A stretch of DNA of 39,611 nucleotides, taken from the UHGV virus genome UHGV-0179848; one strand, written 5' to 3'. A model generated the notes under the pieces. That model was not told where the DNA came from, searched no databases, and worked only from the letters and a program-made list of their open reading frames with translations. Positions 1 through 39,611 of this stretch are shown here, piece by piece. The translations under genes were made by a program, and so were the position numbers. The stretch is from a virus. Every line of letters begins with the position of its first letter. Positions within the stretch are counted from its first letter, which is position 1.

Positions 1-8142: not shown

Positions 8143-9218
8143 GTGATTTCCCCCACGGTCAGCAACTCTGTATCTCCGGCCATCACGGATTTCAGCGGAC
8201 TTCGAACGTCAAAATCTTCCAGTCCTTTCACCCCTGCAACAGCCCGCCAGAATGATGAAGGCAGCACCAGTCCACCCGGCCGCGATTCGTTATAAAGCAG
8301 GTCCGTTAATGCCTGTTTTACGGCAGCCTGATTTTCCGGCGTTTTGGGTACAATCCTTATCTCAAACACCACCGGCTTATTGGTCAGCTTAAACACGCTG
8401 ATTGTCGGCCCAAGTGGCTGACCAACGGGCTGGCCCGTCGCCGGATCATCATGACTGCGGATATAATCCGCCACCCGCTTCACATCACCTTCCCCGGGGA
8501 AAATGTCAGGGTTATTATCCTGAACAAAAGTCACACCAACACTACCAGCCTCAGGCCATTCAGGCTTACACCATGCCCGCGTCACGCCAGGTACTTCCCG
8601 TGCCCAGCGTTCAAAATCATACTGTGTTCCCCCTGATGGCGGGTTCTGTACCCGGAATACCAGCCTGGACAGCAACTCCGGCACCGTTTCCACATCCGCA
8701 CCACCGGTGAGTCCCGTGCCGGTGACCGTGGCTGTCTGGTTGATGCCCGCCTGTGGTGTGATAAAGGACAGGCGGGTTCCGGTCGGGGTATTTCCGGCGC
8801 GCCCCGCACTTTCCGCCTCCACATTAACATTCAGTGTTCCGGCTTTTCCGGTCGCAGAGCCAGTGATGCGGTACACAACACCATCGCTTCGCTGAAGGAG
8901 TACGCCTTCCGTGATCCCTGCATCCGTGGTCAGCATCAGTTGTACCGGTCCGTCAGCGCGGGAAGCCGGTTTACGGATGACACCCCAGAATGCGCAGTGT
9001 TTCAGGAGTTCGGCTTCATCAGCTTCTGTCGGAATTATCTGCCGGGAGATCCAGGCCAGATGTTCATGCTCCTGTGCTGACAGCCCCGCCTGTGCATACG
9101 CAATGGCATTCAGGGTGGTTTCATTCACGCCCGGCTGCGAACCGGGCAGGCGCTGGCTGATATCCTGTTGTGTCTGTGTGATCAGTTGCGCCAGTGGTAA
9201 GGGCTGATAAGGCATCAT
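8133..9218 (-). CDS. Baseplate J-like protein (Mu gp47-like)
   Basis: 361 aa, size and position as Mu W; overlapping starts and stops with neighbours. Confidence 0.8.
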   Translation of the reverse strand: MMPYQPLPLAQLITQTQQDISQRLPGSQPGVNETTLNAIAYAQAGLSAQEHEHLAWISRQIIPTEADEAELLKHCAFWGVIRKPASRADGPVQLMLTTDAGITEGVLLQRSDGVVYRITGSATGKAGTLNVNVEAESAGRAGNTPTGTRLSFITPQAGINQTATVTGTGLTGGADVETVPELLSRLVFRVQNPPSGGTQYDFERWAREVPGVTRAWCKPEWPEAGSVGVTFVQDNNPDIFPGEGDVKRVADYIRSHDDPATGQPVGQPLGPTISVFKLTNKPVVFEIRIVPKTPENQAAVKQALTDLLYNESRPGGLVLPSSFWRAVAGVKGLEDFDVRSPLKSVMAGDTELLTVGEITWL

Positions 9219-9652
9219 TCCCCCTTCATATCAGCATAAAAAATCATCGGATGTCTGCTTCCGTCCGGCAGGGTGATTTTCACGGAAAGCGAAAGGCGAT
9301 CATGCCCCACACGCATGGCATGACATACCACGGATGTGGCAGCACCGCTTTTATGCAGCCACGCCAGCGCTTCATCAGCATAGGCCTGTGCACGGCTGAC
9401 CACGGAGGACAGCGTCTTTTCACGGCTTAACAGCCAGAGACGGGAGCCAACGGGGCGCTCCCGGAAACTGTCTCCCCACCATCCCCGCCTGTCACGAGTG
9501 CCGTCAGGGATTTCATCAGAATCCAGCGCCCGCCTGTCCGTAAACAGCGAAATCAGAACGGCCGTCAGCAGACTGTCATCCGTCAGCAGGTCGGCACCGT
9601 TCAGTTGCAGCGAGCCGCACCCCTGATCCCATACAATTGCAATATCAGCCAT
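9215..9652 (-). CDS. Baseplate protein (Mu gp46-like)
   Basis: Start taken at internal Met (MADIAIVWDQG...) giving an 8-bp overlap with the upstream gene; the longer 9215-9796 ORF overlaps gp45 in another frame. Confidence 0.65.
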   Translation of the reverse strand: MADIAIVWDQGCGSLQLNGADLLTDDSLLTAVLISLFTDRRALDSDEIPDGTRDRRGWWGDSFRERPVGSRLWLLSREKTLSSVVSRAQAYADEALAWLHKSGAATSVVCHAMRVGHDRLSLSVKITLPDGSRHPMIFYADMKGE

Positions 9653-10259
9653 TCTCCGGTGCTCCTGTCTTACTGCCTTTGCCGTTATCCTGATGCACAT
9701 GACCGGAATACCGTATCCCTGCAATAACGGCATCCGACATTGTGAACAGTCCCTGAGATTTCCCCGTACCATCAAGCGCGAAATTCCCCTTAACATGCAG
9801 GTTTTTATCCACCGTCACATTGCCCGTAAAGGTGGCTTCCGGCGTATCCACCCGCATCCCCTCGTCGGCGTAAATCTCCAGCATTTTGCATGTCACAATA
9901 ATGCGACCATCCTTTGTTAACCGTATCCGGTGCCCCTCATGGTGATACACCCCCGTATCTCCGGCTTTGAGTCCGGTCGGACGGCTGCGCCGGTCTTCCA
10001 CCACAAGCACCACAGTCTGATCCCGCTGTCCGCCCAGACAGGCAAAAAAGGTTTCTGCACCCGGCAGGGGAACGCTGATCTGCCCGTACTGCTGGGGGCG
10101 CTCCACATCATCAAAGGTTTCGCCGTCCATGCCGGTGAGCTGCACATTCTGCATTTTCAGTTCGTCATGTGTGCCGGTCAGAACGCCCCGGCCAAACAAC
10201 AGGCGAATACCGCGCGTTACCGGGGCAATCAGGCGGCTGAACACTTCATCATTCATCAA
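9645..10259 (-). CDS. Baseplate assembly/spike protein (Mu gp45-like)
   Basis: 204 aa in the Mu Q position; synteny. Confidence 0.75.
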   Translation of the reverse strand: MMNDEVFSRLIAPVTRGIRLLFGRGVLTGTHDELKMQNVQLTGMDGETFDDVERPQQYGQISVPLPGAETFFACLGGQRDQTVVLVVEDRRSRPTGLKAGDTGVYHHEGHRIRLTKDGRIIVTCKMLEIYADEGMRVDTPEATFTGNVTVDKNLHVKGNFALDGTGKSQGLFTMSDAVIAGIRYSGHVHQDNGKGSKTGAPENG

Positions 10260-11373
10260 AGCTGATCCCCTGTTTTTTCATCTGCTGGCGAATAAAGGCA
10301 TCAACATCGTCACCGTAACCACCCCGGCCCTTACTGTCCGGCTCTGCCGGAACGATAAAGCCGTCACGCGGTGCCAGTACCAGCCGGGTGACTTCCCCGT
10401 TCTGTTCATCCAGTAAAAACTCCACCTGACAGACCAGCAGTTCAGTCTGTTCTATACCGAAACGCTGGGCCGAAACACCGGTCAGCAGATTGACATCCCA
10501 TAACCGGCCATCATCCCGGAACCAGCCACGCACGGTGGCAGAAAACCGTTCTGAACGGGCAATCGCACGGCGCATTTCACGCAGGGCACGCTGCCGTGCA
10601 CCGGTGGTGTCTGTCTGTTGATCGGCGAGGATGATTTTCGGCCGGTAGCGGCCGATCTGCTCATCACTGATGACGCCCACAGGTGCTGCCAGCCGGGCGG
10701 CGGACTCGCTGTCTCCCCGTTTGCCACCACCGCGCCCGTGTCCCCGGACACGGTATTCACTGTATCGTCCTCGCCAGTCCGTGTTGTAATCGGCATCAAG
10801 CAGGTTATCTCCCAGCACCAGTCTGTCCGTCTGCTGGCTTCCTGCCTGGGTGAACACCAGATCGCCGTCAGCATTACTGGTCACCAGCACCCCGCGATGC
10901 CGGGCAGAACGGGTCAGCGCATCCGCCACGGTTTCTGAGTTTTCCAGCGTAAAAGAGCTGAAAGGGCGTGCAGCCGTGTCGTCGTTAACCTGCCAGCGCA
11001 CAGCTATCCCGAAGGGCGCACATAAATCTGCGGCAATCTGTGCCAGCGTCCGGTTGCGCCACTGACTGCCGGGGTGGATGGCGGCACAGTCCACCAGATC
11101 GCCGGTTTTATCCCGGCCGCTGATGCTGATCTGATGACGGGTTGCACTGATCCGCTGACTGACCTGATCCAGCCAGCCACTGATGACCGTCTGCCCGTTA
11201 ATTCTGAGCGTCAGGGACTGACCGGTCCGCAGGGCTGAGGGGATGCGCTCACCGGGCAGCATCAGCCCCAGTTCAAACGACCCGGCCAGATGCTCCAGCG
11301 AGCGACGGACGCTGACCGTCAGCCAGCCGGAAAAAATACTGCCGCCGATATACAGTTCAATCCTGCTGCTCAC
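10249..11373 (-). CDS. Baseplate hub protein (Mu gp44 / P-like)
   Basis: 374 aa, size and position as Mu P. Confidence 0.8.
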   Translation of the reverse strand: MSSRIELYIGGSIFSGWLTVSVRRSLEHLAGSFELGLMLPGERIPSALRTGQSLTLRINGQTVISGWLDQVSQRISATRHQISISGRDKTGDLVDCAAIHPGSQWRNRTLAQIAADLCAPFGIAVRWQVNDDTAARPFSSFTLENSETVADALTRSARHRGVLVTSNADGDLVFTQAGSQQTDRLVLGDNLLDADYNTDWRGRYSEYRVRGHGRGGGKRGDSESAARLAAPVGVISDEQIGRYRPKIILADQQTDTTGARQRALREMRRAIARSERFSATVRGWFRDDGRLWDVNLLTGVSAQRFGIEQTELLVCQVEFLLDEQNGEVTRLVLAPRDGFIVPAEPDSKGRGGYGDDVDAFIRQQMKKQGISFDE

Positions 11374-12715
11374 TGATCACCTCCACGCTGCGGCCACCCG
11401 GAACAAAAACCGGATCGGGGATGTTGTTTCTGCGGACAAAATACTGCCAGCGGCGGCTGTTGCCGGTGGCACGGTACAGCGTGACCAGTGCCGGTTCGGT
11501 GGTTCGCACCATGACCTGAAAAGCGCCGGGAAGATGAACACTCCGCGTGGTTAAATCTTCTGTCAGCGCAAGCCCTGCATCACGTAATGCAAGGGCGGTG
11601 CCGGTATGGCCCTGTGCGGACAGATCCAGTACCTGTTGTTCCATGGCATCACTCAAATCCCGGTTGATACGCTGCACATCGGCAGAACTTTCCAGCCAGG
11701 CCAGTCCACCCGCACGGTCAGTATCCTGAACGTGCGTTGTATTCTGCCGGATGACCTGATCCAGCAGTTTCCCGACCGTCTGCGCCTGCGACACCAGGGT
11801 TGCACTCTGCATGACGCTCCGCAGCAGACGGATATTTTTCTGTGCCGCAGGCGTCAGACCAATCAGGCGCTGCGGATCATCCTGTTCGCTGAGGGTGTAA
11901 CGCAGGGAAGAAAGTGTGCGGTACAGCTGCGGCATTGCCTGCTCTGTCATGCTGTCACGGTTTGTGGTCAGGCTGCCGGACGGCCTTCCTGCCTTCCCGG
12001 TCAGTGACAGGGAAGGATTGCCGGGCAGCCCGGTCAGCACGGCAAATATTCCGGCCAGCGATTCAGCCATGCGACGGGGCGCATTAATCAGGGCGGCGGC
12101 ATTGCCTTTAATGGCGGTAAAACTGGCCGTAAAGGCACTGACATCCTGCACAATCCCCATCCCTGAAACGGCATTCTCCAGCGCATCAATCTTATCGCTG
12201 ATGGTGTCGGTCATGGCCTGAACATCATGCAGACCGTCTGAAATCACCGTCCAGCCGTCTGAAAGCGTGTTAAACAGCTGATTCATTGCTGAACCGCTTT
12301 TCTGCTCCAGCGCAGCTGCCGTATCTTCTACCACCGAAGGGGCGGTATCGTCACTGGCGGGTATCACGTTGATCGTGAACTCAACCGTTCCCTGCTCGCT
12401 GGCGTTATAACGGCTTTCAAAGCTGTTTATCAGCACGTTTAACGTGCCGTAATCCGGGTGCATCAGTTCACCGGCACCGGGTGCACGCAGCGCATCACGC
12501 AGGCGGCTTCGCTGTGTCTGAAGATCGTCTCCGGTCACCAGAACCGTGAATGTGAACTCCGGGAGTTTTGGCCCCAGATCATCCGCACCGCCGCTTTCAC
12601 GCAGTGGGTATTCACGGCGCACAATGTTACGTCCGCCCCGTTCCCGCTGCTCCTGATAAACCAGGAACGGTACGCCACGAAAGGAGCCACGCCCCGGCGT
12701 GTCAGTAGAGGCCAT
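11357..12715 (-). CDS. DNA circularisation protein (Mu N / gp43-like)
   Basis: 452 aa immediately downstream of the tape measure gene, as Mu N. Confidence 0.8.
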   Translation of the reverse strand: MASTDTPGRGSFRGVPFLVYQEQRERGGRNIVRREYPLRESGGADDLGPKLPEFTFTVLVTGDDLQTQRSRLRDALRAPGAGELMHPDYGTLNVLINSFESRYNASEQGTVEFTINVIPASDDTAPSVVEDTAAALEQKSGSAMNQLFNTLSDGWTVISDGLHDVQAMTDTISDKIDALENAVSGMGIVQDVSAFTASFTAIKGNAAALINAPRRMAESLAGIFAVLTGLPGNPSLSLTGKAGRPSGSLTTNRDSMTEQAMPQLYRTLSSLRYTLSEQDDPQRLIGLTPAAQKNIRLLRSVMQSATLVSQAQTVGKLLDQVIRQNTTHVQDTDRAGGLAWLESSADVQRINRDLSDAMEQQVLDLSAQGHTGTALALRDAGLALTEDLTTRSVHLPGAFQVMVRTTEPALVTLYRATGNSRRWQYFVRRNNIPDPVFVPGGRSVEVISEQQD

Positions 12716-14759
12716 AGTTCCCTCCGTTCCAGACGTTCACATCCAGGCCATGCTGTGCGGTATCATCCACATCAATACTACGCGCCCGCCAGCCTTCAGG
12801 GGCCACAAGCTCTACCCGTGCGGCGGTTTTCGCGGTGGCCTGTCCGCCGTTTTCGTCACTGCTGCCACGCAGTTTCTGCCAGGCCTGCGTCAGCCAGCCC
12901 CCCAGATAATCACCGAGATAGCTGCCCACTGTGGAACCAATGGCAACCCCGACCGGACCGGCAGCCGCCCCCAGCGCGCCACCGGCGATACTTCCGGCAA
13001 GGGAACCCACGGCACCGGCTTTATCGGCTGCACTGGCGCTGCTGTCCAGCAGTACAGGAGCCGCCATGGCACCGGCCCACAGGGCACCCCCACCCAGCCG
13101 ACCGGCACCACGGAACAGCCCGGCAAAACGCCCCAGCCCCATGCGGTTTCCGGCCGCCGAAAGCAGACCACCGGCACGGCTCATCATACGACCGAAGAAG
13201 CCCTGTTTACCGGCGCTCTCCGCCAGCTGCTCACCGGCGGTCACGACGGTCGTGACACCCCGCCCGCGTCCGGGGCCGCGTTTTTTACGGTAGCGCACGG
13301 TTTTGCCGTCACCGCTGACCACCACATCCCCGCCGCCTGAGGCCAGGCCACCCGCAGGCCAGTTGGTGACCAGCACGGGCTGAACGGCAGCAGGATTTAC
13401 CCCGGTAAGGAAATTCAGGAAGCGGCCAGCGCGTCCGGGCTGCGTTCCCGGCACAGTGGTCTGCGGTTTGCGGAAGGGCGACGTCAGCACGGAGGTCATC
13501 GCCATACCATAGCGTAAGGGGGTTGCGCCGAGACGTAATGCTCCCGCCCCCGCAAACCTGAGCACCTTCAGCGCGCGGGAGGCGAGATACATATACATCA
13601 GGTATTTTGCGGCGGTCTGCGCCCCCTGACCAATACGATCCAGTGCATCGCCATAACCGGCGTCGCGCAGTGCCTGAAGCGTTTCCCTGACTTTCTGAAT
13701 GGCACGGTAAAAGCCGGTTGCAGCGTCTCTGGCATACTCGAATCCCTGATTCAGGGCCGAGGCCGTCTGTGTGGCCAGCTTATCCTGTAAGCCGCTTTTC
13801 TGTGCCGCATCAGCATAATCCAGGAAGCCTTTCAGGCTCTTTTTCAGACTGTCAAACGGTCCCTTTGCCATCACTTCACGGGCAAACTGATCCCAGACGT
13901 CGCCCATCATGGACGTCATTCCCGTCCAGGAATTCATGGCGTTTTTCTGGGCACCTTTTGCCTGTTCGGCCATCACCTGAAATAACAGGCGAATGCTGTC
14001 CGGCCCCAGTTTTCCTTTTTCGCCTTTCTCACGGATGAGCTTCTGGTTTACGCCCAGCTTATCGGCCAGTAACTGGTAAACGTTAATCCCGTATCCGGTC
14101 AGAATATTGGCGTCCGCTGCCTGGATACTCTGGCGGGCAAACATCTGTTTGAGTTGCAGGGACGCACCCTGTGCATCTGACAGTGACCAGCCGTGATAGC
14201 CGCCCTGATCCTGAAGCATGGTAATAAAGCGACGGGCTTCCCTGTCACTCATGCCAAACCCGCGACTGGAGGCGTATTCCTGCATAACCCCCGCCAGCCC
14301 CCAGGTAGTGTCTTTGGCGTTCTGTACTGCCCAGGCTTTCACTGCTTCCGTTTTTGCCTTATCGCCATGATTAATGGCGTTGAGACGCAGAATATAGTTC
14401 TCCATCTCTGCGGCCGGGCGGATAAAGGCTTTATTAAAACCGTAGACCGCAGCCCCTCCCGCCAGCATCCCGTAAAGGTTGCTTATCCGCCCGATGGTGC
14501 CGGTAATGCTGCCCTGCAGGCGGTCAAAATCTGACGTTACCGTGCGGATGCTGCCACGAACACCGGCAAGCGTTCGCTGCATACGGGAGCCGACAAGTTC
14601 TGTTTCCTGACCGGCCCGGCGGGCTGCATTTCCAAGACCACCCAGGCCTGTCCTGCCGGAACGGGAGAACGCCCCCAGCTCCTGTGACCACTGGCGGGAT
14701 TTGGCGGAAATATTGCCGAGTAAATCGACAATCAGGGAGGCTTTCAGGTTTTTTGCCAT
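12702..14759 (-). CDS. Tail tape measure protein (Mu gp42-like)
   Basis: 685 aa, Gly/Ala-rich C-terminal region, located between chaperone and N-like gene. Confidence 0.85.
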   Translation of the reverse strand: MAKNLKASLIVDLLGNISAKSRQWSQELGAFSRSGRTGLGGLGNAARRAGQETELVGSRMQRTLAGVRGSIRTVTSDFDRLQGSITGTIGRISNLYGMLAGGAAVYGFNKAFIRPAAEMENYILRLNAINHGDKAKTEAVKAWAVQNAKDTTWGLAGVMQEYASSRGFGMSDREARRFITMLQDQGGYHGWSLSDAQGASLQLKQMFARQSIQAADANILTGYGINVYQLLADKLGVNQKLIREKGEKGKLGPDSIRLLFQVMAEQAKGAQKNAMNSWTGMTSMMGDVWDQFAREVMAKGPFDSLKKSLKGFLDYADAAQKSGLQDKLATQTASALNQGFEYARDAATGFYRAIQKVRETLQALRDAGYGDALDRIGQGAQTAAKYLMYMYLASRALKVLRFAGAGALRLGATPLRYGMAMTSVLTSPFRKPQTTVPGTQPGRAGRFLNFLTGVNPAAVQPVLVTNWPAGGLASGGGDVVVSGDGKTVRYRKKRGPGRGRGVTTVVTAGEQLAESAGKQGFFGRMMSRAGGLLSAAGNRMGLGRFAGLFRGAGRLGGGALWAGAMAAPVLLDSSASAADKAGAVGSLAGSIAGGALGAAAGPVGVAIGSTVGSYLGDYLGGWLTQAWQKLRGSSDENGGQATAKTAARVELVAPEGWRARSIDVDDTAQHGLDVNVWNGGNYGLY

Positions 14760-14762
14760 GGG

Positions 14763-14957
14763 TTACTGCTTCGTTCTGAGAATTTTTTCGGTCTGTCGGC
14801 AGTGCCGGTAAAGCTGCGATAAGGGGAGGTTAAGCGCCCACTCCGGGCCGCTTTTTGTCACCATCCCCAGCACAATTGCGGCTTCTTCAATCTGATCCCG
14901 GCACTGCATCTGGTCGCCCCCGTTCAGCGACCAGCTTTCCTGCCATCGCGGAATCAA
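14763..14957 (-). CDS. Candidate frameshift extension of the tail assembly chaperone
   Basis: Alternative-frame ORF overlaps the 3' end of 14887-15363 and exactly fills the gap to the tape measure start at 14759; CGGGGGC run in the overlap. Confidence 0.3.
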   Translation of the reverse strand: MIPRWQESWSLNGGDQMQCRDQIEEAAIVLGMVTKSGPEWALNLPLSQLYRHCRQTEKILRTKQ

Positions 14958-15363
14958 GCAGGCTTACCGCCGCCATCAGACGGGAGAGATCGCGCTCGCT
15001 GAGCTGTCCGATCTGACGCGGAGATAATGGCCCCTCAATCTGGCCGACAGCGGCAATCTGACGGCGCAGCAGCGCAATGCCGCGCAGTGCCGGAGAGGCC
15101 ACCAGAACCGGACCGTTTCGGGTTTCCATAAGACGCTCGGCCTCACTCTCCGCATCAATGCTGTCTTTCGCCGTCAGTTCGCGGAAGGTGACGCGGTATT
15201 CACGGGATTCACCGAACGGCAGGCCGTCGAGCAGATCCACATAGCCGTTCACCAGCTGTTCAGCCAGCCCGGCGGTGCGGGGATCGCCGTCCTCAAGTGC
15301 ATCCCGGATAGCCTCCATCACGGCCTCGTCAGAAACCGCCGTTTTTTTCTTACGTGTGGTCAT
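14887..15363 (-). CDS. Tail assembly chaperone (Mu gp41-like)
   Basis: 158-aa acidic protein between tube and tape measure genes. Confidence 0.65.
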   Translation of the reverse strand: MTTRKKKTAVSDEAVMEAIRDALEDGDPRTAGLAEQLVNGYVDLLDGLPFGESREYRVTFRELTAKDSIDAESEAERLMETRNGPVLVASPALRGIALLRRQIAAVGQIEGPLSPRQIGQLSERDLSRLMAAVSLLDSAMAGKLVAERGRPDAVPGSD

Positions 15364-15377
15364 TGCATTTTTCCTGA

Positions 15378-15743
15378 TTACTGGACACGGGTACTGGTGG
15401 CGCTGGCGAACTTCGCGGAGATATCACCGCCACCGTCAATCGAGGCCGGTTCACTGCTCCAGGCCTTCGTCATCATGTGGACTTCACCGGTATCGGCCAC
15501 AAACTCAATCGTGACCGCAGTCCAGGTGTTGATTTCATCGGCAGCCGGTGAACCTTCTCCGCCAGCCGGAAATTTACAGTCCAGCGTCGCCTCACGGGGT
15601 TTCTCGCGATAGCCGTAGACTTTCGCGCCTTTCACCACTTCACGCTCAAAGCCGGACGGGGAGAACGTGGCTCCCTCAAGGGTGGCGTACTCCTGTCCGT
15701 TCACACGGATGGTGGCCGTGCCCTGATACTGTTTTCCGCTCAT
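15378..15743 (-). CDS. Tail tube protein (Mu M / gp40-like)
   Basis: 121 aa directly downstream of the sheath gene. Confidence 0.85.
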   Translation of the reverse strand: MSGKQYQGTATIRVNGQEYATLEGATFSPSGFEREVVKGAKVYGYREKPREATLDCKFPAGGEGSPAADEINTWTAVTIEFVADTGEVHMMTKAWSSEPASIDGGGDISAKFASATSTRVQ

Positions 15744-15751
15744 GCCTTACC

Positions 15752-17254
15752 TCACAAAATGAAACGGATCTGTGCTGCCAGGAAGCGGAACTGGTTAACC
15801 AGATCCGGCGTGCATAACACGTCAAGGCGGTTTCGATCTGACGTATTACGCTCCACAAGCAGATTCTTTTTAAACGTGTCCAGATTTTCGACCAGCCCGA
15901 GTTCCACCCACTCTTCACCCAGCGAAATTAACTGAAGCTTCATGATCTCCGGCGTCACGATATTCTGACCGGCACGAACGGGCGTCCCGTCATCAGCCAG
16001 TTTATGGCGCGGAAAACGTTGAGTGATGAAAGTGCGCAGGGAATAACGCAGATATGACAGGGTGTAGATGGTTTCCACATCCAGATAGCTGGGATCACTT
16101 TCGCCGTACACGTTCTGGCGATACATCGTCACCTGACGCTCAATCTGAACCATATCCCCGGCCGCCACACTGACCGTGGCAATCCCTCCCCACAGCAGAC
16201 TGTTACGCTCTTCACGCGTCAGACGATCGGCCGGGGCCGGGGCCATGCGTGACGGAAGCGCCAGCGTCTGAAGCGGACGCGCAGGATCTGCTCCCAGAGA
16301 GGGTGCACAGGTGGCACAGACCGCCGCTGCCCAGAGGTAATCCGGTTCAGGGGCTTTGGGAATGGATGTGCAGGTCGCCAGAAAATCATTGCGTTTTGCC
16401 CCGAATGCCTGCACCTCACCAAACGTGCCGGTATGTGCCAGCCACAGCACGCCGTCAGACATTTTGGCCGGTCCCCAGCGTTTCAGAAGTTCATCACTGA
16501 TGATTTTCAGGTTTGCATCGTCCTTGTAGGGCATGACAACATAGTTGTACTGGCGATCCCCCATTCCGGCCACACTTCGGGTGATATCGGGATTGCGGGC
16601 TCTTGAGGAGGGAAAGCCTGTCTGGGGCGTCAGCCCTGACGGCAGGGTTTCACCGTCGTGATAATTCAGGCGCAGATCGTGCACAGAGCATTCACCAATG
16701 AAGCGGGCGCTCACTCCCATACTTCCTTTCAGACCGCCTGCATTACTGCCATCAACAACCGCAGATACAGCTGTGAATGGCGCATCAGTATCCTTATTTA
16801 TCAGGGCAACAAGCGCATCAATGATAGCTTTTCCTTTTTGTCCGGCTTTTACGGGCAGCGCATAGCGTCGTCCACCAATATAGATGCAGAGCAAACCATC
16901 GGTCGCAGCCGTACCGGTAAGGTTAAAGGCGGCGGCATTTGCCCCGCCTGTTCCGGCCCCCTGCGCAATAGCATACAGTTCCGCATCAGGATTGATGGCA
17001 ATAAATTCAGCCACCATCAGAGCGATCATGGAGCCACGCCCCCAGAGCTCCACAGCCTGAGAGGCGCGAGTGATCCTGACCGGAACATCCAGCACACCGG
17101 TACCGTCCACAGCATTCTCTTTCATTCTCGCCTGACCAAACAGCAGCACACACTGACGCTGTGCCGGGGTGCCGGTGACCGCCATGGAGTTATTAAACTC
17201 AACCCCAATCAGCGGTATACGGCGGTCATTACCGATCCCGTCAAAATTAATCAT
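15752..17254 (-). CDS. Contractile tail sheath protein (Mu L / gp39-like)
   Basis: 500 aa, size and position as Mu L. Confidence 0.9.
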   Translation of the reverse strand: MINFDGIGNDRRIPLIGVEFNNSMAVTGTPAQRQCVLLFGQARMKENAVDGTGVLDVPVRITRASQAVELWGRGSMIALMVAEFIAINPDAELYAIAQGAGTGGANAAAFNLTGTAATDGLLCIYIGGRRYALPVKAGQKGKAIIDALVALINKDTDAPFTAVSAVVDGSNAGGLKGSMGVSARFIGECSVHDLRLNYHDGETLPSGLTPQTGFPSSRARNPDITRSVAGMGDRQYNYVVMPYKDDANLKIISDELLKRWGPAKMSDGVLWLAHTGTFGEVQAFGAKRNDFLATCTSIPKAPEPDYLWAAAVCATCAPSLGADPARPLQTLALPSRMAPAPADRLTREERNSLLWGGIATVSVAAGDMVQIERQVTMYRQNVYGESDPSYLDVETIYTLSYLRYSLRTFITQRFPRHKLADDGTPVRAGQNIVTPEIMKLQLISLGEEWVELGLVENLDTFKKNLLVERNTSDRNRLDVLCTPDLVNQFRFLAAQIRFIL

Positions 17255-17496
17255 TGCGGTTTCTCCTTATCGGATGCCGGTTGGGCGACCGGTTTTTCTG
17301 TCGCAGTCGTTGCATCCGCAGATACAGCCGGAGCCTCTTCAGCGGCTTTTTCAGCCTGAATGACATCGCCGTCATCAAGACGCCGACACCAGAACGGCGT
17401 GAAGGTTTTTTCCTCCCCCTCCTGTGCCAGCGGGCGCATTGTGTCGGGATCACGAATCAGGCGTCCCGGCGCGGGTTTGATAAAGATGGTTTTCAT
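17251..17496 (-). CDS. Small protein (Mu gp38 position)
   Basis: 81 aa between gp37-like and sheath genes. Confidence 0.55.
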   Translation of the reverse strand: MKTIFIKPAPGRLIRDPDTMRPLAQEGEEKTFTPFWCRRLDDGDVIQAEKAAEEAPAVSADATTATEKPVAQPASDKEKPQ

Positions 17497-18057
17497 TTAC
17501 AGTTCCTCCGGCGGTTCGACCGCCGTTGTCGTGTTCCCCGGCAAATCAATATGTGCCTCAAACGGCGGCGTACCGGGCGGCTCCACAAAGGTTTCGTAAT
17601 GACGCAGGAAGTCGTCCAGCGAGCTGATATCCGTCAGTGGCGCGATCATTTCCTCGCAGGAGAAATAAAGCGCATACATCACGGCCCCACTGTTCGCCTG
17701 GGTTTCGGTGTAACCGTTGACCGCCTTTTCAAAGTAAAGCGGTGAGGTTTTTTCTGTTCTGAAGCCGTTAAGCACGGCAATCAGCCGGGCCACAATCTGA
17801 TACAGTCCGGGACGGCTGGCCTCACGCCCGTTGAGCATGTCGCCGATGACGTAGAACACCCAGTGACTGACCAGGCGACCACGGGTACGGCCTTCACCGG
17901 CACCCAGCCAGGCAACGTAGATCGCCGGAGCGTTAATCAGCATGGTGCGCAGTACGCTGTCGCTCCAGTCGCCGGGATGCGTGTCAACAGACACAAGTTC
18001 ATTCCCGAAATACTCACGGATACGGGCGATGTATGCCTGTTCGGTTTCCGTAATCAT
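17497..18057 (-). CDS. Head-tail joining protein (Mu gp37-like)
   Basis: 186 aa; synteny with Mu K. Confidence 0.7.
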   Translation of the reverse strand: MITETEQAYIARIREYFGNELVSVDTHPGDWSDSVLRTMLINAPAIYVAWLGAGEGRTRGRLVSHWVFYVIGDMLNGREASRPGLYQIVARLIAVLNGFRTEKTSPLYFEKAVNGYTETQANSGAVMYALYFSCEEMIAPLTDISSLDDFLRHYETFVEPPGTPPFEAHIDLPGNTTTAVEPPEEL

Positions 18058-18473
18058 ATGAAGCCCTTCTGGTTGCGCCCGAATACCGCCGCATCAGACT
18101 GAACCTGTGGTAAATCCCCGGATTCAGGGGCCGCACCGTTCGTATCCACACCGACCGGCACATTGCCGTTCATGACATCTTTCAGCCAGGCCAGCGCTTC
18201 GCGGTAACGGTCACGCGCCTGATCGGAGGCTCTCTGATCGCACAGGTAATAAAAGGCAATCGCGCAACAGTGCTGAACAAGAACTGCCGGAATAACCTCC
18301 AGCGGCAGCGTGTAACGGGCGGACAGATAGCTGTCGATAAGGGCTGACGCATCTGTCAGCGCCCGGTTCAGCTTGCGCGTGTCCGGCTCATCCGAACGGG
18401 GCACTGCCAGTAACGGCCTGAGCAAATCCTCGCGGTAACGCGCCCGCATATCGGTTTCAGTGGCGTAATTCAT
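18054..18473 (-). CDS. Head-tail connector protein (Mu gp36-like)
   Basis: 139 aa; synteny with Mu J. Confidence 0.7.
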   Translation of the reverse strand: MNYATETDMRARYREDLLRPLLAVPRSDEPDTRKLNRALTDASALIDSYLSARYTLPLEVIPAVLVQHCCAIAFYYLCDQRASDQARDRYREALAWLKDVMNGNVPVGVDTNGAAPESGDLPQVQSDAAVFGRNQKGFI

Positions 18474-18889
18474 GCGTGGGCCTTTTTCGCCTGTTTCGCT
18501 TTGTTACCGGTCTTTTTCCGGGGAGCATCCTGTCCGGCTTCGGCTTCGGCTTCGGCTTCGGCTTCGGCTTCGGCTTCGGCTTCGGCTTCGGCTTCGGCTT
18601 CGGCTTCGGCTAAATCTGTACCGGCCACTGCATGAACCACACCCGCCACGCTCCCCGCATCATCAGCAGGCGTCTGTAGTATTCGCACAGTGAGGCATGG
18701 CTCCGCCTCCAGTCGGGCAAGCTGCTCCGGGGTGACCTCAACCTGCTGACGTCCACGCGTGAACAGGAACCCCGCACGACGAAACGCCGAACGACTGCAA
18801 CGCACTTCTGCCAGCACCGTGACAGAATTGTCACCACTGACCTGAAGACCTGAATCATCTGTTGCTGCCACAGTGTGATGTTCATTCAT
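18470..18889 (-). CDS. Hypothetical head-region protein with (Ala-Glu)n repeat and Lys-rich C-terminus
   Basis: 139-aa ORF between major capsid and gp36-like genes; about 13 AE dipeptides encoded by a hexanucleotide microsatellite. Confidence 0.6.
   Translation of the reverse strand: MNEHHTVAATDDSGLQVSGDNSVTVLAEVRCSRSAFRRAGFLFTRGRQQVEVTPEQLARLEAEPCLTVRILQTPADDAGSVAGVVHAVAGTDLAEAEAEAEAEAEAEAEAEAEAEAEAGQDAPRKKTGNKAKQAKKAHA
18535..18610. repeat. Tandem hexanucleotide repeat (GGCTTC/GAAGCC), about 12.5 copies
   Basis: Perfect repeat directly visible; in frame within the 18470-18889 gene. Confidence 0.95.
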
Positions 18890-18932
18890 ATTTGCCCTCC
18901 GCAGGGGCCGGGCCGTAAACCCGGCTCACCGT

Positions 18933-19880
18933 TTACAGATAATCCGCGACAACCAGCTCCAGCTTGCCCTTCATCTCGTTAGAGACGGTTGCGTTTCCGT
19001 CTGCGAACAGTTCACGCTCCAGCAGCTGCACCGCCTGTTTTTCCAGCGAGGTGGGGACAACAATATGGGTGGGTTTGATGCCGAGTTTGCGGCCACCGTC
19101 AGCGGTAAATTCGCGCATGGCTGACCAGCCGTGCCACAGTGCATCCAGCGTCAGCGGTGACTGCATCATGTAGGCCATCTGCCAGAAGCCGTAGCCCACA
19201 TTGCGACGGGCGGAAGCACCGAACACAAATTCGTTATCGGTGAATGCGCGACCTTCATCGACTTTGGTCTGGGCAACCAGTTCAGCCTTACGGCGATCCT
19301 GATAAATCAGCGGTTTGATTGCGCGTGAACAGTCGAGCAGATACCAGGCAGGACCGCTGTAATCCGCCTGTGCACCGACAGAGCCGGTTTTTGCCACAAA
19401 CATATTGCTGACCATCTGCACATCCCCGGAGCCATCCACTTTGGGGTAAACAGGATGTTCGGTATCAAAGAAGTTCTGGCCGTCATAGCAGGCCGCATTA
19501 ATCCCGTCACGAAGAGCAGCAAAGACCAGTTCATCCGGTTGTGCCGCAGCAGCGCGCCCCATCTCCTGGAACAACGGGGAATAAATACCGAGGTTATCGT
19601 CTTCGAAGTCATCGCGGTTAATGGCGACGGTGCCTTCAAAGGTTTTGTTCACGATGGCATAGCCATAGGCCTTCATCTTCTCGATGACGCGGGAGCCGAT
19701 CCACTCACGGAACTGCGGGAACTGCCCCAGCCAGCCGTAGGTGTTGGATTTCGAGGTGGAGGGCACGGTCATCGCAATTTTTTTGTACTGCGACGGGGCC
19801 ATGGACATCCCGGCCTGAAAATCAGAACGGTAGCCCGTCATCAGGGCGGTGATCATCGCCGGTGTAATCGGGGTAGGCAT
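18933..19880 (-). CDS. Major capsid protein (Mu T / gp34-like)
   Basis: 315 aa, size and position as Mu T. Confidence 0.9.
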   Translation of the reverse strand: MPTPITPAMITALMTGYRSDFQAGMSMAPSQYKKIAMTVPSTSKSNTYGWLGQFPQFREWIGSRVIEKMKAYGYAIVNKTFEGTVAINRDDFEDDNLGIYSPLFQEMGRAAAAQPDELVFAALRDGINAACYDGQNFFDTEHPVYPKVDGSGDVQMVSNMFVAKTGSVGAQADYSGPAWYLLDCSRAIKPLIYQDRRKAELVAQTKVDEGRAFTDNEFVFGASARRNVGYGFWQMAYMMQSPLTLDALWHGWSAMREFTADGGRKLGIKPTHIVVPTSLEKQAVQLLERELFADGNATVSNEMKGKLELVVADYL

Positions 19881-21004
19881 TATTGCATTTCCTCTTTCAT
19901 TTTCAGGAATTCGGCTTCGGTTTTACCCAGAAGATGGGCGGCGGCGATATCTTCAGCCGACAGCGAGGCGGTGGCGGTCTTTTTATCCGGCACGGTCACG
20001 GTGTCGGTCTGAAGGCCGGTCAGGGCTGCAACCGGCTGTCGGGCGTCAAGCTGTGCAGAAAGTGCAGTAACACCAATCTGCCCACCCAGCTGTTCCAGAT
20101 AGCCGCGTTCGCTTTTGAAGATGCGCCCTTCGGACTCGGCCTTGTCCAGCACCTGCTCCAGAGTGGTGCTGCCGTGCTGTGCTGACAGCGCAACGTATTC
20201 GGTACGCAGGGCGTTATACGTTTCAACAGGCACATATTTCGTCAGATCAATACTGCCGCCAGCCGGTGTACCTTTTGCGGTTTCCAGCTCTGCCGACAGA
20301 CTGGCGACCTGTGTTTTCAGGTTGTCGTGTGCATCCGCACGGGTTTTGATCCCGGTGAGGGCAGACAGCGCCGCCGTGCCCAGCTCCGGCGTAAATTCGT
20401 CACCGTCAGCCACGGTCAGACCGAGCGCCGTCAGCAACTGGCGTAATTGCTCATTCATGGAGGTATCCTTTAAAGGAGGGTTTAAGGCGTTATAAAGGTC
20501 ATCCGCCGACAGCGCGGCGACAGGATTCATGCCGGTCAGACCGGGGTCACCGGTAATAGCCAGCATCCGAAGTTCGACAGGTTCGCCGGTGTTCTCGTCA
20601 TAGCCAATCACCGGTGAAAACCAGGGGAATTCGTTATTACGCAGATGTTCAAGGGCCGGAGGGTTCCACTTCGGGCGCACCTCGAAGCCACGCTCTTCAC
20701 TGAAGCGGAAGTTTTCCGGTGAAGCCGTCACAAAACCGGCAGCCGGTGCCTGATGCCCCTTAATCAGGGTCTGGTGGTTGTAGTCAATTTTTACCGGCTG
20801 ATTGAGCGCCACAACCCGGGATACCATGCGCTCAACGGTCGCACGGTTAATCAGCCAGCCTTCAGCCGGTTTTTCCGGGCGACCGTCACGGGCCTTTACC
20901 CGACCGGCTGGCATGATCTGACACCAGTCACCGTCCCCGTCTGCGGACAGGCTGATGGCATTCAGAATGGCATAAGCAAGTTTGGGCGTGTTTTTCGTCT
21001 TCAT
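19880..21004 (-). CDS. Head maturation protease/scaffold (Mu I / gp32-like)
   Basis: 374 aa immediately upstream of the major capsid gene. Confidence 0.8.
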   Translation of the reverse strand: MKTKNTPKLAYAILNAISLSADGDGDWCQIMPAGRVKARDGRPEKPAEGWLINRATVERMVSRVVALNQPVKIDYNHQTLIKGHQAPAAGFVTASPENFRFSEERGFEVRPKWNPPALEHLRNNEFPWFSPVIGYDENTGEPVELRMLAITGDPGLTGMNPVAALSADDLYNALNPPLKDTSMNEQLRQLLTALGLTVADGDEFTPELGTAALSALTGIKTRADAHDNLKTQVASLSAELETAKGTPAGGSIDLTKYVPVETYNALRTEYVALSAQHGSTTLEQVLDKAESEGRIFKSERGYLEQLGGQIGVTALSAQLDARQPVAALTGLQTDTVTVPDKKTATASLSAEDIAAAHLLGKTEAEFLKMKEEMQ

Positions 21005-21180
21005 TCCGGCAGCATAAGCCGGGAATTTTCAGGGCGGGTTTTGCGGGATTTCAGGAAGTGCTTCCAGGGGAAAAATACAAAGGCGCTTCACGCAGATTTT
21101 AAAGCCCGTTAAATACAGGTTAGAAAATCACGACACGCGCCTGAAGGGGGTAAGGTAATGCATTTGCATACCTTAAACAA
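21005..21180. promoter_or_regulatory. G-I intergenic region: candidate late promoter and possible central strong gyrase site
   Basis: Only sizeable non-coding gap in the head operon; near the prophage centre; contains imperfect palindrome AAGGTAATGCAtttTGCATACCTT (21152-21175). Confidence 0.3.
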
Positions 21181-21654
21181 TTAAGGCGTTTCTGTGGCCT
21201 TTTTAAAGCGTTTTCTGATTTCGGCCATGATCTCCTGCTCTGCCACCTGATCAAAGCCCATATACGGACGTGCACCAATGGCCGCCGGTCCAGGCGGCAT
21301 ACCTGGCAGGCCACCCCACTGATGAATGGCCGCATAAGGCTCATTTGATCCAATCAGCGCCCAGGTATCGCCATAATCCGTGGTCAGGCGTCGGGCCAGA
21401 TCGCCGTTCAGCGTCAGGATTTTGCCGGGCATGTATCCCTTACGGGTACGCCACTTGCGGTAAGGATCTGACCAGTCATGCCAGCGTTCGCCGTCCGGCT
21501 CTTTTTCCTGTTCAAACGCCATTTCTGAGGATGACAGAAGGCTGGACGCCACACTGCGGGCCAGGTCTTTTCCGCCCCCCACAAACTGAAGCCGGGCAAA
21601 CACCCGCTGGAGACGCGTAACGTCAACAACGACAGCGGCATCAATGGATGACAT
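21181..21654 (-). CDS. Virion morphogenesis protein (Mu G / gp31-like)
   Basis: 157 aa; synteny. Confidence 0.75.
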   Translation of the reverse strand: MSSIDAAVVVDVTRLQRVFARLQFVGGGKDLARSVASSLLSSSEMAFEQEKEPDGERWHDWSDPYRKWRTRKGYMPGKILTLNGDLARRLTTDYGDTWALIGSNEPYAAIHQWGGLPGMPPGPAAIGARPYMGFDQVAEQEIMAEIRKRFKKATETP

Positions 21655-21776
21655 ATTGCCTCCGTGAAACTACCTGGTTAAAATAAAAGCAGGTCGGTGT
21701 ACTCTTAACTGGTAAAGCGGCGCCTGATGGTTTTTTCCTGAGGGATGTTTATGCGGGTTCGACCCCCGCCACCGAC

Positions 21777-23102
21777 CTACAATTCACCCTCCAGTAATTC
21801 CAGCTTTCCACCGCGCAGATCATCAAGTAATGCCTCCTTTTTGACTCTGTAGGCATTAATCACCACATCCAGCTTATCCGGCTGACGTTTCACACTATAA
21901 GGCGCATTGACGGCAATCTTTGCCGTTCCGTCACGGGTTTCAGTGATGTAAAGCAGATTCTGATGGACATGATCCCACAGCACGGCATCAGGCGCGGCTA
22001 GCATTGCCGGTAATCGCCCGAAATCCTCCGGCGTCAGGGCAATGCCGTCATTCTGATGTTTCACGCTGTCCGCATGGAGCACATTTTTACCGCTCATCGC
22101 CAGCAGGCGGGCCGGTGGCGTTCCCGTCCGGCTTTCCACCGCCTGCGCAATACTTTCGGTCATAAAGCCCAGCGTGCGGATATCGTGACCACCTCGCCGG
22201 GTCTTCATGATGTTTTTTGCCCAGATGCGGAACGCCAGCTGCCGCTCCGGGCTGTTGTTCATCTCCTGAACCACCATTTCCCGTAACGCCGGGCTTTTCA
22301 CCTCGATCAGTTTACGGATCAGCGCCTGGTCTGTGCCGAACGCCGCCGAACCGGGGTTATATGACCAGCCCACATCCGGTGTCATGGTTCTGGTGCCATC
22401 TGAATATGTGGTCACCGGCATTTCTCTGACTTCTCCGGTCTGCTTATCCACGCCAGCCTCAACATTGCGGGTGGAGAGATGATCCTGACCGGATGAAACG
22501 GATAACCCCATTGCATCCAGACGGGCCTGAGATAATGGCCGGACACGGCAGCGGCAGTTCCAGCCATTGGGCGGGTAGTGTGTATTCCAGAACGGATCGT
22601 CATAGCGGAATACCAGCCCGTTAAAGGCGGAATGTGCCGGGCGGGTGCGGCTGTCCATCACCGCCACATACTGCCAGAACGGATGCGTGTCCGTGTTGTT
22701 CATCATCTGCGTGTAACGCCCGGCATTGTAAGCCACACGGGTGTTCACGTTGTAAATCAGCGCCAGACGGCGGGGACTGCCCAGCTGCACTTCTTCCGCG
22801 TTACCGGCACTGTCCACCACAATCTGTTTTCCCCACCATCCCAGCTTTTGCAGGCGGGGTGTCAGCGTGCGAATAAATGCTTTCTGTGAAATCCCCTCAT
22901 CAACAGCACGCTGCACTTCCGCCTGTAGTGTGGTCAGTACGTCCAGGCGTGCCACTTTTGCCGCCGTGAATGAACGGGCATGAACATCCGCGTCTGTTTC
23001 GAACCAGTTCCAGCTGATATGCGCCCCTTTGGCGCGGAAGTATGCCACCGCCTCTTTTGAGGGAAGCGTGGCGGCATAACCCAGATCAATCCCCTGTGCC
23101 AT
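21777..23102 (-). CDS. Head morphogenesis protein (Mu F / gp30-like)
   Basis: 441 aa downstream of portal. Confidence 0.8.
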   Translation of the reverse strand: MAQGIDLGYAATLPSKEAVAYFRAKGAHISWNWFETDADVHARSFTAAKVARLDVLTTLQAEVQRAVDEGISQKAFIRTLTPRLQKLGWWGKQIVVDSAGNAEEVQLGSPRRLALIYNVNTRVAYNAGRYTQMMNNTDTHPFWQYVAVMDSRTRPAHSAFNGLVFRYDDPFWNTHYPPNGWNCRCRVRPLSQARLDAMGLSVSSGQDHLSTRNVEAGVDKQTGEVREMPVTTYSDGTRTMTPDVGWSYNPGSAAFGTDQALIRKLIEVKSPALREMVVQEMNNSPERQLAFRIWAKNIMKTRRGGHDIRTLGFMTESIAQAVESRTGTPPARLLAMSGKNVLHADSVKHQNDGIALTPEDFGRLPAMLAAPDAVLWDHVHQNLLYITETRDGTAKIAVNAPYSVKRQPDKLDVVINAYRVKKEALLDDLRGGKLELLEGEL

Positions 23103-24684
23103 CCAGCATCCCCTTCATTTCCGCAGCAAACATGGCATCACTGAGCAGCGTCATCAGGCGGGAATCATCCATTTCACGGTAAAGGGCGGGCAGGTCTGCC
23201 AGCGCATCCGCCAGCCCCCGCGTTCTGATGGCATCAATGACCGGCTCCAGTAGCGGGTCGATGGCCTCCTGTAACCGGCGGGCAGGCACCGCATCCCCCA
23301 TGTCGTCCAGTTCATCACGGGGGCTGCTTTTCGCTTCCGGCACTCGGGCTGACAGCGCCGTCTGCTCTGTCTTTTCCTGTGTTTCCGGTGGTATTTCCCT
23401 GTCAGTCTGAGTCGGTTCATTGCCACTCTGACGGACACGGAAGATGGCTTCGCCGGGCGTGGGCTGCGGAATACCCGTCTGCTCACGTATCCAGGGATCA
23501 GAAATATCCATCCCCGTACTGAGCTGCATCACCGCACTGGTGATTTTGGTGATATCCCCCGGTTCTTTTGTCTGGAAGCAGATACGTGGCAGACGGCGGA
23601 TATCAATAGTGTGCGTGGTGTTCAGGGCGTACAGCGGATACACCAGATCGCGGTTCAGCGTGGCAGCCAGCTGACGTAAATCAGAATCCCTGATTTCCCG
23701 GCGCACCTCGTTATGCACTTCACCCAGCGAGCGCGCGCCTTTGTCTCCGGCTTCCGTGGTCAGCGTGCCGCCGAGGATAGCTTTGGAGATGGAACGCTCC
23801 CCCCACGAAATCATGGTTTCAAACGGATCGGCCTGACCGTTCGCTGCCGCCTGAAACTCCAGCGACATCCCGGCCGGGATGATCCCGCCTGTACGTCGCC
23901 CGATATCCATCACCGCCCGCATCAGGGCGCTTTTCTGCTCCGGTGTTGCCCCGGACGGGTATTTACCGACCTTCATCGGCAGGCCGTACACTTCCAGAAA
24001 TTCAGCCAGATCGCGCACGGAATAGTTTTTGAAAATGAACGGCCAGATAAGCGTTCTGACAAGCCCCGTTGCGCCGCCGTAACCGGTGCGTGAACGTGAC
24101 TGATGCACTATCCAGCCAAAGGGCTGAAACGCCACCCCGGCATGGCTGCCGTCACGCAGCCGCAGTTCGCTCAAATCATCCGGGTTAAGGCAGAAATGCC
24201 CGCTGTCACGCCAGCGGATGGCGCGGATGATGTGCATTTTACCGAGCATCCCGTGCTCAATCTCCATACAGGAATAGCCCTTCAGGATGGCATCGGTGGC
24301 ATCAAACAGCATGGCATCAAACCAGTCGGCGGAATGCAGATATTCGTCGAGCATTTCCGCGTCCTTTTTCTCATTCGCGCTGGCGTTCGGTGGCGGCTCA
24401 ATGCTCCATGGCACCCCCTGAATGGCAAGACGTCGCTTGCCCAGCTCCGCAAAAAGGTGGGTGTCCTTTTCTTCAATGTCAGCCGCCAGATCGGACTGGG
24501 CAATCAGATCGCCACGTTCAGCCCCGCGAAGGCACTGCGCCGCCCGGTTCGGGGTGATACCCGAGGCGGGATGCTCAACATAACGGCTGGCAATCTGCGG
24601 AATATCCAGCGCGGTACTTTGCATCTCCGGGTCAAAGGAGAAAGGTTTTCCGTCAAGATCAATTATGCGTCCCACTACCAGCAC
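23086..24684 (-). CDS. Portal protein (Mu gp29-like)
   Basis: 532 aa directly downstream of terminase large subunit. Confidence 0.85.
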   Translation of the reverse strand: MLVVGRIIDLDGKPFSFDPEMQSTALDIPQIASRYVEHPASGITPNRAAQCLRGAERGDLIAQSDLAADIEEKDTHLFAELGKRRLAIQGVPWSIEPPPNASANEKKDAEMLDEYLHSADWFDAMLFDATDAILKGYSCMEIEHGMLGKMHIIRAIRWRDSGHFCLNPDDLSELRLRDGSHAGVAFQPFGWIVHQSRSRTGYGGATGLVRTLIWPFIFKNYSVRDLAEFLEVYGLPMKVGKYPSGATPEQKSALMRAVMDIGRRTGGIIPAGMSLEFQAAANGQADPFETMISWGERSISKAILGGTLTTEAGDKGARSLGEVHNEVRREIRDSDLRQLAATLNRDLVYPLYALNTTHTIDIRRLPRICFQTKEPGDITKITSAVMQLSTGMDISDPWIREQTGIPQPTPGEAIFRVRQSGNEPTQTDREIPPETQEKTEQTALSARVPEAKSSPRDELDDMGDAVPARRLQEAIDPLLEPVIDAIRTRGLADALADLPALYREMDDSRLMTLLSDAMFAAEMKGMLDGTGD

Positions 24685-26339
24685 CCCCGATCAAATTCAT
24701 GATATGCCTCATCGTCATCACGATAACCGCCCTCCATTGCCCGCGACCGCTCCGGCAGCGCCTGACAGGCTGATTCATCCAGGATGAAACCCTCCATGTA
24801 TGACGCCCGGTTTGCCATACAGAGTGCCACGGCAAAATCACCATGGCGGCGGGCGTTCGCAGCCGTTGCGTTCTGGTCCTTCGTGCGCCCCTTGTCGATT
24901 TGCGGGATACCATTCACCACCTTCACATGGCGCAAATCATCAAGCGTGGTCTGATGGCGGGCGACGAGGATATTCTGATCTTCAAACTCGGCTTTCAGTT
25001 TTGGCATCCACTCGCCGTACCACTTCGGCGACAACATCACGCAGTCGATGATGTCCGGGCCAAAGGCCAGCAGCGCGGCTTCTGCCAGATAGCCGCCGTT
25101 ACCGGTGGCGTCAAACGCTGCACCAACCAGGGCCGGAACGCGGGTCAGGATGTACATCATCACCTGCTCCTGCTGGGCATACGGCAAGTTGCGCAGCTCC
25201 ACGCGAAACACCTCACGTTTTGCCAGGGATTCGGTGATTTCCAGCAGCACAAAGCAGGAGAGGTCACCGGTGCGGGCAAAGTCTTCCCCGAAGCTGAAGC
25301 GGGAACGGGGATTTAACGCCTCTAAAAGCGGTTTTAAATGTTCTTCACACCAGGTTAAAACTTCCGATTCACGCAGCCATGCGGCACGGCTGATGAAGTC
25401 GTCCGGGGCTTCAAACGTCAGAATCGGGATGTCGCGGATCATCGCCATTTCAATAAGTGCGTGAGGAATATAGGCACCGCCGGATTTTTTCGGGATACAG
25501 CCGTATTCCTCGTCGGCATCCTCACGGGTCGGGGCGTTTTTGTAGAGATCATCACGCCACTTCTGCTCGCTTTCCGGTGACCATTCGCGGCCGGTGACAT
25601 AACAGATACGACGGTACAGCCCGTCCGCAATGGCATCATCCAGGGTTATGCGGTGGACGCTGTAATCCTTGCGTCCCTCGCGGGCTTCCTGAATGTACTG
25701 ATTAAACAGATTATCGACGCCGTTATGCGTGGAGATAATACGCACGCGCGCGCCCCACATGGTAAGCGCCATTGCCGCCTTGAGAAGCTCATCCAGTGAC
25801 TCGTGGAACGCGGCTTCATCAATCACCACATCTCCCTGAAGGCCGCGCAGGTTTGACGGACGGGAAGACAGTGCCTGAATTTTGAATCCACTGTTCGGAA
25901 AGCGGATCATGTAGGTCAGAATTTCTTCTTTTTTATCCCGATCCCAGAAGGTCTGCTCATACACATCAGCATCTGCCAGCTGGTTAAAGGCACGGGAGAA
26001 CAGGGCGCAGGCAGAAATATATTCCAGCGCCATCTCCTGCTTTGACCCCACATAAAACACATTGCGGCCACCGCGCCGCTTCGGTTTTGCAGCGGTAATG
26101 ACGTTACGCCCGGCTTCCGCCCAGGTAAGCCCGGTACGGCGGGATTTTTCCGCGATGCAGACCTCGCTTTCATCCTCAAACCAGCGGGCCTGATAATCCA
26201 GAAACACCGGCATATCACCGGGCAAATCAAGGCTGTCCGGCACATCCACGCCCAGCAGGGCTTTTTCACCGGCCAGATCAATTTTGCGGGTGGAGACGGT
26301 ATTCGTCAGTAAGGGTGAGAGTTCTTCGGCGTTATTCAT
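24675..26339 (-). CDS. Terminase large subunit (Mu gp28-like)
   Basis: 554 aa; size and position as in Mu. Confidence 0.85.
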   Translation of the reverse strand: MNNAEELSPLLTNTVSTRKIDLAGEKALLGVDVPDSLDLPGDMPVFLDYQARWFEDESEVCIAEKSRRTGLTWAEAGRNVITAAKPKRRGGRNVFYVGSKQEMALEYISACALFSRAFNQLADADVYEQTFWDRDKKEEILTYMIRFPNSGFKIQALSSRPSNLRGLQGDVVIDEAAFHESLDELLKAAMALTMWGARVRIISTHNGVDNLFNQYIQEAREGRKDYSVHRITLDDAIADGLYRRICYVTGREWSPESEQKWRDDLYKNAPTREDADEEYGCIPKKSGGAYIPHALIEMAMIRDIPILTFEAPDDFISRAAWLRESEVLTWCEEHLKPLLEALNPRSRFSFGEDFARTGDLSCFVLLEITESLAKREVFRVELRNLPYAQQEQVMMYILTRVPALVGAAFDATGNGGYLAEAALLAFGPDIIDCVMLSPKWYGEWMPKLKAEFEDQNILVARHQTTLDDLRHVKVVNGIPQIDKGRTKDQNATAANARRHGDFAVALCMANRASYMEGFILDESACQALPERSRAMEGGYRDDDEAYHEFDRGCW

Positions 26340-26920
26340 CAGGCTTTACCCAACAGAATCCCCTTAATACGGGACTCAAGCTGTTCACTCATCCCGTCCA
26401 CGCCGCGCAGCTCGTCGGTGACCGCGTTTGCCATCTCTTCAGCAAATGCGGCCCGGATTTCTTTTTCACGCTTAATGCTGCGCTCGGCGGCACTTTCCGC
26501 ACGCTGTGCCGACAGGAGGATGTCCTTAATAAGACGCATATCCACGTCGCTGTCACTGTTCAGGGATTCGGTCGCGGCACGCAGACGGCGGTACATCAGG
26601 GCACGGGACATCTCCAGAATCAGCGCCGTAGTTTCACCGGTCGGCTTATCCCCCAGCTCAGCCATCATGGCTTTTGTCTGCTCGCGCAAATCACGCAGAT
26701 TGCGGGCAATCAGCTCATTACGGGAGGCTTCCCGGCTGATGGCCGCCGGTGAAAGCTGCTGCTCTTCCGGCAGGCCTGCCTCGCGGATCAGACGGTTGAT
26801 TTCCTCGCGGATCTGGACCTGCGTCAGACGTTTTTCACGCAGCATTTCCAGCAGCGGCTTACGGATGCTGTCGGGGAGCAAATCCACCTTGCGCACGCGG
26901 CCACGCGTCGGCTTGTCCAT
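26339..26920 (-). CDS. Terminase small subunit-like protein (Mu gp27-like)
   Basis: 193-aa charged, helical protein immediately upstream of the large terminase. Confidence 0.65.
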   Translation of the reverse strand: MDKPTRGRVRKVDLLPDSIRKPLLEMLREKRLTQVQIREEINRLIREAGLPEEQQLSPAAISREASRNELIARNLRDLREQTKAMMAELGDKPTGETTALILEMSRALMYRRLRAATESLNSDSDVDMRLIKDILLSAQRAESAAERSIKREKEIRAAFAEEMANAVTDELRGVDGMSEQLESRIKGILLGKA

Positions 26921-26922
26921 CG

Positions 26923-27213
26923 TTACCCCCTTGCGCGTGGTTTCTTCACGCCCGGAACACTGGCGCGGCCTTCCGCCACATCCTGCCCCCGGCCGGTCAG
27001 CTCTGCGATGAAATAACCGTTAATCAGAACGCGTTTGCGCACCAGTCCCTGTTCGGCAAGCCAGGCAATGTGGGTGTGAACGGTGTCGCGGGACACGCGG
27101 TGACCGTAATCATCCAGACAGTCCTGGAGCACGGATTCACCCAGTTCACCGTTGTAATCTGCCAGCGACCGCAGAATGACCAGACGCTGATCTTCAGTAA
27201 TGAAATCACTCAT
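26923..27213 (-). CDS. Hypothetical protein (Mu gp26 position), possible winged-helix fold
   Basis: 96-aa ORF, coupled to neighbours. Confidence 0.45.
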   Translation of the reverse strand: MSDFITEDQRLVILRSLADYNGELGESVLQDCLDDYGHRVSRDTVHTHIAWLAEQGLVRKRVLINGYFIAELTGRGQDVAEGRASVPGVKKPRARG

Positions 27214-27518
27214 TGCGTTTTTTTCCTTACAGCCTGCTCCAGCAGCAGTTCGTTCTGATAGGAGACAGAGCGGAGCGTGGCGTTCGTGGTTTTCAGTTCA
27301 CCCCGCAGGGTCACGATTTCCACATTCAGACGGTTGACCTCGGCTTCTGTCGGCAGTGACGACAGGCGGGTTTCCACCTTCTCAACGCGGTCGGAGAGTT
27401 TTTCAAAGGCCTCGCGGGGGACAAACGTTTTGCGCATCAGCGCCATGAATATCCCGCCAGCGGTTGCCGTCGCCGAAAGGATCGGCACAACATAATCTTT
27501 AACGATGCTGACCCACAT
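27210..27518 (-). CDS. Small membrane-anchored coiled-coil protein (Mu gp25 position)
   Basis: N-terminal TM segment VVPILSATATAGGIFMALM then coiled-coil; lies in the lysis cassette. Confidence 0.45.
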   Translation of the reverse strand: MWVSIVKDYVVPILSATATAGGIFMALMRKTFVPREAFEKLSDRVEKVETRLSSLPTEAEVNRLNVEIVTLRGELKTTNATLRSVSYQNELLLEQAVRKKTQ

Positions 27519-27726
27519 GACGGGCCTCCATGATGTTCTGGCAGTTCACACAACGGATGGCATCCGGCACAGCAACAAGACGTGCGGCGGGGATCTCTCC
27601 GCCACAGTCTGCGCAGACACGTCTGCCCGGAGCATCCATTGCCCGGCACTTACGTGTCAGCCGGTTACAAAGGGCGCGTTCTGATCCCCGCTCCATCACA
27701 GCCTGAGCACGATCTGAATCATCCAT
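27499..27726 (-). CDS. TraR/DksA-family C4 zinc-finger protein
   Basis: CADCGGEIPAARLVAVPDAIRCVNCQ shows the C-x2-C...C-x2-C arrangement typical of phage TraR proteins. Confidence 0.75.
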   Translation of the reverse strand: MDDSDRAQAVMERGSERALCNRLTRKCRAMDAPGRRVCADCGGEIPAARLVAVPDAIRCVNCQNIMEARHVGQHR

Positions 27727-27735
27727 AGCTTTTCC

Positions 27736-28107
27736 TTACTTCGTCTTTCCTGCCGGAACAGCAGGCGTTCCGGCCATATCAGTAAATTCATGTTGTCGCC
27801 GCGCCTCCAGACGACGAATACTGGCCTTGTCCACGTTGCAGTTCTTGATCACCGCCAGCAGTTGCAGGTTGTAAGTGACCGATGCCCCAAACGTGAACGG
27901 CTCCGGCGCAGGAGGCACCAGGCAGTCAGCCAGCCATTCAGCGGGGATCGGCACCGGCTTCACAGGCACGTATTTCACAGACGGCCCGGCGCACCCGATC
28001 AGCCACATCATCAGGAACAGGGGCAGAGGCCGCAGGCACTGCTGCCAGCGACCGGCGGACAACGCTCTGCTGCCCCTCGCTGTGCTGAATGTTCTGTTGT
28101 TTTTCAT
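27736..28107 (-). CDS. o-spanin (Rz1-like outer-membrane lipoprotein), candidate
   Basis: Hydrophobic signal ending in lipobox-like LIGC then proline-rich PVKPVPIPAEWLADCLVPPAPEP; start codon uncertain; overlaps i-spanin in another frame. Confidence 0.5.
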   Translation of the reverse strand: MKNNRTFSTARGSRALSAGRWQQCLRPLPLFLMMWLIGCAGPSVKYVPVKPVPIPAEWLADCLVPPAPEPFTFGASVTYNLQLLAVIKNCNVDKASIRRLEARRQHEFTDMAGTPAVPAGKTK

Positions 28108-28288
28108 TCGTGGCCGCCTCACTGATTTGTGAAATGAGTTGCAGGGTGCGTTGCTGGTTTGCCAGCACCAGACGGGCTTCGTCCCGTTCGCGCACAAGCA
28201 CATGATTATTGTCCTCAAGGCGCTGCGTCTTCTGGTGCATTCCCCATACCACGGCAGCCAGCACGCTCATCACCCCCAGCGCCGCCAT
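27938..28288 (-). CDS. i-spanin (Rz-like), candidate
   Basis: N-terminal TM MAALGVMSVLAAVVWGM then charged coiled-coil region; start taken at internal Met of the 27938-28459 ORF (alternative start 28438). Confidence 0.45.
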   Translation of the reverse strand: MAALGVMSVLAAVVWGMHQKTQRLEDNNHVLVRERDEARLVLANQQRTLQLISQISEAATNEKQQNIQHSEGQQSVVRRSLAAVPAASAPVPDDVADRVRRAVCEIRACEAGADPR

Positions 28289-28400
28289 ACAGCCTCCGGC
28301 AATCAGGGCCGGTAAGGGATTATTCACCGCAGCCACAGCACACCCCGCAGCAGCACAACGGCACACAGCAGCGCAATCATGAGCGGTCGCCAGAAGCGGT

Positions 28401-28901
28401 TCAGACTTTCGGCAAATCGTAGCGACATAACCATTCATCCGCCGAACGGCGGGCCTCAAGACCGGGGAGTTTCACCCCCTTCGAATAAATCCAGCGGATG
28501 TACTGCTTACAGGACGCGGGCATCTGCCCGGCATTGATCAGGCGCAGAAGCGTGGAGTTGCGGAAGTTCGTTTCACCAGCCCAGAAGATCCACGAAGCCA
28601 GCGCCACCGTCTGACCACGGGTAAGCGGCACCTGAACACGCCGATCAATGGCCGCAAAGGCCCATTTCATGTCCTTTTCCAGTAGTTCCAGGCATTCTTC
28701 ATCCGTCAGGGTCATACCCGGTTTCACATCCGGGCCGGTATGGCCGTAACAGATGGTTGGTGTACCGGTGGGATCGATATACGTGGAGTTTTCTTTCCCT
28801 TCCCAGTAACCGGTGTAATGCGTGGTAATGGTGAACGTCCCGGCACCGGCCAGAACAAGGGCAATCAGCTTTTTACGCAGTGGTGCGGGGAGTTTTGGCA
28901 T
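28401..28901 (-). CDS. lys: SAR endolysin (phage lysozyme, GH24-like)
   Basis: N-terminal signal-anchor-release segment LIALVLAGAGTFTITT followed by lysozyme catalytic region YWEGKENSTYIDPTGTPTICYGHT. Confidence 0.85.
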   Translation of the reverse strand: MPKLPAPLRKKLIALVLAGAGTFTITTHYTGYWEGKENSTYIDPTGTPTICYGHTGPDVKPGMTLTDEECLELLEKDMKWAFAAIDRRVQVPLTRGQTVALASWIFWAGETNFRNSTLLRLINAGQMPASCKQYIRWIYSKGVKLPGLEARRSADEWLCRYDLPKV

Positions 28902-28972
28902 TGTTACGCTGTCTCATGATGTTCTCTGAGTCAGCGTAACGGTGAAGGAAAGGCGGCAGGCTTTGCGGAATA

Positions 28973-29395
28973 TCAGAAAAGTGGCGGTTGCGTTCTTGCC
29001 AGATGCAGACGGCGCTGTTCGCGTATGACGGTATAAATCTGGGTTTCTGACATCCTGTAATGGCGGCGCAGGGTTTCAATTTTTTCGCCCTGGCTCCAGC
29101 GGGAAAAAATCTCATTATTGCGCAGTTCGGTGAAAAGGGATTCACCGACCGGGAGATAATAACCACGCCCGCCCATGTACCCGGCCTGTGCGGCCGCAAC
29201 TTTACGGGCAAGCATTCCTGCCTGAGCAGGTTCAATCCCCTGACGGTGCAGTTCAGCACTGATCACATCAACCAGGTCCCGCAGCGTGCCGGGCCAGTTC
29301 TTTTTCAGCTCATCATCAGGAATGTCATCCAGACGGTCAATCAGCGCGTGCAGCTGTTCGCTGTCACCAAACATGCTCATCTGTGTTTCAGCCAT
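28973..29395 (-). CDS. Mor/C-family transcriptional activator (only family member in window)
   Basis: 140 aa with C-terminal HTH region resembling Mu Mor; sits between early region and lys. Confidence 0.75.
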   Translation of the reverse strand: MAETQMSMFGDSEQLHALIDRLDDIPDDELKKNWPGTLRDLVDVISAELHRQGIEPAQAGMLARKVAAAQAGYMGGRGYYLPVGESLFTELRNNEIFSRWSQGEKIETLRRHYRMSETQIYTVIREQRRLHLARTQPPLF

Positions 29396-29437
29396 ACCCG
29401 CCTCCGGTCATCATTACACAGGGCAAGTTTAAAATAA

Positions 29438-29461
29438 AAATCCCGCGCTGTGGCGGGATTT
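29438..29461. terminator. Stem-loop terminator, copy 1 of a duplicated hairpin
   Basis: AAATCCCGC-gctgtg-GCGGGATTT, 9-bp perfect stem, A-run upstream and T after. Confidence 0.5.
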
Positions 29462-29735
29462 AGAGGCGCTGTAAATCATAACCCGAAATGAGCTGTGTAT
29501 TTATTGATCATTTTCCGGTGTAACTATATGATAAAGATCGTTTTTATTTTTAAAAATACAAACCCTGAAGGAGTTTTTCTTATCAAAAAGCTTGTGCATA
29601 TTGCGGGTTATTGTTGTTTCATCAACATGAAAACCAATTATCCCAACTCTTAAAGCACACCAGGCTTGCTCCAGTGCAAAAACAAATAATTTCAGTCTGC
29701 CTGACAGCGTTCCACCGGAATAAAGGAAGATATCC

Positions 29736-30158
29736 ATGAAACAACCTCCATCTTTGCTTTTATCGTGCCCACCAGAACTGGCCCATGAACTCAATGATCT
29801 GGCGAAAGAGTATAAACTTACAAATCATAATATAGAAGCAGCAACACTTAGTGCTGCCGGAAGCGATATTGTATTGATCGTTCTGGCCGCAGCTTCATGC
29901 GATGGGTTCTGGCAGGCATTAGCCAGTATGTTTCAGACGTGGTTACATCGTAAACCAACAAAACAAACACCCCCGGAAAAGAAAGTTATTCGTAGCGTCA
30001 TTGTTCGTAGCTGGGAACACTATCAGGAGACAACTAAACAAACTGAATTTTATAACTTTGATGCTGATGAGCTGGCTAAATTGATAGCGTTATATGAAAA
30101 ACCAGATGAAACAATTGGTTGCATAATCCCGTCAGAAACGGAAATTCAGGAAAAATAA
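29736..30158 (+). CDS. Moron protein of unknown function (140 aa), opposite strand to all neighbours
   Basis: AAGGAAG Shine-Dalgarno upstream; preceded by ~270 bp AT-rich promoter-like DNA; stop codon abuts hairpin copy 2. Confidence 0.6.
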   Translation: MKQPPSLLLSCPPELAHELNDLAKEYKLTNHNIEAATLSAAGSDIVLIVLAAASCDGFWQALASMFQTWLHRKPTKQTPPEKKVIRSVIVRSWEHYQETTKQTEFYNFDADELAKLIALYEKPDETIGCIIPSETEIQEK

Positions 30159-30182
30159 AATCCCGCACTGTGGCGGGATTTG
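30159..30182. terminator. Stem-loop terminator, copy 2 of a duplicated hairpin
   Basis: AAATCCCGC-actgtg-GCGGGATTT; flanked by A-run and T-run so could act on either strand. Confidence 0.5.
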
Positions 30183-30184
30183 GG

Positions 30185-30694
30185 TTAACAGGGGAATGAT
30201 TTTTCATACAGCCTGCAAACGCGCTCATAACTCATCACTGCACGCTCCGACATATCCAGGGCTGCCAGCATTTTGCGGCGGTGCCAGCGTTTGAGACGCT
30301 CCAGCACATCAGAGGCCAGCTCGGGGTGTTGCTCCAGCCACTGCCAGTTAGCCACACCTTCGCCGCCGTTCTGCGCGGCCGTCTGCGATTGCACCCAGCG
30401 GTTAAGGGCCGTTTCCGCACCATCAGAAATAAAGCCCTGCCGGTGCATCACTTTCCAGATGGCGCGAATTTTGGCGGTCACCGTACCCGGCTTTAAGGCC
30501 CGGTTAACCGGTTTCTGACGCACTTTAAAACCGCGTTTTTTGAAAACATCCAGTACGCGGGATAACTCATCCGGTGACATATCCCGGCAACTGGCTTTAC
30601 CGGTGGCTGCCAGCAGTGCGGATGTATAGGTTTCATCATCCAGAGCAAGCTCGCGTTTTGCCACATGAATGGCAGATATCAGTTTTCCTCTCAT
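30185..30694 (-). CDS. GemA/gp16-like early protein
   Basis: N-terminus MRGKLISAIHVAKRELALDDETYTSALLAATGKASCRDMSPDELSRVLDVFKKRGF resembles remembered Mu gp16 family proteins; sits just before mor as in Mu. Confidence 0.55.
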   Translation of the reverse strand: MRGKLISAIHVAKRELALDDETYTSALLAATGKASCRDMSPDELSRVLDVFKKRGFKVRQKPVNRALKPGTVTAKIRAIWKVMHRQGFISDGAETALNRWVQSQTAAQNGGEGVANWQWLEQHPELASDVLERLKRWHRRKMLAALDMSERAVMSYERVCRLYEKSFPC

Positions 30695-31002
30695 ACCGTA
30701 TTTACCTTTTTACGGACATGGAAAGCCTTTTCTGGCTCATTCCACCGGATATGATGCGTTGGCGGAATAATCATTATGTGCCAGCCATCTCTGGTTGTTA
30801 TTCGGCAGAAAAACTCACCGTTGTATAACACAATGGCCTGCTGAATAAGCGCATCCGCAGCCAGCTCAAGCAGATATCTTTTATCAAAAAGGCTGATAAT
30901 TTTCCGGCATAACCACCGGGTGATAACAAATGCGCCGAAAAACGATGTGATATATAAACACCAGAACAGCAGAGAAATATTGTCCGTTATTTGCTCATCC
31001 AT
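30691..31002 (-). CDS. Hypothetical small membrane protein (103 aa)
   Basis: Hydrophobic N-terminal segment LLFWCLYITSFFGAFVI; coupled to neighbours. Confidence 0.45.
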   Translation of the reverse strand: MDEQITDNISLLFWCLYITSFFGAFVITRWLCRKIISLFDKRYLLELAADALIQQAIVLYNGEFFCRITTRDGWHIMIIPPTHHIRWNEPEKAFHVRKKVNTV

Positions 31003-31327
31003 TGTGTATCTCCCGTAATTCCGGTAAAGCCGAAATATGGCACCAGTGCGTCACCTGTCCATCCTCATCTTCAAGGCAGGCTCCGGTTTCTTCATCAACA
31101 AAAAAACCTTCATACCCGATATGGCCGATGCGCAGCTCCTGTCGGTGACCGTACTGAACAATCAGTACAACAGCCTCCATATCAGGCGGGAAAGCATCAT
31201 TCAGTGAATGCCAGGGATAACCGCGCAAATCCCCGAAATAAACCCCGGTCAGGGTTCCGCCACAGACCGGCATCCCGGCGGCACATACCAGAGGTTCGTC
31301 TGATTCAACAAATAAGGTCGTTATCAT
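30995..31327 (-). CDS. Hypothetical early protein (110 aa)
   Basis: ORF in operon context with overlapping start/stop. Confidence 0.45.
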   Translation of the reverse strand: MITTLFVESDEPLVCAAGMPVCGGTLTGVYFGDLRGYPWHSLNDAFPPDMEAVVLIVQYGHRQELRIGHIGYEGFFVDEETGACLEDEDGQVTHWCHISALPELREIHNG

Positions 31328-31875
31328 GGCGTTAACTCCCGTAATACAGCGTCCCCGGCAGTCCGGCGATGGTGATAAATAAAATTCACCGTACTCTCGG
31401 ATAATTCAAATTTCTCGCCTATTTCCCGGAAGGTAAGACGTCGTGGTGATTCAGCATCCCGTAATTCACGAATAAGATGAACATCATCGTCAGGTATACG
31501 GGTGAAGGGCAGCAATTCTCCGTATTTTTTCATGCTTACGCCAATATATCGCGCCCGATTGTGGACAGAATCCCGGTCTCGCCCCAGATATTCTCCTATT
31601 TGCTTACCGGTCATCGTTCTGGCATTTTTTCGGATAAATTTATCTTCATCATGTTTAAATCTTGGACGTTTGCATTTGAGCAACTCCGGGTAAGTACCGC
31701 GTAATAAAACAATCCGGTTATGTACACCCCAGAAACTTCTTTTTACCCTGACAGCAATATCCTTAACCGGGGTGGATGAATAAAGCGCAATCAGCAGCGC
31801 ATCTTCTTCAGGTGTCCACGGACGGACATGAGCGGGGGCGCGACCTTTTCGCCCCATGGGTTGTAAAATCATCAT
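31324..31875 (-). CDS. Hypothetical early protein with three tandem HTH-like repeats
   Basis: Three internal repeats (WTPEEDALLIALY..., DEDKFIRKNARTMTGKQIGEYLG..., DDDVHLIRELRDAESPRRLTFREIGEKF...) visible in the translation. Confidence 0.5.
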   Translation of the reverse strand: MMILQPMGRKGRAPAHVRPWTPEEDALLIALYSSTPVKDIAVRVKRSFWGVHNRIVLLRGTYPELLKCKRPRFKHDEDKFIRKNARTMTGKQIGEYLGRDRDSVHNRARYIGVSMKKYGELLPFTRIPDDDVHLIRELRDAESPRRLTFREIGEKFELSESTVNFIYHHRRTAGDAVLRELTP

Positions 31876-31878
31876 ACA

Positions 31879-32394
31879 TCACCCCCTGACTCGCTTTTCA
31901 GCAGCATAAAACTCATCAGACAGAATTTCGGTCATTTTCTGATTTGCGGGTTTTACGCCGCACTCAAGGTAAATCACATCGTCAACGCAGAACCACTTCA
32001 CAGGGCCAAACATGATTGCCGAGAAATCAATACCCAGCCAGAACAACAGTGCATCGGTTCTGGCATACGTGACGGGCGAATATTCACGCCACAGACTGTT
32101 AAGTTCGTCAGAGGCAACGCGCAGGGCTTTGGGAATACGTGATGTGCGCGGTGTGCAGCTCCAGCCATTCGACGCAGTCGGTTTTCGCCATAAGTCGCGA
32201 TGAAAAGGATATTTGTCATCCATAAAGCGCAGCCCCTTAAAACAAAAGCCACTGATACTGAATTCAAATACCGACCGGCACGCAACATTCAGCACGGCCT
32301 CAAGGCGTTTCGCCTCATCTTTTACCGTCTGGCAGTCCTGCTGGTATTTTTGCCACGCAGCCAGCGCGGCAGGGTTTGATGTTTTAAAGAACAT
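31879..32394 (-). CDS. Hypothetical early protein (171 aa)
   Basis: ORF in early operon; no recognised family. Confidence 0.45.
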   Translation of the reverse strand: MFFKTSNPAALAAWQKYQQDCQTVKDEAKRLEAVLNVACRSVFEFSISGFCFKGLRFMDDKYPFHRDLWRKPTASNGWSCTPRTSRIPKALRVASDELNSLWREYSPVTYARTDALLFWLGIDFSAIMFGPVKWFCVDDVIYLECGVKPANQKMTEILSDEFYAAEKRVRG

Positions 32395-32927
32395 TACTCT
32401 ACCTCCGCAGAAATCGCGGCAGGCGCAGCCGTCCGGTCAACAATCAGGTAACGCAGAACATGTTCGGTGATATTCCAGCCGCTTAAACCGCAGATAATGA
32501 CGCCCAGGCGAATGTCGATATACGCCATCACAAACTGGGGCACGCCTTCTTTCATGGCCTGCTCATCAACTTCAGCCACCACATAAACGGTTTCACAGGT
32601 CAGAACGCCCTGAGCAAATTCCCACGCCATCGACGGAATATCATGCCCCTCAATCCACGGCAGGGATTTTCTGAAGCTGCACCACTGAACATCATCAGCC
32701 GCACCTTCCTGGCTGCATTTGCGACGAACCGGCTGCACCGGGCGGGGACGCGGAATATCATAAAAACCGTTACATTCCGTCAGCACCCCGGCATCGACCG
32801 CATCACGCAGAAAATAAACCATCGAGGATGGCGGCATATTCATTTTTTCAGCCAGAATGCCGCAGGTCAGACGCCCGTAAATACTCAGCCAGTTTTTAAC
32901 CCCTTCAAGCACTTTTGCATCAATCAT
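32394..32927 (-). CDS. Hypothetical early protein (177 aa) with possible N-terminal winged-helix domain
   Basis: ORF in early operon. Confidence 0.45.
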   Translation of the reverse strand: MIDAKVLEGVKNWLSIYGRLTCGILAEKMNMPPSSMVYFLRDAVDAGVLTECNGFYDIPRPRPVQPVRRKCSQEGAADDVQWCSFRKSLPWIEGHDIPSMAWEFAQGVLTCETVYVVAEVDEQAMKEGVPQFVMAYIDIRLGVIICGLSGWNITEHVLRYLIVDRTAAPAAISAEVE

Positions 32928-32930
32928 GAA

Positions 32931-33473
32931 TTATTCCTCCGTCAGCGCCACATATTCAGAATGTTTAATCTCCTGGCATTCTTCAGGAATACCCCCTTTT
33001 ATTTCCCTGCCATAAGCGCCTACTTTAAACACCACGCACAGGGCATCACGGGAGAGCGACGGGGTCCACCAGGAGTCCATGTTAAACATGGAGGGGATTC
33101 TCATTACCCCCAGCTTTTCACAGAGCCAGACAAGGAAATCAGGACGCTTTCTTAACTCGCGTTCAGCGGCTTCAATCATTGCGGCAATCGCCGGTCCTTC
33201 AGGGCATGACTCATCAGGTCTGGCAATAAAGCACGGTCCGTCCCCGATAAAAGCCACATCATCGCGCTTACGCCAGCCCGCAGGCAGAGTACCAGAAAAA
33301 TAAAACTCACTGATTACGTCCATGGCAAACGGCTTTAAGCGCAATCCGGCAGCGCCTGTATTTTTCAGTAACGCCCGAAGAATACTGTTGCGTAGCGGTA
33401 AAACAGTCTGTTGATATTTGGTGAAATATTTATTTGTCTGCACACGGTCTAATTTGAAATAAAAATATGCCAT
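32931..33473 (-). CDS. Hypothetical early protein (180 aa)
   Basis: ORF in early operon. Confidence 0.45.
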   Translation of the reverse strand: MAYFYFKLDRVQTNKYFTKYQQTVLPLRNSILRALLKNTGAAGLRLKPFAMDVISEFYFSGTLPAGWRKRDDVAFIGDGPCFIARPDESCPEGPAIAAMIEAAERELRKRPDFLVWLCEKLGVMRIPSMFNMDSWWTPSLSRDALCVVFKVGAYGREIKGGIPEECQEIKHSEYVALTEE

Positions 33474-33570
33474 ATATCCTGTTCCTTATTTTCAGTTTAC
33501 AGGCGCAGGCAGTCCCCTGACGCGAGCGCCATACTTAAAACGATGTGATATTTAAAGATTTAATGCGGTG

Positions 33571-34101
33571 TTATTTATTCAGTCCGGCGTCCTGTTCAAA
33601 AGGCTCGACATAAAAACTTTCAGCGCCTTTATTCACCTTAATACCGGCAATGCCTTTCACTGCATCCGGCTCCGCCAGGACCGCTTCCTTGTTCACTTCC
33701 TCTTTCGTGCGGATGAATCGCTCAAGCCCCATACGGCGCAGCATTTCAATCACACCTTCCACATCACGACTGACGCTGCATGATGGATTCCCCAGTCGCC
33801 ATGACACCGTTCCGGTGGTCAGATTGGCAGTTTTGGTTTTGCCGCCGTTCGTCAGCTCATCACGGTTGGTTTTGCACCAGTCCTGAATCCCCTTAAAAAG
33901 CACTTTGATTTCTTTTTTAAGGTTTTCAATCTGCGGCGTATAACGGGCGGTGATTTCTGCCACTTCATCATTCATCGCTGTTTCCAGGCGCAGCGCCTCT
34001 CGCTGAATATCGCCCAGGGTGCGGATATCGCGGCTGACCTCTTCACGGGTCTGCGGTGCCGCCTCTGCTGCGGCCTTTAATTTTGTAACGCGTTTTGCCA
34101 T
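33571..34101 (-). CDS. gam: Gam host-nuclease inhibitor (Ku-like DNA end-binding)
   Basis: MAKRVTKLKAAAEA...LGDIQREALRLETAMNDEVAEIT...CKTNRDELTNGGKTKTANLTTGTVSWR is collinear with Mu Gam. Confidence 0.9.
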   Translation of the reverse strand: MAKRVTKLKAAAEAAPQTREEVSRDIRTLGDIQREALRLETAMNDEVAEITARYTPQIENLKKEIKVLFKGIQDWCKTNRDELTNGGKTKTANLTTGTVSWRLGNPSCSVSRDVEGVIEMLRRMGLERFIRTKEEVNKEAVLAEPDAVKGIAGIKVNKGAESFYVEPFEQDAGLNK

Positions 34102-34112
34102 TTTGTTTTTCC

Positions 34113-34433
34113 TTATTGCAATGTATCTGGTCCGTTCTGAACAGAACGGCGTTCAACGGAGCTGCTTACCCCCATGGCCTGCATGGAACCCTGTAGTTCA
34201 TCTGTCAGAAACTGAATGATTGTGGGGCTGTGATATTTAAGAATTTGTGCATAAACATCACAGGGTCCTGCCGGTCTGTTCTCTGTATCACGTTCGATTT
34301 TTACCGTGGCAGTAACCCCCTCCGTGATTTCCTCACTATCATTACCGGCTGGCTTTACTTCATGCATTACGTGGTCAAATTCAAAAATAACGCGTACTTT
34401 GCTCATGGAATTACCCCTGTTGATTAAATTCAT
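34113..34433 (-). CDS. Small early protein, paralogue A
   Basis: MSKVRVIFEFDHVMHEVKPAGN... paralogous to the adjacent 34411-34683 product. Confidence 0.5.
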   Translation of the reverse strand: MNLINRGNSMSKVRVIFEFDHVMHEVKPAGNDSEEITEGVTATVKIERDTENRPAGPCDVYAQILKYHSPTIIQFLTDELQGSMQAMGVSSSVERRSVQNGPDTLQ

Positions 34434-34683
34434 TACCTTTAATAACCCCGGAACGCATGCTCATATCTTTCATGAGCGCACTGGCTTTCATTGCCACAAG
34501 TTCAGCAAAGTCTCTGCTTTCCGCGAGCATAACCACCCCAAAAATCATGGCAGGTCCATCACCTTTCTGCTTTATCCCGGTTGAACGTATGTCCAGACTT
34601 ATCCCCATGCGCACTGTTCCATCCGCGTTTTTATGGATAACGTGCTCCTTGTATTCGAAAATAATGCGTACGACTTTACTCAT
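34411..34683 (-). CDS. Small early protein, paralogue B
   Basis: MSKVVRIIFEYKEHVIHKNADG... paralogous to 34113-34433. Confidence 0.5.
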   Translation of the reverse strand: MSKVVRIIFEYKEHVIHKNADGTVRMGISLDIRSTGIKQKGDGPAMIFGVVMLAESRDFAELVAMKASALMKDMSMRSGVIKGNEFNQQG

Positions 34684-34961
34684 CCTCTGGTCCTCGTTCT
34701 GTTTGGATAACTGACCCGGCGTCTGACCTCACGGCAGAACCGAATCATGGCATTAAAGGCTTCTTCCTCCGTCACCGCTTCCGGTATCCCCGGAACCAGT
34801 AACTGCTCCTGTTCACCACGTCCATGACGCGCCATAACCTCAATCACATGCCGTACTGTGGCAGGCTTTCCGGCAACTATCGGCAATGCACCTTCCGGCA
34901 GGACGTAACCCAGTTCAATGAGACCGCTCGACCACGCCCACGCAATTAGATTTCGTTTCAC
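34680..34961 (-). CDS. Hypothetical early protein (93 aa)
   Basis: ORF coupled to neighbours in the semi-essential early region. Confidence 0.4.
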   Translation of the reverse strand: MKRNLIAWAWSSGLIELGYVLPEGALPIVAGKPATVRHVIEVMARHGRGEQEQLLVPGIPEAVTEEEAFNAMIRFCREVRRRVSYPNRTRTRG

Positions 34962-34962
34962 C

Positions 34963-35217
34963 TCACTCCTCCCAGTAAACCGTGCAGCCGCTGATGCGGG
35001 TAGCCTTCACACGGCGGCGCAGGCCGTTGGTCTGTATGGTGATTTCAATTTCACCGGTTCCCTTAACTTCGCTTACCGGCGGCGTGGTTTTCAGGGCATA
35101 ACGTTGTGGGTAGCGTTTGCTGCGTTCCAGTACCGCACCGGCAAGTTCAGTCAGACGGCGTGCACTGTTCAGGGAGTCGAATAAATTCATTTTTTTACCG
35201 CAGGATTGCATATTCAT
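34963..35217 (-). CDS. Hypothetical early protein (84 aa)
   Basis: ORF in early region. Confidence 0.4.
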   Translation of the reverse strand: MNMQSCGKKMNLFDSLNSARRLTELAGAVLERSKRYPQRYALKTTPPVSEVKGTGEIEITIQTNGLRRRVKATRISGCTVYWEE

Positions 35218-35229
35218 ATAACACCTCGT

Positions 35230-35457
35230 TTATCTGACTTGTTTTGCACCAACAGAACGGCATATTCCCCTGTAAACTTCTGTCGCACCTTCGCGATCAA
35301 GTCCGGCAGATATCACCATTCGTGTGCGGTCATTAAATTCAAAAAGTAAATCACCACATTCTTTATTTTCGGCCAGTGAAATCACCTTCACGTTATCGAA
35401 ATTCACCAGGTAAAAGCGTCCGTAAATATCCGGAATATTAAATACCGCCATAATCAC
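35230..35457 (-). CDS. Hypothetical early protein (75 aa) in the Mu kil position
   Basis: Immediately downstream of B, overlapping stop/start; function not inferable. Confidence 0.4.
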   Translation of the reverse strand: MIMAVFNIPDIYGRFYLVNFDNVKVISLAENKECGDLLFEFNDRTRMVISAGLDREGATEVYRGICRSVGAKQVR

Positions 35458-36395
35458 ACCTGTGAGAGTAATTCAGGGTTGGTATAAACCTCTTTAAAGG
35501 CCGCATTAATATGTTTTTCTGTCAGCACAGCGCCTTCACCACTGGCGGTGATCCACGCCTGGTTAAGCGTATGCGTCAGAACACGTAATGCTCCCGGTTT
35601 TTCAGCGATAGCCTGCATGACGGCCAGCTCGGCCTCACCACTGATCCCCCATGCCCTGGCAATGGCCAGCACATCCGCCTTTTTGGCCTTGCGAAGTTGT
35701 TTTGTACGGGCAAGACGGCTGAACAGGCGCGATAAATCATCAACGGCGCGGCGTCCACCTTTAAACAGTCCGCGCGGGTTACCAATAAGCACCATCCCGA
35801 TCCCCGTGGCGTCCTGGATTGCCCTGAGTTGCTCCAGACCGTCAATACCAAGATGATCCGCCTCATCAACAATCACCAGTCCACGCGTTCCCATCAGGCG
35901 ACGGCGGATTGCGCGGGATAATGCCCCTTTGTTCGCGCGGGTGTAATCAATCCCCAGTTCCTCTGCCAGCTCCAGCAGACACTCCGTGACGCTGGAATGC
36001 GCAGGCGACAGGGTGATCATCCAGGTGTTCGGTTGCTCCTGACAGTAATTACGGGCTGTGGCCGTTTTACCCACACCCGGTACGCCCACAATGACGTTAA
36101 TACAGCCCATCAGGCGAACCGCCTGAAACAGTGCGCGCAGCTCCTGGACTGTCTGCGTTTCAACAAACTGCGGCGGCTCGGGCAGTGCGCTTTGTTTATT
36201 CCAGTTCTCATACCAGGAACGCAGGGAAGCAGCCACAGCAGCGTTATCGCCTTTATATTTCCCCTTACGGAAAGCCGATAATGTGCCGTCGGAAATTCCC
36301 GCCTCTCTGGCGATGGCATACTGCGTCAGTACGCCGCCATCAATAAGTTCATCAATGGTCTTGATTACATCGTTAATATCGGTCATATTATTCAC
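35454..36395 (-). CDS. B: MuB-like transposition ATPase (target DNA activator)
   Basis: 313 aa; Walker A GVPGVGKT; collinear similarity to Mu B (LPEPPQFVETQTV, VIVDEADHLG, KKADV..IA.AW.I.GE, KPGALR). Confidence 0.9.
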   Translation of the reverse strand: MNNMTDINDVIKTIDELIDGGVLTQYAIAREAGISDGTLSAFRKGKYKGDNAAVAASLRSWYENWNKQSALPEPPQFVETQTVQELRALFQAVRLMGCINVIVGVPGVGKTATARNYCQEQPNTWMITLSPAHSSVTECLLELAEELGIDYTRANKGALSRAIRRRLMGTRGLVIVDEADHLGIDGLEQLRAIQDATGIGMVLIGNPRGLFKGGRRAVDDLSRLFSRLARTKQLRKAKKADVLAIARAWGISGEAELAVMQAIAEKPGALRVLTHTLNQAWITASGEGAVLTEKHINAAFKEVYTNPELLSQV

Positions 36396-36469
36396 CTCGC
36401 TTGAGACAGCATTCTCCGAGACAGAAACCTCAAATAACCTGAGTCACCCCTCGGGTTATTTTTTTTATT

Positions 36470-38560
36470 TCAGGCCAGCGGATCATTTTCTTTTAATTTC
36501 GCTTCGAGCAGTTGCAAACCCCGCTGGAAATTACGCTCGTATTCTTCGTCAGGTTCATCGTCAGCGACTGGTTGCTGAACGGTCACCGTATTACCCACAG
36601 GGCGGTATATGTTTTCCAGCCATGGCTCCTGCGGCTTGTGCTCCAGCACGTTGACAACCTCATCCTCGGCATCACGGATTTTTTCCTCTGCGCGTTTACG
36701 CATACCTTTAAGGCGCTGCTGCTGTTTGTAGTATTCCGCGCTGACAGGGAAGGCTTCGCGTTTATTGCCGTCCCATACCGCCTCGCAAATCACGCTGCCA
36801 TCCGGGCGGCGTACGGTAATTCGTTCGGCATCATGAATGTCATAGCTGATAAGCACTTTGCGGCCATGTTCATCACGCAGCTCGGGCGCGTAGTAAATAT
36901 TATTCAGCCAGCGTATTTCACAGCGTCTTACAGGGCGTTCCACCATCGGCCGGAACATGTCCCGCAATTCCACATCGGACAGCCATTCAATTTCCGTGTC
37001 CTCTTCCGCCAGGCGTTTTTTTCTGAACTCCGCCGGGCTGTAATGTTTACCGTTCGGCTTTATGGGTAATTCATCGTGCGGCCGGTTGTTGTACCACTCA
37101 ACGCCGTCACGAATGGCATCAATCAGTTCAGACCAGGACGGTAAATCACGCATCGCTGACTGCTGCCGGGCGTTCAGCCGCTTGCCCTGTTGCAGGGCAC
37201 TGAATGCCGAGCGTAAATCGCGGTTGGTTTTACGTAACGTCTCGCGATCTGCACCTTTCCCGAAATAGGTGCGGTATTTACGGGCTATGCGCATCGGTAA
37301 TGTGCGGTTAAGCCGTTCGATAATGCCCCGTCCCTGCGGATTACCGGCAATCCCGGTCGGGTGATTAATCCCCAGTCGCGGTAGTATCCCCACAACCTCC
37401 TTATCCAGGATGTCGGCCGTTTCCCCCGAGCCATTATCCGAGTAATACAGAAACGGTTTGCCGTGATGGCGAATGCCGTGCTGTATGGCACCGGCTACGG
37501 CGAAAACATTTTCAGCCAGGTCAAGGCTCCAGCCCACCACAAAGCGCGTGCCACCGTCGATAACAAAGGTCACTTCCGGTGCAAATGGTCGCCCGTGAAC
37601 CGGGTGCGCACATTTCAGCTTCATGCCGTGACCGTCACCAATCCAGACATAATTCACCGGCATTCTGGACCAGTCGCGGCGCGTGAATCCCTCAAGCTGG
37701 CGGTATTCACTGCCGGTCACCCGGCCTTTTTGTTTCACCACTTCCGGCAGTTTCTTCATCGCGCGGCGAATGGTGTCATAAGAGGGCATGATATCGAGCA
37801 TATAAGGCTCATCAGCGTGCCGGTGCTGCCATTCGGCGACAAAATCCTCGTAAGCCTCGGTCATTGGTCGGCCGTTTGACTGGCGATACTGCGCCAGAAA
37901 CTCGGGCAACCAGCTAATATCTTCGGCTTTTATTTCCTGACGTTTACCCGGTGCCAGTAAAAGTAGGCGTTCAGCGGCGTTCTGCGCCTTGTTAAAGGCC
38001 GCAATCCAGCGTTTCAGCGTGATTTCACTCAACGCGCGGCTGTTTCCCTTTTTGGCGTTCGCCGTTTCAACCATTGCCACAATGCGTTCGTCCAGTTGCG
38101 AGCGTGACAGACGGTCAACAATAAACCGGATAGCTTTAGCGCAGCTGAAACCGGGTTGTTGCGCGAATTTAAGCACCTCGCTGACAATCGCAATTCGTGC
38201 ATCGGCCACCTGGCGCTGTTTTTCAGTCAGTGCATTGATACGTTCGACCATCAGTTGGGGTGATCCGCGATATGCCTCCACCGCATCAACCACGGCAGGT
38301 GAGCGTCTGGCCTTTGTCACCACCGGAACCGGTGACTCATCGGCTTTTTGCGCCATCAGTTGCAGGGCGTAGCGTTCACGTAATGCCTGCTGCGTCACTT
38401 CAGGTAAACAGTCGATGCTGTATTCAGTTGCTTTAGATCCTGAGCGACGACGGGAACAACAGCTTTTCCCTTGTGCGTAACGTTGTAATGCCTGGCGAAT
38501 ACCTTTTGTAGTTGCAGGCATTCCGGGCGCACCAATCAGTTCTTTTGCAATGAAATACAT
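36470..38560 (-). CDS. A: MuA-like DDE transposase
   Basis: 696 aa; N-terminal DNA-binding domain resembling MuA domain I (KELIGAPGMPATTKGI versus Mu KECANLPGLPKTSAGV); size and position as Mu A. Confidence 0.95.
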   Translation of the reverse strand: MYFIAKELIGAPGMPATTKGIRQALQRYAQGKSCCSRRRSGSKATEYSIDCLPEVTQQALRERYALQLMAQKADESPVPVVTKARRSPAVVDAVEAYRGSPQLMVERINALTEKQRQVADARIAIVSEVLKFAQQPGFSCAKAIRFIVDRLSRSQLDERIVAMVETANAKKGNSRALSEITLKRWIAAFNKAQNAAERLLLLAPGKRQEIKAEDISWLPEFLAQYRQSNGRPMTEAYEDFVAEWQHRHADEPYMLDIMPSYDTIRRAMKKLPEVVKQKGRVTGSEYRQLEGFTRRDWSRMPVNYVWIGDGHGMKLKCAHPVHGRPFAPEVTFVIDGGTRFVVGWSLDLAENVFAVAGAIQHGIRHHGKPFLYYSDNGSGETADILDKEVVGILPRLGINHPTGIAGNPQGRGIIERLNRTLPMRIARKYRTYFGKGADRETLRKTNRDLRSAFSALQQGKRLNARQQSAMRDLPSWSELIDAIRDGVEWYNNRPHDELPIKPNGKHYSPAEFRKKRLAEEDTEIEWLSDVELRDMFRPMVERPVRRCEIRWLNNIYYAPELRDEHGRKVLISYDIHDAERITVRRPDGSVICEAVWDGNKREAFPVSAEYYKQQQRLKGMRKRAEEKIRDAEDEVVNVLEHKPQEPWLENIYRPVGNTVTVQQPVADDEPDEEYERNFQRGLQLLEAKLKENDPLA

Positions 38561-38561
38561 A

Positions 38562-38810
38562 TCATGACGCCTTTCTCATATAGCTCTTAACCTGGTATCT
38601 GCTGGGCCAGATTTCTTCAGGTGACACACCAAGAGCATCAGCAATTATTTGTTGATATGGGCGGCAAGGGGTGCGTAATACGCTTTTCAGCGAATCCCTG
38701 CTGTAACCAGCCTTTAAAGATAAAGAGCGCAGTGATAAGCCAGCCATGTGCAGGCGCGCCTTGATGATTTCTGGCGGCCAATCGTGATCTGAAACTTCTC
38801 TTCTACTCAT
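38562..38810 (-). CDS. ner: Ner-like DNA-binding regulator (Nlp/Ner family)
   Basis: KARLHMAGLSLRSLSLKAGYSRDSLKSVL...QQIIADALGVSPEEIWPSRY parallels Mu Ner. Confidence 0.85.
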   Translation of the reverse strand: MSRREVSDHDWPPEIIKARLHMAGLSLRSLSLKAGYSRDSLKSVLRTPCRPYQQIIADALGVSPEEIWPSRYQVKSYMRKAS

Positions 38811-38976
38811 ACTTCCTCTATTCTAAAAAGTTACCCGCACGGATATTCGGACGGATATCTGTACGGGTAAACGATAGAACAAGAAAAGAACCAAATCAAG
38901 GTATTTTGTTCTTTTTGTTCTTTATATTGTTTTCATCAATAAAATCAATTAGATAAGCGCGAAGGAACCTAAAGGC
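38811..38976. promoter_or_regulatory. Divergent early/repressor promoter-operator region
   Basis: 166-bp AT-rich gap between divergent repressor and ner starts; palindrome TTACCCGCAC...GTACGGGTAA (38821-38860) with internal CGGATAT direct repeat; inverted pair AGAACAAGAAAAGAAC / GTTCTTTTTGTTCT (38875-38911). Confidence 0.6.
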
Positions 38977-39561
38977 ATGAACATGAAAAAAAGTTCTTTT
39001 CTTGACGAAGGAAAAGAACCAGTAATCGAGCGAATATTTCGCCTTGCAGAGCGTTACAAATCGAGAAGTGAGGCGGCTAGGGCCTGGGGAATCAATATTC
39101 AGACATTGCAGAACTATTACAAAAGGAGAAACAATCAGCCACCACCACAGCCAAGAAAGCACCATCTCCAGAACATTGCTGAAAAAGAACATGTATCAAT
39201 GGAGTGGCTAATCTATGGTTATAATAATGAGTCAATCACAAAAAAAGAACTATTAGAACAAATAGAAAGAACAAAAAAACAAGATGTAAATGATGGTGAC
39301 TCCATCATCATGAGGGCGTGGGACTCGCTAACTTCATCTGAACAAGAGATTTTGTCCAATTTATTGATCAGAAAAGGGGCCGAGTTACTAACCATTTTAC
39401 TTGATACTGATATTCAAAAGCTGCACTCATTGAGTGGGGTCAAAAGAGCATTGGCATTGAGTCTGCAAGAGTTACCCGATGATACTGTAAGAGAGATTTA
39501 TGAAGAATGTGAGGCTAAGGTTAATCATTTAAATGTAACCCAGAAAAAGGCCGGTGCGTAA
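38977..39561 (+). CDS. Prophage repressor, CI-type HTH domain (Mu c-equivalent position)
   Basis: Divergent from ner-A-B; N-terminal IERIFRLAERYKSRSEAARAWGINIQTLQNYYKRRNN...SMEWLIYG resembles phage CI-repressor HTH domains. Confidence 0.7.
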   Translation: MNMKKSSFLDEGKEPVIERIFRLAERYKSRSEAARAWGINIQTLQNYYKRRNNQPPPQPRKHHLQNIAEKEHVSMEWLIYGYNNESITKKELLEQIERTKKQDVNDGDSIIMRAWDSLTSSEQEILSNLLIRKGAELLTILLDTDIQKLHSLSGVKRALALSLQELPDDTVREIYEECEAKVNHLNVTQKKAGA

Positions 39562-39611
39562 GGGAGTAGTGCAAATTTTGTGCTGTGGCACACTCCTTTC
39601 AATACGGACTG

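What the first reader, a model, noticed from the sequence alone, without database searches (positions are those of the whole stretch)
14763..14957. Candidate programmed frameshift in the tail assembly chaperone
An ORF in an alternative frame overlaps the end of the chaperone gene and exactly fills the otherwise non-coding 128-bp gap before the tape measure start. The overlap contains a CGGGGGC run. This matches the conserved chaperone frameshift arrangement of long-tailed phages, but the extension is in the +1 rather than the usual -1 frame, which weakens the case.
Basis: inference. Interest (0 to 1): 0.35.

Follow-up and report, generated by a model that had tools for sequence, protein, structure and literature searches.

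The report
Mu-type tail chaperone frameshift site
This is the tail-assembly-chaperone frameshift site of an E. coli Mu-like prophage, carrying the same slip sequence on which phage Mu's ribosome is known to slip two bases back, so the "+1" frame is expected rather than a weakness; a conserved RNA helix just downstream is the only possibly new detail.

Summary
All genes here are on the minus strand. The chaperone gene (14887-15363, Pfam Gp41_Mu, E=3e-32) is overlapped by a +1-frame ORF (14763-14957). That ORF ends 3 nt before the tape-measure start codon (14759).

The overlap holds GG GGG CGA (14914-14921). This is identical to the slip site where phage Mu makes its documented -2 frameshift, and a -2 shift lands in the "+1" frame.

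The open frame alone is not significant: 21% of shuffles match it. The comparative evidence is decisive:
- Every usable related locus keeps the site, including relatives at about 45% chaperone identity.
- All keep a 47-52-codon +1 extension ending -8 to +14 nt from the tape-measure start.
- The -1 frame stays closed in the close relatives and in most others.
- Substitutions concentrate at third codon positions of the +1 frame.
- The extension is 48% identical to Mu's.

RefSeq leaves the 127-nt gap unannotated.

One extra finding: a 10-bp RNA helix (14898-14907 with 14799-14808) starts 6 nt after the CGA codon. It is paired in 370/370 cells across 37 distinct sequences and shows compensatory changes. 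It is probably a frameshift stimulator, but this is untested.

Verdict: a new, unannotated member of a known kind. Low-to-moderate interest.

The parts
15378..15743 (-). Tail tube gene, immediately upstream of the chaperone
   Evidence: Pfam Tail_tube PF10618, E=5e-30. ORF coordinates.
14887..15363 (-). Tail assembly chaperone, the frame-0 product (158 aa). It is the Mu gp41 homologue and the functional analogue of lambda gpG. TGA stop at 14887-14889.
   Evidence: Pfam Gp41_Mu PF23746, E=3.3e-32. phrog_508 'tail assembly chaperone', E=3e-42. 48% identical to Mu gp41.
14914..14921 (-). Slip site GG GGG CGA. The P-site codon GGG is 14917-14919 and the A-site codon CGA is 14914-14916.
   Evidence: Sequence read. 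Identical to Mu and SfMu. 'GGG CGA' is in frame in 106 of 111 loci. G149 and R150 are invariant in a 50-sequence family alignment. The slip site is described in PMC3458567.
14763..14918 (-). Extension in the -2/+1 frame: 51 codons plus a TAA stop. It is expressed only as a C-terminal fusion to the chaperone (about 200 aa) and is the analogue of the lambda T domain.
   Evidence: Matches phrog_12783, E=1.4e-37. 24/50 residues identical to the Mu extension, with a third-position substitution bias. Conserved in distant relatives.
14763..14957 (-). The part 5' of the slip site is merely open and is not conserved as coding.
   Evidence: In other clades the +1 frame opens only 8-11 nt upstream of GGG.
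14898..14907 (-). 5' arm (GCAGUGCCGG) of a conserved long-range mRNA helix. It starts 6 nt after the CGA codon.
14799..14808 (-). 3' arm (CCGGCACUGC) of the helix. The enclosed 88-nt loop holds the frame-0 stop and most of the extension coding sequence.
   Evidence: The three invariant degenerate third-codon positions of the extension all lie in this arm.
12702..14759 (-). Tape measure protein gene. It starts 3 nt after the extension's stop codon.
   Evidence: Pfam TMP_3 PF20155, E=7e-18. ORF coordinates.

Best explanation
This is a programmed ribosomal frameshift of the phage Mu type.

Most ribosomes translate the chaperone gene to its TGA stop and make the 158-aa chaperone. A small fraction does something else. 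With tRNA-Gly on GGG in the P site and tRNA-Arg on the slowly decoded CGA in the A site, those ribosomes slip two bases back on GG GGG CGA. They then continue in the frame that looks like +1. The result is a roughly 200-aa fusion: the chaperone plus a 50-51-aa C-terminal domain, ending 3 nt before the tape-measure start.

By analogy with lambda gpG/gpGT, the two proteins in a fixed ratio coat the tape measure protein and recruit the tail tube during tail assembly.

A 10-bp mRNA helix that begins 6 nt after the A-site codon probably raises or tunes the slip frequency.

Shown here: the anatomy, the homology to Mu, the conservation of the site and of the frame, and the conservation of the helix. 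Inferred: that the fusion is actually made in this prophage, its frequency, the -2 direction, the role of the helix, and the assembly function.
For: - Gene order is sheath, tube, chaperone, tape measure. The chaperone is Pfam Gp41_Mu, E=3e-32.
- The octamer GG GGG CGA is identical to Mu and SfMu and sits in the same register, 24-30 nt before the frame-0 stop.
- Literature on Mu: tandem -2 slippage on GG GGG CGA (PMC3458567); efficiency about 2.2%, described in 2012 as the only known natural programmed -2 case (PMC3498833); the Mu 10-mer alone gives 14% shift into that frame in a cell-free system (bioRxiv 10.1101/2025.10.02.679949).
- All 35 close loci keep the +1 extension at 41-44 codons, with the -1 frame extending at most 12. 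In-frame GGG CGA is present in 106 of 111 loci.
- Relatives at 43-53% chaperone identity keep a 47-52-aa +1 extension ending -8 to +14 nt from the tape-measure start.
- The extension is protein-coding: variable columns by codon position number 20/12/31; it is 24/50 identical to Mu at 60% nucleotide identity; it matches phrog_12783 at E=1e-37.
- The interval in which the shift must occur, common to all 44 distinct sequences, runs from 8 nt before GGG to 24 nt after it. Most Mu-type sequences have no ATG, GTG or TTG in that frame.
- Across 147 representatives clustered at 50% identity, 134 carry a C-terminal x-G-R. The x is R in 112 and otherwise only amino acids that have an NNG codon. This points to a nucleotide-level constraint of G GGG CGN.
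- Helix: it appears in the MFE and the centroid fold with pair probabilities of at least 0.98. RNAalifold predicts it independently. It is paired in 370/370 cells versus 20-54% when slid, and 0/500 shuffles reach that. Pair types are GC to AU, and CG/UG/UA. The three invariant degenerate third positions all lie in its 3' arm, Fisher p=0.0007. In 15 of 20 representatives, including distant ones with different sequences, a helix starts +9 to +12 nt from GGG at shuffle p of 0.05 or below.
Against: - No experiment exists on this prophage. Nothing here shows that the fusion protein is made, or at what level.
- The direction of the shift (-2 versus +1) cannot be read from the sequence.
- Several lineages have only four Gs (AAG/TCG/GCG/CAG GGG CGA). 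That weakens -2 re-pairing of the P-site tRNA, so -2 may not be universal in the family.
- Helix covariation is modest. Seven of 10 pairs never vary, and the one double change (3 sequences) is probably a single event. The arms also encode conserved residues (Cys-Arg; Arg-His-Cys).
- The whole 161-nt region does not fold better than shuffles, z=-0.54.
- The Mu 10-mer shifts efficiently without any flanking structure.
- The primary paper (Xu, Hendrix & Duda 2004) could not be read.
Confidence: 0.9

Rival explanations
1. The shift is +1, not -2. The P-site tRNA-Gly moves from GGG forward onto GGC while the ribosome waits for the slowly decoded CGA codon. This gives a 199-aa fusion that lacks one residue at the junction.
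For: 'GGG CGA' is the part conserved in nearly all sampled loci. The G upstream of it is lost in several lineages (AAG, TCG, GCG or CAG before GGG). That loss weakens -2 re-pairing but leaves +1 untouched. One relative has a stop codon directly after CGA (L117). CGA is read through an I:A wobble (established knowledge; the tRNA is named in PMC3458567).
Against: The window carries the full Mu octamer, for which -2 was determined experimentally. 112 of 134 family representatives have Arg, and thus probably CGG or AGG (as in all DNA loci sampled), before GGG, which supplies the extra G a -2 shift needs.
Confidence: 0.1
2. The +1-frame ORF is an independent small gene (phrog_12783) translated from its own start codon, not a frameshift extension.
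For: The window has a TTG at 14955-14957 and an ATG 10 nt after GGG. PGAP called a separate 48-aa 'hypothetical protein' there in E. coli strain M1. PHROGs holds the peptide as a stand-alone family.
Against: No start codon is conserved. Most Mu-type sequences have no ATG, GTG or TTG at all in that frame. In many loci the frame opens only 8-11 nt before GGG. The conserved peptide begins exactly at the slip site. No promoter-like site is present.
Confidence: 0.03
3. RNA polymerase slips on the G5 run, producing mRNAs with one extra or two fewer G. The fusion would then be made by normal translation of edited transcripts.
For: The site contains a homopolymer. A few database genomes show the run one G shorter, which puts the two frames in line (L037, L059, L060). 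So run-length variants exist, at least as sequence records.
Against: Five Gs is short for transcriptional slippage, and known cases use longer A or T runs (established knowledge; reviewed in PMC5009743). Lineages with only four Gs keep the arrangement. The invariant CGA next to the run, and a helix 6 nt downstream, fit a ribosomal mechanism rather than a polymerase one. The literature treats the Mu case as ribosomal.
Confidence: 0.03
4. The conserved helix is real but does not act on frameshifting. It might instead control mRNA stability, processing, or tape-measure translation. Alternatively it is a by-product of the conserved Cys-Arg and Arg-His-Cys codons.
For: Seven of 10 pairs are invariant, and both arms encode conserved residues. 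The Mu 10-mer alone shifts at 14% in vitro. The 3' arm lies only 40 nt from the tape-measure start.
Against: Synonymous third positions are frozen only in the 3' arm, p=0.0007. A Cys-to-Tyr change is coupled with a His-to-Tyr change so that the pair is kept. Distant relatives have helices of unrelated sequence that start at the same +9 to +12 position. The 6-nt spacing is typical for a downstream frameshift stimulator (PMC3458567 abstract).
Confidence: 0.35

Closest known systems
Phage Mu gp41 chaperone and its -2 frameshift extension (Xu, Hendrix & Duda 2004, Mol Cell 16:11, as cited in PMC3458567, PMC3498833 and PMC5009743)
   Same: The protein family (Gp41_Mu), the gene position, the octamer GG GGG CGA, the register, the extension frame, the extension length (51 aa), homology of the extension, its end just before the tape measure gene, and the downstream helix (12 bp in Mu).
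   Different: This is a different prophage lineage. The chaperone is 48% identical and carries a 30-aa longer N-terminus. The frame-0 tail is two codons longer, and the helix is 10 bp rather than 12 bp. There is no experimental evidence for this prophage, and the product is not annotated in RefSeq.
Phage lambda gpG/gpGT -1 frameshift
   Same: The logic: a chaperone gene between the major tail gene and the tape measure gene, with a low-frequency shift near its 3' end that adds a domain ending at the tape measure gene. The two products are needed in a fixed ratio (PMC5009743).
   Different: Lambda shifts -1 on a heptamer. Here the -1 frame closes after 9 codons and the shift lands in the other frame. 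No sequence similarity was detected.
Phage P2 E / E+E' chaperone frameshift (Pfam Phage_TAC_7)
   Same: A contractile-tail phage with the same gene position. The chaperone gives a weak Pfam match to Phage_TAC_7, E=5.5e-5 at 23.6 bits, just under the 25-bit cut-off.
   Different: From my own knowledge, and not tested here, P2 uses a -1 shift. The match is below Pfam's gathering score.
E. coli dnaX -1 frameshift signal (slippery site plus downstream stem-loop)
   Same: A bacterial slip site followed a few nucleotides later by a stable helix that acts as a stimulator (general description in the bioRxiv introduction).
   Different: dnaX shifts -1, has a local hairpin, and also has an upstream Shine-Dalgarno-like stimulator. 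Here the helix closes an 88-nt loop, and I saw no conserved upstream Shine-Dalgarno-like element in alignment A5.
Arterivirus nsp2TF -2 frameshift
   Same: A natural programmed -2 shift (PMC5009743).
   Different: It is a eukaryotic RNA virus with a different slip site. From my own knowledge, its stimulator is a protein rather than an RNA helix.

Membership tests
Mu-type -2 programmed frameshift of the tail assembly chaperone | The chaperone gene lies between the tail tube gene and the tape measure gene | tested here: met
   Sheath 15752-17254, tube 15378-15743, chaperone 14887-15363, tape measure 12702-14759, all on the minus strand.
Mu-type -2 programmed frameshift of the tail assembly chaperone | The chaperone is homologous to Mu gp41 | tested here: met
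   PF23746 Gp41_Mu, E=3.3e-32, 111 bits against a 27-bit cut-off. 48% identity to Mu gp41.
Mu-type -2 programmed frameshift of the tail assembly chaperone | [quoted passage not shown] | tested here: met
   Window 14914-14921, 30 nt before the stop. Identical in Mu and SfMu. The site is described in PMC3458567.
Mu-type -2 programmed frameshift of the tail assembly chaperone | An open frame at -2/+1 from the slip site that ends next to the tape measure start, with the -1 frame closed | tested here: met
   51 codons, with the stop 3 nt before the ATG. The -1 frame extends 9 codons.
Mu-type -2 programmed frameshift of the tail assembly chaperone | The extension peptide is homologous to that of Mu and evolves as coding sequence | tested here: met
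   24/50 identical with an ungapped alignment; variable columns by codon position 20/12/31. phrog_12783, E=1.4e-37.
Mu-type -2 programmed frameshift of the tail assembly chaperone | A fusion protein is made at a low percentage of the frame-0 product | not testable with these tools
   This needs a protein gel, mass spectrometry or a reporter assay. No fused protein is on record in the 5.8-billion-cluster database.
Mu-type -2 programmed frameshift of the tail assembly chaperone | The shift is -2, with one extra residue at the junction, rather than +1 | not testable with these tools
   Only the junction peptide sequence can distinguish the two. The claim rests on identity of the site with Mu.
Lambda-type -1 chaperone frameshift (G/GT) | An X XXY YYZ heptamer and an extension in the -1 frame | tested here: not met
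   The -1 frame closes 9 codons after the frame-0 stop. The extension is in the other frame. It works like G/GT but is not a member of the -1 class.
Described RNA frameshift elements (Rfam) | A match to a curated covariance model | tested here: not met
   Only two chance-level snoRNA matches, E=1.4 and 6.3, in 14650-15050.

The most novel reading that the evidence does not exclude
The Mu-type -2 frameshift signal is bipartite. Besides GG GGG CGA it needs, or is tuned by, an mRNA helix that starts 6 nt after the A-site codon. In the enterobacterial phages this is a long-range 10-14-bp helix closing an 88-nt loop that contains the frame-0 stop. In distant relatives a helix of unrelated sequence starts at the same place.

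I found no description of such a stimulator for Mu in the papers I could read.

A second strand: lineages that shortened the G run to four (AAG, TCG or CAG before GGG CGA) may have switched from -2 to +1 slippage at a homologous site.
Probability: 0.4. Interest if true: 0.5.

Novelty: new member of a known kind. Interest (0 to 1): 0.3.

Why it matters
For annotation, RefSeq/PGAP leaves a 127-nt "non-coding" gap here, and no fused product is on record for this widespread E. coli, Shigella and Salmonella prophage family. An essential tail-assembly protein is therefore missing from the gene lists.

For biology, the finding adds nothing categorically new. It is the Mu frameshift in a relative.

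The comparative set does give two testable points about the rare bacterial -2 frameshift:
- a conserved, covarying downstream helix at the spacing expected of a stimulator;
- natural variants of the slip site that should discriminate -2 from +1 slippage.

Tried and rejected
- Chance ORF: shuffling shows the open +1 frame alone is unremarkable, with 21% of shuffles matching it. An empirical null from all ORFs in the window was uninformative. I therefore relied on comparative evidence.
- Profile-based locus retrieval failed twice, with alignments A2 and A3 too diverse. I used a narrower alignment (A4), single-protein scans and exact look-ups instead.
- Pfam and NCBIfam have no model for the extension. 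Only PHROGs does.
- Structure prediction of the fusion from a single sequence gave a poor model (pLDDT 49.5), so I ran no fold search. The extension is merely predicted helical.
- The whole-region fold z-score was not significant, -0.54. Only the specific helix is supported.
- I saw no conserved upstream Shine-Dalgarno-like stimulator in alignment A5.
- There is no Rfam match and no promoter or terminator in the region.
- Xu et al. 2004 and Baranov et al. 2006 could not be retrieved. A literature search for the octamer found only PMC3458567.

Full report
**1. What is there**

The genes of this region are on the minus strand. Listing the ORFs and scanning them against Pfam gives the order:
- tail sheath, 15752-17254;
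- tail tube, 15378-15743;
- a 158-aa protein, 14887-15363, that matches Pfam Gp41_Mu ("Tail assembly protein gp41") at E=3.3e-32;
- a tape measure protein, 12702-14759.

It is in the +1 frame relative to the chaperone and overlaps the chaperone's last 71 nt. It stops (TAA, 14763-14765) 3 nt before the tape-measure ATG. The gap between the two annotated genes is 127 nt.

Read on the minus strand, the end of the chaperone is ...GCT GAA CGG GGG CGA CCA GAT GCA GTG CCG GGA TCA GAT TGA.

**2. Where the window comes from**

The segment is 100% identical to a prophage in E. coli STEC2018-607 and 83-97% identical to prophages in 36 other complete E. coli genomes. It is 90% identical to a "Mu-like phage" inserted in two Stx phage records.

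RefSeq annotates only the 158-aa "phage tail assembly protein" and leaves the gap empty. In one strain PGAP called a separate 48-aa hypothetical protein there.

A search of 5.8 billion protein clusters with the predicted fusion returned only unfused chaperones covering up to 80% of the query (75% for most), plus two 187-aa proteins of about 50% identity. The product is therefore unannotated.

**3. Is it more than chance?**

Not in the single sequence. When the 127-nt gap is shuffled, the +1 frame stays open to the end in 21% of trials. The significance comes from the relatives:
- In 35 close loci (72-100% chaperone identity, plus Mu and SfMu at about 50%), the +1 frame always runs 41-44 codons past the frame-0 stop. 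The -1 frame never runs more than 12 codons.
- In relatives at 43-53% chaperone identity, taken from viral contigs, genomes and metagenomes, an in-frame GGG CGA lies 24-57 nt before the chaperone stop. From it the +1 frame is open for 47-52 codons and ends between -8 and +14 nt from the start of the next long ORF.
- The extension aligns without gaps over 50 codons. It is 24/50 identical between the window and Mu at 60% nucleotide identity. Its variable columns fall 20/12/31 on codon positions 1/2/3 of the +1 frame, the pattern of a translated sequence.
- The extension matches PHROG family 12783 ("unknown function") at E=1.4e-37.

**4. What it is**

Phage Mu and SfMu have exactly the same GAA CGG GGG CGA in the same register, although the DNA around it is only about 69% identical.

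The literature available here says the following:
- Mu expresses its tail assembly chaperone extension by a programmed -2 frameshift (PMC5009743).
- Its efficiency is about 2.2%, and in 2012 it was the only known natural programmed -2 case (PMC3498833).
- The Mu 10-mer alone gives 14% shifting into that frame in a purified cell-free system (bioRxiv 10.1101/2025.10.02.679949).

A -2 shift lands in the frame that looks like +1.

**5. Where the shift must occur**

The shift has to happen after the last upstream stop of the +1 frame and before the frame-0 stop. Across 44 distinct sequences, the interval common to all runs from 8 nt before GGG to 24 nt after it. The Mu-type sequences mostly have no ATG, GTG or TTG in that frame. 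This rules out independent initiation as a general mechanism.

The site also leaves a mark at the protein level. Among 147 family representatives clustered at 50% identity, 134 have x-Gly-Arg near the C-terminus. The x is Arg in 112. Otherwise it is only E, Q, A, S, L, P, T, K, G or W, all amino acids that have an NNG codon. It is never D, N, H, Y, C, F or I, which have none. Gly149 and Arg150 are invariant in a 50-sequence alignment with 33% mean column identity. This is what a nucleotide constraint of G GGG CGN would produce.

**6. Predicted products**

- Frame 0 gives the 158-aa chaperone.
- A tandem -2 slip gives 200 aa with the junction ...AERGR|DQMQCRDQIEEAAIVLGMVTKSGPEWALNLPLSQLYRHCRQTEKILRTKQ.
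- A P-site-only -2 slip gives 200 aa with ...AERG|GDQMQ....
- A +1 slip would give 199 aa with ...AERG|DQMQ....

A single-sequence AlphaFold model was poor (pLDDT 49.5). It only suggests that the extension is helical.

The assembly role is inferred from lambda gpG/gpGT (PMC5009743) and was not tested here. In that model the chaperone part binds the tape measure and the extension recruits the tube protein.

**7. A conserved helix downstream**

This is my own observation. Twelve nucleotides after the first G of the GGG codon, which is 6 nt after CGA, the mRNA reads GCAGUGCCGG (14898-14907). Its perfect complement CCGGCACUGC lies 88 nt further on (14799-14808).

Evidence in this sequence:
- The helix is in the MFE and the centroid fold.
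- The duplex energy is -20.2 kcal/mol, and pair probabilities are at least 0.98 in three sequence contexts.
- Shuffles give about 5 such 10-bp inverted repeats within 140 nt in the whole 39.6-kb window. That is roughly 0.02 expected in a given 150-nt stretch.

Evidence from an ungapped alignment of 37 distinct enterobacterial-type sequences (A5):
- RNAalifold predicts the helix independently.
- All 370 cells are standard pairs, against 20-54% when the partner is slid by 1-3 columns. No shuffle out of 500 reaches this.
- Pair 33-131 is G-C in 34 sequences and A-U in 3. In those three the change is non-synonymous on both sides (Cys to Tyr and His to Tyr), yet the pair is kept.
- Pair 34-130 occurs as C-G (16), U-G (18) and U-A (3). 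The U-A form appears in two different clades. A at column 130 is never combined with C at column 34.
- Pair 30-134 is A-U (20) or G-U (17).
- The G-U pairs show that the helix belongs to the sense RNA, not to the DNA.
- Among the 34 third-codon positions of the non-overlapping extension, the only invariant degenerate ones (columns 127, 133 and 136) all lie in the 3' arm. The fourth arm position is the covarying column 130. Fisher p=0.0007.

Evidence from more distant relatives. The arm sequences are different there, but 15 of 20 representatives have a helix starting +9 to +12 nt from GGG that few shuffles match (15 of 300 or fewer). Examples are +12/+113 with 10 bp, +9/+47 with 13 bp and +11/+50 with 13 bp.

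A stable helix 3-6 nt downstream of the A-site codon is the classical arrangement of a frameshift stimulator. In a eukaryotic model system, -2 shifting was favoured by spacers 1-2 nt shorter than the -1 optimum (PMC3458567 abstract).

Caveats:
- Seven of the 10 pairs never vary.
- The one double change may be a single evolutionary event.
- The arms also encode conserved residues.
- The Mu 10-mer shifts well without any flanking structure in vitro.
- I could not read Xu et al. 2004 to see whether a structure was already described.
- No Rfam family matches the region.

**8. Variation of the slip site**

Most loci have CGG GGG CGA, but several variants occur:
- AAG GGG CGA in a Salmonella/Citrobacter-type clade;
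- TCG or GCG GGG CGA in another clade;
- AGG GGG CGA, and GGG GGG CGA;
- CAG GGG CGA followed directly by TAA, CGG GGG CGC, and CGG GGG AAG in distant relatives.

With only four Gs, the P-site tRNA-Gly cannot fully re-pair after a -2 move, whereas a +1 move onto GGC is unaffected. The direction of the shift may therefore differ between lineages. For the window, which has the full Mu octamer, -2 is the best-supported reading.

**9. Verdict**

The element is a Mu-type -2 programmed frameshift in the tail assembly chaperone of an E. coli Mu-like prophage. It is a new, currently unannotated member of a known kind.

Its value is mainly for annotation. The conserved downstream helix and the natural slip-site variants are modestly interesting and directly testable.

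Noticed in passing
L037/L102 and L059 (Kluyvera genomosp. 3 YDC799, CP022114.1) around locus position 1346-1354; L060 (Erwinia tracheiphila ICMP 5845) position 1346: The G run is one G shorter (CCGGGGCGA / ACGGGGCGA). This puts the chaperone and the extension in one frame as a genomic fusion. L037 and L059 also have a second frame change further on. It could be a homopolymer sequencing error, a decaying prophage, or a real fixed fusion.
   Followed up: partly
L028-L034 (AAG GGG CGA); L052, L053, L063 (TCG GGG CGA); L062 (GCG GGG CGA); L056 (CAG GGG GGG CGA); L117 (CAG GGG CGA TAA); L115 (CGG GGG CGC); L118 (CGG GGG AAG): Natural variants of the slip site in relatives that all keep the +1 extension. 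The four-G variants cannot fully re-pair the P-site tRNA after a -2 move, so they may use +1 slippage.
   Followed up: partly
window 18470-18889 (minus strand): A 139-aa ORF contains a run of about 12 Ala-Glu dipeptides (AEAEAE...). That implies a 6-nt tandem repeat, in the gene just downstream of a 315-aa ORF at 18933-19880.
   Followed up: no
window 14415-14425 and 14483-14493: A perfect 11-bp inverted repeat (CGGGCGGATAA / TTATCCGCCCG) inside the 5' part of the tape measure gene. It is one of about 11 such repeats in the window.
   Followed up: no
window 18054-18473 (minus strand): RefSeq marks the identical stretch in E. coli STEC2018-607 as a pseudogene ('gp436 family protein', internal stop). 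The window nevertheless shows an uninterrupted 139-aa ORF of the same 420-nt length.
   Followed up: no
window 14890-14913 (frame-0 tail of the chaperone): The frame-0 residues Ala-Val after the slip site are invariant across clades (A153 and V154), although they lie in the otherwise variable C-terminal tail. They are encoded by the 5' arm of the helix, so their conservation is probably a by-product of the RNA constraint.
   Followed up: partly
P0102, P0109, P0113, P0238 (representative proteins): Some database 'chaperones' end in peptides that look like out-of-frame readings. P0113's ending matches the Mu +1-frame peptide ...QKCTTWLW.HR. This suggests indel-containing assemblies in the protein collections.
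   Followed up: no

Follow-up and report, generated by a model that had tools for sequence, protein, structure and literature searches.

A hexanucleotide coding repeat that varies by whole units in a gp35/HI1506-family gene of Mu-like Escherichia coli prophages

Hexanucleotide coding variable-number tandem repeats (VNTRs) of Escherichia coli O157:H7 have long been used in MLVA typing (PulseNet-type loci). They consist of perfect 6-bp units, often lie within open reading frames, change by whole-unit slippage and are polymorphic among near-clonal strains with no on/off effect; in all these respects the array described here is like them. Localised slippage hypermutation at a simple repeat inside a gene is a further feature that it has in common with the contingency loci of Haemophilus and Neisseria. 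On the protein side, the closest described systems are gp35 of phage Mu and HI1506 of Haemophilus influenzae FluMu (PDB entry 2OUT), both of which carry the FluMu_N domain also present in the protein studied here, and the gene for Mu gp35 likewise lies between the genes for the major capsid protein and the gp36 adaptor. In the NMR paper on HI1506 from 2007, the linker following this domain is reportedly unstructured and about 30 residues long.

Here, we analysed the virus genome UHGV-0179848, a stretch of 39,611 nucleotides (hereafter the window), which is essentially one Mu-like prophage (~385 to ~38,900) and contains the Mu-like genes for a transposase, Gam, Mor, Gin and Com/Mom. The closest sequence is a prophage in bcsA of strain STEC2018-607 (~99% identity), while prophages at other chromosomal sites are 97-99% identical. 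Judged by their sequences, such varied insertion sites are as expected of a transposable phage. The Gin invertase gene (5003-5563) and com/mom (mom at 513-1250) are separated by a cargo gene (2831-4912, minus strand) for a 693-aa SASA (sialate O-acetylesterase-like) plus DUF6645 protein, which in relatives is adjoined by small DUF826/DUF1378 genes. A tRNA-like sequence (~21686-21771, plus strand) runs antisense to the late genes between gpG (21181-21654) and gpF (21777-23102). An acceptor-like pairing of 8 bp (GGTCGGTG…CACCGACC) and a canonical T-arm (GCGGGTTCGACCCCCGC) can be recognised in it, and RefSeq lists a 'tRNA-OTHER' at the matching site in three relatives; neither ARAGORN nor Rfam gave a call for it, and quickly folding a slightly shortened version showed nothing remarkable.

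The repeat lies in the late operon, all of whose genes named below are encoded on the minus strand. In the direction of transcription, the gene for the gpI protease/scaffold (19880-21004) is followed by that for the major capsid protein gpT (18933-19880; Pfam Mu-like_gpT, E = 4e-119; phrog_371, major head protein), directly downstream of which lies the repeat gene (18470-18889), identified by its open reading frame and by Pfam, PDB and tblastn matches as encoding a 139-aa Mu gp35/HI1506-related protein. The next genes code for a gp36-type head-tail adaptor (18054-18473; Pfam Phage_Mu_Gp36, E = 3.5e-35), the gp37 terminator (17497-18057), a DUF2635 protein (17251-17496) and the sheath (15752-17254). 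Mu gp36 was described as the adaptor in the cryo-EM structure of Mu (PMC11915804). The repeat gene ends in a stop codon that shares bases with the ATG of the gp36 gene (ATGA, 18470-18473), an arrangement consistent with translational coupling of the two genes as far as the sequence can tell. In STEC2018-607, the gp36 gene beside the repeat gene (19675-20094 of the fetched locus L001) is flagged in RefSeq as a pseudogene with an internal stop, and on account of this flag that prophage copy may be defective.

Direct reading and Tandem Repeats Finder (TRF) both delimit a perfect hexanucleotide array at 18535-18611 (period 6, 12.8 copies, 100% matches, no indels, score 154). Counted in the GGCTTC register, and also from flanking anchors, it comprises 12 complete units (18536-18607), after which comes a GGC. 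The plus strand thus carries (GGCTTC)12, and the coding strand GCC(GAAGCC)12, which is translated into A(EA)12 with 12 Glu residues (aa 94-118). An 18-mer of three units matches the window 11 times, always within the array, compared to 0.01 matches expected from 100 shuffled sequences, and no second tandem array of more than three copies was reported by TRF in the whole 39.6-kb window. The array is hence non-random and pure, with perfect copies of a short unit standing head to tail far above chance expectation. The original prediction, made from the letters of the window, had put about 12.5 copies of GGCTTC coding for an Ala-Glu tract into the gene between the major capsid and gp36-like genes; the copy number, the coding capacity in the minus-strand frame 18470-18889 and the position between the two Pfam-assigned neighbours were all borne out.

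The protein encoded by the repeat gene scores 37.2 bits against the Pfam family FluMu_N (gathering cut-off 25.8; aa 36-72), and tblastn matches it to gene 35 of Mu, D108, SfMu and Yersinia Mu-like phages. Together with the location of its gene between gpT and gp36 in a Mu-type late operon, the domain score assigns it to the gp35/HI1506 family. RefSeq names the protein 'HI1506-related protein' in relatives, PHROGs places it in phrog_3622 with the function label unknown, and no NCBIfam model matches either the window protein or Mu gp35. Its sole PDB relative by sequence is the NMR structure 2OUT (E = 5e-5), covering the N-domain only. AlphaFold, Foldseek and the family alignment agree on a folded FluMu_N N-domain with a conserved RRAG motif (18674-18817, minus strand; aa 25-72), in which R38, A39 and L66 are invariant across the family. 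For this domain, the AlphaFold model, computed from an alignment of 17 sequences that did not contain a row for Mu gp35, gives a beta-beta-alpha-beta topology with pLDDT values of 87-96. Beyond residue 78 there is no fold in the model, and pLDDT is below 50 for residues 79-133; the Ala-Glu tract and the tail are thus predicted to be disordered.

Mu gp35 (136 aa) and most of the distant relatives that an exhaustive HMMER search recovered are built from the N-domain, a variable linker and some 45 aa of helical C-domain (…RIRxAxxxLDKxNPxHFT…). At the position of the tract, these homologues have unrelated sequence of varying length. In the window protein, the conserved 'DL' junction is followed by the Ala-Glu tract, a Lys/Arg-rich C-terminal tail of 21 aa (GQDAPRKKTGNKAKQAKKAHA; 18473-18535, minus strand; aa 119-139 by translation and alignment) and nothing more. 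The tail occupies the place of the 3-helix C-domain of Mu gp35 and HI1506, so that the two-domain architecture of the family is absent from the aligned window protein. Since MAFFT aligned the tail weakly with pieces of the family C-domain, it may be a degenerate remnant thereof. By these sequence comparisons, the protein is a truncated, repeat-bearing variant of the FluMu_N/gp35 family. The original prediction of an acidic linker is hence to be refined: the segment is acidic, predicted to be disordered and placed after the FluMu_N domain, but it joins this domain to a short basic tail and not to a second folded domain.

GenBank labels gp35 of Mu a 'head-to-tail connector complex protein'. In the Mu cryo-EM study of 2025, gp35 was not located, and was considered possibly 'an additional connector-related protein' (PMC11915804). 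We infer that the window protein is a head/neck-associated accessory, possibly binding nucleic acids. Its description as a head-region protein in the original prediction stands by gene position, while a location in the virion is putative. Foldseek searches of the PDB with the predicted model returned 2OUT as the top and only meaningful match (E = 1.2e-3). All other matches had E > 0.4, among them a weak local one to Bacillus subtilis YqbF (2HJQ; E = 1.5, 43 residues), and neither a capsid protein nor any resolved virion protein was among the matches. A role as decoration (cement) protein was rejected, as the Foldseek comparison with the PDB gave no match to a decoration fold and the Mu capsid has no cement protein (PMC11915804). 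Three distant homologues (P0094, P0097 and P0101) are longer proteins with paired, tandem FluMu_N domains at their C-terminus, and one of them has an N-terminal helix-hairpin-helix DNA-binding motif. This fusion is a hint from sequence that the FluMu_N domain may work in a nucleic-acid context.

The gene region was found in 228-232 of 5,426 complete E. coli genomes (~4%), mostly of Shiga toxin-producing strains (STEC), and at 267 places. Some genomes harbour two to four prophage copies; for these, the best place per record was taken. Fourteen chromosomal loci from 13 E. coli chromosomes, with strain 139 counted twice, have 1, 4, 4, 4, 5, 6, 7, 8, 13, 14, 14, 15, 16 and 17 units, compared to 12 in the window. 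Prophage Sp18 of strain Sakai (ECs_4975) carries eight units, and 13 IMG/VR contigs with the repeat gene carry 3-16. The array was perfectly pure and its immediate junctions were unchanged at all 14 chromosomal loci. Taken together, the 25 sequenced relatives, 12 of them chromosomal loci and 13 viral contigs, have pure arrays of 1-17 units, and each keeps the reading frame. For a broader view, the span matched by a 401-bp probe was compared in 57 complete genomes, a spread sample of the matches. Spans ranged from 335 to 431 bp and differed by multiples of 3 throughout. Besides the array, the gene has a second, in-frame polymorphism of 9 bp in the tail (…KAKQAKKARA versus …KAEQARA; window 18473-18500; relatives L003 and L014-L016), which explains why some spans deviate from that of the window by 3 bp times an odd number. 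With this correction, 16 size classes of 1-17 units were obtained, a conversion that agreed with the 12 loci among the 57 that were fetched and sequenced. The largest allele seen has 17 units, and a single-unit allele is implied in nine of the 57 genomes. A 335-bp span converting to a single unit was also found at 89898-90232 of NZ_CP074995.1, a 166,865-bp plasmid of strain 8479; by sequence, this is a Mu-like prophage inserted into a large plasmid. A uniform copy number in all related prophages had been named beforehand as the outcome speaking against slippage; the opposite was found, with 1-17 units among relatives.

Differences in copy number were not accompanied by corresponding divergence of the flanks, for which mismatches were counted only between pairs of the same tail type, as the 9-bp tail indel shifts one flank. 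Not one mismatch was counted in 2 × 1400 bp of flanking sequence among Sakai Sp18, FRIK944 and the cattle strains 131, 139 and 143, yet their arrays comprise 8, 5, 13, 14 and 16 units, respectively. Across 40.4 kb covering the whole prophage and host flank, a single 6-bp gap is all that distinguishes strain 131 (13 units) from strain 139 (14 units). Two mismatches in 2.8 kb of flanks separate the window from JNEC-KY203, but their arrays have 12 and four units, respectively. JNEC-KY176 (17 units) and ECP19-798 (one unit) differ by eight flank mismatches and have the rare Cys90 variant in common; given these few differences and the common variant, the allele of ECP19-798 is most simply explained by a one-step collapse, and single-unit alleles are probably such collapses in general. 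Whole-unit differences thus occur among identical or near-identical sequences, and the array changes much faster than its surroundings.

Related repeats were also found elsewhere. Database proteins of this type contain in-frame interruptions of the tract (AEVE, AESE, AEAK and AAAE), and an adjoining second unit, GCCGGA, is also expanded, giving (GA)n. A distant metagenome FluMu_N protein (P0084) ends in a degenerate Ala-Lys/Ala-Glu tail with 6-bp periodicity that includes a perfect (GCGGAA)3, indicating that dipeptide-repeat tails arose more than once in the FluMu_N family. Furthermore, an unrelated phage protein of ~234 aa (phrog_6784/33976) carries a GAAGCC array of three to four units (…SDD(EA)nGQDPKVLF…) on two IMG/VR contigs (L018 at ~9942-9966 and L023 at ~577-601). 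The 3' junction of that array (…GGA CAG G) is identical to that of the repeat gene, which points to either convergence or exchange.

Taken together, we favour, with a probability of about 75%, the explanation that the array is a coding VNTR driven by replication slippage in a disordered, length-tolerant linker, and that its length is largely neutral. Whole units would be gained and lost by slipped-strand mispairing or by unequal recombination between identical 6-bp units. As each unit equals two codons (GAA-GCC), such events keep the frame and only add or remove Glu-Ala dipeptides. The tract would sit just past the FluMu_N fold, joining the domain to the short Lys-rich tail in the E. coli lineage. 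A linker of this kind would tolerate 3 to 35 residues because the segment is unstructured, and the copy number could drift largely neutrally as a consequence, much faster than point substitutions accumulate. The in-frame slippage forecast for this tract is supported by whole-unit variation on identical flanks with all alleles in frame, from which we infer the slippage mechanism and the near-neutrality of length. Selection on tract length may nevertheless act, as many lineages keep a long, pure array and no allele of more than 17 units was seen.

But, could the length of the tract itself be functionally tuned? The best-surviving alternative, which we consider unlikely, is an adaptive rheostat, in which the acidic (EA)n tract (−1 to −17 charges) acts as a variable spacer, or serves the Lys-rich tail and a basic patch on the N-domain as an intramolecular counter-ion or a mimic of DNA. 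The outcome would be heritable diversity in an accessory function of the head or neck, such as DNA binding, particle stability or surface charge. Such tuning would fit the basic tail directly adjoining the acidic tract, the many intermediate alleles, each found in several strains, the recurrence of A/E/K-rich low-complexity tails in distant family members and the fusion of one distant FluMu_N protein to a helix-hairpin-helix motif. It would also fit the purity of the arrays, which in all alleles lack decay by point mutation, but frequent slippage by itself also predicts purity. Allele sizes are spread broadly and evenly, as drift predicts, and the single-unit alleles (9/57) leave both reading frame and operon intact, so that gene integrity does not depend on a long tract. 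A particular form of this idea, in which Glu-Ala units beside the Lys-rich tail serve as a tuning knob for the reach or the electrostatic self-inhibition of a head/neck, possibly DNA-binding, protein, is doubtful and put forward as a long shot. If true, a standing range of virion or packaging properties would be present in the prophage population, and the locus would be a counterpart of bacterial contingency loci that works in frame and by degrees, within a phage morphogenesis operon.

It is very improbable that the array acts at the level of DNA or RNA, for instance as an element controlling gp36 translation, a recombination hotspot or a packaging signal, with the coding of Ala-Glu being incidental. 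The presence of a GAAGCC array with the same 3' junction in an unrelated protein suggests that the motif may move or arise independently, as such a role would allow. However, single-unit alleles in intact operons argue that the array is dispensable, its length is unconstrained, there was no Rfam match, and by inspection the GCCGAA repeat in the mRNA appears to have little self-complementarity.

We give hardly any credence to the view that the copy-number differences are assembly or sequencing artefacts, i.e. errors in resolving the repeat. Many database proteins of this type are indeed 'partial' and end within the tract, indicating that short-read assemblies break at the array. The comparison was made with complete genomes, though, and the arrays of at most 102 bp fit, in our assessment, within one long read. 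Moreover, identical alleles recur in several independent strains: a span of 380 bp was found in five records, one of 404 bp in four and one of 368 bp in Sakai and three others. As each allele occurs in several independent strains, a consensus error is also an unlikely cause of the one-unit difference between two assemblies. Finally, on/off phase variation of the repeat gene or the coupled gp36 gene, for which a hypermutable simple repeat in a gene whose stop overlaps the next start might be taken to speak, was rejected as next to impossible, given a 6-bp unit, spans differing only by multiples of 3, sequenced alleles that are all in frame and frame excursions confined to isolated database entries such as P0071, where the tract is read in a Lys-Pro frame and compensated downstream.

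The significance of a largely neutral coding VNTR is mainly practical, unless tract length has a phenotype. Sp18-type Mu-like prophages are common in STEC (O157, O26, O111, O103 and O145), and as a strain marker the locus separates them even when the surrounding 40 kb are identical. It could thus add resolution to outbreak typing or to the tracking of prophage lineages. The array also accounts for broken contigs and for HI1506-related proteins labelled 'partial' in short-read assemblies, and it marks the region past FluMu_N as length-tolerant, which is useful for studying or engineering the gp35 family. Beyond that, it offers a clean natural case of a microsatellite that stays in frame within a late gene of a phage.

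Our literature search found no description of the locus as a VNTR; the locus is new, but the kind of repeat, an ordinary coding microsatellite, is well known. In contrast to the O157 MLVA loci, the array resides in an Sp18-type prophage present in about 4% of complete E. coli genomes and is no core marker. Compared to Mu gp35, HI1506 and most relatives, which have a non-repetitive linker and a helical C-domain of ~45 aa, the window protein has (EA)12 and the 21-aa basic tail, and the DNA repeat is absent from Mu and from the Edwardsiella homologue. A parallel in genome organisation exists in the Mu-like siphophage JBD30, whose gp39, a Soc-like minor capsid protein, is likewise a small protein whose gene directly follows that of the capsid protein in a head module of Mu type, but this protein has no detectable relation to the window protein. 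The contingency loci of Haemophilus and Neisseria differ in what slippage brings about: there, changes in repeat number shift the reading frame or the promoter spacing, whereas the unit of the prophage array equals two codons and its alleles stay in frame.

Follow-up and report, generated by a model that had tools for sequence, protein, structure and literature searches.

The G-I gap and its place in the prophage

The window, by which we mean the whole 39,611-nucleotide stretch of virus genome UHGV-0179848 analysed here, is a Mu-like E. coli prophage in reverse orientation, with its phage genes on the minus strand. Positions 21005-21180 form a 176-bp gap without annotated or credible gene, flanked on either side by minus-strand genes resembling Mu G and Mu I, and in RefSeq, close relatives as well as prophage Sp18 of E. 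coli O157:H7 Sakai are annotated with the same 176-bp gap. The genes and the region that frame the analysis are as follows.

21181..21654, minus strand: G-like virion morphogenesis gene; Pfam Phage_tail_S (family of Mu G), E 9e-33
21005..21180, minus strand: G-I intergenic region, a probable composite control region; 176 bp, identical to the Sakai Sp18 gap at 175/176 positions
19880..21004, minus strand: I-like protease/scaffold gene; Pfam Mu-like_Pro (family of Mu I), E 1e-75
28973-29395: Mor/C-family activator gene; Pfam Mor, E 1e-30

The stop codon of the G-like gene, which is annotated as a phage virion morphogenesis protein in relatives, occupies 21181-21183, and the left-arm (upstream) DNA of the putative gyrase site described below comes from this gene. 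The other neighbours are homologues of Mu F, portal and gpT, and the window also carries the Mu A and B transposition genes along with the Mor/C-family activator. GC content falls to 0.43-0.47 in the gap, compared with 0.55-0.6 in the flanks, and besides two other inverted repeats the gap holds an imperfect palindrome (21149-21172) that reads GGTATGCAAATGCATTACC on the phage-sense strand. Two open reading frames that touch the gap, 20753-21112 (plus strand, 119 aa) and 21120-21353 (minus strand, 77 aa), were set aside as genes, since they overlap the I-like and G-like genes on the other strand or in other frames and neither is called in any annotated relative. The prophage right end lies at window position 385 and the left end, extrapolated from that of Sp18, about 30 nt past the end of the window, which places the gap about 18.5 kb from the left end of an element of about 39.3 kb. 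With this extrapolated left end the gap stands at about 47% of the element, compared with 47.3% in Sp18 and 48.7% for the cut site in Mu.

The original prediction, made from the letters of the window, had described a 176-bp non-coding gap between G-like and I-like genes, situated near the middle of the prophage and holding an imperfect palindrome, and on these points the Pfam matches, the annotation of relatives, the central position (with the left end extrapolated) and the repeat at 21149-21172 all agree with it. Its statement that this is the only sizeable non-coding stretch of the head operon does not hold, as a 122-bp F-G gap is found at 21655-21776 as well. The F-G gap, which is missing in Mu, carries a tRNA-like element at 21693-21777 on the plus strand, opposite to the late genes. 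This element scored 27.4 bits against the Rfam tRNA family, just below the 29-bit threshold, and ARAGORN returned nothing for it, while PGAP labels it 'tRNA-OTHER' in every relative. Across seven relatives, both-sided changes were present in three acceptor-stem pairs and one T-arm pair, the T loop was invariant, and the anticodon region was hypervariable with a length of 13-25 nt; a sigma-70-like promoter, TTGCCT-17-TAAAAT (21656-21684), ends 8 nt before the 5' end of the element. Elsewhere in the window, the open reading frame that follows the major head gene (18470-18889, minus strand) contains a long perfect repeat of the GCT/GAG type encoding EAEAEA..., about 12 Glu-Ala pairs; its RefSeq homologue is named HI1506-related, and the protein has 139 aa in the window versus 123 aa in CP55_Sichuan.

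Likeness to the Mu strong gyrase site and conservation of the right arm

Work on Mu's central gyrase site goes back to 1990. On the Mu map, G ends at 17859, the annotated gyrase cut lies at 17879/17880, a TransTermHP terminator is annotated at 17908-17953, the late promoter P_I spans 17977-18043, and I starts at 18056. The 133-bp fragment carrying the Mu strong gyrase site (SGS) and the consensus given in the supplement of PMC6379681 place the 4-bp overhang, AATC, at 17876-17879, and the right arm is described as the essential part of the SGS (PMC10052514, PMC13284261). The corresponding features of the window are listed here.

21149..21172, no strand assigned: imperfect palindrome, predicted gyrase core (G-segment); inverted repeat at the position of the Mu cleavage core
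21161..21165, no strand assigned: predicted 4-bp staggered gyrase cut; equal spacing from the G stop as in Mu, and a local maximum of the gyrase weight matrix
21106..21132, minus strand: 27-mer homologous to the inside of the Mu SGS right arm; 23/27 versus Mu 17908-17934
21079..21146, no strand assigned: near-invariant 68-bp block, counterpart of the Mu SGS right arm; T-run/A-run elements GATTTTCTAA, GTATTTAAC and GCTTTAAAATC

The 27-mer is the best local alignment of the two gaps, and both it and its Mu counterpart (17908-17934) lie 48-75 nt after the G stop. Its alignment score was reached by 0 of 2,000 dinucleotide shuffles, and it is also the best match of the Mu SGS segment within the whole window on both strands. 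The palindrome stands where Mu has its cleavage core, 16-19 nt past the G stop, and differs somewhat from one relative to another. Transferred by equal spacing, the Mu AATC at 17876-17879 falls on AATG (21164..21161) in the middle of the palindrome, and the local matrix maximum at the predicted cut is AAAT at 21165..21162; from these two registers we infer that the exact gyrase cut would fall near 21161-21165.

In Mu and in the window alike, the gap sits at the genome centre with G on one side and I on the other, the cut (in the window a predicted one) comes 16-19 nt past the G stop, and a T-run/A-run right arm is followed by a hairpin with a T-run and then by the late promoter P_I, for which the window has a candidate. 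They differ in the length of the G-I gap (176 bp in the window versus 196 bp in Mu), and of the T-run/A-run units in the Mu right arm the first (ATTTTTTAAAA) is missing from the window gap. The original prediction had named an alignment to the Mu gyrase-site core as a check; the right arm matches at 23/27 positions at equal offset, and the cores of the Mu SGS and the window have only AAAT in common.

The central 68 bp of the gap is far more conserved than the flanking coding sequence, to a degree beyond chance. In a 2-kb alignment of eight Sp18-like relatives covering the end of F, G, the gap and I, 21079-21146 is the longest invariant run, while variation stands at 21% for the third codon positions of G, 43% for those of I and 30% for the I-proximal part of the gap. 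Among 25 distinct sequences, three of the 68 columns of the block varied, while the share of variable columns was 12% for G, 24% for the core part and 33% for the I-proximal part. The element was found in 228 of 5,426 complete E. coli genomes (about 4%), and no annotated feature lies under the conserved 68-bp core in those 228 genomes; the block was identical in 209 of 229 E. coli records, and the I-proximal 74 bp in 90 of 229. Purifying selection is therefore concentrated on the right-arm block, which supports an SGS, although the conservation could also be due to the terminator-like hairpin described below. An Rfam search of the gap gave no family at the gathering threshold and noise alone at E values up to 10, and ARAGORN found no tRNA.

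The closest comparison available is with Sp18 of E. coli O157:H7 Sakai (NC_002695.2, 5040971-5079729), whose G-I gap also measures 176 bp, lies between the same genes and is identical to that of the window at 175 of 176 positions. The sole difference (T in the window, C in Sakai) falls in neither the core nor the right arm but 13-14 nt upstream of the I start, while the structural region around the gap is just 92.8% identical. Sp18 is a diverged relative of the window prophage, 83-95% identical over most of its length, with a different repressor region. At that end, window positions 38908-39611 have no homology to Sp18, and since the alignment ends at 38907 and the open reading frame at 38977-39561 (plus strand, 194 aa) has no Pfam match, the immunity region differs from that of Sakai Sp18. 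With regard to function, Oram and Pato are said to have found in 2004 that the Sakai site is cut specifically by E. coli gyrase and that processive supercoiling is enhanced there. According to a 2023 review (PMC10052514), Mu replication was promoted by just one of the gyrase sites swapped for the Mu SGS, namely that of the Sakai Mu-like prophage. We assume that the fragment tested from the Sakai prophage was the G-I gap.

Gyrase motif in the window and across Mu-like relatives

We rebuilt a symmetric 130-bp gyrase weight matrix from 426 published Topo-Seq cleavage coordinates in the 1-200 kb interval of E. coli W3110. Scores of held-out sites correlated with the published scores at r = 0.78, and in Mu the known cut at 17876 was ranked 2nd to 6th in 36.7 kb at the exact nucleotide, with a score of 10.0. 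The published 133-bp gyrase consensus used alone (by base match, strong/weak match or correlation) failed this validation, ranking the Mu SGS 48th to 1,219th, and was set aside. With the rebuilt matrix, the best score in the window gap was 3.3-4.4 (z about 2), a modest local peak; the predicted site ranked 78 of 3,871 positions locally and 634-1,363 overall in 39.6 kb, and its score of 3.8-4.4 compares with 10 at the Mu SGS. In the window, Sakai, M18 and HH35 the local maximum falls at +15 from the G stop, in register with the +16 of Mu. Set against the 130-bp E. coli gyrase motif (Sutormin et al. 2019, PMC6379681), the arms of the window site agree in phase with its periodic part, whereas the central 36 bp of the site score at or below zero, negative at the Mu-homologous register, with a total about 2 sd above the window mean. 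At the predicted register the right arm scored +2.7 to +3.0 (z about 2; +4.0 in Mu) and the left arm +1.8 to +2.2, and T-run/A-run units, which may provide phased bending signals as judged by the partial matrix score, are present in the right arm, one Mu unit being missing. The best matrix matches in the window were 23310-23311 in the portal gene and 13164 in the tape-measure gene, with scores of 9.2-9.9 near the 10.0 of the Mu SGS; the portal-gene site is the top match in Sakai Sp18 too, at Sp18 position 16133.

In divergent relatives the same matrix, ranked over about 2,700-3,300 positions each, peaked just after gene G. Eight divergent viral contigs, with G genes 62-74% identical, had this peak +8 to +14 nt past the G stop, where it took first or second rank among about 2,740 positions. 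Nine Enterobacterales Mu-like prophages (from Citrobacter, Edwardsiella, Erwinia, Apirhabdus, Kluyvera and other Enterobacteriaceae) had their peak at +12 to +38, ranked first in five, second in one and 4th to 11th in three. The weakest match to the gyrase motif among the Mu-like relatives is that of the Sp18 group. The relatives share a gap layout with a short core, 3-4 T-run/A-run units (e.g. GATTTTTGAAA), a hairpin with a T-run and a CCGCAAACCC motif, the last being kept in divergent relatives about 40-45 nt before the I start. A longer G-I gap, about 680 bp in place of about 175 bp, occurs in the lineage of L046 (1681-2356) and L050 (Edwardsiella anguillarum), where the gyrase-site-like part adjoins G and an AT-rich insert comes after it; among the divergent viral contigs, the match of L046 to known Mu-like phages is confined to the G genes, and L039 had no match in E. 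coli.

Terminator-like and promoter-like elements and interpretation of the gap

Two further elements, one overlapping the right arm and one next to the I-like gene, were recognized in the gap.

21071..21142, minus strand: candidate intrinsic terminator of the upstream late transcript; AGGCGC...GCGCCU hairpin at 21081-21142, then UUGUAUUUUU (21071-21080)
21005..21070, minus strand: I-proximal segment, late-promoter-like, putative P_I equivalent; CCGCAAAACCCGCC at 21033-21046, palindrome GGAAGCACTTCC at 21054-21065

The sense-strand RNA folds into two hairpins, the second of which (21081-21142, 62 nt) is closed by a 6-bp GC basal stem and overlaps the right arm. The minimum free energy was -35.7 kcal/mol for 126 nt (z -3.3), with 0 of 200 shuffles as stable, and relatives carry a hairpin with a T-run at the same place. 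The window hairpin is analogous to the hairpin of Mu at 17908-17953, the TransTermHP terminator, and together with the U-run it probably ends the upstream late transcript. A simple promoter and terminator scan returned nothing inside the gap, the 62-nt hairpin being too long for such a scan. The I-proximal 65 bp, for its part, probably holds the late promoter of the I operon, dependent on a C-type activator, as suggested by the distribution of its motif: CCGCAAANCCNGCC occurs in exactly two copies in the window, at 21033-21046 and at 28955-28968 (minus strand), the latter between the Mor/C-family gene and the downstream open reading frame 28401-28901 (minus strand), whose Sp18 counterpart is annotated as phage lysozyme. 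Mu has P_lys where the window has this second copy, downstream of the activator gene, and CCCGCAAAC is common to Mu P_I (17977-18043) and the window, whereas the Mu C-box CATAACCCC is not evident in the window gap and the distance from motif to start codon differs between the two CCGCAAANCCNGCC sites (28 nt and 53 nt). Between the U-run and CCGCAAAACCCGCC lies a perfect palindrome, GGAAG-CA-CTTCC (21054-21065, minus strand), which varies among Sp18-like relatives. This palindrome could be the activator-binding site of the putative P_I. Because these terminator-like and late-promoter-like elements are also there, the gap is not purely a gyrase site, and it is probably a composite of a gyrase site, a probable terminator and a probable late promoter P_I.

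These elements raise the question of whether the gap serves as transcriptional punctuation only, with a terminator of the lys-to-G late transcript followed by the late promoter of the I operon and the 68-bp block kept as an RNA hairpin. The stability of the sense-strand hairpin with its U-run (z -3.3), the predicted terminator and annotated late promoter of Mu in the same interval, the promoter-like motif that recurs downstream of the Mor/C-family gene and the modest gyrase matrix score in the window would all fit such an explanation, but we give it little probability: compensatory change is tolerated in terminator hairpins, which seldom stay invariant over 68 bp, the conserved T-run/A-run repeats of divergent relatives lie outside a separate, compact terminator hairpin, matrix peaks at the G-I position are top-ranked across the family, and the near-identical Sakai allele is reported to work as an SGS (PMC10052514). 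It is also conceivable that the right-arm bases act twice, as GyrA-wrapping DNA and as a terminator RNA hairpin, in an Sp18-type site that has drifted from the canonical gyrase motif, a possibility that deserves mention, although we regard it as unlikely.

That the real gyrase site lies elsewhere, for example in the portal gene near 23310, with the G-I block as a decayed SGS remnant or the site of another factor, appears very improbable. The portal-gene position at 23310/23311 does score 9.2-9.8, near the 10.0 of the Mu SGS, its equivalent (position 16133) is the top match in Sakai Sp18, and it lies about 42% from the left end; however, top matrix matches are unreliable alone because the non-SGS position 18794 of Mu outscores the real SGS in the rebuilt matrix, the published correlation between score and cleavage is weak (r 0.15-0.23), conservation of the portal site is uninformative because it lies within coding sequence, and no other non-coding block in 229 genomes is as conserved as the G-I block, which is not what a decayed remnant would show. 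The strong non-coding conservation and the AT-rich, bendable sequence might also be expected if the block encoded a small RNA or bound IHF, Fis or another nucleoid protein organising a prophage domain, and IHF, Fis and HU do contribute to the Mu domain (PMC3820752), but the lack of any Rfam match at the gathering threshold (noise alone at E up to 10), of a promoter-like site inside the gap in the simple scan, and the homology specifically to the Mu SGS right arm make this extremely improbable.

Collectively, we consider it highly probable that the gap is the Sp18-type version of the Mu G-I control region, with a central Mu-type SGS as its main feature. This reading is supported because the gap is identical to that of Sp18 at 175 of 176 positions and the Sakai SGS is the one singled out in the review, because the right arm shows significant homology at the distance from the G stop found in Mu, because selection is centred on the right-arm block, and because in Mu and 17 divergent Mu-like prophages a matrix derived only from E. 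coli chromosomal sites has a peak shortly past the G stop. A strong gyrase site had been put forward in the original prediction from position and synteny, and the Sp18 identity, Mu homology, conservation and family-wide motif peaks have strengthened that proposal; these last three and the location are direct observations. Some caution is appropriate, as the matrix score in the window is modest and the core around the predicted cut shows no conservation with that of Mu.

For the function of the site we draw on the literature on the near-identical Sakai allele and on the looping model of Mu, in which the SGS is presumed to power a supercoiled loop and so pair the ends of the prophage (PMC3820752). 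By analogy, the cleavage core of DNA gyrase would be placed over the palindrome, some 16 nt past the G stop, with the predicted cut near 21161-21165, while the conserved, T-run/A-run-rich right arm (21079-21146) would be wrapped about the C-terminal domain of GyrA, leading to unusually processive supercoiling. A plectonemic loop would then be extruded with the site at its apex, as proposed for Mu, and this loop may juxtapose the two prophage ends, which lie about 39 kb from each other, for transposase-mediated synapsis and so allow fast replicative transposition after induction.

As a discovery the site carries little weight, because the Mu site has long been studied and the near-identical Sakai site has been reported to substitute for it. 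The element is already known, and what is mildly new is that the Sp18-type site, with its strictly conserved right arm, is a poor match to the general gyrase motif, to which most relatives conform very well. The result is useful for annotation, since about 4% of complete E. coli genomes carry the gap with its conserved core unannotated, and the weak motif match of the Sp18 group bears on what makes a gyrase site 'strong'. If the right-arm bases do have a dual role, the arm alone, and not a good cleavage core, would be what makes a gyrase site 'strong' in vivo. Across Enterobacterales, Mu-like prophages have in common a conserved gyrase-motif peak immediately behind gene G.

Follow-up and report, generated by a model that had tools for sequence, protein, structure and literature searches.

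A single Mor/C-family activator of the C type between gemA and lys in a Mu-like prophage of Escherichia coli

The minus strand of the window, by which we mean the whole 39,611-nucleotide stretch of virus genome UHGV-0179848 that was analysed, is a Mu-like prophage of E. coli, and the only Mor/C-family gene that it carries (28973..29395, minus strand, 140 aa; Pfam Mor, PHROG 532 and Mu C similarity) encodes what its sequence identifies as a late activator of the C type. In that, the prophage belongs with the single-activator Mu-like phages, in which early expression is followed by late expression. Taken as a whole, the arrangement is probably best explained by a lytic programme of two stages, early and late, which combines an activator gene expressed by read-through, late promoters devoid of a -35 hexamer and a hairpin at lys.

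Read from the right end of the window, the gene order is ner, A, B, the semi-essential early region, gemA (30185..30694, minus strand; Pfam GemA, 104 bits), which is the last recognizable early gene, the Mor/C-family gene and lys, beyond which follow the head and tail genes, the invertase gene, cargo genes and com/mom. The endolysin gene lys (28401..28901, minus strand; Pfam Phage_lysozyme, 127 bits; homologous to Mu lys at 6e-29) is the first late gene, and the gap between it and the activator gene (28902..28972) measures 71 bp, just as a preliminary description of this DNA had stated. Positions 28300-30300 are 100% identical to the E. coli chromosome NZ_AP045179.1 and 90-95% identical to 228 further E. 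coli records.

Prophages of this family are mosaics. The early region at ~35400-38800 is not collinear with the locus of NZ_AP045179.1 (L004), the A and B genes being offset by 166 bp, and positions 4900-5150 are 100% identical to another genome, NZ_CP075697.1. In NZ_AP045179.1 the Mu-like prophage adjoins or sits inside another integrative element, with tyrosine integrase and Icd-like cell-division inhibitor genes flanking it near cspD (L004, 1-2500 and 41200-43100). The RefSeq annotation of the identical prophage also places a "tRNA-OTHER" in antisense orientation between the F-like and G-like head genes (21693-21777, plus strand); ARAGORN, run over the window, predicted no tRNA.

The sole Mor/C-family gene and its relatives

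The preliminary description had noted one Mor/C-like ORF and offered two readings of it, namely that the middle-to-late cascade is compressed into one activator, or that a C homologue is too diverged to spot, and it proposed profile searches of the ORFs for Mor/C domains. Such searches have now been run and returned no second member of the family. When phmmer and hmmsearch (with --max) were used with Mu Mor, Mu C, the window protein and a three-sequence profile as queries against 914 six-frame stop-to-stop segments of at least 25 aa from the whole window, ORF 28973..29395 alone was significant, the runner-up having E=0.09, and hhalign of a seven-sequence family alignment against 277 ORFs (45-260 aa, both strands) gave 100% for the same ORF and 5.7% for the next. 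In the RefSeq annotation of the identical prophage, too, there is one Mor-family protein. These results bear out that the ORF is the sole one of its kind; a second candidate, the 75-aa ORF 35230..35457 located after B, which matched Mu Mor at E=0.09, was dismissed for having no Pfam match and for falling below the 0.7% of the 15th-ranked hhalign match.

The reading of a C homologue too diverged for recognition is left unsupported by these sequence and profile searches, while that of a cascade compressed into one activator gains support both from them and from the layout being kept across the clade, as described below. A homologous middle operon is likewise missing; what lies between gemA and the activator gene is a variable slot for cargo. 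Since neither the two paralogues nor the middle operon of a Mu-type three-stage cascade was found, the cascade of this prophage is not of that type.

The activator matches the Pfam Mor family (PF08765) with 106.3 bits (cut-off 24.9) over positions 2-107 of the 107 in the profile, and PHROG 532, "late transcriptional activator", at 6.9e-45. It is closer to Mu C (40% identity, 112 bits) than to Mu Mor (28%, 58 bits), the two Mu proteins being 37% identical to each other, and its top match in the PDB is "Late transcription activator C" (chains 9l0x/9vw8, 7e-29), behind which comes Mor ("Middle operon regulator", 1rr7) at 4e-11. In a small neighbor-joining tree, whose deep nodes are weak, the clade of the window joins Mu C with 87% bootstrap support, the single activators of Pasteurellaceae phages join this pair next with 70%, and Mor lies outside the group together with the activators of BcepMu and martha 12B12. 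On sequence grounds, the sole activator is thus the counterpart of Mu C and not of Mor. Since the gene that is present is a C homologue, the missing element is Mor together with the middle operon, and not C; the earlier statement that there is "no separate C-like gene" has to be inverted.

The features of the protein fit this assignment. It shares with Mu C the Pfam family, the length of 140 aa, the GG..Y.P.G linker and a C-terminal helix-turn-helix (HTH). The family is characterized by proteins of ~100-150 aa whose N-terminal half is acidic and whose C-terminal half, with the HTH, is basic, and which have an invariant G-G..Y.P.G beta-strand linker (PMC2582627). In the window protein the linker residues G75, G76, Y80, P82 and G84 align with G70, G71, Y75, P77 and G79 of C, and a count by eye gives ~13 acidic and ~7 basic residues for positions 1-70 and ~7 acidic and ~11 basic ones for positions 71-140. 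Late transcription by Mu C requires two clamp-binding motifs, QHDLF and QPDLF, for which the definitions Qx[D/E][L/M]F (N-terminal), QPDLF (C-terminal) and QL[SD]LF (general) have been given (PMC12867686). Motifs that resemble these two in sequence are placed at both the N and the C terminus of the window protein, as in Mu C: QMSMF (residues 5-9) has S at the D/E position of the consensus, which the general motif permits, and QPPLF (residues 136-140) has P at the position of D.

The position of the gene combines traits of both Mu regulators. As with Mu C, the activator gene lies immediately 5' of lys; as with Mu Mor (gp17), which is of the same family, it comes next after gemA, where the early region ends, and the terminator hairpin of the early transcript is nearby. 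In Mu, however, mor overlaps gemA and is located upstream of the terminator, whereas the gene of the window is downstream of the terminator and abuts lys, and whereas Mu C sits in a middle operon with E18-E20, the window gene follows gemA across that terminator. Unlike Mu, the window has neither Mor nor a Mor-dependent Pm.

How general this layout is was assessed with 41 related loci, which fall into tiers of protein identity of 100, 96, 88, 69-67, 58-56, 45 and 40%; a scan of genome contigs gave three loci, and viral contigs supplied most of the comparative material. A single Mor/C gene was present within ±10 kb in 41/41 loci, if one counts L008, where the ORF is in two adjoining fragments, probably through a frameshift. 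Wherever the locus was long enough, gemA was upstream and lys downstream of the activator gene, and this order is kept down to 56% identity. The same procedure applied to Mu returned two separate Mor/C genes. In a census of 50,697 phage records by tblastn with the activator protein, 48 records matched, and two copies were found in 14 of them, all of which are Muvirus (Mu, D108, SfMu and Yersinia Mu phages). The other 34 of the 48, from more than 10 genera, had one copy, although a census by one tblastn query could let very divergent second copies escape; they comprise two Stx-phage records with an inserted Mu-like element, Pmp9, MuM16-1, MuM16-2, HS6, martha 12B12 and its Vibrio relatives, BcepMu, phiE255, and Ralstonia, Klebsiella and E. 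coli PhiKM phages.

The annotations of Pmp9, MuM16-1, martha 12B12 and BcepMu all show gemA followed by one activator gene, after which comes directly the endolysin gene in Pmp9 and lysis or late genes in martha 12B12. A layout with one activator and without a middle stage was reported for 3927AP2, phiMhaMu2 and SuMu by Niu et al. (PMC4553209). One post-gemA activator is therefore common to the window, 3927AP2 and phiMhaMu2 (Mannheimia), SuMu (Haemophilus), Pmp9 (Pasteurella), martha 12B12 (Vibrio), MuM16-1 (Shewanella) and BcepMu (Burkholderia), the other phages differing from the window in their hosts and having activators of 28-44% protein identity. The Pasteurellaceae phages share with the window an activator gene directly before the endolysin gene, whereas in BcepMu and MuM16-1 the activator gene overlaps gemA, with neither a terminator nor an insertion slot. 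Given the conserved loci, the tblastn census, the annotated examples and the published report (PMC4553209), the one-activator design is the rule among Mu-like phages outside Muvirus, and as such was already known.

Candidate late promoters

Upstream of both lys and I there is a shared motif, CTGA-N4/5-CCGCAA-N24-TAnnnT, without any -35-like hexamer. At both genes, the motif and its spacing are found again in the 96%, 67-69% and 56-58% tiers, whose spacers are divergent, and the distance of 24 nt from CCGCAA to the -10 hexamer holds at lys and I in all tiers. The candidate activator-dependent lys promoter (28927..28982, minus strand), the motif of which is conserved in all identity tiers, has its box CTGATATTCCGCAA at 28976..28963 (minus strand) and its -10 hexamer TACGCT at 28938..28933, with the start predicted at ~28927-28925. 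This box overlaps the 3' end of the activator gene (28963-28982), such that its CTGA includes the TGA stop of the gene and the CTTTTC just before it encodes the L-F of QPPLF. The second late-type promoter, likewise with a conserved box and -10, lies upstream of I (protease/scaffold) at 21005..21060 (minus strand), with the box CTGAAATCCCGCAA at 21054..21041 and the -10 hexamer TATGCT at 21016..21011. A search of the window for a strict 22-nt version of the box gave exactly two sites, on the phage strand in both cases and just upstream of lys and I. It has to be noted that the I-promoter -10 ends 6 nt before the conserved I ATG (21004-21016; 7 nt in distant tiers), and that because of this proximity the I transcript would have little or no leader. 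Around this -10 there is a small inverted repeat, CCGGC...GCCGG, which abuts the ATG and showed no covariation.

That the motif is a genuine regulatory element is best supported by an independent third match. A two-block PWM trained on the lys and I promoters only, with 20 shuffled windows as the null, scored 24.5 bits at a site upstream of the DUF6645 cargo ORF (2831..4912), the next real match having 11 and the maximum among the shuffles being 15.7. This third late-type promoter candidate (4936..4982, minus strand) consists of the box CTGAATTAACGCAA, a spacer of 23 nt and TATGAT, and is located 24 nt upstream of the ORF. The block behind it, comprising a 693-aa DUF6645 / PHROG 143 protein and then genes labelled DUF1378 and DUF826 by RefSeq (2831-4982), is situated between the invertase gene and com/mom and had no PADLOC match. 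In lambdoid/Stx phages, a DUF6645-DUF1378-DUF826 block is typically part of the late region. When relatives were sought that have com/mom immediately behind the third promoter, nearly every record listed had the junction of a recombinase (gin-like) gene with DUF6645.

With the -10 hexamer set at -12 to -7, CCGCAA falls at -42 to -37, and at lys the centre of an imperfect dyad (CTTTnC...GnAAAG) lies near -45. The dyads to which Mu C and Mor bind, in promoters that lack a -35, have their centre at -43.5 (PMC2582627; PMC4287176), so that the dyad near -45 would have the geometry known for these two proteins. By this analogy we infer that the activator binds the CTGA-N4/5-CCGCAA boxes, and the likeness extends to the general build of the targets of Mu C, since the candidate promoters have a hexamer at -10 and none at -35, together with an element that is conserved ~37-50 bp before the start. 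It is by analogy alone that the motif is linked to the activator, which would probably switch on the late promoters.

The DNA specificity must nevertheless differ from that of Mu C, the box being CTGA-N4/5-CCGCAA in the window vs TTAT-N5-6-ATAA for Mu C, since the latter is absent from the starts of the late genes: the Mu C consensus has three matches in the window, all of which are within ORFs (mom, DUF6645), and a scan of the window found none upstream of lys, I, P or com. Mu Plys itself has a look-alike, CATAATCCCGCACC. The window has three candidate late promoters vs four in Mu, with none at the positions of PP or Pmom; neither the motif nor the PWM had a site at the Mu PP position (inside N) or upstream of com/mom. 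The stretch upstream of com (1440-1620) has clusters of GATC and short palindromes, e.g. AATCGATCG/CGATCGATT at 1448-1472, and resembles the region of Mu mom controlled by Dam/OxyR.

The inverted repeat before lys

The gap between the activator gene and lys contains an inverted repeat, or RNA hairpin, at 28903..28940 (minus strand), with arms of 14 nt (28903-28916 and 28927-28940) that are complementary at 13/14 positions, a loop of 10 nt and a perfect 9-bp core (GTTACGCTG at 28903-28911, CAGCGTAAC at 28932-28940). The 8-bp inverted repeat that the preliminary description had placed at 28905-28940 is thus real, but its extent was under-reported. A search of the window returned 41 inverted repeats of at least 9 nt, among which the one at lys was listed fourth, and a bare inverted repeat of 8-9 bp is for that reason not beyond chance; what makes the lys repeat notable is its 14-nt extent, its position and its conservation.

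In the direction of phage transcription, the 5' arm (28940..28927) covers the -10 hexamer TACGCT, and the 3' arm (28916..28903) stops 1 nt short of the lys AUG. RNA that reads through from upstream is predicted to fold into a 13-bp hairpin of -21.6 kcal/mol (z=-4.3), a value matched by 0/200 shuffles, while RNA beginning at the predicted late start (~28926) folds at -2.9 kcal/mol and is essentially unstructured. RNAalifold, applied to eight distinct sequences from four tiers, keeps a helix of eight pairs, in which the -10 segment pairs with the bases before the start codon, and in the distant tiers the 3' arm of this helix includes the GGAG ribosome-binding site. Within the helix, one pair is altered on both sides (U-A in five, G-C in three) and two pairs wobble; in the L039 lineage two of the pairs are broken.

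Two other roles for the repeat were ruled out. The activator cannot bind the lys promoter at the repeat, as the latter overlaps the -10 and the start and extends to 1 nt before the ATG, and a role as terminator is excluded by the lack of a T tract behind it. A terminator scan of the gap between the activator gene and lys found none in the E. coli tiers. In a Citrobacter relative (L006) a canonical terminator is present between the two genes, as in Mu. The gap of the window differs from that of Mu accordingly, Mu having a terminator and the window an inverted repeat that spans the -10 hexamer.

We advance as a tentative hypothesis that the hairpin may keep lys untranslated on mRNA that reads through from the activator gene, so that transcripts from the late promoter alone would be translated. 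The generalization of this is somewhat more doubtful, namely that in the late promoters of the clade the -10 hexamer could at the same time be one arm of an RNA helix, the other arm of which is the ribosome-binding site or start codon of the first late gene, leaving read-through RNA silent for endolysin; the helix between the -10 and the start region is strong at lys and has a weak analogue at I. It speaks against the hypothesis that both arms are under constraint for another reason, serving as -10 hexamer and ribosome-binding site, and that the covariation is thin. If the hypothesis is true, a translational insulator would replace both the terminator of Mu and a separate middle stage, and would let the activator gene abut lys across a gap of 71 bp.

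Expression of the activator gene and the lytic programme

A terminator-like hairpin, AAATCCCGCCACAGCGCGGGATTT followed by TTATTTTAAA (29438..29461, minus strand), lies 42 nt upstream of the activator ATG; the terminator scan gave it a 9-bp stem and a T tail, and its fold has -13.4 kcal/mol (z=-3.0). A second copy with one substitution in the loop (30158..30181, minus strand) lies directly after the stop codon of gemA. In most relatives the hairpin AAATCCCGCCACAGCGCGGGATTT with its T tract is 3-10 nt after gemA and the activator ATG is ~45 nt further on, and the same hairpin is found after gemA in relatives that have no insert. What separates gemA from the activator gene in the window is a low-GC cargo insert (29462..30157, ~700 bp, GC 0.41) with an ORF of 140 aa (29736..30158, plus strand) antisense to phage transcription, for which there was no match in Pfam, PHROG or PADLOC. 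Of the 232 related E. coli records, 228 lack the insert, and these match the query in two pieces that cover 66% of it; the cassette is present in the window and three other genomes. In the window the insert is flanked by a direct repeat of ~30 nt that is the hairpin with its T tract. The hairpin is thus present twice in the window because the cargo cassette inserted at it.

The slot between gemA and the activator gene is a hot spot of insertion (L015, L019, L038, L039, L041, L043-L046 and the window), holding at least five unrelated cassettes in different prophages. Four of them have low GC (0.39-0.44) and a main ORF antisense to phage transcription, two of these antisense ORFs starting with signal-peptide-like N-termini, and a fifth (L015) has a GC of 0.54 and an ORF of 445 aa on the phage strand. 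The 24-nt hairpin of the window (29438-29461, 30158-30181) recurs identically in L006 (9930-9953) and L042 (9926-9949) while the activators are only 56-67% identical and the sequence that immediately follows the hairpin has diverged. A search of IMG/VR for the exact 24-mer returned 17 contigs, all of them of these Mu-like prophages. The hairpin is conserved beyond the need of a plain terminator and may be a recombination or protein-binding site.

In the two-stage programme that we favour, an early and a late stage would replace the three stages of Mu. The activator gene, at the end of the early region, would be transcribed by early transcripts reading through the leaky terminator or terminators, and the terminator between gemA and the activator gene would delay and limit the synthesis of the activator. 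The activator would then turn on the promoters without -35 before lys, I and the DUF6645 cargo operon. On read-through mRNA, the pairing of the -10 segment with the bases abutting the lys start codon would form the hairpin that blocks lys translation, whereas transcripts from the late promoter would be devoid of the 5' arm and hence be translated. Transcription of the activator gene by read-through is the most likely option since no recognizable promoter of its own was found: a sigma-70 promoter scan of the phage strand from gemA to the activator gene scored none, and the late-promoter models (both PWMs) had no match before the activator gene. This part of the programme is weakened, however, by two terminators in series and at least five mostly antisense cassettes being tolerated. 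Because of the latter, the activator gene may have a promoter of its own in the conserved ~60 nt downstream of the insertion point, where a conserved TAnnnT (29431..29426), 4 nt after the T run, could be the -10 of such a dedicated promoter.

A promoter in these ~60 nt would be driven, in an alternative that retains three stages, by a middle-stage regulator from outside the Mor/C family, the candidate being the AsnC/sigma-r4-like HTH protein of 183 aa that is encoded in the early region (31324..31875, minus strand), a possible extra regulator. All insertions in the slot are upstream of CCACAG...GGGATTTTT, so that the segment downstream is always retained, its TAnnnT (TAAACT, TATATT or TATAGT) keeps its register throughout the tiers, and antisense cassettes with terminators are tolerated. 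Nevertheless, no promoter of the sigma-70 type was scored in the segment, no conserved upstream operator survives the insertions, and the C-terminal HTH matches of the candidate regulator (AsnC-type, sigma-70 region 4, MarR) are weak and all under the Pfam cut-offs. Furthermore, in BcepMu and MuM16-1 gemA overlaps the single activator gene, which leaves no room for a promoter. We regard this alternative as unlikely.

Another alternative is that the activator acts on its own gene, with a perfect dyad upstream of it, AAATCCCGC-N6-GCGGGATTT, as the operator and a trickle of activator from read-through being amplified by positive feedback. The centre of the dyad lies 43.5 bp before the start that would follow from TGTAAT (29418..29413), a geometry that in the 100% and 96% tiers fits the -43.5 centre of Mor and C. 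Its half-site resembles the late box, AAATCCCGC also being in the box of the I promoter; in Mu the Mor site overlaps the early terminator hairpin; and the identity of the hairpin across tiers whose proteins are just 56-67% identical would likewise suit an operator. The 88% and 56-69% tiers, however, have no TGTAAT, the late-promoter model is without a match at the dyad, the register from box to -10 is 6-8 bp off that of the lys and I promoters, and in the insert-bearing loci L015, L038 and L045 the copy proximal to the activator gene is without its left arm or is missing as a whole hairpin. Autoactivation is for us an improbable explanation.

That the prophage is a decayed Mu relative which lost mor, its arrangement being without working regulatory logic, is most improbable. 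In its favour, many prophages are defective, and in the window gemA and the activator gene are kept apart by cargo. The layout, however, is shared by more than 200 E. coli genomes and by Citrobacter/Salmonella-type relatives whose flanking genes are intact, and it is also seen in phages of other genera that were isolated from plaques or by induction; the structural genes are all annotated as intact in the RefSeq record of the identical prophage, and the related O157 prophage Sp18 was judged intact (PMC2669165).

The arrangement itself is already known in kind, and current understanding is not overturned by it; the new detail, which is inferential in nature, consists of the promoter motif at three sites, the terminator that is also an insertion slot and the possible translational insulator. 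What is corrected is an expectation centred on Mu, in that the relay from Mor to C is peculiar to Muvirus and a single activator of the C type is the common design. With the two-stage programme, a widespread family of E. coli/STEC (Sp18-like) prophages gains a regulatory map that can be tested, with one activator gene, three candidate target promoters, of which one would drive lambdoid-type cargo, an early-operon terminator that doubles as the insertion site of cargo, and possibly an RNA device that may silence endolysin until the late promoter fires.

What the first reader, a model, noticed from the sequence alone, without database searches (positions are those of the whole stretch)
29431..30185. 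Opposite-strand moron between gemA and mor, flanked by a duplicated terminator hairpin
A single 140-aa gene on the plus strand, with ~270 bp of AT-rich upstream DNA, sits between the GemA-like gene and mor. It is bracketed by two near-identical ~31-bp copies of the same hairpin (29431-29461 and 30151-30182, one mismatch in the loop). This looks like a gene cassette inserted at an ancestral intergenic terminator. Its product has no family I recognise; it is a candidate lysogen-expressed exclusion or defence factor.
Basis: partly seen in the sequence, partly recalled or inferred. Interest (0 to 1): 0.65.

Follow-up and report, generated by a model that had tools for sequence, protein, structure and literature searches.

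The report
Hairpin-flanked gene cassette in Mu-like prophage
A 0.7-kb block of foreign, low-GC DNA carrying two back-to-back genes of unknown function sits between two copies of one terminator hairpin in an E. coli Mu-like prophage, at a spot where related phages carry nothing or other small genes; it shows clearly how phages swap accessory genes, but what these two genes do is still unknown.

Summary
A 140-aa + strand ORF (29736-30158) lies between a GemA gene and a Mor/C-family gene, bracketed by two copies of one hairpin that occurs nowhere else in the prophage. Comparison confirms insertion at an ancestral hairpin: of 231 E. coli genomes with this junction, 4 carry this cassette, 2 carry a different one between the same hairpins, and every other sampled row has about 70 bp with one hairpin. 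Across related Mu-like phages the site holds at least four cargo types and once an IS element. Identity breaks exactly at the hairpins: same backbone, different cassette; same cassette, different backbone.

Two corrections. The "270 bp AT-rich upstream DNA" very probably encodes a second gene, a 78-aa basic protein on the minus strand (29501-29737) whose ATG overlaps the 140-aa ATG; its positional counterpart in the sister cassette family is under strong purifying selection. The hairpin's U-tract follows it only on the minus strand, so it terminates the phage early operon, not the cargo gene.

A conserved sigma-70-like promoter with two GATC sites points into the 140-aa gene through the small gene's antisense strand. 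Both proteins are near-orphans; structure prediction failed. A defence or exclusion role remains untested.

The parts
28973..29395 (-). Left flank: Mor/C-family transcription activator gene (140 aa). It is the only annotated Mor/C gene of the prophage, sits directly upstream of the lysozyme gene, and its best characterised match is Mu C.
   Evidence: Pfam PF08765, E = 1e-30; tblastn 40% identity to Mu C; RefSeq annotation.
29431..29461 (-). mor-side hairpin copy. The core is 29438-29461 (AAATCCCGC GCTGTG GCGGGATTT). On the minus strand it is followed by UUUUUAUUUU.
   Evidence: Repeat D1; minus-strand terminator-like site; folding energy -13.4 kcal/mol on the minus strand; identical to the single hairpin of empty sites.
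29500..29545 (+). Conserved non-coding block holding a sigma-70-like promoter that points towards the 140-aa gene. -35 TTGATC at 29504-29509, 17-nt spacer, -10 TATGAT at 29527-29532. GATC sites at 29506-29509 and 29536-29539.
   Evidence: Promoter scan; unique in the window; present with the same geometry, 201-204 nt before the + strand ATG, in all six A- and B-type cassettes; 5% divergence between L162 and L163 against 15% in both genes.
29501..29737 (-). Second cassette gene: 78-aa basic protein (pI 8.7), same orientation as the phage early operon. Its ATG (29737-29735) overlaps the 140-aa ATG within the tetranucleotide CATG.
   Evidence: ORF list; RefSeq CDS WP_024192020; 3 synonymous to 1 non-synonymous change against L005; positional counterpart in B-type cassettes with dN/dS 0.07-0.13 and codon-position bias 7/3/19; global similarity to B-type small proteins z = 3.6.
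29745..29749 (-). Shine-Dalgarno GGAGG for the 78-aa ORF, 7 nt before its ATG. It lies inside codons 4-5 of the 140-aa ORF.
   Evidence: Read directly from the sequence.
29736..30158 (+). 140-aa acidic protein gene (pI 5.2), a near-orphan. Its stop codon lies in the A-tract of the gemA-side hairpin copy. It has the same orientation as the prophage repressor gene.
   Evidence: dN/dS 0.32 against L005. An in-frame 75-nt deletion variant exists. Distant similarity to the B-type 111-113-aa proteins: global z = 5.3, 0 of 2000 shuffles. ORF-length p of about 0.001.
30151..30181 (-). gemA-side hairpin copy. The core is 30158-30181 (loop ACTGTG). On the minus strand it is followed by UUUUAUUUUU. It is intact in every cassette type seen.
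30185..30694 (-). Right flank: GemA (gp16) family gene, the last gene before the hairpin in the direction of early transcription.
   Evidence: Pfam PF06252, E = 1.3e-29; RefSeq annotation.

Best explanation
This is an exchangeable accessory cassette (a moron) sitting in a recombination hot spot. The hot spot is the hairpin that ends the early operon of an E. coli Mu-like prophage, between gemA and the single Mor/C-type activator gene.

Shown:
- The ancestral state is about 70 bp with one hairpin.
- The cassette is about 40% GC DNA bounded by two copies of that hairpin.
- At least four unrelated cargos, and once an IS element, occupy the same site in related phages.
- Cassettes and phage backbones recombine independently, with break points at the hairpins.

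Inferred:
- Gain, loss and swapping happen by recombination between hairpin copies. The repeat is 24-31 bp, which is about the minimal length for RecA-dependent homologous recombination in E. coli (my own knowledge).
- Each flank keeps a copy because the hairpin serves the phage itself, as the early-operon terminator or attenuator on the minus strand.

The cargo here is a two-gene module, not one gene. A 78-aa basic protein gene runs with the early operon. A 140-aa acidic protein gene runs the other way. Their start codons overlap.

Inferred expression logic: a conserved sigma-70-type promoter with two GATC sites lies at the 3' end of the small gene. It would transcribe about 200 nt of antisense to the small gene and then the 140-aa gene. 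In a lysogen, where the early operon is repressed, the 140-aa protein would be made. After induction, early transcription reading through the gemA-side hairpin would run antisense to the 140-aa message and express the 78-aa protein. This is a mutually exclusive, excludon-like pair.

The biochemical role is unknown. My best guess is a lysogen-expressed exclusion or defence-type factor plus a lytic-phase partner that neutralises it. Sub-confidences: hairpin-bounded swappable moron 0.85; second gene real in this cassette 0.7; the antisense expression logic 0.4; defence or exclusion function 0.3.
For: - Site occupancy in E. coli: 231 genomes carry the junction. 4 have this cassette at 100% identity, 2 (M1 and M3) have another cassette between the same hairpins, and all other rows sampled evenly down the ranking span the empty-site length.
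- Empty-site sequences with a single hairpin.
- Further cargo types C and D, with empty sites in the same lineage. An IS element in the hairpin loop.
- Mosaicism. Window vs M3: gemA 99.8% identical, cassette interior 49%. Window vs L005: cassette interior 97.4%, gemA 91%, next genes 63% and 44%.
- Hairpin orientation.
- Second gene: B-type small ORF dN/dS 0.07-0.13 and codon-position bias 7/3/19. Window vs L005, 3 synonymous to 1 non-synonymous. GGAGG 7 nt before the ATG. RefSeq annotates it. Both ORF lengths occur together in 0 of 20000 shuffles.
- Promoter block: conserved with fixed geometry and more conserved than the coding DNA.
- A- and B-type proteins distantly related: z = 5.3 for the large proteins and 3.6 for the small ones.
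- Charge complementarity: pI 8.7-10.4 for the small proteins against 4.8-5.2 for the large ones.
- The 140-aa gene has the same orientation as the repressor gene.
- Precedents: morons are expressed from repressed prophages and some encode exclusion proteins (PMC3594210). Opposite-strand overlapping genes in Mu-like phage Fc02, one on the lysogenic and one on the lytic transcript, both showed exclusion activity (PMC9936078).
Against: - There are no expression data. The promoter is a 9/12 consensus match whose function is inferred only from conservation.
- Profile comparison of the A- and B-type proteins is not significant (hhalign E = 0.028 and 0.05). The claim that the 78-aa ORF is coding therefore rests on positional equivalence, only 4 substitutions, and a permutation z of 2.5-3.6.
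- The gemA-side hairpin, and a further terminator-like stem on the minus strand inside the 140-aa ORF (29859-29839), could stop early transcription before it reaches the small gene.
- The 140-aa gene is found frameshifted, IS-disrupted and internally deleted in different samples, so it is dispensable and may be decaying.
- No defence, toxin or exclusion family matches.
- The mor-side hairpin copy is truncated or altered in other cassettes. Simple reciprocal recombination between intact hairpins is therefore not the whole story.
Confidence: 0.6

Rival explanations
1. This is a single-gene moron. Only the 140-aa gene is real. The 274 bp upstream hold a promoter plus a long 5' leader, and the 78-aa minus-strand ORF of this cassette is a chance or decayed reading frame.
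For: hhalign between the window's 78-aa ORF and the B-type small proteins is not significant (E = 0.05), and BLASTP finds nothing. Only 4 substitutions are available to judge selection. The similar N-termini (M-D/N-I-F/V-L-Y) are forced by overlap with the other gene's ribosome-binding region. The small-protein family has only 4 clusters in 5.8 billion proteins.
Against: In the sister B-type cassettes the ORF at exactly this position is clearly coding (dN/dS 0.07-0.13, codon-position bias 7/3/19). In the window it keeps an open 78-codon frame in 36.5% GC DNA and has a perfect GGAGG 7 nt before the ATG. It shows 3 synonymous to 1 non-synonymous change. It is intact even in a copy where the 140-aa gene is frameshifted. 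Global similarity to the B-type small proteins gives z = 3.6, or 2.5 without the constrained N-terminus.
Confidence: 0.2
2. This is a toxin-antitoxin-like addiction or abortive-infection pair. The small basic, partly hydrophobic protein would be a toxin and the larger acidic protein its antidote, or the reverse. The pair would stabilise the prophage or kill infected cells.
For: Charge complementarity: pI 8.7-10.4 against 4.8-5.2. Hydrophobic cores with Kyte-Doolittle 19-residue maxima of 1.5-1.9. The two genes are tightly coupled and co-inherited in both the A and B families. Antisense overlap of the two transcripts would give RNA-level control.
Against: There is no match to any toxin or antitoxin family in Pfam, NCBIfam or PADLOC. 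The genes are divergent, not co-transcribed as in type II systems. Copies survive with the 140-aa gene disrupted but the small gene intact, which argues against the 140-aa protein being an essential antidote. The reverse assignment is not excluded.
Confidence: 0.12
3. The two-hairpin, occupied state is ancestral. The common one-hairpin state arose repeatedly by deletion between the direct repeats. The cassette would then be an old phage gene pair being lost, not a recent insertion.
For: Direct repeats of 24-31 bp promote deletion. The A and B cassettes are so diverged (about 20% amino-acid identity, synonymous sites saturated) that the module must be old. Different cassettes share short motifs next to the mor-side hairpin.
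Against: The cassettes are about 40% GC inside roughly 55% GC phages. Four unrelated cargos occupy the site. The empty state dominates in every lineage sampled, including the distant Citrobacter-type lineage. Mu itself has no intergenic space between gemA and mor. The same cassette sits in different backbones. Loss certainly happens too, but it cannot explain the diversity of cargos.
Confidence: 0.1
4. This is non-functional passenger DNA: a decaying fragment captured by illegitimate recombination, with no current role for either ORF.
For: The gene pair is extremely rare. The 140-aa gene is found frameshifted, IS-interrupted and internally deleted. The prophage itself carries a gene with an internal stop.
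Against: dN/dS is below 1 for the large ORF in both families (0.32 for the 140-aa gene against L005; 0.16 for the B-type large ORF, L162 against L163) and 0.07-0.13 for the B-type small ORF. The promoter block is conserved more strongly than the coding DNA. The module persists across E. coli and Salmonella phages with saturated synonymous divergence.
Confidence: 0.08

Closest known systems
Morons of temperate phages (HK97 gene 15 and others; Juhala et al. 2000; Cumby et al. 2012, PMC3594210)
   Same: Extra DNA between two genes that are adjacent in related phages, with deviant GC content, its own promoter-like element and a stem-loop at its end. Its orientation is compatible with expression from the repressed prophage, and some morons encode superinfection-exclusion proteins.
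   Different: It has two genes with overlapping start codons on opposite strands, not one gene. The bounding stem-loops are duplicated copies of the phage's own hairpin and face the phage's transcription, not the cargo's. Expression and function are untested.
PeSL (promoter-early stem-loop) cassettes of T4-type phages (Arbiol et al. 2010, PMC2839356; PMC4122927)
   Same: Repeated regulatory stem-loops flank small orphan genes. Insertions, deletions and replacements between close relatives have their end points at those repeats. The paper shows that recombination between neighbouring repeats yields mini-circles, the same route I infer here for gain and loss.
   Different: PeSLs are composite promoter-plus-terminator motifs present in many copies in hyperplastic regions of lytic phages. 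Here the repeat is a bare 24-31-bp hairpin found at a single site (two copies), in a temperate transposable phage. The promoter belongs to the cargo, not to the repeat.
Integron gene cassettes (attC hairpins)
   Same: Small cassettes ending in an imperfect palindrome, inserted at a site that itself carries the palindrome, so that occupied sites show a copy on each side, with many alternative cargos.
   Different: No integron integrase is present in the prophage. The hairpin is far shorter than an attC site. The cassettes carry their own promoters and opposite-strand genes. There is no array.
Excludon-type antisense loci, and the olg1 / gene 10 pair of Pseudomonas Mu-like phage Fc02 (PMC9936078)
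   Same: Divergent or opposite-strand genes whose transcripts overlap, one belonging to the lysogenic and the other to the lytic programme. In Fc02 both products gave superinfection exclusion.
   Different: In Fc02 the coding regions themselves overlap and lie beside the repressor/ner switch. There is no sequence similarity to the present proteins. For this cassette the transcripts are only predicted.
Mu early terminator / middle promoter region (mor-E18 intergenic region; PMC4287176, PMC4390567)
   Same: A terminator-shaped hairpin with a T-run ends the early operon just before the next regulatory gene. In Mu, mapping +1 from the published primer and mutant coordinates puts the Mor-binding element (-51 to -36) over the 5' arm and loop of that hairpin. 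The early/late boundary is thus a compact, multifunctional intergenic region.
   Different: Here gemA, not mor, precedes the hairpin, and a C-like gene follows it. The hairpin sequences are unrelated. The stretch equivalent to Mu's -10 (TATCCT) is GCCCTG here, so a Pm-like promoter is doubtful.

Membership tests
Moron (phage accessory transcription unit) | Present between two genes that are adjacent in closely related phages | tested here: met
   Empty gemA-hairpin-mor junctions in the great majority of related prophages.
Moron (phage accessory transcription unit) | Nucleotide composition differs from the neighbouring genes | tested here: met
   Cassette interior 39.6% GC against 54-56% for mor, gemA and lys (profile).
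Moron (phage accessory transcription unit) | Own promoter | tested here: inconclusive
   TTGATC-17-TATGAT on the + strand is a 9/12 consensus match, but it is conserved in position and sequence in all six A- and B-type cassettes and diverges less than the coding DNA. Activity was not measured.
Moron (phage accessory transcription unit) | Own terminator downstream of the gene | tested here: inconclusive
   A stable hairpin directly follows the stop codon, but on the + strand only UUU follows the stem. The long U-tract is on the minus strand.
Moron (phage accessory transcription unit) | Expressed from the repressed prophage | not testable with these tools
   Needs RNA-seq or a reporter assay in a lysogen. 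The only evidence here is that the gene shares its orientation with the repressor gene.
PeSL-type mobile regulatory cassette | Composite promoter plus stem-loop motif repeated many times in the genome | tested here: not met
   The hairpin occurs only twice and only at this site. The promoter block occurs once and is not part of the repeat.
PeSL-type mobile regulatory cassette | Insertion, deletion and replacement end points between close relatives coincide with the repeats | tested here: met
   Identity drops from 99.8-100% to 49% exactly at the inner edges of the hairpins.
Integron cassette | IntI-type integrase and attI/attC recombination sites | tested here: not met
   No integrase of that kind is annotated in the prophage; the only recombinase-family protein lies next to the tail-fibre genes. 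The palindrome is 24 nt long.
Known anti-phage defence systems (PADLOC-DB) | Sequence match to a defence protein model | tested here: not met
   No hit at E <= 0.1 for any of the four large (+ strand) cargo proteins. The small proteins were not scanned against PADLOC.
Type II toxin-antitoxin pair | Two small adjacent genes co-transcribed as an operon, with matches to toxin or antitoxin families | tested here: not met
   The genes are divergent with overlapping starts. No family match in Pfam, NCBIfam or PADLOC. Only the charge complementarity fits.
EACC1 (effector-associated constant component; a lead from memory) | Match to the Pfam family model | tested here: not met
   No such hit, even at E <= 10, for the A- or B-type large proteins. 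Structure models were too poor to test the fold.
Mor/C family, for the flanking gene called 'mor' | PF08765 domain; orthology to Mu Mor as opposed to Mu C | tested here: met
   The family match is met at E = 1e-30. The best hit in Mu is C (40% identity), the gene sits directly upstream of lysozyme as C does in Mu, and no second annotated Mor/C gene is present. It is therefore a Mor/C-family gene and more C-like than Mor-like.

The most novel reading that the evidence does not exclude
The early-operon hairpin of these Mu-like phages acts as a portable recombination site through which small self-contained modules are gained, lost and swapped as circles or by short-homology exchange. The module carried here would be a previously undescribed two-protein switch. 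An acidic 140-aa protein would be made in the lysogen from a Dam-sensitive promoter and would act against incoming phages. A basic 78-aa partner would be made only when the prophage's own early operon reads through, switching the first protein off at both RNA and protein level so that the phage does not inhibit itself.
Probability: 0.12. Interest if true: 0.75.

Novelty: new variant of a known kind. Interest (0 to 1): 0.5.

Why it matters
How morons enter phage genomes is still described as mysterious. A study of Pseudomonas Mu-like phages found no common flanking sequences at their variable regions (PMC4378225). Here the end points are unusually clear. One short hairpin is duplicated around every cargo. 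The site has empty, alternatively filled and IS-hit states. Cassettes and backbones are reshuffled exactly at the repeats. That makes a concrete mechanism, short-homology recombination at a terminator hairpin as proposed for T4-type PeSLs, directly testable in a temperate, transposable phage of pathogenic E. coli. The cargo is a conserved but orphan two-gene module with an unusual back-to-back antisense layout and a GATC-bearing promoter. It is a reasonable candidate for a new lysogen-expressed function, but nothing yet shows what it does.

Tried and rejected
1. Family assignment of the 140-aa protein failed in Pfam, PHROGs, PADLOC and NCBIfam, which gave only sub-threshold noise. PDB sequence profiles found nothing.
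2. Wide homology searches found only near-identical copies. The search of 5.8 billion proteins gave 2 clusters. The exhaustive HMMER search of 1.84 billion representatives gave the same cluster (P0002), a truncated copy (P0003), and a spurious repeat-inflated match to a 1309-aa mucin-like protein, P0004, which I rejected.
3. AlphaFold2 gave mean pLDDT 51 from the single sequence and 40.7 with a joint A+B alignment. Foldseek against the PDB gave no hit with E < 1. I could not use structure.
4. The EACC1-like domain idea came from memory and no profile supports it.
5. Rfam found nothing credible in 28900-30750.
6. The 41-aa hydrophobic + strand ORF in the leader (29528-29653) shows 0 synonymous to 3 non-synonymous changes against L005, so I rejected it as a gene.
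7. The GemA scan of genome contigs found nothing. The hairpin pattern scan of genome contigs was too unspecific, because this terminator shape occurs in many phyla. Only one hit, Citrobacter braakii L021, was useful.
8. hhalign could not establish homology between the A- and B-type proteins. Only the permutation tests support it.
9. I tested whether the hairpin is the activator-binding dyad of a Pm-like promoter for the C-like gene. Mu's Mor site does overlap its early terminator hairpin, but the -10 equivalent here is poor, so this stays an idea only.
10. Metagenome and viral scans for more distant relatives of the large protein returned only near-identical copies in the same context.
Full report
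WHAT IS THERE. The window is a complete Mu-like prophage inserted in bcsA of E. coli. It is identical to STEC2018-607 (NZ_CP075697) over the 801-bp and 1722-bp junction queries compared, and the window-equivalent coordinates of that record carry the same ORFs. Almost all phage genes lie on the minus strand, running from ner, transposase A and B through gam and gemA to the lysis, head and tail genes and com/mom. The 140-aa ORF at 29736-30158 is on the + strand, like the repressor gene at 38977-39561. Its neighbours are a Mor/C-family gene (28973-29395, PF08765, E = 1e-30) and a GemA gene (30185-30694, PF06252, E = 1.3e-29). Two copies of one hairpin bracket the ORF at 29431-29461 and 30151-30181. 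The 24-nt cores differ at one loop base. The motif occurs nowhere else in the window, against 0.01 expected, and folds at -13 to -15 kcal/mol.

IT IS AN INSERTION AT AN ANCESTRAL HAIRPIN. 231 complete E. coli genomes carry this mor-gemA junction. Only 4 contain the cassette, all at 100% identity. Strains M1 and M3 match only the two ends. In the 60 rows sampled evenly down the ranking, every row other than the two cassette carriers listed (STEC2018-607 and M3) spans about 940-1005 bp against 1722 bp here. Read directly, the empty sites (STEC299, and a Mu-like element inside Stx phages) have about 70 bp with a single copy of the same hairpin. M1 and M3 have a different 113-aa + strand ORF between the same two hairpin copies. 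Using Mor and GemA as anchors in the viral contigs, most loci are empty, with gaps of 76-106 bp. A more distant lineage (Mor 56-69% identical, Citrobacter-type) also has the hairpin. It is either empty or filled with two further cargos: a 106-aa and a 143-aa protein, each with an N-terminal signal peptide, the second belonging to phrog_15648 of unknown function. In one contig an IS element encoding a 445-aa transposase sits in the loop of the hairpin. All cargos are about 40% GC, point the same way and stop within about a dozen bases (0-12 nt) of the gemA-side hairpin. The phage genes around them are 54-56% GC.

CASSETTES AND BACKBONES ARE RESHUFFLED AT THE HAIRPINS. Window against M3: gemA is 99.8% identical, the next gene 99.0%, and the mor-to-hairpin stretch 100%, but the cassette interior is only 49%. 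Window against L005, a different Mu-like backbone: the cassette interior is 97.4% identical, but gemA is 91% and the next two genes 63% and 44%. The loop variant of the gemA-side hairpin travels with the backbone, not with the cargo. The gemA-side copy is intact in every cassette. The mor-side copy is complete in the E. coli cassettes, cut after GGCG in two Salmonella-type cassettes, and remodelled into a different stem (GGAAAA...TTTTCC) in types C and D. I infer that cassettes are gained, lost and replaced by recombination between hairpin copies, with some illegitimate joints on the mor side. The repeat length of 24-31 bp is about the minimum for homologous recombination in E. coli (my own knowledge). 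The nearest described mechanism is the PeSL stem-loop-mediated shuffling of T4-type phages, which includes mini-circle intermediates (PMC2839356). A study of Pseudomonas Mu-like phages found no common flanking sequence at its variable regions and called acquisition mysterious (PMC4378225).

THE HAIRPIN BELONGS TO THE PHAGE'S OWN TRANSCRIPTION. The long U-run follows the stem only on the minus strand (UUUUUAUUUU and UUUUAUUUUU). On the + strand only UUU follows it. The hairpin is therefore an intrinsic-terminator-like element facing the early operon after gemA. For the 140-aa gene it is at best a weak terminator. The gene to its left is more like Mu C (40% identity) than Mu Mor. It is the only annotated Mor/C gene in the prophage and directly precedes the lysozyme gene. 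In Mu, gemA and mor overlap and C lies further on. The hot spot is thus the early/late boundary. In Mu the corresponding boundary, the mor-E18 intergenic region, also has a terminator-shaped hairpin with a T-run. I mapped +1 with the published primer (+10 to -9) and the published wild-type bases (-57G, -56T, A3 tract at -55/-54). That places the Mor-binding element (-51 to -36) over the 5' arm and loop of Mu's hairpin (PMC4390567, PMC4287176). This suggests a reason for each flank keeping a copy: gemA needs its terminator, and the activator gene may need its upstream element. The -10 equivalent here is poor, so I leave this as an idea.

THE CARGO IS TWO GENES, NOT ONE. The 274 bp called upstream DNA contain a minus-strand ORF of 78 aa (29501-29737) whose ATG overlaps the 140-aa ATG within the tetranucleotide CATG. 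A GGAGG lies 7 nt before it, and RefSeq annotates it. The M3-type cassette has relatives at 54-61% protein identity in other Mu-like prophages at the same site. All of them have a 63-64-aa minus-strand ORF at the same position. That ORF is under strong purifying selection: dN/dS 0.074 between L162 and L163 and about 0.13 against M3, with substitutions falling 7/3/19 by codon position. For the window's own small ORF the evidence is thinner. It shows 3 synonymous to 1 non-synonymous difference from L005. It is intact in a copy whose 140-aa gene is frameshifted. ORFs of 140 and 78 codons together arise in 0 of 20000 shuffles. Are the two cassette types homologous? BLASTP and hhalign are not significant. 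The proteins do align colinearly, sharing AALS, W59, W69 and R72. Permutation tests give z = 5.3 for the large proteins (0 of 2000 shuffles). They give z = 3.6 for the small ones, or 2.5 without the N-terminus that is constrained by the overlap. I conclude that A and B are probably very diverged versions of one two-gene module. The 140-aa ORF itself is coding: dN/dS is 0.32 against L005, an in-frame deletion variant exists, and the ORF-length p is about 0.001.

REGULATORY LAYOUT. The A- and B-type cassettes share one non-coding block, TATTGATC...TATGATAA(A/T)GATC. This is a sigma-70-like promoter on the + strand: -35 TTGATC at 29504-29509, a 17-nt spacer, and -10 TATGAT at 29527-29532. It is unique in the window. 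It sits 201-204 nt before the + strand ATG in all six cassettes. It carries GATC in the -35 hexamer and again 4 nt after the -10 in five of the six. Between L162 and L163 it has diverged 5%, against 15% for both genes. A transcript from it would first run antisense across the whole small gene and then encode the large protein. Early-operon transcripts reading through the gemA-side hairpin would be antisense to the large gene and sense for the small one. That is an excludon-like, mutually exclusive arrangement. An experimental precedent for opposite-strand lysogenic and lytic gene pairs in a Mu-like phage is Fc02 olg1 / gene 10, both of which gave exclusion (PMC9936078). All of this expression logic is inferred, not shown.

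FUNCTION. Both proteins are near-orphans. The large protein has 2 clusters in 5.8 billion sequences and nothing more in an exhaustive HMMER search. The small protein family has 4 clusters. There are no matches in Pfam, PHROGs, PADLOC, NCBIfam or the PDB. Structure prediction failed. The small proteins are basic (pI 8.7-10.4) and the large ones acidic (pI 4.8-5.2), and each has a moderately hydrophobic core segment. This is compatible with a pair that binds each other, but it proves nothing. Every copy found lies at the same mor-gemA site. The large gene is sometimes disrupted by a frameshift, an IS element or an internal deletion, so it is dispensable. I put it at about 0.3.

VERDICT. The finding is real, and the reading of it as a cassette at an ancestral terminator is well supported. 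It is a moron in kind, so it is not categorically new. Three things are new or unusual. First, the end points are exceptionally clean: a duplicated phage hairpin, several alternative cargos, an IS hit and reshuffling at the repeats. Second, the cargo has a two-gene back-to-back antisense layout. Third, that layout comes with a conserved GATC-bearing promoter. Interest is moderate (0.5). It would rise if expression switching, hairpin-mediated excision or a phage-resistance phenotype were shown.

Noticed in passing
L187 3002-4486 (IMGVR_UViG_646311913_000007): An IS element encoding a 445-aa transposase is inserted in the loop of the same gemA-mor hairpin. The two arms are now 1447 nt apart. The hairpin therefore attracts transposition as well as cassette insertion.
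   Followed up: partly
L131, L141, L157 (106-aa cargo) and L144, L152, L161 (143-aa cargo, GTG start): In a more distant Mu-like lineage the same hot spot carries two other single-gene cargos, both with N-terminal signal peptides. The 143-aa protein belongs to phrog_15648 (unknown function). In these cassettes the mor-side hairpin copy is remodelled into a different stem (GGAAAA...TTTTCC) with apparently compensatory changes.
   Followed up: partly
L164 212-1385; L205 2501-2921; L006 79-426: Damaged copies of the 140-aa gene exist. One is cut by an IS element (DDE_Tnp_1 transposase), one has a frameshift near codon 80, and one has an in-frame 75-nt deletion between short direct repeats (CAAC.AAACAAAC). 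The 78-aa ORF is intact in the frameshifted copy.
   Followed up: partly
window 29506-29509 and 29536-29539: Two GATC (Dam) sites sit 30 nt apart, one inside the -35 hexamer and one just after the -10 of the conserved promoter block. Five of the six A- and B-type cassettes keep both. This hints at methylation-sensitive expression, as for Mu mom or IS10 (my own knowledge). Not tested.
   Followed up: no
window 29839-29859 (minus strand): A further terminator-like stem (9 pairs, 3-nt loop, then CTTCTATATT) lies on the minus strand inside the 140-aa ORF, between the gemA-side hairpin and the start of the 78-aa ORF. It could limit early read-through into the small gene.
   Followed up: no
window 28973-29395 and 28902-28972; Mu locus L206: The gene labelled mor is closer to Mu C than to Mu Mor and is the only annotated Mor/C gene in the prophage. 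The Mu segment mor-E18-E19-E20 has no counterpart here. The intergenic region before the lysozyme gene resembles Mu Plys (CTGCC.CC...CTG.C..CAGAGAA).
   Followed up: partly
L206 1174-1195 (Mu 9173-9194): In Mu, the Mor-binding element of Pm (-51 to -36, mapped from published primer and mutant coordinates) overlaps the 5' arm and loop of the terminator-shaped hairpin that follows mor. The early terminator and the middle-promoter activator site therefore share one compact region.
   Followed up: partly
window 1-402 and 18073-18492: The prophage interrupts bcsA (cellulose synthase), which RefSeq marks as a partial pseudogene. A gp436-family phage gene carries an internal stop, so the prophage may be defective.
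   Followed up: no
window 21690-21777: RefSeq annotates a 'tRNA-OTHER' on the + strand between head-morphogenesis genes. ARAGORN finds no tRNA or tmRNA anywhere in the window.
   Followed up: partly
L206 1-163 (Mu gp15, record 7896-8162): Mu itself has an opposite-strand ORF (gp15) immediately upstream of gemA. This is another opposite-strand small gene beside gemA, but on its other side. No relationship to the present cassette was examined.
   Followed up: no
window 401-800, 6401-6800, 38801-39600: Other low-GC stretches (38-41%) lie at the mom/com end, near the tail-fibre assembly and inversion region, and at the repressor end. These are possible further accessory or regulatory DNA.
   Followed up: no

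Follow-up and report, generated by a model that had tools for sequence, protein, structure and literature searches.

The window analyzed here is the whole 39,611-nucleotide stretch of the virus genome UHGV-0179848. Six minus-strand ORFs (O1–O6) lie at positions 30691–33473 between Gam and a GemA-like gene, with both flanks confirmed by Pfam. They are listed below from the Gam side together with their boundaries.

33571..34101, minus strand: Gam, the upstream boundary (Pfam Phage_Mu_Gam, 1.5e-41; 57% identity to Mu Gam over 175 aa)
33474..33570, minus strand: Gam-O1 spacer of 97 nt, the block's sole real intergenic gap by junction analysis
32931..33473, minus strand: O1, 180 aa, putative divergent DUF5420-family protein (phrog_2260, 1.7e-74)
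32394..32927, minus strand: O2, 177 aa, Mu gp11 orthologue in which a disordered linker joins a predicted N-terminal winged helix to a Gp11_C domain
31879..32394, minus strand: O3, 171 aa, Mu gp12 orthologue (Mu-Gp12 family, PF26885) with an alpha/beta fold
31324..31875, minus strand: O4, 183 aa, pI 10.1, three tandem homeodomain/Myb-like HTH repeats at about residues 15–62, 67–118 and 121–175
30995..31327, minus strand: O5, 110 aa, pI 4.4, optional cassette gene (phrog_6925, 9.5e-51)
30691..31002, minus strand: O6, 103 aa, optional cassette gene with an N-terminal transmembrane anchor (phrog_17269, 3.7e-33)
30185..30694, minus strand: GemA-like gene, the downstream boundary (Pfam GemA, 1.3e-29; 47% identity to Mu GemA)

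The junctions of O1–O6 are tight (+3 to −8 nt), every one of the six has an SD-like motif upstream, and the GemA-like gene overlaps the O6 stop by 4 nt. All six are under purifying selection (dN/dS 0.09–0.34); together with the PHROG matches and the SD-like motifs, this marks them as real genes and led us to reject a reading as spurious ORFs. Neither a promoter-like nor a minus-strand terminator-like site was called in the Gam-O1 spacer, the coding strand within the block holds none of the terminator-like sites we looked for, and promoter-like sites numbered 4 against 7.2 expected by chance. An Rfam scan of the whole window returned zero matches. An earlier note on this DNA had described six co-oriented, translationally coupled ORFs of 103–183 aa running from Gam to the GemA-like gene within the semi-essential (SE) early region of a Mu-family prophage; all of this is as described, and the Mu literature agrees with the setting (PMC3820752, PMC4553209). 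Among 5,426 complete E. coli genomes, 233 carry the same prophage type, and the six, which are probably co-expressed, are the usual "semi-essential" early genes that a Mu-like prophage has in E. coli.

The same note held that the block had no recognisable Mu counterparts, which is wrong for O2 and O3. O2 is 68.6% identical to Mu gp11 over 172 aa (1e-82), sits as gp11 does between gam and the gp12 homologue, and matches Pfam PF25754 (Gp11_C) at E 5.7e-41 across the full profile (1–78 of 78), its 139.2 bits exceeding the cut-off of 27. O3 shares 55% identity with Mu gp12 over 168 aa (4.5e-67), and a precomputed PF26885 label is carried by 49/49 of its homologues, one of them 98% identical to it. 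By sequence and gene order, the positional orthologues of O2 and O3 in Mu are gp11 and gp12, and homologues of both were present in every locus compared. Structure prediction, which the note had proposed as a check, gave a confident model for O3, yet no solved structural analogue was found for it; the winged-helix-like region noted in O2 stands as a model-based prediction, called where confidence in the model is low (pLDDT ~60–70). A basic loop in O3, C-x2-R-x2-R-x-P, is invariant. PDB sequence searches using single sequences and family profiles of O1, O2, O3 and O5 gave no match, and we found no functional data in the literature on Mu gp11/gp12, DUF5420 or SE-region functions. Judged by their sequence matches, the genes other than O2 and O3 fall into phage families that are catalogued but have no known function.

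For O1, Pfam gave no DUF5420 match at E ≤ 1 (gathering score 26 bits), but relatives at 24–40% identity score 50–52 bits on PF17457 (DUF5420), and the 196-aa and 192-aa alleles that O1 matches by BLASTP (E < 1e-5) reach 50.3 and 52.3 bits. Membership of O1 in DUF5420 is transitive only, through these relatives; P0014 reaches just 15 bits on the same model. O1 is optional, being present in 35 of 46 loci and absent from the other 11 and from Mu, and it is the fastest-evolving of the six, with a dN of ~0.8 against distant relatives. We considered whether O1 and O3 could be diverged paralogues, as their motifs are collinear by eye and the BFVD matches of O3 are similar in size, and rejected this at the sequence level (BLASTP E 0.46; hhalign P 0.15; column-shuffled controls scoring at least as high as the real alignment in 24/100 cases). 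For a 192-aa gene found between gam and O1 in one locus (L044), a MazG-like reading has no support from Pfam.

The O1-O2-O3 trio could be a DNA-transaction module, serving to boost transposition-replication or to protect and process DNA ends, and it could underlie 'arm', which we take to map to the gp11/gp12 part of Mu. Mu, SfMu and prophages of E. coli, Salmonella and Citrobacter all keep the order gam-(DUF5420)-gp11-gp12, and both the predicted winged helix of O2 and the invariant basic loop of O3 are in keeping with such a role, as is the listing of 'arm' (amplified replication of Mu) among the SE functions with no gene assigned (PMC4553209). However, the trio shows homology to no replication, recombination or nuclease-inhibitor family, O1 itself is dispensable, and distant relatives keep the trio while a DUF3164 protein replaces Gam, so that a strict link to Gam does not hold. 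We consider this module unlikely, although it survives better than most of the other alternatives.

Downstream of the trio, O4 matches phrog_323, 'transcriptional regulator, D5-like' (5.3e-58), and its three three-helix HTH repeats, which the note had picked out, are recognisable in a repeat alignment. Its Pfam HTH and Myb matches all fall below gathering thresholds; the O4 family profile matches Cbp2 (2lvs_A) over repeats 1–2 with a moderate 27.6 bits (1.8e-5) and c-Myb R2R3 at 0.008. The P2-like phage Shae_phiSM has a full-length relative annotated as 'DNA binding protein', and we predict that O4 binds DNA, with which its basic pI of 10.1 is in keeping.

O5 belongs to a small family, of which 1.8 billion proteins yield only 14 representative clusters; it is carried by 27 of 36 loci and was not found in isolated phage genomes. 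Though optional, it evolves more slowly than any other protein of the gam-mor segment, with a dN of 0.12 compared to 0.27–0.47 for its neighbours. Recent horizontal transfer was rejected as the reason for this conservation because synonymous sites are saturated (pS 0.61–0.70) just as they are in the neighbours. Being dispensable and at the same time very strongly constrained, O5 is therefore the best candidate in the block for a specific host-protein binder. Matches to DUF551 (PF04448) came only from two distant relatives, P0192 (15.9 bits, E 0.025) and P0196 (15.2 bits, E 0.04); with a gathering score of 22 and no match for O5 itself, we did not accept O5 as a member. It is possibly DUF551-like, since the W..L....P ... 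VTHW..P..P pattern of these small phage proteins is found in its C-terminal half, while an extra N-terminal segment of ~35 aa sets O5 apart from them.

O6 is the membrane protein that the note had pointed to. Its hydrophobic maximum spans residues 9–27, and the C-terminal ~70 aa are probably cytoplasmic by the positive-inside rule, because the N-terminus is acidic and R29, R33 and K34 come after the transmembrane segment. It is carried by 13 of 36 loci in alleles of 89–99% and ~52% identity, and it too was not found in isolated phage genomes. The slot from O4 to gemA is mosaic, with 18 arrangements across 36 related loci and a content that differs greatly even among near-identical prophages, a pattern in keeping with genes for accessory functions or host interaction.

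The view of the block as foreign to Mu holds unevenly, being weak for O4, which has a relative in Mu gp9/E8 (8e-9), and for O1, which has a DUF5420 counterpart in SfMu, while O5 and O6 do stand without any relative in Mu. The note had gone on to propose the six as candidates for anti-defence or host modulation, a suggestion with which the variable O5/O6 slot is compatible and for which no defence link was found in any of the six. In PADLOC none of the proteins matched a defence family apart from one weak homing-endonuclease match for O4 (E 0.02), and NCBIfam and PDB sequence searches returned no named function and no solved or named anti-defence protein. No catalytic or anti-defence activity is assignable to O1–O6. 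The note would have abandoned its proposal had each protein proved homologous to a Mu protein of established function; the homology we found is of another kind, because the Mu homologues are themselves without an established function, and genes of the Mu SE region are likewise uncharacterised (PMC3820752, PMC4553209).

A broader version, in which enterobacterial Mu-like phages use the O4-to-gemA slot as a dedicated host-interaction or counter-defence cassette site, with O5 as an inhibitor clamping a highly conserved host protein and O6 as its membrane-anchored partner or a second effector, and in which, separately, gp11 and gp12 form a new kind of DNA-binding complex behind 'arm', is in our estimate about as improbable as the DNA-transaction module. 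Somewhat less probable still is that all six are non-Mu novelties acting as anti-defence or host-takeover factors. The SE region of Mu also houses kil, gam and gemA (PMC4553209, PMC3820752), the slot is highly variable between near-identical prophages, O1 evolves fast and is variably present, and a small, acidic, constrained O5 is what would be expected of a protein binding a conserved host protein. The conservation of the gp11 and gp12 orthologues in every locus is difficult to reconcile with this, as are the negative PADLOC, NCBIfam and PDB results; furthermore, selection on all six is purifying and not diversifying, and the alternative cassette genes are likewise of unknown function. Very unlikely, finally, is that O5 and O6 are morons benefiting the lysogen (e.g., superinfection exclusion by O6) through low prophage expression and not through a lytic role. 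In its favour, O6 is membrane-anchored, both genes are optional, and low-level transcription of SE genes from Pe is reported in Mu lysogens, with the suggestion that some may benefit the host (PMC3820752); against it, the two are translationally coupled within the early operon, have no promoter or terminator of their own above chance, and are not homologous to known exclusion proteins.

The explanation we prefer, and as a whole consider fairly probable, is that the block makes up the distal half of the early, semi-essential operon in a Mu-like prophage of enterobacteria and is built in three layers: a gam-side backbone, an HTH-repeat gene and a cassette slot before gemA. The backbone consists of O1, O2 and O3 as the conserved part beside gam; next comes O4, a basic protein with three linked HTH repeats and a relative of Mu gp9/E8, which has two, and then a slot in which genes are swapped in and out ahead of gemA, filled here by the small, acidic, constrained O5 and the small, membrane-anchored O6. 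If the block behaves as Mu does, transcription starting at the early promoter would continue through these genes, as along the remainder of the early transcript, and a long early transcript with uncharacterised SE genes is indeed described for Mu (PMC3820752). O2 and O4 may act through DNA binding and could tune early transcription or transposition-replication, with the linked HTH units and basic linkers of O4 perhaps reading an extended or repeated site, as in Cbp2, Myb and Pax. O5 and O6 would be accessory proteins, each engaging a conserved host partner, the former in the cytoplasm and the latter at the inner membrane.

Some 40 years after the semi-essential region of Mu became known, most of its genes are still without a function. 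The block examined here is an ordinary prophage region containing new members of known, uncharacterised families, and a gene-by-gene map now tells apart the Mu counterparts (gp11, gp12 and the gp9 relative) from exchangeable cargo. The universally conserved gp11-gp12 pair is a target open to direct study in Mu, and O4 is a three-HTH protein for which a DNA target could be found.

The closest comparison is with Mu itself, where gp11 and gp12 (Mu_11 and Mu_12, formerly E10–E13) are semi-essential early proteins; O2 and O3 are their full-length homologues and repeat both the gene order after gam and the 1-nt overlap. The two differ on either side of this pair: upstream, the DUF5420 gene O1 separates gam from the gp11 homologue in the window, and downstream Mu has gp13, gp14 and Mu_54 where the window has O4, O5 and O6. 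O1 is instead comparable to SfMu gp11, named in RefSeq as a DUF5420 family protein, with which it shares 40% identity along its full length as well as its position, with gam on one side and the Mu-gp11 homologue on the other. An N-terminal YFK and a C-terminal IKHSE..A..EE are invariant among O1 and the DUF5420 proteins of Mu-like phages, although O1 falls short of the Pfam model that relatives at 24–40% identity pass. Repeats 2–3 of O4 align with Mu gp9/E8 at 31% identity; gp9 has two repeats in 95 aa and lies upstream of gam, whereas O4 has three in 183 aa and lies downstream of it, and SfMu gp09 carries the same name as phrog_323. Outside phages, O4 shares imperfect, homeodomain-like HTH repeats and basic linkers with the CRISPR-repeat-binding proteins Cbp1/Cbp2 and with Myb R2R3, and its three repeats equal the number in Cbp1; the mechanism by which linked HTH units bind DNA has been described for Cbp2 (PMC3597662). 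Cbp1/Cbp2 are archaeal and Myb is eukaryotic, their contexts are unrelated to that of O4, and the likeness is one of fold and DNA-binding mode alone.

The window carries a Mu-like prophage on its minus strand, and the six ORFs that the earlier note had claimed between Gam and the GemA-like gene (O1 to O6) were all found, at exactly these positions:

32931-33473, minus strand: O1, 180 aa
32394-32927, minus strand: O2, 177 aa
31879-32394, minus strand: O3, 171 aa
31324-31875, minus strand: O4, 183 aa
30995-31327, minus strand: O5, 110 aa
30691-31002, minus strand: O6, 103 aa

The flanks match Pfam Phage_Mu_Gam (1.5e-41) and Pfam GemA (1.3e-29). Junctions from O1 through gemA measure, in order, +3, -1, +3, -4, -8 and -4 nt, and a GGAG/AGGA-like motif lies 5′ of each start codon in O1-O6, bearing out the translational coupling that had been proposed. 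The 97-nt Gam-O1 spacer is the only real one in the block, no terminator-like hairpin was found on the coding strand within it (the first lies just past gemA), and promoter-like sites there are no more frequent than expected by chance. PHROG families were assigned to all six ORFs (E 4e-33 to 4e-106) and their median dN/dS against close alleles of related loci is 0.09-0.34; these matches and values, with the start-codon motifs, rule out spurious ORFs. Together with the junctions and the lack of an internal terminator, they show that O1-O6 are real, tightly coupled genes, which, judging from the pattern in Mu, are probably co-transcribed.

A 4.1-kb stretch of this region is 100% identical in E. 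coli STEC2018-607 and occurs at ≥90% identity in 233 of 5,426 complete E. coli genomes. Within the phage collection its sole occurrences are in two Stx-phage records, as the "inserted Mu-like phage". The PGAP annotation is hypothetical protein for 6/6. GC content is split across the window (1-39611), at 55-62% in the late/structural region (~8-29 kb), 46-52% in the early region including the block (29-36 kb) and 44-50% in the first 7 kb.

A direct BLASTP comparison with the early region annotated for Mu (AF083977) contradicted, for O2 and O3, the claim that the six proteins lack Mu counterparts. O2 is a homologue of Mu gp11 (68.6% identity, 172 aa, 1e-82) and O3 of Mu gp12 (55% identity, 168 aa, 4.5e-67), and the two keep the order and position of their Mu counterparts. 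O2 also contains the Pfam "Phage Mu Gp11 C-terminal domain" (5.7e-41), while PF26885, a newer Pfam family, is found on 49/49 database homologues of O3, and PGAP names an O3 relative "Mu-Gp12 family protein". Overall confidence in the O2 model is low (pLDDT 60.5); three helices make up its N-terminal unit, residues 51-88 form a disordered linker, and the C-terminal helix-plus-sheet domain is better defined. The model supports the suggested winged-helix-like N-terminal region, at low confidence in that part. Matches homologous to O3 come from E. coli and Salmonella, and a one-genome-per-species scan (185,579 species) detected the gp12 family in Citrobacter braakii alone, so the family is very narrow. 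O2 and O3 are present in every one of 55 IMG/VR loci, which were anchored on O2.

The same BLASTP found no Mu homologue of O1, O5 or O6, and for O5 and O6 the original claim stands. For O1 it holds for Mu itself, which lacks the gene, but not for the Mu genus: Shigella phage SfMu (genus Muvirus) encodes a "DUF5420 family protein", 40% identical to O1, exactly between gam and the gp11 homologue. Since diverged O1-position alleles of related prophages (24-38% identity) also match Pfam DUF5420 over the full length of that model (~1e-13), O1 is a divergent DUF5420 protein. Its relatives are few (14 clusters), it is missing from 11 of the 46 loci spanning its position, and among the genes of the segment it evolves fastest (dN ~0.8 against distant relatives), with an invariant N-terminal YFK and C-terminal IKHSE..A..EE. 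Paralogy of O1 and O3 failed a shuffle-controlled profile comparison. One related locus, L051, carries two tandem diverged DUF5420 genes (4862-5991; 182 and 201 aa) 5′ of its gp11 homologue, one of O1 type and one of a distant type. The more distant Mu-like prophages L045-L052 have a 212-aa DUF3164 protein (Pfam 8e-77; e.g. L045 4697-5335) at the Gam position, directly upstream of the DUF5420-gp11-gp12 trio, and at 1e-5 none of these ORFs matched Gam.

O4 is also not without a Mu relative, as its residues 66-166 align with Mu gp9/E8 (31% identity, 8e-9), a protein of 95 aa whose gene lies upstream of gam. Its three tandem HTH-like repeats, noted earlier, align with a common pattern and match solved HTH structures by profile. 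Pfam matches are sub-threshold (Myb for repeat 1, several HTH families for repeat 3), and O4 corresponds to PHROG 323, "transcriptional regulator, D5-like" (5e-58). The family profile matches Cbp2 of Hyperthermus butylicus (2lvs_A, 1.8e-5, repeats 1-2), c-Myb R2R3 (0.008) and the Mos1 transposase HTH region (0.014). Cbp2 binds repeated DNA through two homeodomain-like HTH units with a basic linker between them, and its homologue Cbp1 has three repeats (PMC3597662). Because of the Cbp2 and c-Myb matches, the Cbp2 architecture and a pI of 10.1, O4 is best read as a predicted linked-HTH DNA-binding protein. A P2-like Citrobacter phage encodes a full-length relative in its early region, and versions with two repeats occur in phages of Vibrio and Klebsiella and N-terminally in mycobacteriophage HNH-endonuclease and methylase genes, so the repeat unit would be a widely shared phage DNA-binding module. 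Of the 36 loci spanning O3-gemA, 30 carry O4, which is represented by two alleles (≥90% and ~72% identity).

When ORFs were called and clustered in the 55 loci, the O4-gemA stretch showed 18 gene arrangements among those 36. This slot draws on O5 (27/36), O6 (13/36), homologues of Mu gp13 and gp14, and at least 10 other small genes; those scanned against PHROGs are all of unknown function there. The window's arrangement, O5 then O6, is common to only two loci; no homologue of Mu gp13, gp14 or Mu_54 is present in the window, and neither O5 nor O6 was found in any isolated phage genome of the collection. The O5 family is tiny (14 representative clusters among 1.8 billion proteins). In distant Mu-like prophages carrying it, O5 is 81-84% identical, against 56-68% for O2, O3 and GemA. 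Recent transfer is excluded, since saturation at its synonymous sites is on a par with theirs (pS 0.61-0.70) while its dN is 0.12 against 0.27-0.47, which points to strong purifying selection on O5. Its conserved pattern, W..L....P...VTHW..P..P, resembles DUF551, but membership is unproven, as only two distant family members match that model, both below threshold. The membrane protein expected among the six is O6, whose single N-terminal hydrophobic segment and charge distribution suggest an N-out, C-in topology.

Taken together, the block would be the semi-essential early region of a Mu-family prophage, of an ordinary kind: a conserved backbone adjoining gam is followed by a putative DNA-binding HTH-repeat protein, and a slot for exchangeable cassettes precedes gemA. 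The earlier note was right about the region and its uncharacterised functions, as those of the Mu region largely are (PMC3820752, PMC4553209); literature searches on gp11, gp12 and DUF5420 gave no functional data. Its anti-defence proposal gained nothing: O1-O6 matched no defence profile (PADLOC), a weak homing-endonuclease match of O4 aside, no NCBIfam model, and among solved proteins of known function only HTH and winged-helix folds. Anti-defence action is thus still a prior, with O5 and O6 as its most plausible candidates and O2 and O3 as the least plausible. The six are additional members of already known, uncharacterised families. Three leads stand out as most useful: the gp11-gp12 pair, which can be tested in Mu itself; the DNA that O4 targets; and O5, constrained yet optional.

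Features neighbouring the block are as follows:

34963-35217, minus strand: Kil relative, 84 aa, downstream of the B-like ATPase
29736-30158, plus strand: insert ORF, 140 aa, containing a hydrophobic stretch; Pfam gave no informative match
around 29501-29737, minus strand: small ORF within the 720-bp insert
28973-29395, minus strand: Mor/C-family activator gene, the only one in the window
28401-28901: lysozyme gene, directly after the activator gene

The 84-aa ORF matches the C-terminal half of Mu Kil (36% identity, 1.8e-5), and PGAP names its orthologue in another strain "Kil protein family". Directly upstream of gam (34113-34683, minus strand) are two small genes of 106 and 90 aa, weak paralogues (23% identity over 86 aa, E 2e-4) with no homologue in the Mu early region by BLASTP. 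Between gemA and the Mor-like gene lies a 720-bp AT-rich insert (29431-30181), with direct repeats of 31 nt at its two ends (29431-29461 and 30151-30181, 90% identical) that each contain a terminator-like hairpin, AAATCCCGC...GCGGGATTT. Just 4 of 5,426 E. coli genomes contain it; in WL1277 and like relatives gemA and mor are adjacent. The insert looks like a rare moron placed by terminator duplication. The activator resembles Mu C (40% identity, 1e-32) more than Mu Mor (28%). In Mu, mor and C are separate genes on either side of a middle operon, whereas the window has a single activator gene, so the transcription cascade of this prophage may be one step shorter than that of Mu.

Follow-up and report, generated by a model that had tools for sequence, protein, structure and literature searches.

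A pair of diverged small genes of D108 gene 7 kinship in a Mu-type Escherichia coli prophage

Immediately upstream of gam in a Mu-type prophage, two adjacent small genes, here called ORF97 and ORF90 after the lengths of their products, begin almost alike and then differ. Does this resemblance reflect common descent along the whole of both proteins, a short module placed in front of unrelated genes, or chance, and is the diversity of the two genes that of a recent arms race or of older exchange? A preliminary description, made from the letters of the viral genome UHGV-0179848, had proposed a local duplication in the early region and likened the pair to diversifying small proteins that often target variable host factors.

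Gene order around the pair

The window, that is, the whole stretch of 39,611 nucleotides analysed, is a Mu-type transposable E. coli prophage whose early operon lies on the minus strand. The region containing the pair is 100% identical to NZ_CP075697.1 (STEC2018-607), and relatives of the prophage are present in ~230 complete genomes of E. coli, with STEC strains frequent among them. By description, the window prophage resembles Sp18 of O157 Sakai, which is the best known of its type and is described as intact and Mu-like (PMC2669165).

All features located here are on the minus strand. Read in the coding direction, the ORF list and RefSeq give a MuA-like transposase (36470-38560) and a MuB-like AAA ATPase (35454-36395), the presence of which identifies the locus as a Mu early operon; a Phage-MuB_C domain is recorded for the MuB homologue in one related prophage (L024). 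Directly after B comes a 75-aa gene (35230-35457; phrog_3375), followed by a Kil-like 84-aa gene (34963-35217; phrog_2679, E 1.7e-43) and, upstream of ORF90, by a 93-aa gene (34680-34961; phrog_1518). ORF90 occupies positions 34411-34683 (90 aa; RefSeq WP_000049430.1; phrog_4107, E 2.1e-61) and ORF97 positions 34113-34406 (97 aa; RefSeq WP_023982865.1; phrog_2230, E 3.6e-35), and the gene for the Mu Gam-like DNA end-protection protein (33571-34101; Pfam PF07352, E 1.5e-41) lies immediately downstream of ORF97. The coordinates and N-terminal sequences of the two adjacent reading frames had been given correctly in the preliminary description, and its placement of them in the early region also holds, as they share the strand of the A, B, 75-aa, Kil-like and 93-aa genes, lie downstream of all five and immediately precede Gam.

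The genes are closely packed. Stop and start codons overlap (ATGA) where the 93-aa gene meets ORF90, which suggests translational coupling of the two, judging from the sequence of the junction. In two related prophages (L014 and L017), ORF90 starts with GTG instead of ATG, at the same place in an ATGA/GTGA overlap. A mechanical call of ORF97 runs to an upstream ATG at 34433 and yields 106 aa; the MSKV start was taken because of the RefSeq annotation in NZ_CP075697.1 and a Shine-Dalgarno-like AGGGG motif (34414-34418) inside the last codons of ORF90. With this start, ORF97 begins 4 nt past the ORF90 stop codon and 7 nt after the AGGGG motif.

No promoter-like sites were detected in the scanned B-to-Gam stretch (33400-35600), nor any terminator-like sites on the minus strand of the same interval, where such sites were seen on the opposite strand only, and an Rfam scan of the whole window returned no match. 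Both genes share the strand of A and B and follow them, alongside kil and gam, and this gene order, together with the lack of internal promoter- or terminator-like signals, places them in the semi-essential early (SE) region of Mu, their early expression being deduced from position. What the genes of the semi-essential region do is for the most part not known (PMC3820752).

Some side observations concern the neighbouring genes and the genomic setting of such prophages. PHROGs and some RefSeq records label the family of the 93-aa gene 'host nuclease inhibitor'. The gene is absent from several related prophages (L006, L007, L008 and L024), and a remnant of ~74 nt of its 3' end then precedes ORF90 or ORF97, which some gene callers read as an in-frame N-terminal extension (MKLLHGSALSSG...). 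Mu-like prophages of this kind also sit inside Stx1a- and Stx2c-converting prophages, as seen in LC727881.1 and LC727895.1, where the annotation reads 'region of the inserted Bacteriophage Mu-like phage'.

Family membership and kinship of the two proteins

The match of ORF97 to phrog_2230 extends from residue 3 to residue 97 and covers profile positions 1-88 of 89. The same profile matches gp7 of phage D108 (E 4.5e-40), gp7 of Mu_3F6 (E 6.1e-36), a Citrobacter copy (E 1.2e-26) and the second allele of ORF97 described below (class B; E 2.1e-40), and it also covers, at full length, the genes at the same position in PhiR68_1 and in the Yersinia phages vB_YpM_5/6. A comparison of gene orders placed the gene between Kil and Gam in a Mu-type early operon. 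ORF97 is thus assigned, from profile and position, to the D108 gene 7 family (phrog_2230). Like ORF97, the gp7 proteins of D108, Mu_3F6, PhiR68_1 and the Yersinia phages are acidic proteins of 89-97 aa encoded between Kil and Gam, and they have in common with it an N-terminal (K)V.VIFEF strand and a central GP..(Y/L).A.I....(S/A)P.II motif, although ORF97 is only ~30% identical to the D108-type proteins. The genes intervening between Kil and Gam differ between the window and the D108-type phages: in Muvirus phages a single copy is separated from Gam by gp8 and gp9, whereas in the window the two copies directly adjoin Gam and no gp8 or gp9 homologue is present.

The status of phage Mu itself is less clear. 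Mu gp7 (E6; phrog_10252), a protein of the same length (87 aa) encoded at the locus of D108 gene 7 and annotated, like phrog_2230, without a function, begins with MAKVI and ends in H, as do the D108 and Mu_3F6 proteins, and it aligns co-linearly over ~68 columns, but it is devoid of the GP..YA motif. Almost the whole of it matches phrog_2230, at E 0.009. Against the ORF97 and ORF90 proteins, however, no similarity in sequence could be demonstrated: hhalign gave a probability of 6.5% (p 0.0056), and E 0.11-0.43 in other runs, and the HMM score of 1.9 bits falls within the range of shuffled sequences. To judge from these alignments, Mu gp7 may be either an allele that has diverged very far or an unrelated gene that has taken its place at the locus. 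ORF7 has been reported to be <50% identical between SfMu/Mu and D108 (PMC4406740), which marks the gene 7 locus as a known variable spot in Muvirus.

ORF90 gave no match to phrog_2230 at E<=1, and phrog_4107 was its sole PHROG match. Its kinship with ORF97 is visible only by a custom HMM and by hhalign, so that it is better regarded as a superfamily relative than as a member of phrog_2230. A direct BLASTP comparison aligns 86 aa of the two proteins at 23% identity (E 1e-5), and their full local alignment score of 60 was reached by none of 5000 shuffles (mean 24.3, sd 4.3). The preliminary description had named an alignment confined to a few chance residues as the outcome that would overturn it, and these values speak for a genuine relationship. 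Most of the pairwise signal is at the start of the proteins: the N-terminal 17-18 residues alone have a score that 0/5000 shuffles reach, while the remainder without this segment is matched or exceeded by 387/5000 (p ~0.08) and is not significant alone. At the DNA level, the 5' 50 nt of the two genes are ~80% identical and the rest is not alignable. The earlier wording of a related N-terminus followed by divergence is accurate for such pairwise comparisons.

Profile methods extend the relationship beyond the N-terminus. Word-index searches returned close relatives only for each protein, mostly from E. coli, and an exhaustive HMMER scan of 1.84 billion representatives with a joint profile added seven distant proteins (P0074, P0076-P0080 and P0082). 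These bridging proteins have 90-98 aa, start with MSNK.QVIFTFE or MAKVIFEF and carry a central GP..YA.IL...P.II.FL motif; one of them, P0074, has in common with ORF90 the pattern 'GISV.V.S.G....GP' beyond the N-terminus. The hhalign probability between ORF97 and ORF90 rose from 65% with the shallow families to 92.6% (E 4.7e-7, 82 columns) with the bridging homologues and to 95% (E 4.1e-8) when the gp7 proteins of D108 and Mu_3F6 were also added, though with families as shallow as these two (Neff 1.4-3.6) the statistics of profiles have their limits. When all ORF90-type sequences were left out of the HMM, ORF90 still scored 23.5 bits, whereas the best of 2000 shuffled sequences reached 11.8. 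This HMM matched ORF97 and ORF90 alone in all six frames of the window, and in six-frame scans of Mu and of a Citrobacter locus it found the expected genes only.

The AlphaFold2 model of ORF97 (pLDDT 74) has strands at residues 3-21, 24-40 and 49-56, a helix at 61-78 and a further strand at 81-86. That of ORF90 shows the same order of elements, at positions matching under the hhalign alignment, but it is of low confidence (pLDDT 48.5), so that a common fold is indicated by secondary-structure order and profile alignment only. The fold predicted for both proteins is a sheet of three strands with a helix after it, and the structure prediction proposed earlier as a check bears out the order of elements, albeit with the uncertainty attached to the ORF90 model. 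Both proteins are of ~10 kDa. ORF97-type proteins and the single-copy relatives are acidic (pI 4.8-6.0; ORF97 4.9) and ORF90-type proteins basic (pI ~9.4; ORF90 9.45), and no membrane-spanning segments were predicted in proteins of either type.

It is concluded that ORF97 and ORF90 are full-length, ancient tandem paralogues. The low identity of 23% and the saturation of synonymous sites indicate that the duplication is old, so that the local duplication proposed in the preliminary description is upheld as regards tandem paralogy and abandoned as regards the recent origin that it implied. Gene conversion was considered as a source of the common 5' ends and is not favoured, given the synonymous codon differences between them and the conservation of the motif at the protein level in distant genera.

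ORF97 was present in every related prophage examined, and ORF90-type genes were seen only in E. coli prophages. The relatives with a single copy, namely Citrobacter braakii (L003), D108, Mu_3F6 and E. coli M3 (L008), all have an acidic, ORF97-type gene. Since the gene is of the ORF97 type wherever there is one copy, and since it occurs in all related prophages examined, ORF97 is the ancestral copy. A scan of contigs with a profile of the distant subgroup yielded one locus, in Citrobacter braakii, from a taxonomic range that is poorly sampled. Among E. coli, 220 of 233 matching records (219 genomes) cover at least 80% of a query that reaches from Gam to the 75-aa gene and includes both ORFs.

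Allele classes, recombination and selection

The window was compared with 15 related E. coli prophage loci, in which ORF97 and gam were covered in 15 of 15, ORF90 in 13, kil and the 75-aa gene in 11 and the full-length 93-aa gene in nine. ORF97 occurs in two allele classes that are ~58% identical as proteins and ~64% in DNA, embedded in flanks that are 98-100% identical, with breaks at about codon 10 and in the last codons; the break points were also aligned against LC727881. Class A, to which the window belongs, is the minority (roughly 34 of 230 records, as estimated from identity bands), and class B is common. The contrast is well illustrated by the window and L014, which have 99.1% nucleotide identity in gam, 98.2% in ORF90 and 100% in the first 27 nt of ORF97, but 64.3% in the ORF97 body (codons 10-94). 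This conserved 5' end of ORF97 (34380-34406), encoding MSKVRVIFE, forms the left mosaic break point. For ORF90, three or more classes can be told apart, with protein identities of ~80% and, for the third class, only 54%; an identical 5' end of ~40 nt, MSKVVRIIFEYKE (34644-34683), is common to them. The classes of the two genes, those of ORF90 being numbered I to III, were found in the combinations I+A, I+B, II+A, II+B and III+B, and the reading frames stay open across alleles that are 64% identical in DNA.

Substitution rates were estimated by the Nei-Gojobori method from 5-14 distinct sequences per gene (11 per ORF), as gene-wide averages that ignore recombination. Mean dN/dS is 0.32 for ORF97 and 0.30 for ORF90, compared with 0.19 for kil, 0.15 for the 93-aa gene and 0.11 for gam. 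The mean nucleotide difference amounts to 0.18 in ORF97 and 0.07 in ORF90 and to 0.02-0.05 in the 93-aa gene, kil and gam. The two ORF97 classes are separated by a dN of 0.32 and a dS of 0.9-1.2. Both ORFs are real genes under purifying but relaxed selection: at a gene-wide dN/dS of ~0.3, positive selection is not indicated. The dN/dS comparison across related prophages that the preliminary description called for thus puts both genes above their neighbours but well short of a ratio >1, and of the diversification it supposed, the unusual variability between prophages is confirmed and positive selection is not. Gene-wide averages may leave room for positive selection at individual sites.

Taken together, each gene is a recombination cassette in which conserved 5' (27-40 nt) and 3' ends surround a strongly diverged body, and the diversity of the pair reflects old allelic lineages swapped by recombination at the conserved gene ends. 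The 75-aa gene is a second variable spot and also has two allele classes (window versus L013, dN 0.15 and dS 0.56).

Possible role, alternatives and known kind

Searches for a function were negative. Pfam, NCBIfam and PDB sequences, searched with the family profile, contained no meaningful match for ORF97 or ORF90; no family of the PADLOC-DB anti-phage defence models matched at E<=1; and Foldseek with the ORF97 model gave best E values of 0.045 in BFVD and 0.29 in PDB, none significant. The literature searched contained no functional study on Mu gp7/E6, D108 gene 7 or Sp18 genes. Two candidates were considered and rejected. An RNase H-like fold, to which the weak top Foldseek hits belonged (RNase H, poxvirus resolvase, Transib), reached TM scores of 0.3-0.4 with an rmsd >11 A, and family members do not conserve the acidic residue that follows the FEF motif. 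RraB (PF06877) was hit by D108 gp7 only, at 16.9 bits against a cutoff of 23.3, and by 0/14 family members at E<=10, which is attributed to chance.

The explanation proposed here, and considered probable, is that ORF97 and ORF90 are anciently diverged paralogues of the D108 gene 7 family which act as variable cassettes of the early operon and are presumably accessory binders. Most likely they are small cytoplasmic partner-binding proteins without catalytic signatures. Both would be made early after induction, from the Pe early transcript, and would act stoichiometrically by binding a host or phage macromolecule, in non-essential accessory roles, for instance in host takeover, exclusion or counter-defence. 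Specificity would reside in the variable bodies of the two proteins, and the invariant N-terminal strand would serve the fold or a common contact. A more daring version, to be taken as a long shot, supposes that the single-copy gp7-like ancestor was a homodimeric inhibitor of a host factor, possibly a defence component, which in Sp18-like E. coli prophages was duplicated into an acidic and a basic paralogue with exchangeable, deeply diverged bodies that provide combinatorial specificities. If true, the Mu early operon would contain a modular locus for counter-defence or host takeover, built on a constant N-terminal scaffold strand.

Other explanations have to be set against the proposed one. 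Should only the N-terminal 10-18 residues be common, the genes would be chimeras, unrelated to each other and joined to the same recombination linker or translation-initiation module. The weak C-terminal similarity (p ~0.08 alone), 5' ends ~80% identical in DNA beside bodies that are not alignable, allele break points exactly at the end of the conserved 5' segment and the assignment of ORF97 and ORF90 to separate PHROGs families would all fit such a linker. It is nonetheless quite unlikely, as the profile-profile alignment runs over 78-82 columns (92.6-95%) with high column confidence through the GP...helix region, bridging proteins such as P0074 match ORF90 past the N-terminus ('GISV.V.S.G....GP'), and strand and helix boundaries in the models coincide under the hhalign alignment; moreover, distant genera preserve the N-terminal motif in their proteins but encode it with different codons, which argues for constraint at the protein level. 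Chance similarity, or reading frames that are not genes at all, might be suspected from the shortness of both ORFs and from antisense ORFs of 65-92 aa that overlap the region, but its likelihood is practically negligible in view of the shuffling results (0/5000), a dN/dS of ~0.3 in the annotated frames, frames open across 64%-identical alleles, strong full-length PHROG matches, and homologues at the same position in Citrobacter and Muvirus phages.

The remaining two alternatives accept the kinship. A recent duplication under positive diversifying selection in a host arms race, the model implied by the preliminary description, would account for the two genes being far more variable than their neighbours and for a dN/dS two to three times that of the flanks. 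Against it stand ratios of ~0.3 that do not exceed 1, a dS of 0.9-1.2 between the ORF97 classes, which denotes old lineages and not fast recent change, the mere 23% identity of the paralogues and the occurrence of ORF97-type single copies in distant genera, while the sharp break points and the free re-assortment of alleles are those of recombinational exchange; this model is considered highly unlikely. It is also unlikely, though slightly less so than a linker, that the products form an acidic/basic heterodimer which arose from a homodimeric single-copy ancestor and works as one unit. The opposite net charges (pI 4.8-6.0 versus 9.4), the tight adjacency and probable co-translation of the genes and the retention of the N-terminal strand in both proteins are what a heterodimer would lead one to expect. 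However, the allele classes occur in all combinations, so that no co-variation is seen, and ORF97 is found naturally without ORF90 or with ORF90 disrupted; free re-assortment and the ORF97-only prophages thus speak against an obligate co-evolving pair.

Mosaic accessory cassettes of temperate phages, that is, hypervariable early or 'moron-like' genes with conserved boundary sequences, are a well-known phenomenon, and the two anciently diverged paralogues are hypervariable accessory cassettes of this known type within a phage early operon, with typical mosaicism. As in other mosaic cassettes, identity drops abruptly at the gene borders, backbones that are nearly identical carry deeply diverged alleles, each gene re-assorts its alleles independently, and some relatives can dispense with the genes. 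Two features set them apart: the boundary lies within the coding sequence, in the first 9-13 codons, and coincides with the signature motif of the family, and, unlike classical morons, ORF97 and ORF90 have no promoter or terminator of their own that could be found. The finding leaves current views unchanged. What is new is the union of phrog_2230 and phrog_4107 in one superfamily, possibly with phrog_10252 as a third member, and the recognition of the locus as the most variable spot of the early operon, across Mu-type phages and ~230 E. coli genomes, under purifying selection. The locus is a reasonable candidate for a strain-specific host-interaction function.

Natural variants with a single copy or a disrupted gene can be used for comparison. 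In E. coli M3 (L008; NZ_CP010183.1, 1743-2110), both the 93-aa gene and ORF90 are absent and an ORF90-type leader is joined straight to the ORF97 start codon, an arrangement that fits either an unequal crossover between the homologous 5' ends or the ancestral state. In L009 (NZ_AP045822.1, 3337-5750), the IS66-family element ISEc22 is inserted inside ORF90, of which only about the last 40 nt are left, and ORF97 and Gam are intact. Loss of the ORF90 stop codon in L013 (NZ_CP023061.1, 911-1213) results in a 100-aa product that overlaps the ORF97 start, and a cluster of such 100-aa proteins exists (P0013). Finally, the Citrobacter braakii locus (L003; NZ_NAEW01000001.1, 4303-4941) has a DUF3164 protein (PF11363, E 6e-79) in the position of Gam, its neighbours being otherwise ordered as in the window.

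Follow-up and report, generated by a model that had tools for sequence, protein, structure and literature searches.

Genes and prophage setting

The window analysed here is a 39,611-nucleotide stretch of viral DNA (UHGV virus genome UHGV-0179848), and its early-control region lies at positions 35454-39561. In the order given by the list of open reading frames, this region comprises a rightward gene, rep (38977-39561, + strand), a divergent control region of 166 bp with 35% GC (38811-38976), and three genes on the - strand, namely ner (38562-38810), A (36470-38560) and B (35454-36395). rep encodes a lysogeny repressor of 194 aa with two domains and a low-confidence linker. The products of ner, A and B are an 82-aa Ner-type regulator with an HTH_35 domain, a 696-aa Mu-type DDE transposase with Mu-transpos_C and HTH_Tnp_Mu_1 domains, and a MuB-type AAA+ transposition ATPase with Phage-MuB_C and AAA_22 domains. 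In phage Mu, too, the left end of the transposable prophage carries these genes in this order and orientation, and ner-A-B is collinear with Mu.

The window DNA is 99.9% identical to part of E. coli STEC2018-607, where it lies inside a 39.4-kb Mu-like prophage that carries mom/com, an invertase, Mor, Gam, and Mu-type head and tail genes. The left end of the prophage is ~210 bp past the end of the window, and rep diverges from the ner-A-B operon at this end. Other copies of the prophage reside at different genome positions, indicating varied chromosomal insertion. The locus forms the lysis-lysogeny switch of the prophage, which belongs to a Mu-like transposable type known from E. coli O157 and other Shiga-toxin-producing E. 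coli (STEC).

Both prophage ends carry repeats of GTATCAAA, with three copies on the - strand at the right end (402-409, 424-431 and 459-466) and three at the left end (about 4262, 4314 and 4408 in locus L001). Away from the prophage ends there is one copy in the window. These repeats are likely to be transposase end-binding sites, and we predict them to be R1-R3 and L1-L3. Exact copies are absent from the immunity region, and one-mismatch matches are no commoner there than elsewhere in the window. The left prophage end reads ...GGTATCAAATGATTCA, followed by host DNA.

In STEC2018-607 the prophage splits the cellulose synthase gene bcsA (window 1-402, and L001 from 4424 onwards), and because of this interruption the strain is probably unable to make cellulose. 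RefSeq flags an internal stop in a gp436-family gene (window about 18073-18492), a truncated tail-protein fragment beside the invertase (about 5645-6031) and a frameshifted gene near com (about 1538-1916), all placed from L018 coordinates, so the prophage may be partly defective. RefSeq also lists a "tRNA-OTHER" between head genes (about 21690-21777, + strand), which was not reproduced by ARAGORN, as this program detected no tRNA or tmRNA in the whole window.

Domains of the transposase and the repressor

The Mu repressor blocks both transcription and transpososome assembly through a DNA-binding domain that is common to it and the transposase. The original prediction held that the transposase of the window keeps this N-terminal domain, and profile searches agree. 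Residues 6-141 of A match HTH_Tnp_Mu_1 in Pfam (27.2 bits, with a cut-off of 23.3). A profile of nine A N-termini, from which Mu sequences were excluded, matches the solved I-alpha structure of MuA (1tns, 1.3e-6) and, more weakly, the domain of Mu c (1g4d, 0.028). In an alignment, the motif G-PG-P-T--G...G-KA-EY----LP is common to the A N-terminus, MuA I-alpha and the Mu c head, and residues 3-63 of A match positions 10-69 of the Mu c family, PHROG 7148. To judge from these matches, the transposase keeps the Mu I-alpha winged-helix domain, which the alignment and the match to 1tns place at residues 1-65 (38366-38560, - strand). The domain has 20 invariant positions over nine diverged loci.

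The remainder of the early operon is likewise of Mu type, and its proteins are very diverged from those of Mu. A matches Mu-transpos_C in Pfam (2.1e-17) and PHROG 310 (2.8e-212), and also MuA by BLASTP, with local alignments at about 22-31% identity; the transposase is very distant from MuA, and phmmer gave no match to MuA core structures. Ner matches PF13693 HTH_35 in Pfam (2.5e-19) and PHROG 769, and is 43% identical to Mu Ner. B, which matches Phage-MuB_C (8.2e-25) and AAA_22 in Pfam, is 49% identical to MuB. A related locus from a Sodalis MAG (L008) has an in-frame stop at codon 40 of the transposase (about 2650), so this symbiont prophage is probably a decaying copy.

The N-terminal part of the repressor, at residues about 14-82 (39016-39222, + strand), is a five-helix HTH of the Cro/CI (XRE) type, in which residues 41-49 (IQTLQNYYK) are the predicted recognition helix. 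An AF2 model built with 24 homologues has a mean pLDDT of 75.6, with values of 84-92 at residues 21-80; in it, five helices (residues 16-80) are followed by a disordered linker and an all-helical C-terminal half. In Pfam, rep has weak generic HTH matches only, and HTH_Tnp_Mu_1, present in A, is absent. PF07022 (Phage_CI_repr) matches 16 of 22 rep relatives at E <= 0.1 (best 7.4e-6), and gave no match to the window rep itself at E <= 1. A direct search of the rep sequence against the PDB returned nothing useful (one match, E 0.081).

The repressor N-terminus was also compared with the domain it might have shared with the transposase, since a match there would have refuted the original prediction. 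In hhalign, the rep family and the A N-terminus align with E 0.57, and the corresponding profiles (A5 and A6) give a probability of 1.2% over 17 columns, that is, no match. Homology of the rep head to MuA I-alpha is ruled out by these profile comparisons and by the Cro/CI fold, and the head is a Cro/CI-type HTH unrelated to I-alpha. We also considered a full repressor of the lambda CI type. This is ruled out, as Pfam gave no match to Peptidase_S24 in rep at E <= 1 and the C-terminal half is all-helical. Because this LexA-like self-cleavage domain is lacking, RecA-mediated induction is not expected for rep.

The C-terminal half of rep instead resembles that of Mu c. It comprises a helical domain at residues about 106-190 and a tail ending ...TQKKAGA (39292-39558, + strand). 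Residues 89-191 match PHROG 7148 at 4.5e-7, a family in which Mu c itself scores 6.7e-73. Reciprocally, residues 90-184 of Mu c match PHROG 3037 at 1.1e-4. This latter family, called "transcriptional repressor", is matched by rep residues 1-192 at 3e-56 (profile positions 3-189 of 189). Alignment of the two family profiles with hhalign (A2 against A8) yields E 6.3e-5 over 73 columns (residues 104-177 against 98-173), and at an hhalign probability of 64% the C-terminal homology to Mu c itself is moderate. The proteins also end alike, in ...QKKAGA for rep and ...VKKAV for Mu c. The C-terminal tail of Mu c controls DNA binding and sensitivity to ClpXP, and the C-terminal half of rep presumably acts in oligomerisation and regulation.

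A phmmer search with the C-terminal 90 residues alone, in a space of 1.84 billion protein representatives, found 26 proteins (cluster representatives) with different heads. The Mu-type PF02316 is present in 6/26 (best 3.5e-22), HTH_3 in 12 and Phage_CI_repr in 16 (PF07022, best 7.9e-9), and the best Mu-headed tail match is P0089 (1.5e-11). A search with Mu c found two proteins, P0082 and P0083, in which an HTH_3 head sits on a Mu c tail. By these comparisons, rep is a chimera of a Cro/CI head and a Mu-type repressor tail, and the exchange of heads on this tail is recurrent. The claim that the repressor is of CI type therefore stands for the head, and fails for the protein as a whole, which has a Mu-c-type tail and no S24 domain.

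The last 30 residues of P0082 and P0083 are nearly identical to those of Mu c, and the 90%-identity cluster of P0083 has 342 member sequences. Repressors of this type are encoded at 4001-4609 of L019-L021, in genuine Mu-type E. coli prophages with Kil, MuB, and a transposase carrying HTH_Tnp_Mu_1/2 and DDE_2. Weak matches to PF07037 (YfeC-like) cover the linker and the start of the tail, at rep residues 87-138 (39235-39390), in 11/22 family members, and reach 1e-6 in a wider set. The Mu-type repressor tail may also be present in the E. coli YfeC family.

Control region and immunity types

The operator region was expected to carry palindromes of its own, and two inverted repeats stand out there. 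The first, with 19-nt arms, spans 38831-38870; it pairs at 16/19 positions, and 0/500 dinucleotide shuffles reach this. It is a 40-bp element composed of two 16-bp palindromes, TTACCCG-CA-CGGATAT and ATATCTG-TA-CGGGTAA, with 8 bp between them (consensus TTAYCCG-N2-CGGRTAA), and this architecture is kept at the same position in 12/12 related loci. The element is a candidate Ner operator, and alternatively or additionally a candidate site for I-alpha. The second repeat, at 38884-38915, has 13-nt arms that pair at 12/13 positions, which 2/500 shuffles reach.

The heptamer AAAGAAC occurs five times in 38871-39030, compared with 0.10 expected and with 0/2000 shuffles, although these figures are somewhat flattering given that the motif was picked after looking. 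Three copies lie around 38884-38924 and two inside rep codons 6-15. L003, L009, L011, L012 and L013 likewise have AAAGAAC as their commonest 7-mer at these positions. The first three copies belong to candidate rep half-sites, AAAAGAACC (38884-38892), GTTCTTTT (38908-38915) and GTTCTTTA (38917-38924). The other two make up the perfect inverted repeat GTTCTTTTC-N9-GAAAAGAAC (38993-39019), which is a candidate distal or autoregulatory operator. This intragenic repeat overlaps conserved S-F and K-E-P codons, and so may be a by-product of coding. Residues K13-E14-P15 are encoded by AAA GAA CC in 12/12 loci, and with the S-F codons make the inverted repeat perfect.

An early promoter for ner-A-B, pE, is predicted on the - strand at 38871-38899, with a -35 element TTGATT (38899-38894), a 17-bp spacer and a -10 element TATCGT (38876-38871), of the form TAnnnT. 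The candidate half-sites surround the -35 element, and the predicted start, near 38864, falls within the 40-bp element. The -35 position is conserved in relatives, as TTGACA in L008 and L009, TTGACT in L013 and TTGAAT in L003. A stringent scan of 38700-39100 for sigma-70 consensus promoters and terminators found no sites, so we infer pE from hexamers with four of six consensus positions and from this conservation. Two AAATCAA boxes occur 49 bp apart (38893-38899 and 38942-38948), the first coinciding with the predicted -35 element, and related loci retain the TCAA core of each. At the second, a conserved TCAAT box, no -10 element conserved across loci was found for either a rightward rep promoter or a second leftward promoter. 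Matches to the IHF consensus WATCAANNNNTTR, as read from the sequence of the control region, are near-misses only.

RefSeq names the 194-aa product a "hypothetical protein", a name that would suit an accessory regulator in a prophage whose lysogeny is kept by other means. We consider such a role very improbable. The gene is at the left end and divergent from ner-A-B, exactly in the place of Mu c; it shares a homologous C-terminal half with Mu-type repressors; AAAGAAC sites flank the predicted early promoter; and no other regulator gene is present between rep and the prophage end.

The arrangement of rep divergent to ner-A-B recurs in 12 related loci. The rep/ner/A layout is found in about 194 E. 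coli genomes, in other Enterobacterales, and in Pseudomonas phage VW-6B, whose annotation gives C repressor, Ner and MuA. It is also found in Mu-like phages of Yersinia, in Mu-like inserts in Stx phages, and in prophages of Shigella, Serratia, Erwinia, Mixta, Sodalis and others. The pairing of a Cro/CI-headed repressor with an I-alpha transposase is the rule across the whole lineage, and an identical rep protein is present on 147 contigs.

Three immunity types, those of the window, L002 and L022, occur on one E. coli prophage backbone and are separated by sharp recombination joints. In L002, Ner is 100% identical to that of the window and A is 97% identical, with F3V and A29V as the only changes in I-alpha. 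The DNA is 95% identical up to 38907, and homology ends at 38907/38908, inside the operator cluster. Beyond this joint, Rep is only 44.6% identical. L002 carries AAATACC/GGTATTT at the three positions where the window has AAAGAAC half-sites, and the first arm of its intragenic repeat is GGTATCTTT, which resembles its own half-site. The recognition helix shifts together with the half-site, from QTLQNYYKRR in the window to NTLNSYFKGG in L002. However, at 38900-38907 the window keeps the GGTATTTT of L002, which makes the exact geometry of the operators ambiguous.

In L022, A is 93% identical overall to that of the window, but a block running from A codons 1-45 through ner (43%) and the intergenic region to rep codons 1-170 has been replaced. 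The joints are at 38426/38427 (A codon about 45) and at 39488/39489 (rep codon 171), where homology resumes. The boundaries are the same as those of the module that determines heteroimmunity between Mu and D108, which consists of c, ner and the 5' end of A. Unlike that module, the exchange between the window and L002 alters the repressor and its half-sites only, leaving Ner and I-alpha untouched. An L002-type exchange depends on repressor and transposase having unrelated heads. The module had been predicted to be swapped relative to Mu. Genuine swaps are indeed seen within the lineage, but relative to Mu itself a whole swap is not, as only the head differs from Mu c and ner-A-B is collinear. 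Immunity specificity is nonetheless very likely to be different from that of Mu, because the operators, as read from their sequences, are the phage's own.

Among 195 E. coli genomes, the block of I-alpha, ner and proximal DNA is intact in 194, whereas the rep of the window occurs in only 90; no natural recombinant that parts I-alpha from ner was found in this set. On the basis of these counts and the L002 and L022 exchanges, the transposase head is inherited with ner and the ner-proximal DNA, and not with the repressor. The target of I-alpha would then be in 38811-38907, the DNA that is inherited and exchanged together with I-alpha, and would be distinct from the repressor half-sites.

Alternatively, the I-alpha-like domain could be a relic without enhancer function in this lineage, its replacement along with ner in L022 reflecting a chance site of recombination. 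Only one independent swap with that boundary has been seen, and the distance of the transposase from MuA, including the missing phmmer matches, also fits a relic. However, 20 positions remain invariant, the classical boundary between Mu and D108 has its counterpart in the joint at codon 45, and the block is intact in 194 of 195 genomes. We regard a relic as unlikely.

Within 38811-38907, the 40-bp double palindrome might be bound by I-alpha as an enhancer site rather than by Ner, or might serve both proteins. It offers four half-sites within 40 bp, conserved in all loci. The Ner of L005 is the most divergent (55%), yet its element is the second most similar (85%), as is its I-alpha, in which the TTKGIRQALQR helix is identical. 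In L022 the element is replaced along with I-alpha, but so is Ner. The Ner sites of Mu and D108 are adjacent to ner and downstream of the early promoter, and the position of the element by ner and downstream of pE matches them. Covariation of the element with Ner and with I-alpha over ten loci is not significant either way (partial Mantel p 0.15 and 0.27). Binding by I-alpha is thus a tentative proposal, and we prefer Ner as the protein that recognises the element.

Proposed switch and related phages

Taken together, these features suggest the following switch, which we think is probably correct in outline. The Cro/CI head of rep would read the AAAGAAC-containing half-sites flanking the -35 element of the leftward promoter pE; a second, probable target is the inverted pair within its own first 15 codons. 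The Mu-c-type C-terminal half would supply oligomerisation, and the KKAGA tail might give control of stability, by analogy with Mu c. Binding of rep would turn off transcription of ner-A-B. For Ner, the most likely binding site is the 40-bp double palindrome immediately after the promoter start, and the I-alpha target, presumed to be a transposition enhancer, would be located in the ner-proximal half (38811-38907). The specificity of the repressor could then be exchanged without touching the transposase.

Compared with Mu, the window has the same HTH_35 Ner, an I-alpha-headed transposase with Mu-transpos_C, a MuB protein and a repressor without S24, whose C-terminal half is homologous to that of Mu c and whose tail is similar (KKAGA, compared with KKAV in Mu). 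The difference is in the repressor head. That of Mu c is a winged helix with homology to I-alpha of MuA, which gives c and A common sites, whereas that of the window is a five-helix Cro/CI HTH. Because the heads are unrelated, rep and A, unlike their Mu counterparts, cannot use homologous domains on the same sites.

How far the logic of Mu is retained depends on where the enhancer lies. The Mu enhancer coincides with O1-O2, and it has been placed in an AT-rich segment beside c (PMC5977238). The window could keep this logic through overlap, with an enhancer interleaved with the rep half-sites, so that bound repressor sterically blocks transpososome assembly. In addition to the Mu precedent, the DNA shared by the window and L002 crosses the -35 region to 38907, between the rep half-sites, and the Mu-c-like C-terminal half suggests similar higher-order looping. 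On the other hand, the half-sites are changed in L002 and I-alpha is not, so rep and the transposase must recognise different bases, and no I-alpha motif was identified. We view such overlap as a possibility worth entertaining, but somewhat doubtful.

A full separation is likewise somewhat doubtful, and we offer it as a conjecture. The enhancer, read by I-alpha, and the immunity operators, read by the Cro/CI head, might be physically and genetically separable, with the repressor silencing transcription only and not competing for the enhancer. If so, direct competition between repressor and transposase, a textbook feature of Mu, would be dispensable for stable lysogeny, and the tolerance of repressor-only swaps, such as that between the window and L002, would be explained. 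The three immunity types on one backbone are natural material for locating the enhancer and testing enhancer occlusion.

Pairs of a CI-like repressor and a MuA-like transposase have been published previously. In the Bacteroides hankyphage, the CI-like repressor RepC_HP is paired with a MuA-like transposase and governs the early operon (PMC12135933), and the Pseudomonas D3112/B3 group likewise has a CI-like repressor of the early operon and a MuA-like transposase (PMC5977238, PMC4378225). By their published descriptions, these phages have the same repressor-transposase pairing as the window. The lambdoid repressors 434 cI, P22 C2 and lambda CI have a Cro/CI HTH head, as does the window rep, but rep lacks S24 and its C-terminal half is of Mu type. 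We know of no report that the repressors of hankyphage or the D3112/B3 group combine an HTH with a Mu-c-type C-terminal half.

The protein family itself is already filed as PHROG 3037. Its members from isolated phages are 34-45% identical to the window rep and have the same rep/ner/A layout. The family includes the "C repressor" of VW-6B and proteins of Yersinia vB_YpM_5/6/Tongde, Mu-like inserts in Stx phages and O157-type prophages, and its members differ among themselves in operator half-sites and recognition-helix residues. In published accounts of related phages, the protein is named C-repressor and the domain difference passes unremarked (PMC10434027). The hybrid-repressor switch is therefore a real, common and already catalogued variant, and we reject the view that it is a new kind of system. 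In the searchable literature, which excludes most subscription journals, the home of the classic Mu work, we found no description of the hybrid architecture, of the three kinds of head on a Mu-type tail, or of the two kinds of swap.

The lineage is common in Shiga-toxin-producing E. coli, and it shows that repressor and transposase need not share a domain as they do in Mu. At least three kinds of head, namely winged helix, HTH_3 and Phage_CI_repr, occur on the Mu-type repressor tail, so an exchange of immunity may or may not involve the transposase head. In annotations, the gene left unnamed by RefSeq can be labelled the prophage repressor. Sp18, a Mu-like prophage of O157 Sakai, is not induced by mitomycin C (PMC2669165); if the 91.5%-identical O157 copies are Sp18, this behaviour fits a repressor without an S24 domain.
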